The notes below the pieces were generated by a model. That model saw only the letters and a program-made list of their open reading frames with translations, ran no database searches and was not told where the DNA came from. A stretch of 64,000 nucleotides of DNA. Origin: Macrostomum lignano. Its lineage: Eukaryota. The translations under genes and the position numbers were made by a program. Position 1 is the first letter of the stretch; each line of letters starts with the position of its first letter. Below, in pieces: positions 1 to 64,000 of the stretch. The stretch is from NCBI GenBank assembly GCA_002269645.1, contig NIVC01001639.1:154201-218200 (forward strand). Reading direction: 5' to 3'.

Positions 1-292
1 AGAGGTTCAGTTGTCACTGCAAAGCTCATGAGAGTCATAAGCATGAGATGAAGAGGTTCAGTTGTCACTGCAAAGCTCACGAGTCATAAGCATGAGATGA
101 AGAGGTTCAGTTGTCACTGCAAAGCTCACGAGAGTCATAAGCATGAGATGAAGAGGTTCAGTTGTCACTGCAAAGCTCACGAGAGTCATAAGCATGAGAT
201 GAAGAGGTTCAGTTGTCACTGCAAAGCTCATGAGAGTCATAAGCATGAGATGAAGAGGTTCAGTTTTCACTGCAGAGCTCATGAGTCATAAC
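1..292. repeat. ~50-bp minisatellite (about 6 copies, runs off window start)
   Basis: Unit agaggttcagttgtcactgcaaagctcatgagagtcataagcatgagatga repeated; explains ORFs 58..282 and 97..291. Confidence 0.95.
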
Positions 293-343
293 CATGAGAT
301 GTTGTCTTTACCCCGTACGTGTAAGAGATCGCCTCGACATGGT

Positions 344-540
344 TCATTTCTTCGACGCTATAATCACGTCAGCCATGGTGGCCAGGCCATTCTCCGCTTC
401 GCACTTCTGCCTGCTTGGCGTCCAGGTGCCAAAGTCAAGGTACAGTCTGTACTTCACTCCGCACAGGTCGATGAGTTTGTACACGTCAAGCAGCTGGTGA
501 TTGTGAAAGATTCTGTAGACTCTGTAGTGCGGCAAAAACT
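344..540 (-). CDS. Probable coding exon of an unidentified gene (...LLDVYKLIDLCGVKYRLYLDFGTWTPSRQKCEAENGLATMADVIIASKK*)
   Basis: Open frame with GC3-rich codons; an upstream donor (cat|gtaagt at 593/592) and a downstream donor-like ggg|gtaaag near 312; phases could not be reconciled; no family recognised. Confidence 0.3.
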
Positions 541-1109
541 TCAATTCTCTTCTTCCCCTTAAGTTAGTTGACTCGCACATATAGAAACTTACATGTACTT
601 TCTCCGAACAATTTTAACCGCCAGTCAGGCATATCGTTGTTTTACTATTTTCTTTTGCTGTTTTGGGGCTTGCGAACGAAAATTGGCCCGAGAGCTCTCG
701 TACGAGCAGCAAGGACTACTAGACAGTTAGGGTTATGACTAGCTAGAAATCAAACAGGTCTATAGGTCTATAAAGTATCTATTACTAGGTTCGGCCATCC
801 AAGTCGATAAACATTTGTCCTTAGTAATAGGCCTAGCCTAGTCATAAGTAATGTAAAAAACGGTAAATAACCTAATAATATGACTAAAAACCACAAAATA
901 ATATAATTTAGCTAAGTGTTTCTGGTTACATACTGCAAAATTTCGGAAATCAATAGCCATAGGCTTATGCAAACAGCACATTATGTTGAAAATCATGCAA
1001 TTCGTCTATCTCACTAATGTATACGAGAACTGAAATCGGCCTTCAACTATTTTTACACGAATCGAGAGTAAAAACGTCCTTATATAACGAAGTGTAAGTG
1101 TTCCTAGTG

Positions 1110-1500
1110 GTCCTTGACGAGCAGCTTCACAGGGACAGGACGGGCGCGCAGAACTGCCGTTAATCACGCACCGCGCCCCTCTCGCAGGCTCAGGAACGTC
1201 CTTCTGAACCAAAATCGAAAAGGATATTCCAGCCCTTGTCACGACCTTTACCGGCCATGGCCCATGGGCTACCTCGCCAGGCACTGCTTCATACGAGGCG
1301 ACCTCGAGAGTGAACTTGGCCCTTTCTGCGAGCACGACAACGAAGATGCTCAGCATTTTGTTTGTCACTGCCCTTTCTACGGCTAAGCTACCTCGGGTCG
1401 AACCAGTCCATTGATGAGGTCTGCCAGCCCGACAGCATCCCACATGGCTCATGCATCCAGCAGTTCCTTCAGGCCACAAGACGGGCCACTTTCTTCCCCA
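1110..1500 (+). mobile_element. Degenerate 3' remnant of a non-LTR retrotransposon ORF2 (post-RT zinc knuckle)
   Basis: Frameshifted ALVTTFTGHGP / PFCEHDNEDAQHFVCHCPFY / IQQFLQATRR resembles the LTGHG...CxxC..E...H..C.CP...FL..T.R C-terminus of LINE ORF2s. Confidence 0.65.
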
Positions 1501-2121
1501 CGGAAGATCACGCTGCAGGACGCACCGGCGGGCCACCTTGACCGGCCCCACACGCCTCTGCCTGTCTGTGGGCCTTCAGGGGCTAGCGGAATGGCGACCC
1601 TCGCCTCCCCGCTGTGTCTACGGACCACCCTGCAGCTAAGTCATGTAAGTCGTACGAGCAGAACTGTTGCCTCATCGATAGATACGACTACTGAGCCTTG
1701 ATGATTTGAGAATATTGATTTTCATTCCTTGCTATCTGCAAAGAAAAAACTTTCTCCAGTCCCATGTCTCGTGTTAAAAGAACTGACAAAGAAAGAAGTA
1801 ACAAAACACTTTACAATAACAGTTTTGGCTAAAGTTATAAGTAGCAGTCTAGAGAGTGTAGGCCAGGAGTCAATTGTGTGTTATGCCACACTGATTATAT
1901 TTGTTTCCTAGTAACTTATTGGACAAAACTATCAGAGAGATGGCCAGGTTGTTAATTTATTGGACTTGACCTCAAGGATGCACTTTTGCTATAGAGAGAG
2001 AAAGTTCTTTCTAATGCTAAATATATTGGTGCTTTAGAATTTTAACTTAATGTTTCTTATCAAATTTACTAACTTCTGTCAGGACAGAGTAAAGCTTCAT
2101 TGAAACAGCCGGATGAGCAAC

Positions 2122-2391
2122 TCAATGATGATCATCCAGGTGGATCTTATTAGGCGGAATCGCGTACGGATCAAAGAAGTTGATCAAGCGCCGGCCGCGG
2201 ATCTCCTTCCACTGGCGCCGGTTGTCCTCGGAGTCGAGTGCTTTGCGGATCTTGGCCAGCACGAAGATGGGCACCGGCAGGGTGTAAGTCATGAAGCGGA
2301 ACATTCGACTCTCGTTCCAGAATGCCCGCCAGGGAAAGTTTCTCACCTTGGCCAGGTAGGTATAGGGGAACACCATTGGACCGCCAGACAT
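2122..2391 (-). CDS. roh: Small 89-aa single-TM protein resembling Drosophila 'reduction of Rh1' (roh/CG30415) family
   Basis: MSGGPMVFPYTYLAKVRNFPW...TM...SEDNRRQWKEIR...DDHH matches the remembered PYT..AK...FP and C-terminal HH pattern; ATG at 2391 in a ctaaaATG context, preceded by acceptor tttttgcag, so the in-frame TTG at 2436 is probably not the start. Confidence 0.6.
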   Translation of the reverse strand: MSGGPMVFPYTYLAKVRNFPWRAFWNESRMFRFMTYTLPVPIFVLAKIRKALDSEDNRRQWKEIRGRRLINFFDPYAIPPNKIHLDDHH

Positions 2392-2710
2392 TTTAGAGGC
2401 TGTTTGCGGCTGCAAAAAGGTGAGATAAGTTGGCAATTAAGAGTTAAGGAATCCCGATCCCACCCAATACAGATAAAATAGTCTCTAGACATAGTAACTA
2501 ACTAAAGGTTTTGCCTCACAATGTGTCAAACTTTAACTTTAGCTTTGGTTTTCCAAAGTCGGCATCTTAATGTTAAAATCAGGATGCTAAATGGCACTTT
2601 GATGAGGGAGCAATCCATGTAAGGTTAAAGGTCAGCTGTCCCATAGTGAATATTAGAAGTCAAGGTCATGACAAATGTCACCTCTAATACCAAAATCATT
2701 AACTTCTACA

Positions 2711-3153
2711 CAGTGTTGGGCACCAGTCCATTAATAAGCGTTAATCCATTAATAAGCATTAAGATTTTTCAATAAAGTTAACGGAATGCCATTAAGATTT
2801 TTTTGAGCTAACGGATTAATGAATTTGCATTAAAAAATTGTGATTTAATGACAAATTCATTGTTAAAATTAATGACAATGTCAATGACCAAAGACACAAA
2901 GAAAGAACAAAAATATAAGTCTGAAAAGAAGTTACAACATTACGGATGTATTTGAATTTACCTAATTGCCTAATTAATCTCTTAATTGCCTAATGTATGA
3001 TGAAATCTGTTTTGGAAAAAGTGCAAGATTTCTGTATTTTCTGTGTTAACTTTAATGAAATTAAGAGTTAATAAGTTAAGATTTTCTTGTTTTAAAACTA
3101 AGGCTTTTGCCATTAACGGAAGTTAAGATTTTCATTAATGGTGCCCAACACTG
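2711..3153. mobile_element. Non-autonomous hAT-type MITE (443 bp)
   Basis: 14-bp TIRs cagtgttgggcacc (2711-2724) / ggtgcccaacactg (3140-3153); 8-bp TSD cttctaca / cttctata (1 mismatch). Confidence 0.85.
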
Positions 3154-4104
3154 CTTCTATAATAAGGCAACTATGATTTGTACTTTATTGAAAAATAAGC
3201 ACTAATTCAGCCAATTTAGTTGTTTAAATACTCCAAAAACATATAAGATAGTTAGATGTGTAGCTAATAAAGCCTACTAAGAATATTGTAGAATTAAAAC
3301 TCAAAACTTGTATTTTTGCCATAGCTCAAGGCTATAAGTGTATCCGCAAGATTAATAAGAGCTTAGCTTAATAAATATTAATGATATATACCTAGGGGAC
3401 TTTCTTAACTAATGCTAATATTTTGCAATAATATATTCACTAGATCTATAATTATAAAAAATGTATAATTAGATAATTAAAAAATGAATATTTTGCTTAG
3501 TCCCAATATAAATAATACCTAAGAATAGTCTCTTAGAATAAACAAACCTAAATACTATATGGTTATCTATCACATACTTCAAAATATTCAATCCTATAAT
3601 TTATAATGAACTATGCTTTCATAGGCACTAAGATGCAAAATCTTAGTTTCGGGGACCTAGTTTCTAGATATAATATTTGCTCATACAGATATAAGTTCTC
3701 TTTATGAACATGCAAAACTTACATGAATTTGGCAATACAAATGTCAGCCAATACACAAGTTGTATAGGCCTAAGTCGGTTCAAAATGGCAATCACTCATT
3801 CAACTTATTTGAAACATCTATACCTAGATCAAGTCTTAAAAATAATCTCAGAGTTTCTAAAATGCTACAAAGTCTTTATTTGTATATGTGCATATAAATA
3901 TATGACTTAGCCAGACAAATAACAACAATAGCTATTTATCTAGCTCAGCCAGAAAAATATTTATCCAGCTCAGCTGAAATAACAACATTAGCTATTTATT
4001 CAGCCTAGCTAAAAAAGAAATGAAAATGGCTATGTATACTGCCTAGTTGGACAAATAGCCATTACATTCTTTCTTTTGATACCATTCTATCTATCTATCT
4101 CGGG

Positions 4105-4288
4105 CATAGGGCAGCTATCTTGTCAGTGTGCCGTGCGGATAAGCAGAAAATTATTCGCACAGCATATGTAGAAGATAGGGCAGCTATCTCCTCAGTGTGC
4201 CATGCGGATAAGCAGAAAATTATTCGAACGGTACCGTTGGAATAAGACAGAAATTATTCCTACGGTACCATGGGGATAAGCACTGCCA
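4105..4288. mobile_element. Solitary terminus of a MULE-like element with internal subrepeats
   Basis: Ends in ataagcactgcc, identical to the right end of the 4469-5275 element; internal repeats of gataagcagaaaattattcg; no matching left end seen. Confidence 0.4.
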
Positions 4289-4468
4289 TTGGCATTAGTA
4301 TATTATAAATACAAAAAAAAGACAAAAAAACACAAGGCTAAGCAGCTAGAAGCCTTTATTAAGAAGCTAAGGCTGGGCCTAGTTGCCTTGAAACAAACCC
4401 TCAAAATAAAAAGGGCAAAAAATTAGGCATAGTTTAAAAATATTGATTAAAATAAAAGAGATAAAAAA

Positions 4469-5275
4469 GGCAGTGCTTATTTAGCCGGCACCGGTCGAAT
4501 AAGTTTGCTACTATTTAGCCGGCACCGGCCGAATAAGTTCGCCATTATTTAGCCGGCAGTCTTGCCCCACTGCCGGTCAAATAAGCTCGTCACTATTTAG
4601 CCGGCAGTCCTGCCCCACTGCCAGTCAAATAATCGCGTCACTATTTAGCCGGCAGTCCTGTCCCACTGCCGGTCAAATAAGCGCGTCACTATTTAGCCGG
4701 CAGTCCTGCCCCACTGCTGGTCAAATAATTGCGTCACTATTTAGCCGGCAGTCCTGGCCCCAATGGCCACGCTGTTCAAAATACATTTATACATTTTATA
4801 ACTGCGCACTGCTCGTCATGACCTTAAATTAATAATTTAACATACTACAAGCTAATTATTTATCCTACAATTTTGGAGTTTTTTGATTCAGAGATTAAAG
4901 TGAAAGTAAAACATGCATAATTAATTTTTTAATTGTTAATGTGTCTTCTGCTGCTACAAATAATTTCCGGAATATGCAAGACTTCCAGAAACAATTAAAC
5001 AAACTTGAAGGCAAGTAATAAATTGTACTGAATCTGCATTGATTTATATTCGCTTTACAGATTTATAAAGTTTAAATATCTCAAATAAATATATATATTG
5101 GCGTGGCCATTGGGGGCCAGGATTGCCGGCTAAATAGTGACGCAATTATTTGACCGGCAGTGGGGCAGGACTGCCGGCTAAATAGTGACGAGCTTATTTG
5201 ACCGGCAGTGGGGCAGGACTGCCGGCTAAATAGTAGCGAACTTATTCGGCCGGTGCCGGCTAAATAAGCACTGCC
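4469..5275. mobile_element. Mutator-like (MULE) foldback non-autonomous element, 807 bp
   Basis: Long TIRs starting ggcagtgcttatttagccggcaccgg and ending ccggtgccggctaaataagcactgcc, built of ~36-bp subrepeats; perfect 9-bp TSD gataaaaaa (4460-4468 / 5276-5284). Confidence 0.9.
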
Positions 5276-8200
5276 GATAAAAAATATATACTATAGTAGA
5301 ATGGTTAACAGTATTCTAATTTTTTCACTCAGTAGAATAGGCCTACCTAAAACTAAATTTAAACTAAAGCATACATCATACATGTAACAATAACATGATA
5401 GTTTCTTGATTTGGCTTTTTTATAATTGGAATGCAATGCAAAAGCAAACTGGGGCCTATATGATGCCCTAGACTAGTAATACATTAATATTAATCCAACC
5501 AATCGTCAAGTGTTCTTCGGATTGTAGAATACGTACGTCAATTGGAAAAAGTTACGATGTATCAAATTTTTACTCAAAAGCTTCGTCTACAAAATCTATA
5601 ATAAATGCCCTAAATACGGTGCTGTACCTAAAATACAAAATACTTGTTTATCTAATGCTTTTTTGCACAATTTTGATATGCATTTTATTATCATGTTTTT
5701 GAACTAAGAACCCAACTTCTGATATTAAACAGGTAGACTTAGTATTAAAACAAGGTAGTATTGTACTAATAAAATGAAATAAACCCTTAAATTGTATCTA
5801 AAATTTTTGCTTTCCGCAATAACTACTTCTTATATATAGAATATATTTTCTGATTAGTACAGATTGATTGGTGGTAAAGAAACGAGTGATGAAAGCCATG
5901 CCTTGATCCGGGCTTGATGCCTACCTAAGCCTTGAAGGTTTCTAAATCTAAACAAATACAAAATACAAGACTTTATTAACCATTGCTATGTAATGTATGG
6001 GCAGTTTGGCACAATCATGCATGCATGCATCAACAACAACATTACCCTTAGCTTATTAGAAGTCATGGCATCCTTATCAGATAACATTTGTGCCAATGCC
6101 AAGAATTCCCATAGTAGCCATAGCTGCCATAGGACTAGGGTAGGGCATAGCTAATAAGCTAACTGCCAACTATTGTTTTAAGTAATTAAGTTAAGCATAT
6201 CACTTTTGTTATAGACTAAATCTATTTTGAAAATATGTTTGCCTATGAATCTTTTGATAGTCAGATTGCTATATTCTATTTTTTTATCTTGGATAATTGA
6301 TGACAATGACAGAGTCTTTGTACCAGTCATTTTGATGACAAGTCGTTTTGGTAACAGACGTTTTTTTGACAATTAGTTGTTTTGGTAACAAGTTGCTTTT
6401 GTGATAGACACACTTCATTTTTAATAATAAATCAAAGATTTCATGAGTATTGTCATTTTAGTGATAAGAGGCACTTCATAATATTAAGTTTGTGGTTATT
6501 TTGTTAAAATTTATGTTTGATAATATATTTAAAAATTTTTGTTGAAAGAATATAATATTTAAGAAAAGAAATCAAACTAATTATATTGTTTTCTTCCTAT
6601 GCAAATTGTTTTAAATTGTCCTAGAGTATTCAGACACAAAGACCATAAACTTATAGAGAATCCTCATGAAATGCAGACCGCTAGAAAAGCATGGATAAAA
6701 AGCAAAAGCAACAAAACAAAAATAAAACATAATGATCAAATATTTTATTTTTTATTATCATATAAAGGATGTCTAAAAATAGTGTTATAAACAATAAACA
6801 GTAAACACTTACAAATAATACAATTAGAATTAGTACGTTAAAGACAAGCAAGCAAGCATACAAACCTTAGAGATTTAGTATATTTAGATTACATTTTTTA
6901 TAATTTTATATTATTATATTTTTATATAGGCCTAAGTATTATATTTTTAGTGTTTTTTTACTTGTAGACAAGACATTTAGCAAAATTTGCATTGACAAAG
7001 GCTTGTTTGAAAACAGCAAGTCTTACAACTGCCATTGATTTAAATTTATATTTTAAGAGATATGAGCATTTAATCAGAGTGAGATTGTTCATAGACTTTG
7101 AGAAGCTTAAATATTGGCTAAAATTAGCATGCTACTTAGTAGCAATCAATATTTTTATATAAATAAGTTGTTTTAATGGTCAAAAGCAACACAGTAAAAA
7201 GCTTTTTCAAAAGACTATAGTTGCATCTTTTGTATTAAAATATTTTTACTATTGTTCAATTTTTATTTGTCAATTATTATATTAAAAAACTAGGGAACAA
7301 TATGCCATCTTTTTCTTTTAGAGCTCTAAGTATATATTAGCTAATATTCACAGGCAATTCTGCATTGCATATGGTAACTATTCCATTAGCAAGATGACAA
7401 TAAACAAGTAAGTAAAAGAGTTCAATGATAAAAGAACTCATATATAGGCAACATGTCAAGGTTTGGATGCCTTGAGATCTGTGGCAATGGTAACCTGATC
7501 ATATTCTTGACTTGATCAATTAAGAGTGAAGACTGCAAAAAAGCATTAGCAAAATGGTTGATTGACTAGATTGCTTAAAGTCCATAGTCTATGAATATCT
7601 ATAGAAGATAGATCATGTCAAACTGAATGCCTATTGGGTTTCTTAATTGCTCATTGAGGACATGAAACTAGATTGTTTGTCTAGAAGCTTGGATCTACAA
7701 GTTCTATAAGTCTTTGACTAATATCCTTCTAATGGAGATATCTCTTGAAATAAAAATCCAAATCAATTATAGTTTAAGTCATTTTATAAAGAAAATATTT
7801 GCCACTTTCAAGCAAAACTAAACTTATGTCAATGCAACTTATCAAAGTGACCCAAATCAAGGTAGGCTAGGATAATAAATATCTTAGATAACAAAAATCA
7901 TTAGGAACTTAATTAAATTAGATATAGGTCATCTTGTCTATTGTTAGTTTATCTACTAAAGTCCATGCTAGGGTAGATAGTTTGTTTGCTATTATGTTTA
8001 AAGTAAACAATAGCTAGCAATAAAGTAGTAAAATGTATTTTGGCACAAAAAGCAGAATTTTCATTGAAATAGAAGCTATTTTTATTTCTATTTGTTATTG
8101 ATTGCTTTCTTTGTGAAGATAAATATAGAAGTTAGTAGTTAGAAGCTTTGAATTTGTTTTAATAAAATATAGACTTCTATAGTTAGATTAGATTATTTCT

Positions 8201-8990
8201 ATTATTAGATTAGAAGGGGGGCAGTTTTCATTTGGAATATGAATGAATCAATTGTATGTATAATAAAGTGAAGGAATAAATTAAGTTGCTAACCAACCAT
8301 TGAATATTTTTTAATTGCTACATCAAGTAATTAGCACCCTTACCATTAAATATTTAGTCTATAAGACAAATTCAAAGTAGACAAAAGAACTATAGCCCCA
8401 AATCTAGGCTTATGGTATATAAAAATTACCTGAAATATATATTTCATATTTTCTTAAATATTTCAATAGTTGTAAAACAAAAATAACTTTCAATAGATGC
8501 TAAAAATAAATGGTTTTTACCATGTGCATGCTATTATTTTATAAAATATTATTGATCTTTTCAATTATTCATATAGTTAATAAGGCAATGCAAATAATAT
8601 ATTTTATCTCTGGTTTATTCTAAGAATGGTTTGTTAAACTAAACTAAATTGAAAGCCATATTGAATGGGAAATATTTTGACAATTTTTTAATACTTATAA
8701 AACAGTTATGAATATCTTAAACTTTAACAAGTTAAGGTAATGGGAATTGAAAGGTTAAATTGTGCTAGATTGTTCTTTAGGTGCCTAAAGCCTTTTTATT
8801 GCTATTAGCTCTAGGGCCTTAATTCTACCAAAGTGTGCAACCAATTTTTGAATTGCATTAGATTGCTATATATACTTAGCATATACACACTGTGTAGGGT
8901 GCTATTGGGGCACCATCTCAAAACAGATCTTTGGACTTTCTGTGTACTATTGTATACATTGTGTACTATTAAAAAATTCATGGTCAATCT

Positions 8991-9317
8991 ATGTCAGGTA
9001 GAATCATAGTTGGCGCCATTGTTCTAGTTGTATCTGTGGGCGCCAGCGTGTACTATTATTTGCGCTCTCGCAGGCCCCAGGCACAAGCGCAGGCTCAAGG
9101 CCTCAGTCTCAGCCTCAGCTCTTCAAGCCGCGGTGACACAAAGGAGGTGTCCGAGCAGCTCCAGTGCGTTGTCTGCTTGGATAGAGAGCGCAATATTATG
9201 CTGCAGCCGTGTAATCATTTCTGTCTGTGCGATGCCTGCCATCAGAGATTAAAGCGCCGGGTTTGTCCGATTTGCAACCGGCCGATCGCTTCTGTGCTGC
9301 CAGTCTTTGTGTCCTAA
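8991..9317 (+). CDS. 108-aa membrane-anchored C3HC4 RING finger protein (putative E3 ubiquitin ligase; MUL1/RNF26/IAP-type RING)
   Basis: N-terminal hydrophobic helix IIVGAIVLVVSVGASVYYYL followed by a basic stop-transfer; CVVC-x11-PCNHFCLCDAC-x8-CPIC RING ending at the C-terminus; intronless. Confidence 0.85.
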   Translation: MSGRIIVGAIVLVVSVGASVYYYLRSRRPQAQAQAQGLSLSLSSSSRGDTKEVSEQLQCVVCLDRERNIMLQPCNHFCLCDACHQRLKRRVCPICNRPIASVLPVFVS

Positions 9318-9544
9318 ATTTCACCGACTGAACTCTTTGGCTCATATTATACCTTTTTTCAGATCTATTTATCCAGTTCGGTTTTGAAATCTAGTTTCTA
9401 CATTTTTGGTTGCAGCATAATTTAAATTGATGTTTCATGATTTTGTTGCAACTGCCCACTGCCCAATCAGATGCTTACAGTGGGCAGTTGCAACAGAATC
9501 ATGAAACATCAATTTAAATTTATCAATTTAAACAAAATCATGAA

Positions 9545-9765
9545 ACAATTCAACATCAATATCTGATTGGGCAGTGGGTAGCTGCAACTGCCCACTGTAA
9601 GCATCTGATTGGGCAGTGGGCAGTTGCAGCTGCCCACTGTAAGCATCTGATTGGGCAGTGGGCAGTTGCAGCTGCCCACTGTAAGCATCTGATTGGGCAG
9701 TGGGCAGTTGCTGCTGTCCACTGTAAAAATCTGATTGGGCAGTGGGCAGTTGCTGCTGCCCACTG
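9545..9765. repeat. 42-bp minisatellite with internal inverted cccactg/cagtggg
   Basis: Unit gcagttgcagctgcccactgtaagcatctgattgggcagtgg, about 5 copies. Confidence 0.9.
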
Positions 9766-10244
9766 AGTGACAAACTCGAAAGTGACAATAACTAGCTCTA
9801 GAGGCCTGTATATTGACGTCTATTTGTATTTATTCGTGTATTAACATTTTTCTTTCATATTTTTAAATCAGTAGAGGACCTACTATGTTAATAGAAACTG
9901 TAAAATATTGTGCGTACACAGAATTTCAATTCTGCCGCCGTTTAAAATCTGTATATTTGTCTTAGTAACGAAAATACACTACTTGCAGTAGGCGATAAAT
10001 TTCGAAACCTTTGAGTTGATTTCATTATTAGATTTATTTGTTGTTTCCTACATGTAGATATTAAGATGACTGCTTTTACAAAGTTTATGATAGATGTAGT
10101 TTGGGGTAGTTTTCAGCGAATGCTTCAAGTTTCCTTACTATATTAGGGAAGTGTCCCCAGAATTCCCTCCTGTAGTTACCCAAACTATTAAATATGCCCT
10201 TTTGTAGTCTGTTTTAGCCGTTTTTCCAGCTTTTGAAAGTTTGA

Positions 10245-10745
10245 GCTTGTGAAGCTTCCAGTTTGTGAAGTTTCAAGTTTGTGAAGTTTCAAGTTTGTAA
10301 AGTTTCGAGTTTGTGAAGTTTCAAGTTTGTAAAGTTTCAAGTTTGTAAAGTTTCGAGTTTGTGAAGCTTCGAGCTTGTGAAGTTTCGAGTTTGTGAAGTT
10401 TCGAGTTTGTGAAGTTTCAAGTTTGTAAAGTTTCGAGTTTGTGAAGCTTCGAGCTTGTAAAGTTTCGAGTTTGTGAAGCTTCGAGCTTGTGAAGTTTCGA
10501 GTTTGTGAAGTTTCAAGTTTGTGAAGTTTCGAGTTTGTGAAGGTTCCAGTTTGTGAAGCTTCGAGCTTGTGAAGTTTCGAGTTTGTGAAGGTTCCAGCTT
10601 GTGAAGTTTCGAGTTTGTGAAGTTTCGAGCTTATGAAGTTTCAAGTTTGTAAAGCTTCGAGCTTGTGAAGGTTCCAGTTTGTGAAGCTTCGAGCTTGTGA
10701 AGTTTCGAGTTTGTGAAGTTTCGAGCTTATGAAGTTTCGGGCTTG
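10245..10745. repeat. 16-bp minisatellite (aagtttcgagtttgtg)
   Basis: Direct inspection; paralogous array at 12545-12790. Confidence 0.95.
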
Positions 10746-10984
10746 TAAAAGTGTCTTTGGCATCACAACTCTACTATAACTTTCCTCATATTCCATTTTA
10801 TTGAACACTTCAACACGTAAAGAAGCTGCACTTTATATATGTATGAATAGATTTGGAGAGCACAGTGGAATCTCGGAGGGTAGCTAATCTATTTGAGAGA
10901 ATTTCAGGATTGAAGTGCTACTGCAAATTCTTTGATTGCTACTAACAGTAGGCAAATGTCAACAGTAATAATCAATAATCTTGA

Positions 10985-12190
<1,206 letters not shown>

Positions 12191-12544
12191 TAGTAGCTCT
12201 AAAGCTGTATATTGCAGCAGCCAAATATAGCTGATCTTTGCTATCACTGAGCTCATTATATTCGAGTATGAACCTGTCTTTCTTTCATATATTTTTAAAT
12301 CAGTAGCTGACCTATTCTGTTAATAGAAACAGGAAAAGTACTCGTATTTGTGCTTAAAGAGTTTCAATGCTTGCATCTTTTAAAATTTCTGTTTAGTAAT
12401 GAAAATACACTGCTTGCAGTTTTGTGTGAAAGCAAAAATATTTTCGAATCCTTTGAGTGATTTTATTTAATTTGTGTTTCTTAGATATTGAGATTAATGC
12501 TTTTTACAAAGTTTAGGATAGATGTAATTTGGGGTGTTCTCTGT

Positions 12545-12790
12545 GAAAGTTTCAAGTTTGTGAAGTTTCAAGTTTGTGAAGTTTCTAGTTTGTGAAGTTT
12601 CTAGTTTATAAAGTTTCTAGTTTGTGAAGTTTCTAGTTCGTCAAGTTTTTGGTTTGTGAAGTTTCTAGTTTGTGAAGTTTCTAGTTTATAAAGTTTCTAG
12701 TTTGTGAAGTTTTTAGTTTGTGAAGTTTCTAGTTTATAAAGTTTCTAGTTTGTGAAGTTTCTAGTTCGTCAAGTTTTTGGTTTGTGAAGC
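12545..12790. repeat. 16-bp minisatellite (aagtttctagtttgtg)
   Basis: Direct inspection. Confidence 0.95.
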
Positions 12791-12950
12791 TTCTACGAGT
12801 AGTTTAAGTCAGAGGGTAACCAGTCTATAGCCGCTAGCCAGAGAATTGTCGGGTTAAAGTACTACTGCAAATTCTTAGGTTGCTACTATCAGTAGGCAAG
12901 CGCGAAAAGTAATATCTAGTATTTAAGCAGATGCTGATCTGTTTTTATTC

Positions 12951-33053
<20,103 letters not shown>

Positions 33054-33214
33054 CCTATCAATGGGTTCTGAATGCCCCGGTCTTCAAGCTTTTGTAGTTT
33101 TTGTTTCTAGATGTTGCTTGACTTTACCTGATAGTTCACCTGATAATGAATGGCTCATCTGGGTTTTATCTAGCTGGGTTTGCGTGAGTTCGCCTGGTGG
33201 TTTAATTAGCTCAC

Positions 33215-33480
33215 TTGGTAGCTAACCCGGAATTTAAACTGGTGGTTAACCTGGTAGCTAACCCGGAATTTAAACTGGTGGTAAACCTGGTAGCTAACCC
33301 GGAATTTAAACTGGTGGTAAACCTGGTAGCTAACCCGGAATTTAAACTGATGGTAAACCTGGTAGCTTACCCGGAATTTAAACTGGTGGTAAACCTGGTA
33401 GCTAACCCGGAATTTAAACTGATGGTAAACCTGGTAGCTTACCCGAATTTAAACTGGTAGTTTACATGGTGGTTAACCTG
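33215..33480. repeat. 36-bp minisatellite (ctggtggtaaacctggtagctaacccggaatttaaa)
   Basis: Direct inspection; 3' of the MAP3K4 stop. Confidence 0.9.
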
Positions 33481-34244
33481 GTAGTTTACCTGGTGGTTGG
33501 TTTGCCTGATGGTTAGTTTACCTGGTGGTTAACCTGGTAGTTTTCCTGGTAGTTTATCTTGTTGTTCACCTGGGTAGTTCACCGTGTGGTTCTTCTGGTA
33601 GTTCATAAATCCCTTTTTAGTTAACCTAAAATTAGTCACTAGGTGTAGGTTCACCTGGGACCAGTTCCAGAAGACAATTTAACAATACGCTGTCAATCAC
33701 TGAGCATGACAGATGTCGGAGCTGTCGCTATGTCGGTGTTCACCTGTTATTTCAGTTCAACCAGGGTGTGTCTGTCTATCATTATGCGCCAGTTTTTATC
33801 AATGTTGCAACCAGTGATGGTATGACTTACTATCATTCAAGTTTGTACAGTCGCTCAACAATCAAGAAGTCTGCATCTCTTGACTACAAAACAACCAAAA
33901 CATGCCCAATACTAAACTTGATTGTTTTTAGCACCAATTTTTATTTGCCTGTCCGTCTCAACTCACCTGACCAGTAAGATTTATCATTTTATTGCCAATA
34001 ATTTTAACAGATTAAAAAAATATTTATTGCAATAATGATTGCGTGAATTGAACAATTATGCGGTGTTTTGCTTGTTATTTTGTTTTCTTCCGATTTTCCA
34101 TATGTTAATCTCTGCTGAAATATAAATTATCGAATACAAAACTAATATTTTTATCTGAAAAAATTCAAGTAGTCTTCACTATTTTTATGTATTTTCATAC
34201 CGGGTTTTTGAAAATCAAATTCAGCAATCTCTTTCAAGAGCTTG

Positions 34245-35100
34245 TGATTCTCATGTGCTTGGTGTGAATCTCGTGTGCTTGGTGTGATTTTCATGTGCTT
34301 GGTGTGAATCTCGTGTGCTTGGTGTGATTTTCATGTGCTTGGTGTGATTCTCATGTACTTGGTGTGATTCTCATGTACTTGGTGTGATTCTCATGTGCTT
34401 GGTGTGATTCTCATGTGCTTGGTGTGATTCTCATGTGCTGGATGTGATTCTCATGTGCTTGGTGTGATTCTCATGTGCTTGGTTTGATTTTCATGTACTT
34501 GGTGTGATTCTCATGTACTTGGTGTGATTCTCATGTGCTTGGTGTGATTCTCATGTGCTTGGTGTGATTCTCATGTGCTTGGTGTGATTCTCATGTGCTT
34601 GGTGTGATTCTCATGTACTTGGTGTGATTTTCATGTGCTTGGTGTGATTCTCATGTGCTGGATGTGATTCTCATGTGCTTGGTTTGATTTTCATGTACTT
34701 GGTGTGATTCTCATGTACTTGGTGTGATTCTCATGTACTTGGTGTGATTCTCATGTGCTTGGTGTGATTCTCATGTGCTTGGTGTGATTCTCATGTGCTT
34801 GGTGTGATTCTCATGTACTTGGTGTGATTTTCATGTGCTTGGTGTGATTCTCATGTGCTGGATGTGATTCTCATGTGCTTATTGTGATTCTCATGTACTT
34901 GGTGTGATTATCATGTACTTGGTGTGATTCTCATGTGCTTATTGTGATTCTCATGTGCTTGGTGTGATTCTCATGTGCTTGGTGTGATTCTCATGTACTT
35001 GGTGTGATTCTCATGTGCTTGGTGTGATTCTCATGTACTTGGTGTGATTCTCATGTGCTTGGTGTGATTCTCATGTACTTAGTGTGGTTTTTATGTGCTT
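34245..35100. repeat. 20-bp minisatellite (tctcatgtgcttggtgtgat)
   Basis: Direct inspection. Confidence 0.97.
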
Positions 35101-35599
35101 GGTGGGACTGAGATGGACAAGGTGGAGTGGAGTGACAGATCTGTCTGTAAGAGACTGCTACAGTCATTGTGCAGCTGAGCTTGCAAGATCAGGTGCAACT
35201 GGCTCTCGGAATTCCCCAGGGCTCAATAAGTGACTCTGCTCGCTCGGAGACTGAAGTAATGCATTTTTGTCCACCCTTCAAAGTGAGTCTTGAGCATTGT
35301 GTGAAAAGAATTGTTACTGCGATCAGCAGCTTGGCGAAAGTAATAAAGCCTGTGGTTTACAATTATTTTATGACTGGAGCATCGTTAAATTAGCTTTCAA
35401 TAATTGCCTCCCATTCTTTAAACTTTTTTAGGGTCTTAAGAGATTAGGATTTTCTGTAGACCGACTGTGTGTCGCCTTTGCTTGTTGCAAAACCCGATTA
35501 ACACAGCGCAAGCCGTGGCTCTGTTTTTTGAAGTAACTTATTAACTGGTGACTTTTAGTGAAAGAATTTCTTGGAAAGCTTAATAAATTCAGCGGGAAA

Positions 35600-36130
35600 T
35601 TCTCACAGACACGGGCGCCAACCCTCACAGACACGGGCGCCAACCCTCAGAGACATGGGTGCCAACCCTCACAGACAGGGGCGCCAGCCCTCACAGACAG
35701 GCGCCAACCCTCACAGACAGGCGCCAACCCTCACAGACAGGGGCGCCAGCCCTCACAGACAGGGGCCAACCCTCACAGACAGGGGCGCCAGCCCTCACAG
35801 ACAGGCGCCAACCCTCACAGACAGGCGCCAACCCTCACAGACAGGGGCGCCAGCCCTCACAGACAGGGGCCAACCCTCACAGACAGGGGCGCCAGCCCTC
35901 ACAGACAGGCGCCAACCCTCACAGACAGGGGCGCCAGCCCTCACAGACAGGGGCCAACCCTCACAGACAGGGGCCAACCCTCACAGACAGGCGCCAACCC
36001 TCACAGACAGGGGCGCCAGCCCTCACAGACAGGGGCCAACCCTCACAGACAGGGGCGCCAGTCCTCACAGACAGGGGCCAACCCTCACAGACACGGGCGC
36101 CAACCCTCACAGACACGGGCGCCAACCCTG
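35600..36130. repeat. ~22-24-bp minisatellite (gccaaccctcacagacagggc)
   Basis: Direct inspection. Confidence 0.95.
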
Positions 36131-36788
36131 TAAAAAGCGGCGATCGAACCCCATCCTCCACATACAACTATTCTGCTGCATGTTTAAACTTTAAAAAAGT
36201 GTTTTTAACAAAGGGACTCTGAGCGGCACTTCTACACTGCGCTCGTGTAAAGGCTGCTGTGCGGTTTAGTTAAAACTACTTGTGCCAGGAAAGGCATGTA
36301 AATTCGGAGCCCCAGATACTCGGGGGGGGGGGGGCTCGACACTGCATACCGGATTAAAGCATGGATTTATCTATGCATAAATTACTGGCCCATGAGAGAT
36401 TGAGTTGCTTAGTCCCGTGTGTGCATGTGATGTTCATGCTCCGGTCAATACGGGACCCGCTCTGTTTTTGTCCCTTCATCAGGGGACAGAACAAACTTTT
36501 CTCTCACTCAGAGCCGCCCCACCGGAGGACGCGCGCAGCTGATCGAAAAAAGAAAGAAGAATCTTGTTGAACCCGGTTTGAGAGCTGCATGTCTGTAGAT
36601 AAGAGCCTTTTGACTCTTACGGGGATTTAGGATGTTGATTTCTTTCGAAGCGCGGTGTCCTTCATAATTATTGGTGTTCCGACGTCTTGACCGACGCTAA
36701 CAAAAATCGAAGTCGATATTTCTAATGATTAGAAGTTCAGTTCTGAATATAGTTTTCAATAGCAAAGATCGGTAACTGCGTTGGCTGT

Positions 36789-38716
36789 TCACTGCAGCAG
36801 CTCGTTGACCATCAGACGCAGGAAGGCGCGGTCCCTCTCGCAAAGCTGCCCAGCCTTGGCCGCACGCTGAAAGCGGGATGGGGGGCAACTGAGCTGCAGA
36901 GCAGACATGACAGCGGTGGGTGGAGCAGCCGCTAGATGAATCATTGTGATGGAAAACAGAGTTTGCTAAAACTGACTTTTTTCTCCTGGTCTCCAACCAG
37001 TAACAAGCAAGAACTTCCGTCTTCCACACCCGATGGTGTCCGCTGGCGTTGCTAGCGCGCTCATTAAATTAATAATTAGCTGCTTGCGGCGCGCTATTGT
37101 CTTCAATTCTCGCGCACGGACTACTCAAGCACGCGCCTCCCGTGTCTTGCAAGTTTAATTGAAGGCAGCAAGCTTTTGTTGCGAGCCGAGGGCTTCAGCC
37201 CTGCAACTGAGCTCTGAGCGTTTTCCCACCTTCTACTGGACATGCGGCCGAGAATTCGTGGACAATTAAAGCGGGAGGGTCTCACACTTGGGAATTGAGC
37301 AATTTCAATGAGAAAATACGTAGAATGGAAGCTTTCAGTTTCTACATGTAAATTTATGACTCTCTTTCCAGTAGGAACTAGGTTTTTAAAAATTTTATTG
37401 ATGCAACAGTTTTATGAAAATGCAGGCAGGGCTGCGGGCACCCCGGTAACATTTTCCTTCGGTGACATCGTCCTTCGGTGACATCGTCCTTCGGTGACAT
37501 TGTCCTTCGGTGACATCGTCCTTCGGTGACATCGTCCTTCGGTGACATCGTCTTTTGGTGACATCGTCTTTCAGTGACATCGTCCTTCGGGGACATCGTC
37601 CTTCGGTGACATAGTCCTTCGGTGACATCGTCTTTCGGTAACATTTTCCTTCGGTGACATCGTCCTTCGGTGACATCGTCCTTCGGTGACATCGTCCTTC
37701 GGTGACATCGTCCTTCGGTGACATCGTCCTTCGGTGACATCGTCTTTTGGTGACATCGTCTTTCAGTGACATCGTCTTTCAGTGACATCGTCCTTCGGGG
37801 ACATCGTCCTTCGGTGACATCGTCCTTCGGTGACATCGTCCTTCGGTGACATAGTCCTTCGGTAACATCGTCCTTCGGTGACATCGTCCTTCGGTGACAT
37901 AGTCCTTCGGTGACATCGTCTTTCGGTAACATTTTCCTTCGGTGACATCGTCCTTCGGTGACATCGTCCTTCGGTGACATCGTCCTTCGGTGACATCACA
38001 ATACTGTACGCAGGCACGCACTCGTACACGCGCTCACACAGGGTGTACATGAGCTGGGGGTTGGCTCTCTTAGCTGTGAACCGCACGAACCCCCGCCCGG
38101 CCAATTTTAGTTCACAAGCCTTAAATGAATCGAACGGAATCGAACCAGGGGTTCGTAGCGCGAGATTCAGCCGCGTTCACCGCTGAGCTGCTCTGCCCCC
38201 CCCCCCATCGTCCATCTAATTTAGTTGTCCATGGCAGGTCCCCAGTACCACAGTCAGTCACCGAGTCCATCAACTCACAACAGCTGCCATCACGGCCGCC
38301 GCAGAGTCCGGATCGATGCTGCACACCTCTTCGGCCGACGGGCGACGGCGCAGCCTGAAGAAGTGGAAGCCTTTCTTGAAGCGGACCGGCTCGTGGCGGC
38401 TGGCGGCGGCGGCAAAGTCGGAGTCGGCGGCCGGCGGAGCGGCAGCGGCGGCGCCTGCAAAGAGTCATGTTCACAAAGTCATGTTCACAAAGTCATGTTC
38501 TAAACTGTTCACACAGCCACTGTTCACACAGCTACTGTTCACAGTCCCTACTCACAGCCCCTTGGTGCTGGCACCCCTTCCCCAATAAAAGCTCCCCTGA
38601 CCCCAAGTCAATGTCGGCAAAGTGTGAATCAGTCGGAGCAGCTCACCAGAAGCGCAGCAGGCGAGTCCGGTAGCCAGCAGTCCGGCAGCCAGCAGCAGGA
38701 TCGACAGTCGGTGCAT
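36789..38716 (-). CDS. Neuropeptide prohormone, 116 aa, 3 exons, predicted peptide GFHFFRL
   Basis: Exons 38716-38647 (70 nt, g|gtgagc), 38454-38279 (176 nt, ttgcag| ... |gtgagt), 36893-36789 (105 nt, ctgcag| ... TGA); phases 1 and 0 close. Protein MHRLSILLLAAGLLATGLACCASG-AAAAAPPAADSDFAAAASRHEPVRF-KK-GFHFFRL-RRR-PSAEEVCSIDPDSAAAVMAAVLSCPPSRFQRAAKAGQLCERDRAFLRLMVNELLQ. Confidence 0.8.
37455..37997. repeat. 16-bp minisatellite (ggtgacatcgtccttc) in prohormone intron 2
   Basis: Direct inspection. Confidence 0.97.
38000..38200 (-). mobile_element. tRNA-derived SINE-like copy
   Basis: Minus strand: A-box-like cagctcagcggt, B-box ggttcgattcc, then a body with ccaaccccca and tgtacaccctgtgtgag shared with the 57826-58226 copy. 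Confidence 0.55.
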
Positions 38717-39589
38717 CTTCTAGCAGTTCTTCAAATTTGAAAGAGGAGCGCAAATGTAATTGTCAAATGGCACTGAGTTCAAATCGGTTCAGTTTCAATA
38801 TTTCTCGAATTTCTCCCCGTCTCATTCCCGCGGTGTTTTCCAGCCTTTTCAGCCTTCTCCCAGGCGCAAAAAACTTGCCTTTAAAACTGCTCTTCATTTT
38901 CTCAAGCGCAGCTGCCTCCATCGCTGCCCCGGGGACTGAGACCCACTTGAGAATACTTTGCCAGCTCTGCTGCAGAAGCAGCTGCATGCTAAATTTGGCC
39001 ACAATGCAGTCACCGCATGCGCCTGGTCTCCTTGTTCTTGAGGCCATCGCAGCGGGTGCTTTCCCACCTGCTGCAGTGAAGAAGCAGCCCTTGATTAGCC
39101 AAGAAAAGATTCTTGACACAGGGAACAATTTCCCTACTAAAAAACAAGTCAGGACTGCTGTAACACCCTGCGTGAGCGACTGCGTGTTCCATGGTGATTC
39201 GCGCTTCTGGCGCCTTGAGTCCAACTTGGAAAGTTGTAAATCTCGGTGCCTACTCGTATCTGCTGCCTTCTTTTCACCTCAGATAATAAGATTTCGAAGC
39301 CACTCAGATACCAAACCAATGATTTAATGTCACCGCCTCTCACCTTTGAGATTTCGGCCGAAACAGTTGCAGAGCAAGCCGAACTCTTTCAATGAGGAAC
39401 AGAGCTCGCAGTTTTTTAAAATAATTTTCGCGCAACTGGGATGCTTCGGTCGGCTCTGCGGCTTTAAAACATTTTTACCTATGGGCAGCCGGCCCGCATA
39501 GGCCTACTCACTGCAGCATGGCCCGTTCATTGGTTAGCCAGTCTGCAGGCAGTGCAGTGCAGCCAACCAGGGTTGAAGCTATTTGGCAT

Positions 39590-40176
39590 CTCTGATGCTG
39601 TCATGAAGATGCTGTTATGAAGATGCTGTCATGAAGATGCTGTCTTGAAGATGCTGTCATGAAGATGCTGTCATGAAGATGCTGTTATGAAGATGCTGTT
39701 ATGAAGATGCTGTTATGAAGATGCTGTTATGAAGATGCTGTCATAAAGATGCTGTCATGAAGATGCTGTCATAAAGATGCTGTCATGAAGATGCTGTCAT
39801 GAAGATGCTGTCATGAATATGCTGTTATGAATATGCTGTTATGAAGATGCTGTCATGAAGATGCTGTCATGAAGATGCTGTTATGAAGATGCTGTCATGA
39901 AGATGCTGTCATGAAGATGCTGTCATGAAGATGCTGTCATGAAGATGCTGTCATGAAGATGCTGTCATGAAGATGCTGTCATGAAGATGCTGTCATGAAG
40001 ATGCTGTCATGAAGATGCTGTCATGAAGATGCTCTCATGAAGATGCTCTCATGAAGATGCTGTCATGAAGATGCTGTCATGAAGATGCTGTTATGAAGAT
40101 GCTCTCATGAAGATGCTGTTATGAAGATGCTGTCATGAAGATGCTGTCATGAAGATGCTGTCATGAAGATGCTGTT
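39590..40176. repeat. 14-bp satellite (gaagatgctgtcat), left part
   Basis: Direct inspection; resumes at 41876. Confidence 0.97.
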
Positions 40177-41875
40177 CAGGTACTACTCAAAAATCGGGAC
40201 AGGAAACTAGGCAAATTATGGCGAAGTTTTTACGAGGCTGGTTTGTTAGCAGCTGACGAGGCTGGCTGGCTTATTTGTATAGAGCGAGACTTTGTTGTCT
40301 ATGGTTATTTTTTATTATTTGAAGCTTGTGATACCGTTATTTCCACTGCAGTCTAGCAGGGATGCTTGCATTATATTATAGCAGCTAAGTTTCTGGCAGA
40401 CGCGTAGGACAAGCTCGATTTTTCTGCTTGTGTTGTTGGCATCAATGCCAAGAAAGTGCAGCGTTGTTGGCTGCAAGTCAAATTACGAGTCCGAACGATT
40501 AGCTACGAAAGTCCATCTGTTTCCGAAGGACTCGGTTGAGCGAGAGCGATGGAAAAAGGCCCTGCCGAACATCCTAGAGGTAGGCGCTATTTACTATAAG
40601 GTAAATTGTGCTAATATATTATATGCAATTTTTTCCTTTATTCCGCCTTTCAGTCCGTTACAGATCACATGGGAATCTGCGCCAAACACTGGCCACCGGA
40701 CACAACAATGGTGAAAAAGCGACGATTTGAGGCACCAAAGGATCCGCCTTCTATTCTCAATGGTGTTCCTCCGTGTCTGGTCCAGAACCAAGGTATGACT
40801 GTACTTTGAATACATTTAGACTTTAGCATTTGGTTCATATAATCTAAACTTCCTCAAAGTTGCCACCATAAATGTTTTTACATTTTAGAACGCAATAGAG
40901 ATGTGAAGACGAGAGGTGTTCTCTCTGACGCACGAGGTGGCTTAGCGGATAAATTAGAGGAGTTTCAGCTGAGCGACACCAAATGTTCGTGGAATGGTTT
41001 CTGTGACTCCGTACAGGACTCTGAAATAGTCAAACGCCACTCCTTAGTGGTTACATTTTTTCAGCAGGATTTATATATGTTTTCATTGGACTCCAATGGC
41101 GACATGCTTGTTTGATTATTTATTTCGCCAAATTTTGCTGTTTGCGCCTACATAATGCACACGCCAATTAGTGTTCGCGACCTACTTGGATTTCAACCCA
41201 CGCTGAAGTTTTGGTCGCAACTGGATGCAATTATCGTACGATGCAACAACTCAGAGTTTTCAGTTGAGAACGAGATTTCGTATCTCATGAAAAGCAACAT
41301 ATTCGCCATTGACAGCGCAGCGCTAGAGATTTCGAATCCAACTATTAAATTCTTGCTGGAACAGTTAAAGCTAACACTGGACTCACCGACTGCTCGCAGA
41401 TATAGCACTACTATCATCCGGAAGTCGGCCTTACTAAGACATCAACTCGCAGGAATGGGAATAGCCCCCGACTAATTGTATTTTTGGTGTGCTGTTACTA
41501 TCGCGGGAAAGCTACGGCACCCCAGAGTGGCTGTTTTCATTTCTAATTCTCTGCTACGCTACTTCACTGCCCACTCACCCGTTTGTGCAACGAGAGTGCA
41601 GGCACTATTTACAACTATAGCTGAAAATTTCTTCCATTACATTGACTTCAACGTCCAAGGTGTGGCACGAAGAGCAACAAACACATTCTTTAAGGGACTT
41701 GTCCGGAGATCATCGAAGGTGGCTCCATCATCCATCACCGTTCAAGAGAGAAAGACAAAAAACTAAATATTGAAATAGCTACTGCTGCATTGGCGCGGCC
41801 ATAGATTTAACCAGCCTCGTAAAAACTTCGCCATGATTTGCCTAGTTTCCCGTCCCGATGTTTGAGTAGTCCCTG
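40177..41875 (+). mobile_element. Internally deleted P-element-like DNA transposon encoding a THAP domain (1.7 kb)
   Basis: ~65-bp TIRs caggtactactcaaaaatcgggacaggaaactaggc... / ...gcctagtttcccgtcccgatgtttgagtagtccctg; 8-bp flanks atgctgtt / atgctgtc. Spliced ORF 40445-40579, 40654-40791, 40889-41475: THAP (MPRKCSVVGC...W...ICAKHW) plus FLLEQLKL...RRYS linker; one in-frame TGA at 41113; catalytic core absent. Confidence 0.85.
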
Positions 41876-42300
41876 ATGCTGTCATGAAGATGCTGTCATG
41901 AAGATGCTGTTATGAAGATGCTGTCATGAAGATGCTGTCATGAAGATGCTGTCATGAAGATGCTGTCATGAAGATGCTGTCATGAAGACGCTGTCATGAA
42001 GATGCTGTCATGAAGATGCTGTCATGAAGATGCTGTCATGAAGATGCTGTTATGAAGATGCTGTCATGAAGATGCTGTCATGAAGATGCTGTCATGAAGA
42101 TGCTGTCATAAATATGCTGTCAGAAAATGCAGTCATACAGACTCAGGTTATGAAGATTCTGTCATACAGACTCTTGTCATGAAGATGCTGTCATACAGAC
42201 TCTTGTCATGAAGATGCTGTCATACAGACTCTTGTTATGAAGATGCTGTCATACAGACTCTTTTCATGAAGATTCTGTCACACAGACTCTTGTTATGAAG
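41876..42300. repeat. 14-bp satellite (gaagatgctgtcat), right part, degrading into a longer variant unit
   Basis: Direct inspection. Confidence 0.95.
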
Positions 42301-42844
42301 ATGCTGCTGTCATTCAGATGTCATCCCGCAGACGATGCTGGCGTCATCACAGGAGTTCCGCTGCTCCAGCCGCCATCCAAAATTATTACATTGACATCCC
42401 ATAATTATCAGTAGATCTCAGAGACTTCTGATCTGTGTCAGTTGCTAGGCGGGCCTGTCAATGCAGCTAATTAAGGAATTCGAATCAACTCAATTCGAGT
42501 TCAGCCGAGGACAGGCTCAAACTGGGTAGTGAGCACCGCAGCGCGTCTTGATGCCAACATGTCAAATTTGTCAGGGAAATTGGCAAAATCGGCGCGAGAG
42601 ACGGGCGGTCACGCAAGTCGCGATTTGCAAAGGCAGTTTCTTTCTTGGAAAAATCTCAAAACTTACAATATGGGTTTTTGCTTTGTTTGCTGAAATATAG
42701 GCTGAGAAATGCATCTCCCAGTTCCGCTATTCTTTAGAACTGGTTTGGTTGCCATGGAAATCAGAAGCGATGTGGCTGGGAGCGATAGAACAAAACTTTA
42801 GTAGGAGAACATAAAAAGCTATGGGACTTGAGACAAGAACATTT

Positions 42845-43820
42845 AGGAGAGATCAGAGAGAGATCAGAGAGAGATCAGAGAGAGATCAGAGAGAGATCAG
42901 AGAGAGATCAGAGAGAGATCAGAGAGAGATCAGAGAGAGAGATCAGAGAGAGATCAGAGAGAGATCAGAGAGAGATCAGAGAGAGATCAGAGAGAGATCA
43001 GAGAGATCCGAGAGAGATCAGAGAGAGATCCGAGAGAGATCAGAGAGACATCAGGGAGAGATCAGAGAGAGAGATCAGAGAGAGATCAGAGAGAGATCAG
43101 AGAGAGATCAGAGAGATCAGAGAGAGATCAGAGAGAGATCAGAGAGATCAGAGAGGGATCAGAGAGAGATCAGAGAGAGATCAGAGAGAGATCAGAGAGA
43201 GATCAGAGAGAGATCAGAGAGTTCAGAGAGGGATCAGAGAGAGATCAGAGAGAGATCAGAGAGAGATCAGAGAGAGATCAGAGAGAGATCAGAGAGAGAC
43301 CAGAGAGAGATCCGAGAGAGATCAGAGAGGGATCAGAGAGAGATCAGAGAGAGATCAGAGAGAGATCAGAGAGAGATCAGAGAGAGATCAGAGAGAGATC
43401 AGAGAGAGATCAGAGAGAGAGAGATCAGAGAGAGATCAGAGAGAGAGAGATCAGAGAGAGATCAGAGAGAGATCAGAGCGAGATCAGAGAGAGATCAGAG
43501 AGAGATCAGAGAGAGATCAGAGAGAGATCAGAGAGAGATCAGAGAGAGATCAGAGAGAGATCAGAGAGAGAGAGAGAGATATCAGAGAGATATCAGAGAG
43601 AGATCAGAGAGAGATCAGAGAGAGATCAGAGAGAGATCAGAGAGAGATCAGAGAGAGATCAGAGAGAGATCAGAGAGAGATCAGAGAGAGATCAGAGATC
43701 AGAGAGAGATTAGAGCGAGATCAGAGAGAGATCAGAGAGAGATTAGAGAGAGATCAGAGAGAGATCAGAGAGAGATCAGAGAGAGATCAGAGAGAGATCA
43801 GAGAGAGATTAGAGATCAGA
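42845..43820. repeat. 11-bp purine-rich satellite (gatcagagaga)
   Basis: Direct inspection; source of the RDQREIRERSE ORFs. Confidence 0.97.
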
Positions 43821-44299
43821 GGTGGATAAGTGAGATCAGTGAGGCAAATTTGAGGCAGTAATCTAAAAATAGAATTTGGCAATTCTCAAAGGTAAACAAA
43901 GATTCCGAAAGAAAACAGTTTTGAGGCAGCGGAAGTTTCCCACCCACCTGTCTGTTTCCGTCAATCATTTCACGGATTGGGACATCCGCAAACTCGACAA
44001 GCCATCGGTGCTTTGCAGCTAAATTTGGATATTCAAACGACAAACTGAATCGGGAATTGCTTTGTCAACAAATTCTTGTCAAGAATTGGCACGAATTCAA
44101 ATTTGCAGACGAAGCCTGTCTCGCGAAGTGTCAATGCAACCGGCAGCTGCTGTTTTCAAATGCCTGCCGCTGAGTCCACAGACACCGCAGGCAGTCCGTT
44201 TCCAGGCGCTCCGAAAGAGATGCAGCTTCTCTCTGGAACCTTTTTCTCACGTCGGGTAAGCTAAATATTTGCCATTTTAGTTAGAAATTCCTTTTTTAA

Positions 44300-45125
44300 T
44301 CAATCTAGAAATTCCATTCATCCAGTGAGAAAATTCCTTCAAATAGAGAGAAATTCCTTTCTTCAGCAAGAGAGAAATTCCCTTCTTCAGCCAGAGAGAA
44401 ATTCCCCTTTTCAGCCAGAGAGAAATACCCCTTTTCAGCCAGAGATAAATTCCCCTTTTCAGCCAGAGAGAAATACCCCTTTTCAGCCAGAGAGAAATCC
44501 CCCTTTTCAGCCAGAGAGAAATACCCCTTTTCAGCCAGAGAGAAATTCCCCTTTTCAGCCAGAGAGAAATACCCCTTTTCAGCCAGAGAGAAATCCCCCT
44601 TTTCAGCCAGAGAGAAATTCCCCTCTTCAACCAGAGAGAAATACCCCTTTTCAGCCAGAGAGGAATTCCCCTTTTCAACCAGAGAGAGATTATTTTTTCA
44701 GCAATAGAGAAACTCCCCGTTTTTGTAAAGGAGAAATTCCCCTTTTCAGCCAGAGAGAAATTCCCTTCTTCAGCAAGAGAGAAATTGCCCTCTTCAACCA
44801 GAGAGAAATCCCCCTTTTCAACCAGAGGAAAATTCCCCTTTTCAGTAAGAGAGAAATTCCCCTCTTCATCCAGAGAGAAATTTTCTGTGTCAGAAAGAGA
44901 GGAATTCCCCTTTTCAACCAGAGAGAGCTTATTTTCTTCAGCAATAGAGAAACTCCCCGTTTTTGTAAAGGAGAAATTCCCCTTTTCAGCAAGAGAGAAA
45001 TTCCCTTCTTCAGCAAGAGAGAAATTCCCAGTTTTAGCAAGAGAGAAATTCCCCTTTTCAGCAAGAGAGAAATTCACTTTTCAGCAAGAATATGGATTCC
45101 CCGTACAGCAAGACAGAAATTCCCC
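44300..45125. repeat. 24-bp minisatellite (cagccagagagaaattcccctttt) with internal block duplication
   Basis: Direct inspection. Confidence 0.93.
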
Positions 45126-45670
45126 TGAAACTATAAATACTTCAGTTACACCAATTCAAAGTACATATTAAGTTGCAGTGCTTATATTTATTGACAGCAT
45201 ATTTATTGCGATAAAACAAATTCCAATTAAAGTAATCTTTAATGATGAAGGCATGGGATGGGGCAGACAGTGACTCAAAAACCATATCAAATTTTTTATT
45301 AATCTGGTTTGACTTTTTCAAGGGTCCCCCCTTATTTTTGGTTCAACAAAAATTCAAATAACTGGAAATGAATGCGTAAAAGTTGAATATTGAGTAACAA
45401 AACATGAAGAAGTTATGAATTGACTAAAAATTGCAAATCTAAAAATTGCTTTCAACCCTAGCATTACAACACTGCTAACTCAGTGTCGCCAGATGGAATA
45501 CAACAAAATTTAAATAACCTATTCGAAACGCGCATTAAAGTTAAATTAGAAAACCATTTTAGTTAAAATTTAAATTTCTTAACGGAGTTCTATTTTATTT
45601 GTCAATTCTTTTATATGGATAAATTTAAAAATTGAAATATGAATAATTTGTTTAATTTGTTCAGAAGCCA

Positions 45671-52624
<6,954 letters not shown>

Positions 52625-53409
52625 TCTTGATTTCCAACTTCTAGAAGAAGACACGACTATTAACAGCAAAATTCAGTAAATTCTGGCCCCTGGCTTTTCG
52701 CTTTGCCCGTAAAGGAACAGAAAAATGTACTATATATATGCACTGCAGGGCTGCGAAGACTAATTTCTATGCCTGCCTCTCCTCTCTCTCCTCTCATTTC
52801 CAGCTTTTTCAGTCAGCCAACTGCCGCCAAAAGCCGGGGGGGGGGGGGGGGTGCAGGGGTGCGGTTGACATGAATGCACACTGGCTGGCCCCCTCCCTCT
52901 CGCCCCCAGGGGCCGCTGGTTGCGCTTGTGTATAAAGCAGAGATCTACGCGGGTGGGGGTTGGCATCTACCACCTCCCATCTCCCTCTCTCCCTCTCCCT
53001 CTCTCCCTCGATATTCTCAGTACAACAGCTGTAGCAGAAAGAAGCAAATGACAAAGCGACACTGATAGAGAATGGAAGCGGTTTGCTAACCTGACTGACT
53101 GACTGAGTCAGACTGACTTTTTCAACATTGCCCTGGTGCGGGACTGGCTGGGGAGTGCAGGGGCCGGTGATAGACTGGCTGAACTCTCGCGCAGGTTGCA
53201 AAACAACAAGTTGTGAACTCGACAGTCGACAATGCGCACCTGCTATCTCAGTTCATACATGTAAAATTTCTTTGTGAGAACACGCGTGAAGGAAGGTCGG
53301 GTGGGATTGGCATACGCAAGGGCTGGTAGAGGACAGAGGGGGGTCTTCTACCAGTATTGCCTCAGAGTTTTGATACGAGAGTGCGAACTGCGCTAGGTAC
53401 AATGTGACA

Positions 53410-54322
53410 TTTTTGTGAAAGAGAAGAGAGGAGAGGAGAGGAGAGCAGAGGAGAGAAAAGACAGGACAGAAGAGAAAAGAGTAGAGAAGAGAGTAGAGAC
53501 GAGAGAAGAGAAGAGAGAAGAGAGGAGAGAAGAGAGGGGAGAGGGGAGAAGAGAAGAGAGGGAGAAGAGAGGAGAGAAGACAGGAGGGAAGAGAGAAGAG
53601 AGGAGAGGATAGAAGAGACGAGAGAAGAGAGGAGAGAGAGAAGAGAGGGAAAAGAGAGGAGAGAAGACAGGAGAGAGAGAAGAGAGGGAGAAGAGAGGAG
53701 AGAAGACAGGAGGGAAGAGAGAAGAGAGGAGAGGAGAGAAGAGACGAGAGAAGAGAGGAGAGAGAGAAGAGAGGGAGAAGAGAGGAGAGAAGACAGGAGA
53801 GAGAGAAGAGAGGGAGAAGAGAGGAGAGAAGACAGGAGGGAAGAGAGAAGAGAGGAGAGGAGAGAAGAGACGAGAGAAGAGAGGAGAGAGAGAAGAGAGG
53901 GAGAAGAGAGGAGAGAAGACAGGAGAGAGAGAAGAGAGGGAGAAGAGAGGAGAGAAGACAGGAGGGAAGAGAGAAGAGAGGAGAGGAGAGAAGAGACGAG
54001 AGAAGAGAGGAGAGAGAGAAGAGAGGGAGAAGAGAGGAGAGAAGACAGGAGAGAGAGAAGAGAGGGAGAAGAGAGGAGAGAAGACAGGAGGGAAGAGAGA
54101 AGACAGGAGAGAGAGAAGAGAGGGAGAAGAGAGGAGAGAAGACAGGAGGGAAGAGAGAAGAGAGGAGAGAGAGAAGAGAGAAGAGAAGAGACGAGAGAAG
54201 AGAGGAGAGAGAGAAGAGAGGGAGAAGAGAGGAGAGAAGACAGGAGGGAAGAGAGAAGAGAGAGGAGAGAAGAGACGAGAGAAGAGAGGAGGAGAGAGGA
54301 GAGAAGAGAGGAGAAAAGAGAG
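53410..54322. repeat. ~900-bp polypurine (GA-rich) tract with higher-order repeats
   Basis: Almost only A/G on the + strand, with rare C. Confidence 0.97.
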
Positions 54323-55489
54323 TCCCTTGTTTCACTACCTAAGGAGCTCCGCAGCTGTCTCCCTCATTGTCTTGAGCCGAACGACCATTTTTCCAATTAT
54401 AAAATGTAAAATCAGTAAATTTCTCATAAAATATTTACGGAACATTTGTTACAGTAAATGCATGTATCTATGCGGAATAATGGACGATAAGGAAGTCAGC
54501 CAGGAGATAAACAGTCTCTCCCAGCAGCAGTTAGCCAGCGTACAAAGAAGACAGAAAATCCTTCCGCCCAGCTTCCACATTGATTCATAATTGATAACTG
54601 CTGTGTCGTACTGTGCATTTTACTGTGCTGTACATTTTTTGACTTTGCACTTTTTTGCAACTACGAGTCCTAGAGGGGCTGGAGCTGGGGCTTCTCCGTC
54701 AGGAGGAGATCTGGATTTTCCCCTGGGGAAGCGAAGTGGCCCTGCAGCTGACAGCTTGCGTTTCTTTTGAGTTCGGTTCCGCTTCATGCACTTCTTGCCT
54801 AAAAAATTGGTTGCCAAGGGTAATTTGTAGGCTGTGCCTCTAATTAGATGGAGGGAGAGGGAGTTCTTGAGGCAGATTCTGTCTGCCTAATTACATCTTA
54901 GTGAATCATGGGGTGGGAACTGTGTGATAGCGAAGTGTGACGATGAGTGAGATAAGTGAATGACGATGACGGAGAGTGGGAGACGGTGAGAGTGAGACAG
55001 TGAGAGAGAGTGAGAGAGTGAGACAGGGTGAGAGAGTCATCGGGCCAGCACTTCGTGGCAGCAATTCTCAGCCTAGTACTTGTGAGGAAAGTGCTCGCAG
55101 CAATACAGCAGTGCCTGCAGGGCCAGCGATAAGCCAGTGCAAGCTGAGGTCAGATGAAGCCGGACCCAGCGTGCTTGGAGTCAGTGAGCGCCTCACTAAT
55201 TCGAGTTGCCAAATCAGATTTCCTGCACACAAGCCTAGCTCAGCTTCTTTCGCTTCACTCCCCCCCCGCCAATTGAAATAGGAATTTCTCTCGGTTGAGC
55301 AAGGCTCGGCCTCCGATGGGATTAATCCGAGATCCCATGGACACTGGAGCATACGGACGGGCAGGCAATTATCACCCAGTAAATGAAGCTGACTGCGGCT
55401 ACAAAGAGAAAAAGTGCTCCATGTACTCGATTGGTACTTTTTTCCGAGCAGGCACATGGGACCCGAGATGCAAGGGAGTCCTTGAAACT

Positions 55490-56100
55490 CAATCTGGAAC
55501 GGAAGGCCAATGACTCCTTGAGACTGAGTCTGGAGCGGAAGGCCAGGGAGTCCTTGAGACTCAATCTGGGACGGAAGGCCAGGGAGTCCTTGAGACAGAG
55601 TCTGGAGCGGAAGGCCAGGGAGTCCTTGAGACTCAATCTGGGACGGAAGGCCAATGACTCCTTGAGACTGAGTCTGGAGCGGAAGGCCAGGGAGTCCTTG
55701 AGACTCAATCTGGGACGGAAGGCCAGGGAGTCCTTGAGGATCAATATGGAACGAAAGGCCAGAGAGTCCTTGAGACTCAATATGGAACGAAAGGCCAGAG
55801 AGTACTTGAGACTCAATCTGGGACGGAAGGCCAGGGAGTCCTTTGAGACTTAATCTGGAACGGAAGGCCAATGACTCCTTGAGACTGAGTCTGGAGCGGA
55901 AGGCCAGGGAGTCCTTGAGACTCAATCTGGGACGGAAGGCCAGGGAGTCCTTGACACTCAATCTGGGACGGAAGGCCAGGGAGTCCTTGAGAATCAATCT
56001 GGGACGGAAGGCCAGGGAGTCCTTGAGAATCAATCTGGGACGGAAGGCCAGGGAGTCCTTGAGAATCAATCTGGGACGGAAGGCCAGGGAGTCCTTGAGT
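55490..56100. repeat. 36-bp minisatellite (gagtccttgagactcaatctgggacggaaggccagg)
   Basis: Direct inspection; source of the LKDSLAFRPRLS ORFs. Confidence 0.95.
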
Positions 56101-56758
56101 TCCAGTTCAGACGTCCCCACCAGGGGTCCATGAAAATCGTCGATTAACCATTTTCATTTGTACACCCGGGTTGAAGGCCCAGCACCGTTCGCGAAAGGTT
56201 AGCCCTGTGTTCATCGCCTCTCCGCAAGTAGTGGTTGGGGGGCGGCTTTGTTGTCGACTGCAAGCCAAACACGTCAGGCAAAGCAGGGAAAATTTCTTAT
56301 ATAGTTTCTGCAACAGAACAGAATCGATGCTGGCTATTCCTGCTATTCAGTTGACGGTCGGCCGGCCAGTCTGCAGATTCCGACCTTCCGACTCCCCGAG
56401 ACCTCACCCCCCTTGCCCTTTACCTGGCGTTGGGATCGATCGATTCCCGTGCGCGTGCGTCGAGGGGATAATTTTGCGAGCGCAACAACGTCCTACCCTC
56501 CTCGCCAGCGCCGATCTGGACGGCTTGGGGGGAAGAGAATTTAGGCTAGAATTTTAAAGGGATTTCTGGCGGGAGATAAGCAGCTGGGGTAGAAAGTCTG
56601 GTAGGCAGCAGAGCGGAAGTCGCAGGAAAAGACGTCCAACTTCGTGTGGAGAAACTCGGCTGCTCCTCCCATCGAGATTTTTCACAATTTTCACGCAATT
56701 AACTTCTCCCCCCTAATTTTTTCTTTGAACTTTCCGCTTCTTTTCCTCCGATTCGGGC

Positions 56759-59700
56759 ATGTCGGCCGCTGCCATCGTCGACGGCGGCCTGTCGCGCGAA
56801 TTTATCAGCGACGATGGCGACTCCTCCGTGGGGATCCGGCGAGCGTCGTTGACCCGGCCGGGCGAGCCGCCCAGGTTCGTCAAGCACCCCAAGCCGGTGC
56901 TAAGCGTGGCCGAGGGCCGCTCGGTGCACCTGGAGTGTCGGCTGCTGCCGCTCAATGACAGCTCCTTGGCAACCGAGTGGTTCAAGGATGGCCGCCCACT
57001 GAATGCAGGTATGATCGGCCAGAGGGTAGGGCATGGACTGGACTGGAGGGTAGGGGCATGTACAGGACCAGAGGGTAGGGCATGGACTGAACCGGAGGGT
57101 AGGGCATGGACTGCACCGGAGGGTAGGGCATGGACTGGACCAGAGGGTTGAGCATGGACTGGACCAGAGGGTAGAGCATGAACTGCACCGGAGGGTAGGG
57201 CATGGACTGGACCAGAGGGTTGAGCATGGACTGGACCAGAGGGTAGAGCATGAACTGCACCGGAGGGTAGAGCATGGACTGGACCAGAGGGTAGAGCATG
57301 GACTGGACCGGAGGGTAGAGCATGGACTGGACCAGAGGGTAGAGCATGGACAGGACCGGAGGGTAGGGCATGGACTGCACCGGAGGGTAGAGCATGGACT
57401 GGACCAGAGGGTAGGGCATGGACTGCACCGGAGGGTAGAGCATGGACTGGACCAGAGGGTAGGGCATGGACTGCACCGGAGGGTAGAGCATGGACCGGAC
57501 TAGAGGGTGGAGCATGGTCTGGGTAGAGCCAGGTTTGAGAATTAGAACGCTTCTATTGTGGCAAGGTCTTCAGCAAGTCAATGTTGATTAAATGTGTTGT
57601 GTGCGACTGACTCCAAGCAACAATGGTCCATCTGCAGTAAAATCTCGCCGCCCTTCATAAGGCTCCCGTTTTAACACAACTTTCGAGCGAGGCTTCGTGC
57701 TGCTGCACATCACGCACACCTACCCGGACGACAGCGGCGAGTACTCATGCGTAGCAAAAAGCAACTTCGGCATGGACCAAAGCAACCCCGTTACACTGAC
57801 GTGAGTGCCCAGATCTGTCTGTCAATTTTTTTGTAAATCAGAGTCTGCAGCACAGCAGTTCGGAAGGAAACGCGTCAAGATCCCTGGTTCAAGGCACAGA
57901 GAGACTGTACATGCCTGACGATTCGAAAGTCAGAGTCGCTGTACACACTGTGTGAACGAGCAGGCACAAAAGCGCGGATATGTACACAGTCAAAAGCACA
58001 AGCACACACTCACACAGGGGTGTACAGCGGCCCTAACTTTATTTATCGTTAGGCATGTACACTTCACTGCGCCTTGGGGGGTTGGCCCTTAAGGCCGTTA
58101 ATTGCACGAGCAGGCCCAAGCCGAGATTCCAATTCAGCCCCAAAGTTAATGTGACTGCACTGGGAATTGAGCCTGGGCCGCCGGCACATCAAAGCGCCGT
58201 GCTAGACCACTGGGCTACGGCACCCCCCGTAGCCCAATAATCTCAAGATTATTTGAGATCGCAGCTTCCACCGTAACTTTGGCAAGTACTAACCAAAGCA
58301 AACTCTACTTAACTTGCAACGAATACACTGACCCATTTGACTAGTAACTATCCGGATATTTTGTACTCGATTATTGTAAACTCCCATTGTTTCCGCCAGA
58401 GTGGTGCCCGACGAAGGCGTGGTGACGCGAACGCAACTCCCCGAAGCGTCCATGGCGGCAAACATCGACCGACTAAACGAGCGGCTGAACAGCCGCAGCG
58501 TCCGCCAAGACTTTGACGACCAGGTGCCTCAGGCGGTGCCGCAGTTCGTCCGGCATTTGGAGAGCATCGTGGCCCAGGAAAACGGTCGCGTCCGGTTCGA
58601 GACTCGGGTGACGCCGGCCGCGGATCCCAACGTGCAGATCGAATGGTTCAAGAACGGCTTCCCGCTGACGCTGGGCTCCCGGCTCAAGGCTGTGTACGAC
58701 CGGGGCTACACGGCGCTGGAGATCAACTGCTGCTACCAGGAGGACAACGGATTTTATCACTGCGAGGCCGCCAACAAGCACGGCAAGGCGCAGAGCAACC
58801 AGGCTGAGCTCAGGTAGCTAAGCATGAGCACTGGTGCTCTCAATACTGCAGAAAATCAGCATACTGAGCTTCTCAAATCGCGAAAACAAAAATTTCAGGT
58901 GCTCAGCTTCGGCGGGCGTCGTCACGGCGTCCGCCCTACCGGAGTCATCTGTCATGAATATTCAGCGACTGGAGGAGTACACTCTGCAGGAGGAGTTCGA
59001 TCCGTAAGCGAGACCTCTCCACTGGATTAATATTTTATGCATCTTAGCAAGTGTGTTAAAATTCTCACAGGAAATTATTTTTGCATAGTTATGCCCTTTT
59101 ACTAACGCCGCAAGTCTCGTACCAGACCTGTATCAAGATGTAACGCCAAGGACCACTGTGGTGTAACAGGACGTAGAACTCAAAGATCGTGTAGTTTTTG
59201 GAGGCCAATTTCCTGGAAAAAAATACACTGCGGAGTTAGAAAAAAATAATTTTGTCATCAAATAGGGAGTAACGTGGGTCGTCTACCGATGAGGCCAGGT
59301 TCCCTGTAGCTTTACCACAACACCGCCACCAACAGCCTGGAGGCTGAATCGCGGAACCAGCTGCCGGAGCCGCCCCGCTTCCTCTCCGACCCGTCGCCGG
59401 CCCAGCTCCAGCTGATCGAAGGCTCGCCAGCCGCGTTCGAAGCTCGCCTCGACCCCGGCAACGGCAGTCGAGTCCAGGTGGCCTGGTTCAAGGACGGCCA
59501 GCCAGTCCAGTTCGGCTCGCGCGTGACGGCCAGTTTCGAAATGGGTGTCGCTCAGCTGCGGTTCGGGCACGCCAACGCCGAAGACTCCGGTGACTACTGC
59601 GCCGTGGCGCTGAGCGAAAACGGGCAGCACCAGTCTGGCTACTGCCGACTGGTCTGCTACGCGCAGGGCGGGGTGGTCACCACCTCCCAGCTGCCCGGAG

Positions 59701-62700
59701 ACGCCGAGCAGAGCATGCGCAGCCTCATGCTGCTCGAGGAGGAGCTCGAGCGCCGAACCGACGATTCTAGCTCCGCGTTTCTGGCAATGCAGCAGCAGCA
59801 GCAGCCGCCGCCAAGGATTGTGCGAGGTGTCAAGCCGCCGCCGCAGATCCGCGAGGGCGGCCAGGTGCTGCTGGATCTGCAGGTGCGTCTTTAGGGAGGC
59901 GTAGCGAATTTAATATCTGATATGATGCAATTGAGTTTTTACTGAGTAAGAAGAAAGCTGAAGCTGATTTTCGGCGAAAAGTCTACAGTCTTCGGAAGAA
60001 GCTAGTAACCCTAAACCTAACCCTAATCCTAACCCTAACCCTAGCCCTGCCCTAACCCTAGCCCTAACCCTAGCCCTGGCCTTAACCCTAGCCGTAACCC
60101 TAACCCTACCCTAACCCTAACCCTAATCATAAGGGAGGCCTTTCGTTAACTTGAAACTCATTTTTGAATACAAACGCTGTATCATTGTTTAAAGAATATT
60201 TTCACTGCAACTTAGGTTGAACCGTCAAGCGACGGTGACCTCAGCGTCGAGTGGTTCAAAGACGGCGCCTCGGTGGCTTGCGCCGCTCGAGTGCGCTTTG
60301 AACTAGAAAAAGGCCGCGCCCTGCTGCACATCAGTCACTGCAAGCCGGAGGACTCCGGCCTCTACTGGGCGGTGGTCAGCAACCGCGGCGGCGTAGCCGA
60401 GTCGAATCGCGTCGGCCTGGTCTGCCGGGCGGGAGAAGGGGTCGTCACTCGGACGCAGCTGCCTGGTGAGGCGCAGGGATACAAGCGTCTAGAGGAGCTG
60501 GAGAGACAGTGGCGAGAGTAAGTCTCAACAGTAATTAATAGTTTGTCCGCAAACAAACCACTCCCCGTTTTAATCACACTCCACCGTACCCCAGATGCAC
60601 CCACCTCACTCCTTTGCCAAGCCACAACCACCTCACTCCCCTGCCTAGCCACACCCACCTCACTCCCCTGCCTAGCCAAACCCACCTAACTCCCTTGCCT
60701 AGCCACACCCACCTCACTCCCTTGCCTAGCCAAACCCACCTCACTCCCTTGCCTAGCCACACCCACCTCACTCCCCTGCCTAGCCAATCCAACCTCACTC
60801 CCTTGCCTAGCCAAACCCACCTCACTCCCTTGCCTAGCCACACCCACCTCACTCCCCTGCCTAGCCAATCCAACCTCACTCCCTGCCTAGCCACACTCAC
60901 CTCACTCCTCTGCCTAGCCACATTCACCTAACACCGTGCCCCAACCAAACCCACCTCAATCTTAGCCTGTACGATAAGCAAACCTATTTGCACCACTTTA
61001 GACCTCGAGAAACCAACCCCCGTTTCAGGACCCCCATAGCACCTGACGAGTTTCGATTTCGAGAATCGGAGGAGCCTCAATCGGCGCCATATTTCGACAT
61101 TCTACCCGAGTCGTGCACTGTTGGCGAAGGCGATCCGGTGAAGGTGCTGGTAAAGCTCAGCGGCAATCCGCGGCCAGTAGTCACCTGGTGTCTGGATAAT
61201 CAACCGATTGCGACGGTCAGTACTTAAATTTCATTTGCCATGGAGGATGCGAGCATACACGAGCATATTTATACATGTAGGGGCTGTCATGATGAAAATT
61301 TGGGACGCTCCTGACATCCAATTGGCCGCTCGTTACACCACTCTTGACCCCAAGGTTTTAGGCATGATATTCAATTCTGACTTATCTGACGTCCTTGCAT
61401 CCAGTTTGACGCTTCTGACATTGGCATTTTTTTCCAGAGCGGTGATGAGACGCAGAACAACCTGGAGACAAGCAATGTAAGTCTTGCATTTCGTTATTAG
61501 ATTCGTGAGTCTTTTTACTCAATTAAAATCGATTAAATCATCTCGATTCCACCGGGCTACCAGACGGCCAACTACGTTGTGCACAAAGACGGTTCCATCA
61601 ACTGGCTGGAGATTGTTCGCTGCCAGGATGTCGGCCAGCACCAGCTCCGGGTGTTGGCGGCGAACCCATTAGGTCAGGTGTTCGCCGAGGCCGTCGTTAG
61701 CGTGGTGCCGGCTGGCGACTTTCGACCGGATCTCAAGCACATTGAGCCAGGCGAGAGCATGGATGTTTGCTGTTAGAGATTGCCTACTACTAAGTAGCTA
61801 GAGAAGAATTTGAGGCTAATAATTCACTACTGTGGGAAAGGAACTTGAGTCTCAGACGTTCTTAAGCTGGTGCTGGCTTGAGTCAAGTTGAGGTTGTACG
61901 GCTTCAGAAACCTCTTCAGGGACAGTGATTGGTCCTGATTAGATCTTCAAGATTTCTTTCAATCCGAGTCCTCTCTCTCTCTTCAATTCTTGTGTGTATA
62001 CCATAGTCTACCATACAGTCGTCTCCATCCAAGGCGAGTGACGGTCCAGGAAGCACCGCTGCTAAAAATGAAGGCCCTCCCTCTACCCCGGCGAGGAAAG
62101 ATGCGCCACGCGATGCTTCTTCTCTTACTGCAGCGTCAGTCAGCCGTACTTTGATTCTGTTGCTGCTGTTCTGAGCGAGAAATAGAGGACTAGATATATA
62201 ATTCCGAATGATTTCTTAGGCTTGAAACCATAAGAATTGCGTCATCAAATGGTGCTTACCATAAATTAACAGAGCTTATGATTCCCGCTCCTGTCTGCTA
62301 CTTTGAGTGAATTAGATGACCCAGTCTCTATTGGAGCAGACTGAGCCGGGTATGAGCATGGATGAAGGAATAACATAACATAAATCAAGCTGTAGCCGCT
62401 CATGCTCAAAGTGGATCATCCTCTCCCTCCCAGAAACCCTCTACTCTATACATTTAATATACATGTGACTATACATTTTCTCTTTAAGACAACCTATACT
62501 GAAAAGAAAGTTACAAATTTTATACGAAGCGAGATGAGTATTTACAGACTCGCTCAGTCAATCTACTTCAAGCGTTACGTCACAATTCCAAGATGGGGGG
62601 TTGCTCGGGTCCACGACTCCACGGACATTGCGCAGATGAGAAATCCATGATATTCCTTCATCCATGGGCCCAAAGATCATATATACACAAGATGGGCCAC

Positions 62701-64000
62701 TCATTCATGGATGAAGGGATCTATGATCTAACTCCCTTAGTGCCTATATGGTAAGCACTGCTGACCATAGACAAATAATCCATTGTTGTGCTCCACACTA
62801 TAGTAACATACCTACGCTACGCCTCCTCTTTTTCACATAGTTATCAAGTGAATTATTTTCAAGACAAAAGATATCCTTCTTAGTGGACTTTTATGACCTC
62901 AGATGACAGTGATGCAGATCCGGGAACCAATCGGAGCATTCAATGACGTGAAGATCGTTCCATTGCTCTTCCCCCAATGCAGAGGCGAATTTCAGTCGGC
63001 TGGCCGAGCTGCGCAAAGTGGCGATATCGCAGGAGCTGCAGCAGAAGATCAGCAGACCGATGGGAGCGGCGGACAATCTAAGAAAAGTGGAACGAGGTGC
63101 GGAATTCTACGAATTTGTGTTTTTTGTCGTAAAATTATTGTGTCTCGTGGTTATTACGAGTATGTCTATAGGATTGCGTGTGTTTATGATTATTACAAGG
63201 GTGTCCAGGGTGATTATGAGTGTGTCCATGATGATTATGAATGTGTCCATGATGATTATGAGTGTGTCCATGATGATTATGAGTGTGTCCATGATGATTC
63301 TCAGCAAGTTCGAAAATTTATTATCGCAGAATCGGAGATCAAGTCTCTGACCTACCGGGACCCGGAGGTGGAGCAGGCTGAGAGGCTGTACGCCTCCGTC
63401 CAGTCCCAGCTGCGCGGCGGGCACTACGCAGGCTGCCAGGAGGGCAGGCAGCTGCCCGTGCACAAGCCAAATGCTGAAGCAACAGTCAAGGACCTCAATC
63501 CTGCCTGGCCAAAGACTCCGGCTCAGACTAATGCGCAGCAGCTGCCGAAAGCCACCGTGCCACAGGCCCCATTGCCTCAGCAGCAGCAGGTGCCACAGGC
63601 CCCATTGCCTCAGCAGCAGCAGGTGCCACAGGCCCCATTGCCTCAGCAGCAGCAGGTGCCACAGGCCCCATTGCCTCAGCAGCAGCAGGTGCCACAGGCC
63701 CCATTGCCTCAGCAGCAGCAGGTGCCACAGGCTCGATTGCCTCAGCAGCAGCAGGTGCCACAGGCCCCATTGCCTCAGCAGCAGCAGGTGCCACAGGCTC
63801 CATTGCCTCAGCAGCAAGTACACCAGCCGCAACAACAGCAGCAGCAGCGGCTTCAGAGACAGCGACAAAGACCACAACCTCAGCAGCAGATGCAACCTCA
63901 GCAGCAGCAGATGCAACCTCAGCAGCAGCAGATGCAACCTCAGCAGCAGCAGATGCAACCTCAGCAGCAGCAGATGCAACCACAGCAGCAGCAGATGCAA
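56759..64000 (+). CDS. Kettin/sallimus/titin-like muscle Ig-domain protein, 5' partial model (5 I-set Ig domains, then a Pro/Gln-rich region; continues past window end)
   Basis: Exons 56759-57008, 57662-57800, 58400-58813, 58899-59003, 59336-59882, 60216-60517, 61029-61215, 61564-61750, 62983-63096, 63330-end. Ig motifs PRF...LEC...EWFKDG...G.R...DSGEYSC; kettin-type linkers GVVTRTQLP...LEE recur four times. Acceptor at 59336 chosen by phase. Confidence 0.85.
57015..57520. repeat. 24-bp minisatellite (gagggtagagcatggactggacca)
   Basis: Direct inspection. Confidence 0.95.
57826..58226 (-). mobile_element. tRNA(Gln-like)-derived SINE-like element
   Basis: Minus-strand head ggtgccgtagcccagtggtctagcacggcgctttgatgtgccggcggcccaggctcaattcccagtgcagtcac (58224-58151; A box, degenerate B box); body ending in an A-rich tail near 57830. 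Confidence 0.55.
60005..60127 (-). repeat. Degenerate interstitial telomere-like (TTAGGG)n
   Basis: ccctaa/ccctag units on the + strand, about 20 copies, intronic. Confidence 0.85.
60595..60960. repeat. 27-bp minisatellite (gcctagccacacccacctcactcccct)
   Basis: Direct inspection. Confidence 0.93.
63190..63300. repeat. 21-bp minisatellite (atgattatgagtgtgtccatg)
   Basis: Direct inspection. Confidence 0.9.
63557..64000 (+). repeat. Coding repeats: 8 x 33 bp (VPQAPLPQQQQ) and at least 5 x 21 bp (MQPQQQQ)
   Basis: In frame with the exon starting at 63330. Confidence 0.85.

What the first reader, a model, noticed from the sequence alone, without database searches (positions are those of the whole stretch)
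36789..38716. Unannotated three-exon neuropeptide precursor yielding GFHFFRL plus a Cys-containing C-terminal peptide
The gene is invisible to the ORF track but assembles with canonical, phase-matched junctions. It encodes a signal peptide, an Ala-rich propeptide ending HEPVRF, a heptapeptide GFHFFRL (38371-38351) bracketed by KK and RRR with no amidating Gly, and a ~55-aa tail with three Cys. From memory, xYHFFRL peptides occur in planarian and schistosome prohormones, and a YHF motif also occurs in mollusc GnRH-like peptides. This would be a divergent (Y>F) member and a candidate signalling ligand; that link is unverified.
Basis: partly seen in the sequence, partly recalled or inferred. Interest (0 to 1): 0.8.

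Follow-up and report, generated by a model that had tools for sequence, protein, structure and literature searches.

The report
Flatworm YHFFRL-type neuropeptide precursor gene

Summary
The gene is real, on the minus strand.

Exon 3 most likely starts at 36866, not 36893. The product is then 107 aa, with a 46-aa tail carrying two Cys rather than three.

The window is Macrostomum lignano DNA. Two 97-99% identical sister copies carry RNA-seq-derived GenBank models, named only "hypothetical protein" (BOX15_Mlig034597g1 and g3).

The protein belongs to the flatworm "FRL-containing" prohormone family of Collins et al. 2010:
- Smed-spp-18 and -19, whose GYHFFRL was confirmed by mass spectrometry
- Schistosoma npp-28 (AYHFFRL)
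- Smed-grh-1, the GnRH-like precursor

Shared features are the signal peptide, a heptapeptide between dibasic sites with no amidating Gly, a C-x18-22-C-x2-D tail, and the same three-exon plan (intron phases 1 and 0).

M. lignano has at least five paralogous loci. Only one, Mlig008027, keeps a GnRH-like peptide.

An exhaustive profile search found family members only in flatworms.

Interest is moderate to low.

The parts
38647..38716 (-). Exon 1 coding part. ATG at 38716-38714. Encodes the signal peptide MHRLSILLLAAGLLATGLACCAS plus the first base of Gly24. Donor G|GTGAGC, phase 1.
   Evidence: hydrophobic core, sites compatible with the -3/-1 rule. The same 70-nt exon occurs in sister copy L001. 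AF2 models residues 2-27 as a helix.
38455..38646 (-). Intron 1 (192 nt, GT..AG, phase 1). Contains 14-15-nt tandem repeats. Its length differs between copies (749 nt in L001).
38279..38454 (-). Exon 2 (176 nt). Encodes the Ala-rich propeptide ending SRHEPVRF, then KK, GFHFFRL, RRR, and the first part of the tail (PSAEEVCSIDPDSAAAVMAAV). Donor GTGAGT, phase 0.
   Evidence: 98.9-99.4% identical to the sister copies, no indels. Top hit in the window for the non-Macrostomum family profile.
38378..38454 (-). N-terminal propeptide (residues 24-49). Its end, HEPVRF-KK, aligns with the first 'H-x-x-F-R-L' peptide of relatives (GHQIFRL, GHQMFRL), but no upstream dibasic site is present.
   Evidence: Alignments. 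KHIGHQIFRL from SPP-19 was detected by MS in Collins 2010, supplementary file 4.
38351..38371 (-). Predicted mature heptapeptide GFHFFRL (free acid, calculated [M+H]+ 923.489). Flanked by KK (38377-38372) and RRR (38350-38342).
   Evidence: the only match to the motif in all six frames of the window. The homologous GYHFFRL is MS-confirmed in S. mediterranea.
36867..38278 (-). Intron 2 (1412 nt, phase 0).
   Evidence: The 27-nt stretch is 28 nt (C7 instead of C6) in both sister copies.
36789..36866 (-). Exon 3 coding part as corrected (78 nt including TGA at 36791-36789): RAAKAGQLCERDRAFLRLMVNELLQ*. Acceptor gctttcag|CGT. Cys91 is at 36842-36840 and Cys68, in exon 2, at 38323-38321.
   Evidence: Sister-copy models. 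Paralogue Mlig013730 has the same 78-nt exon. Cys-Cys spacing of 22 matches the three M. lignano paralogues that keep both Cys. The profile score is higher than with the upstream acceptor (31.0 against 24.9 bits).

Best explanation
The locus is one copy of the Macrostomum lignano gene cluster Mlig034597. It is a three-exon prohormone gene of the flatworm 'FRL-containing' neuropeptide family.

Inferred mechanism:
1. The 107-aa preproprotein enters the secretory pathway through its N-terminal signal peptide, which is cleaved around residues 19-24.
2. A PC2-type convertase cuts at KK50-51 and within RRR59-61. Carboxypeptidase then trims the basic residues.
3. This releases the non-amidated heptapeptide GFHFFRL, an N-terminal propeptide ending in ...SRHEPVRF, and a roughly 46-aa C-terminal peptide with two Cys that is predicted to form a helix-turn-helix.
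4. By analogy with planarian spp-18 and -19, which are expressed in discrete neuron subsets, GFHFFRL would be a neuronal signalling peptide acting on an unidentified receptor, presumably a GPCR.

Evolution: the gene is a paralogue of the M. lignano GnRH-like precursor Mlig008027 and shares its exon plan and tail, but it encodes no GnRH-like peptide.

Shown here: the gene structure, the family membership, and transcript-based models for the sister copies. Inferred: processing, secretion, disulfide state, neuronal expression and receptor.
For: - Canonical, phase-matched splice sites and an intact ORF.
- Flanks of the sister copies match the window at 92.5-99.0% identity and the exons at 98.6-100%. 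The 324 coding nucleotides have no indels, whereas introns and the 3' flank do.
- GenBank models PAA66707.1 and PAA74592.1 come from an RNA-seq-guided StringTie/TACO/TransDecoder annotation (PMC5730564).
- Family alignment: the basic residue before the heptapeptide, H, F, R, L, both Cys and an Asp are invariant or nearly so.
- A profile built without Macrostomum sequences scores the 107-aa protein at E 2.7e-8 and finds no other locus in the window.
- The same three-exon plan, with intron phases 1 and 0 and intron 2 lying 5-8 codons before the second Cys, occurs in Mlig034597, Mlig013730, Mlig008027 and S. mansoni npp-28.
- GYHFFRL with KR/KK flanks is MS-confirmed. spp-18 is expressed in the cephalic ganglia, and spp-18 and -19 mark discrete neuron subsets (PMC4214590).
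- M. lignano has a PC2 homologue expressed in the nervous system (PMC4490696).
- AF2 gives pLDDT 85-88 for residues 70-100, with helices at 72-86 and 92-106.
Against: - There are no transcript, peptide or expression data for this exact copy. Its protein, which has F37 where the sister copies have L37, is absent from the protein collection.
- The signal peptide was judged by heuristics only, because SignalP was not available.
- Pro follows RRR, so the exact cleavage position within RRR is uncertain.
- In this copy both candidate acceptors are in frame, so minor use of the upstream one cannot be excluded.
- No receptor or bioactivity is known for any YHFFRL-type peptide in the papers searched.
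Confidence: 0.82

Rival explanations
1. The reader's 116-aa isoform, using the upstream acceptor at 36893 and giving three Cys in the tail, is the main product of this copy.
For: In the window copy the upstream AG (36895-36894) is in frame, follows a pyrimidine-rich tract and comes first in the intron. No transcript data exist for this copy.
Against: - The extra stretch is 28 nt in both sister copies. Using the upstream acceptor there replaces the conserved LCxxDRxFL end with an unrelated frameshifted tail.
- All database models use the downstream acceptor.
- The 9-aa insert breaks the Cys-Cys spacing of 22 found in the M. lignano paralogues that keep both Cys, and lowers the family profile score from 31.0 to 24.9 bits.
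- The intron position is conserved with Mlig008027, Mlig013730 and S. mansoni npp-28 only when the downstream site is used.
Confidence: 0.08
2. This copy is a silent or decaying duplicate. The functional gene is one of the near-identical sister copies produced by the recent genome duplication and aneuploidy of M. lignano.
For: At least three copies at 97-99% identity exist. The Mlig_3_7 assembly is known to be highly redundant (PMC5730564). The exact protein of this copy has no database entry.
Against: The ORF, all four splice sites, the cleavage sites and the 400-nt 5' flank (99.0% identical) are intact. The only coding differences lie in the non-conserved propeptide.
Confidence: 0.1
3. The functional unit is the conserved Cys-containing helical tail, a GnRH-associated-peptide-like domain. 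The heptapeptide would then be only a processing by-product or sorting element.
For: The tail motif C-x18-22-C-x2-D-[KR]-x-[FL] is conserved across macrostomids, polyclads, triclads, trematodes and a cestode. The tail is the best-predicted part of the AF2 model.
Against: The heptapeptide is the most conserved segment of the whole family: H, F and R are invariant and L nearly so. It is a stable MS-detected product in planarians. One M. lignano paralogue (Mlig016149/021558) has lost the second Cys but keeps GYHFFRL. The two readings are not mutually exclusive.
Confidence: 0.12

Closest known systems
Smed-spp-18 / Smed-spp-19 (Schmidtea mediterranea secreted peptide prohormones; Collins et al. 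2010, PMC2953531)
   Same: Signal peptide, one non-amidated heptapeptide G[YF]HFFRL between dibasic sites, and a C-terminal peptide with two Cys and the LCxxD[KR]xF[LI] motif. spp-19 also has an upstream H-x-x-F-R-L peptide that aligns with the window's HEPVRF.
   Different: The peptide has Phe instead of Tyr at position 2. The Cys-Cys spacing is 22 instead of 20. The propeptide is long, Ala-rich and lacks an upstream cleavage site. Core identity is 31-34%. In a weakly supported tree (bootstrap 62) the window gene groups with the M. lignano paralogues rather than as a 1:1 orthologue.
Schistosoma npp-28 (Smp_043650) and its trematode and cestode orthologues
   Same: The same three-exon plan with intron phases 1 and 0, AYHFFRL between dibasic sites, and a two-Cys tail ending CPEDREFLGL, compared with CERDRAFLRL in the window.
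   Different: The tail is shorter (Cys spacing 18-19). The S. mansoni gene spans about 19.5 kb, the window gene 1.9 kb.
Flatworm GnRH-like precursors: Smed-grh-1, M. lignano BOX15_Mlig008027, polyclad 'GnRH-2' (BCO16381.1)
   Same: The downstream half is homologous: the H-x-x-F-R-L peptide, the [GV][YF]H[FY]FRL heptapeptide and the two-Cys tail. Intron 2 is at the same position and intron 1 has the same phase as in Mlig008027.
   Different: These precursors carry a GnRH/corazonin-like peptide (QSYHFSNDWLPG, QQFHFSHG(VNG)WKPG, QNMHFSNGWQPG) directly after the signal peptide. The window gene has none, and no such motif occurs in any frame of the window.
M. lignano paralogues BOX15_Mlig013730, Mlig024884, Mlig016149/021558
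   Same: Same architecture without a GnRH-like peptide. Mlig013730 is the closest (48% identity in the core, identical 78-nt exon 3). Mlig024884 encodes the identical heptapeptide GFHFFRL.
   Different: The paralogues keep a better-conserved first peptide (GHQIFRL, HQMFRF, GYESFRL), whereas the window has the degenerate HEPVRF. Mlig016149 lacks the second Cys.

Membership tests
Flatworm FRL-containing prohormones (spp-18/-19, npp-28, grh-1) | N-terminal signal peptide | tested here: met
   Basic n-region, hydrophobic core at residues 4-19 and small residues at -3/-1 for sites 19-28. The test is heuristic because SignalP was not available. AF2 models residues 2-27 as a helix.
Flatworm FRL-containing prohormones (spp-18/-19, npp-28, grh-1) | Heptapeptide x-[YF]-H-[FY]-F-R-L between di- or tribasic sites, with no Gly for amidation | tested here: met
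   KK-GFHFFRL-RRR at 38377-38342. These are invariant or nearly invariant columns in A3-A5.
Flatworm FRL-containing prohormones (spp-18/-19, npp-28, grh-1) | C-terminal peptide with two Cys, C-x18-22-C-x2-D-[KR]-x-[FL] | tested here: met
Met with exon 3 starting at 36866: C68-x22-C91-ERDRAFL.
Flatworm FRL-containing prohormones (spp-18/-19, npp-28, grh-1) | Three coding exons: intron 1 in phase 1, intron 2 in phase 0 a few codons before the second Cys | tested here: met
   Exon mapping of L001, L003, L005 and L006. The window exons are 70, 176 and 78 nt.
Flatworm FRL-containing prohormones (spp-18/-19, npp-28, grh-1) | Significant sequence match to a profile of members from other genera | tested here: met
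   31.0 bits, E 2.7e-8 (Z = 2389) against a profile of Schmidtea, Schistosoma and Heterobilharzia sequences only.
Flatworm FRL-containing prohormones (spp-18/-19, npp-28, grh-1) | Processed heptapeptide detectable by mass spectrometry, and neuronal expression | not testable with these tools
   Shown only for S. mediterranea.
GnRH / corazonin / AKH-type precursors | pQ-x-[YF]-H-[FY]-S-x-x-W-x-P-G-basic peptide immediately after the signal peptide | tested here: not met
   Gly-Ala5-Pro2... follows the signal peptide. No [QE]x[FY]H[FY]S or WxPG[KR] motif occurs in any frame of the window.
GnRH / corazonin / AKH-type precursors | Associated-peptide region homologous to that of bona fide GnRH-like precursors | tested here: met
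   Met for the flatworm GnRH-like precursors only (grh-1, Mlig008027, polyclad GnRH-2). The exhaustive profile search gave no hit outside flatworms at E <= 1e-3, so homology to mollusc, annelid or vertebrate GnRH-associated peptides is not shown.

The most novel reading that the evidence does not exclude
The conserved core of flatworm GnRH-type precursors may be the FRL heptapeptide plus two-Cys tail rather than the GnRH-like peptide. Copies lacking the GnRH-like peptide occur in Macrostomum (4 of 5 loci), in triclads (2 of 3) and in every trematode and cestode member found. The weak clustering of the M. lignano paralogues hints that the loss happened independently in different lineages. On this reading, YHFFRL-type peptides took over as the ligands, possibly acting on GnRH/corazonin-type receptors. 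The shared (Y/F)HF motif of the two peptides would reflect an internal duplication.
Probability: 0.1. Interest if true: 0.6.

Novelty: new member of a known kind. Interest (0 to 1): 0.35.

Why it matters
It gives a function-level name, YHFFRL/FRL-type prohormone, to M. lignano genes that GenBank lists only as hypothetical proteins. M. lignano is a transgenic flatworm model. The work also fixes the gene model for this copy.

M. lignano carries at least five paralogous loci of the family, and only one retains a GnRH-like peptide. In a species where transgenesis and RNAi work, that makes two questions testable: what the orphan YHFFRL peptides and their conserved Cys tail do, and how they relate to GnRH/corazonin signalling. 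The family also occurs in schistosomes, liver flukes and tapeworms, where neuropeptide signalling is discussed as a drug target.

The family itself and its grouping with grh-1 have been known since 2010, so the advance is incremental.

Tried and rejected
- Pfam scan of the 107-aa protein: no family.
- ARAGORN on 36000-39500 and Rfam at gathering thresholds on the whole window: nothing. The tRNA-like A/B-box stretch in intron 2 therefore stays unclassified.
- Third word-index protein search, with polyclad GnRH-2 (P0024), aimed at mollusc or annelid GnRH precursors to test tail homology beyond flatworms. It produced only 3 candidates, both hits polyclad, so the test failed.
- Exact look-up of the window's 107-aa and 116-aa proteins: neither is in the collection, so no Logan or transcript contig could be fetched for this copy.
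- Literature searches for HFFRL, npp-28, Macrostomum with prohormone, and Macrostomum with GnRH: no paper in the held library describes the M. lignano genes or a receptor for YHFFRL peptides. Koziol et al. 2016 on parasitic-flatworm neuropeptides, recalled from memory, did not surface in these searches and could not be checked.
- Search for a remnant GnRH-like motif in all six frames of the window: none.
- Structure-library search with the AF2 model: not run. A 35-residue helical hairpin in a model with mean pLDDT 69.7 would give uninformative matches.
- Intramolecular C68-C91 disulfide: could not be assessed because no coordinates are returned. C68 precedes helix 72-86 and C91 follows it, so a dimer-forming disulfide is equally possible.

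Full report
**1. What is in the sequence**

- 38716-38647, donor G|GTGAGC
- 38454-38279, acceptor ttgcag|, donor GTGAGT
- 36893-36789, acceptor ctctgcag|

This gives a 351-nt ORF of 116 aa. KK-GFHFFRL-RRR lies at 38377-38342, with the heptapeptide exactly at 38371-38351, and no Gly precedes the basic residues.

The N-terminus MHRLSILLLAAGLLATGLACCAS has a basic n-region and a hydrophobic core (Kyte-Doolittle up to 2.97). Small residues occupy -3/-1 at several positions between residues 19 and 28. SignalP was not available, so this is a heuristic check.

**2. Source organism and existing annotation**

A word-index protein search returned Macrostomum lignano proteins that match over their whole length except for nine missing residues. 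They are PAA66707.1 (BOX15_Mlig034597g1) and PAA74592.1 (BOX15_Mlig034597g3), both 107 aa and both named 'hypothetical protein'.

Their loci are L001 and L002, from assembly GCA_002269645.1. Compared with the window, identities were as follows:

| Segment | Identity to window | Indels |
|---|---|---|
| Exons | 98.6-100% | none in 324 coding nt |
| Intron 1 | 86.5-90.3% | present |
| Intron 2 (non-repeat parts) | 96.5-98.2% | present |
| 5' flank (400 nt) | 99.0% | none |
| 3' flank (400 nt) | 92.5-93.0% | present |

The window is therefore a third copy of this gene in the redundant M. lignano genome. Its exact protein has Phe37 where the others have Leu37, and it is not in the 15-billion-protein collection.

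The GenBank models of this assembly derive from an RNA-seq-guided transcriptome built with STAR, StringTie, TACO and TransDecoder (PMC5730564). The sister models therefore carry transcript support.

**3. The exon 3 boundary**

This includes two mis-framed WormBase-type models. Four independent observations support the downstream site:

- The intervening stretch is 27 nt in the window but 28 nt (C7 instead of C6) in both sister copies. The upstream acceptor would shift the frame there and replace the conserved C-terminus.
- With the downstream site the two tail Cys are 22 residues apart, as in the three M. lignano paralogues that keep both Cys. With the upstream site the spacing is 31 and a third Cys appears.
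- Intron 2 then falls at the aligned position and phase (0) of the intron in Mlig008027, Mlig013730 and S. mansoni npp-28. Exon 3 is 78 nt, as in Mlig013730.
- A family profile built without Macrostomum sequences scores the 107-aa form at 31.0 bits and the 116-aa form at 24.9 bits.

In this copy both sites are in frame, so minor use of the upstream site cannot be excluded without reads.

**4. What family it belongs to**

Collins et al. 2010 (PMC2953531) list several related precursors:
- GYHFFRL from Smed-spp-18 and -19, confirmed by tandem MS, with KR/KK/RK flanks.
- AYHFFRL predicted from Schistosoma npp-28.
- A supplementary table groups spp-18, spp-19 and grh-1 as 'FRL-containing'. Smed-grh-1 carries a GnRH-like peptide (QSYHFSNDWLPG), then YHTGHQMFRL, then a GFHYFRL-type heptapeptide (the supplement's full precursor sequence prints GFFHYFRL; its peptide list and UniProt E3T7U7, give GFHYFRL), then a two-Cys tail.

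Aligning the window protein with these shows several invariant or nearly invariant positions:
- the basic residue before the heptapeptide
- H, F, R and L of the heptapeptide
- both Cys
- an Asp three residues after the second Cys, usually followed by [KR]-x-[FL]

The window's HEPVRF-KK aligns with the first 'H-x-x-F-R-L' peptide of the relatives. The non-Macrostomum profile ranks exon 2 first (E 1.6e-4) and the exon-3 ORF second among 2389 six-frame fragments, and finds nothing else in the window.

**5. Distribution**

A profile of 12 family members was run against 1.84 billion representative proteins. It gave 19 hits at E <= 1e-3, all from flatworms:
- Schistosoma species
- Fasciola, Fasciolopsis, Opisthorchis, Calicophoron and Paragonimus
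- the cestodes Spirometra and Sparganum
- Schmidtea
- the polyclad Stylochoplana pusilla 'GnRH-2' (QNMHFSNGWQPG ... VYHFFRL plus tail)
- M. lignano itself

Heterobilharzia came from the earlier word-index search.

M. lignano has at least five loci:

| Locus | Content |
|---|---|
| Mlig008027 | GnRH-like QQFHFSHG(VNG)WKPG + GHQIFRL + GYHFFRL |
| Mlig013730 | GHQIFRL + GYHFFRL |
| Mlig024884 | HQMFRF + GFHFFRL |
| Mlig016149/021558 | GYESFRL + GYHFFRL; second Cys lost |
| Mlig034597 (this gene) | HEPVRF + GFHFFRL |

A neighbour-joining tree of the 61-column core groups the five M. lignano loci with bootstrap 62, which is weak. Mlig013730 is the closest, at 48% core identity. This suggests an expansion within the Macrostomum lineage rather than 1:1 orthology with spp-18, spp-19 or npp-28.

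No GnRH-like motif occurs in any frame of the window.

**6. How it most likely works**

Shown: the gene structure, the conserved cleavage sites, the family membership and the transcript-derived sister models.

Inferred from the family and from general prohormone biology:
- The signal peptide is removed.
- A PC2-type convertase cuts at KK and within RRR. A PC2 homologue is expressed in the M. lignano nervous system and is essential (PMC4490696).
- Carboxypeptidase trimming gives free-acid GFHFFRL ([M+H]+ 923.489), an N-terminal propeptide ending ...SRHEPVRF, and a 46-aa tail.

AF2 on the family alignment gives mean pLDDT 69.7 overall but 85-88 for residues 70-100, with helices at 72-86 and 92-106. 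Whether C68 and C91 form an intramolecular or an intermolecular disulfide was not testable.

Planarian spp-18 and -19 mark discrete neuron subsets, so neuronal expression is the expectation here. No receptor is known for these peptides.

**7. Novelty and score**

The family and its link to grh-1 were published in 2010, and near-identical copies of this gene have unnamed GenBank models. In the held library no paper describes the M. lignano members.

This is a new member of a known kind, with a corrected exon boundary and a modest evolutionary note: a five-locus expansion in which only one locus keeps the GnRH-like peptide. Interest is 0.35.

Noticed in passing
window 37444-37997 (intron 2 of the gene): A 16-nt minisatellite (consensus CGGTGACATCGTCCTT on the + strand) with 34.6 copies at 91% match. 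The array is much shorter in sister copy L001 (about 218 bp), so copy number varies between gene copies. It creates spurious 125-200-aa ORFs.
   Followed up: partly
window ~38120-38200 (intron 2, minus strand): A stretch with tRNA-like A-box and B-box motifs (GCAGCTCAGCGGT ... GGTTCGATTCC) preceded by a G9 run, possibly a degenerate tRNA-derived SINE. ARAGORN and Rfam at gathering thresholds report nothing.
   Followed up: partly
window 38463-38543 (intron 1): Two short tandem repeats of 14 and 15 nt. Intron 1 is 192 nt here but 749 nt in sister copy L001.
   Followed up: partly
window 24309-33053 (+): Exons of a MEKK4/MAP3K4-like kinase gene: MEKK4_N matches at 24309-25793 and 28673-29140, and a full protein kinase domain at 31998-33053 (Pkinase, E 1.4e-52). 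This is the neighbour on the low-coordinate side of the prohormone gene. One WormBase-type model (P0046) wrongly fuses the prohormone with the antisense of this kinase exon.
   Followed up: partly
window 21401-24607 (-): A 3.2-kb array of a 24-nt repeat that reads as (WPDKLL[ND])n in a 1068-aa open frame. It is almost certainly a minisatellite, not a gene.
   Followed up: no
window 47231-50641 (-): Exons of a class-III aminotransferase, 4-aminobutyrate aminotransferase-like (Aminotran_3, E 3.5e-35 for 47231-47674). They are interrupted by long (GTCT/CAGA)n-type microsatellites that read as SVCL or DRQT repeats.
   Followed up: partly
window 56759-59894 (+): Several exons encoding immunoglobulin I-set domains (E 6e-16 at 58401-58817), from a titin-like, twitchin-like or cell-adhesion-type gene.
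   Followed up: no
L003 3106-3877 and proteins P0018, P0048 versus P0049: The M. lignano GnRH-like precursor Mlig008027 has copies that differ by a 3-aa indel inside the predicted GnRH-like peptide: QQFHFSHGVNGWKPG against QQFHFSHGWKPG. The indel sits exactly at the exon 1/2 junction. It could be a copy difference or an alternative donor.
   Followed up: no
proteins P0032, P0042, P0043 (Mlig016149/021558): This paralogue keeps GYHFFRL but has Asn in place of the second conserved Cys (HSGHLNGQDRELL). The Cys pair is therefore not indispensable to every family member.
   Followed up: no
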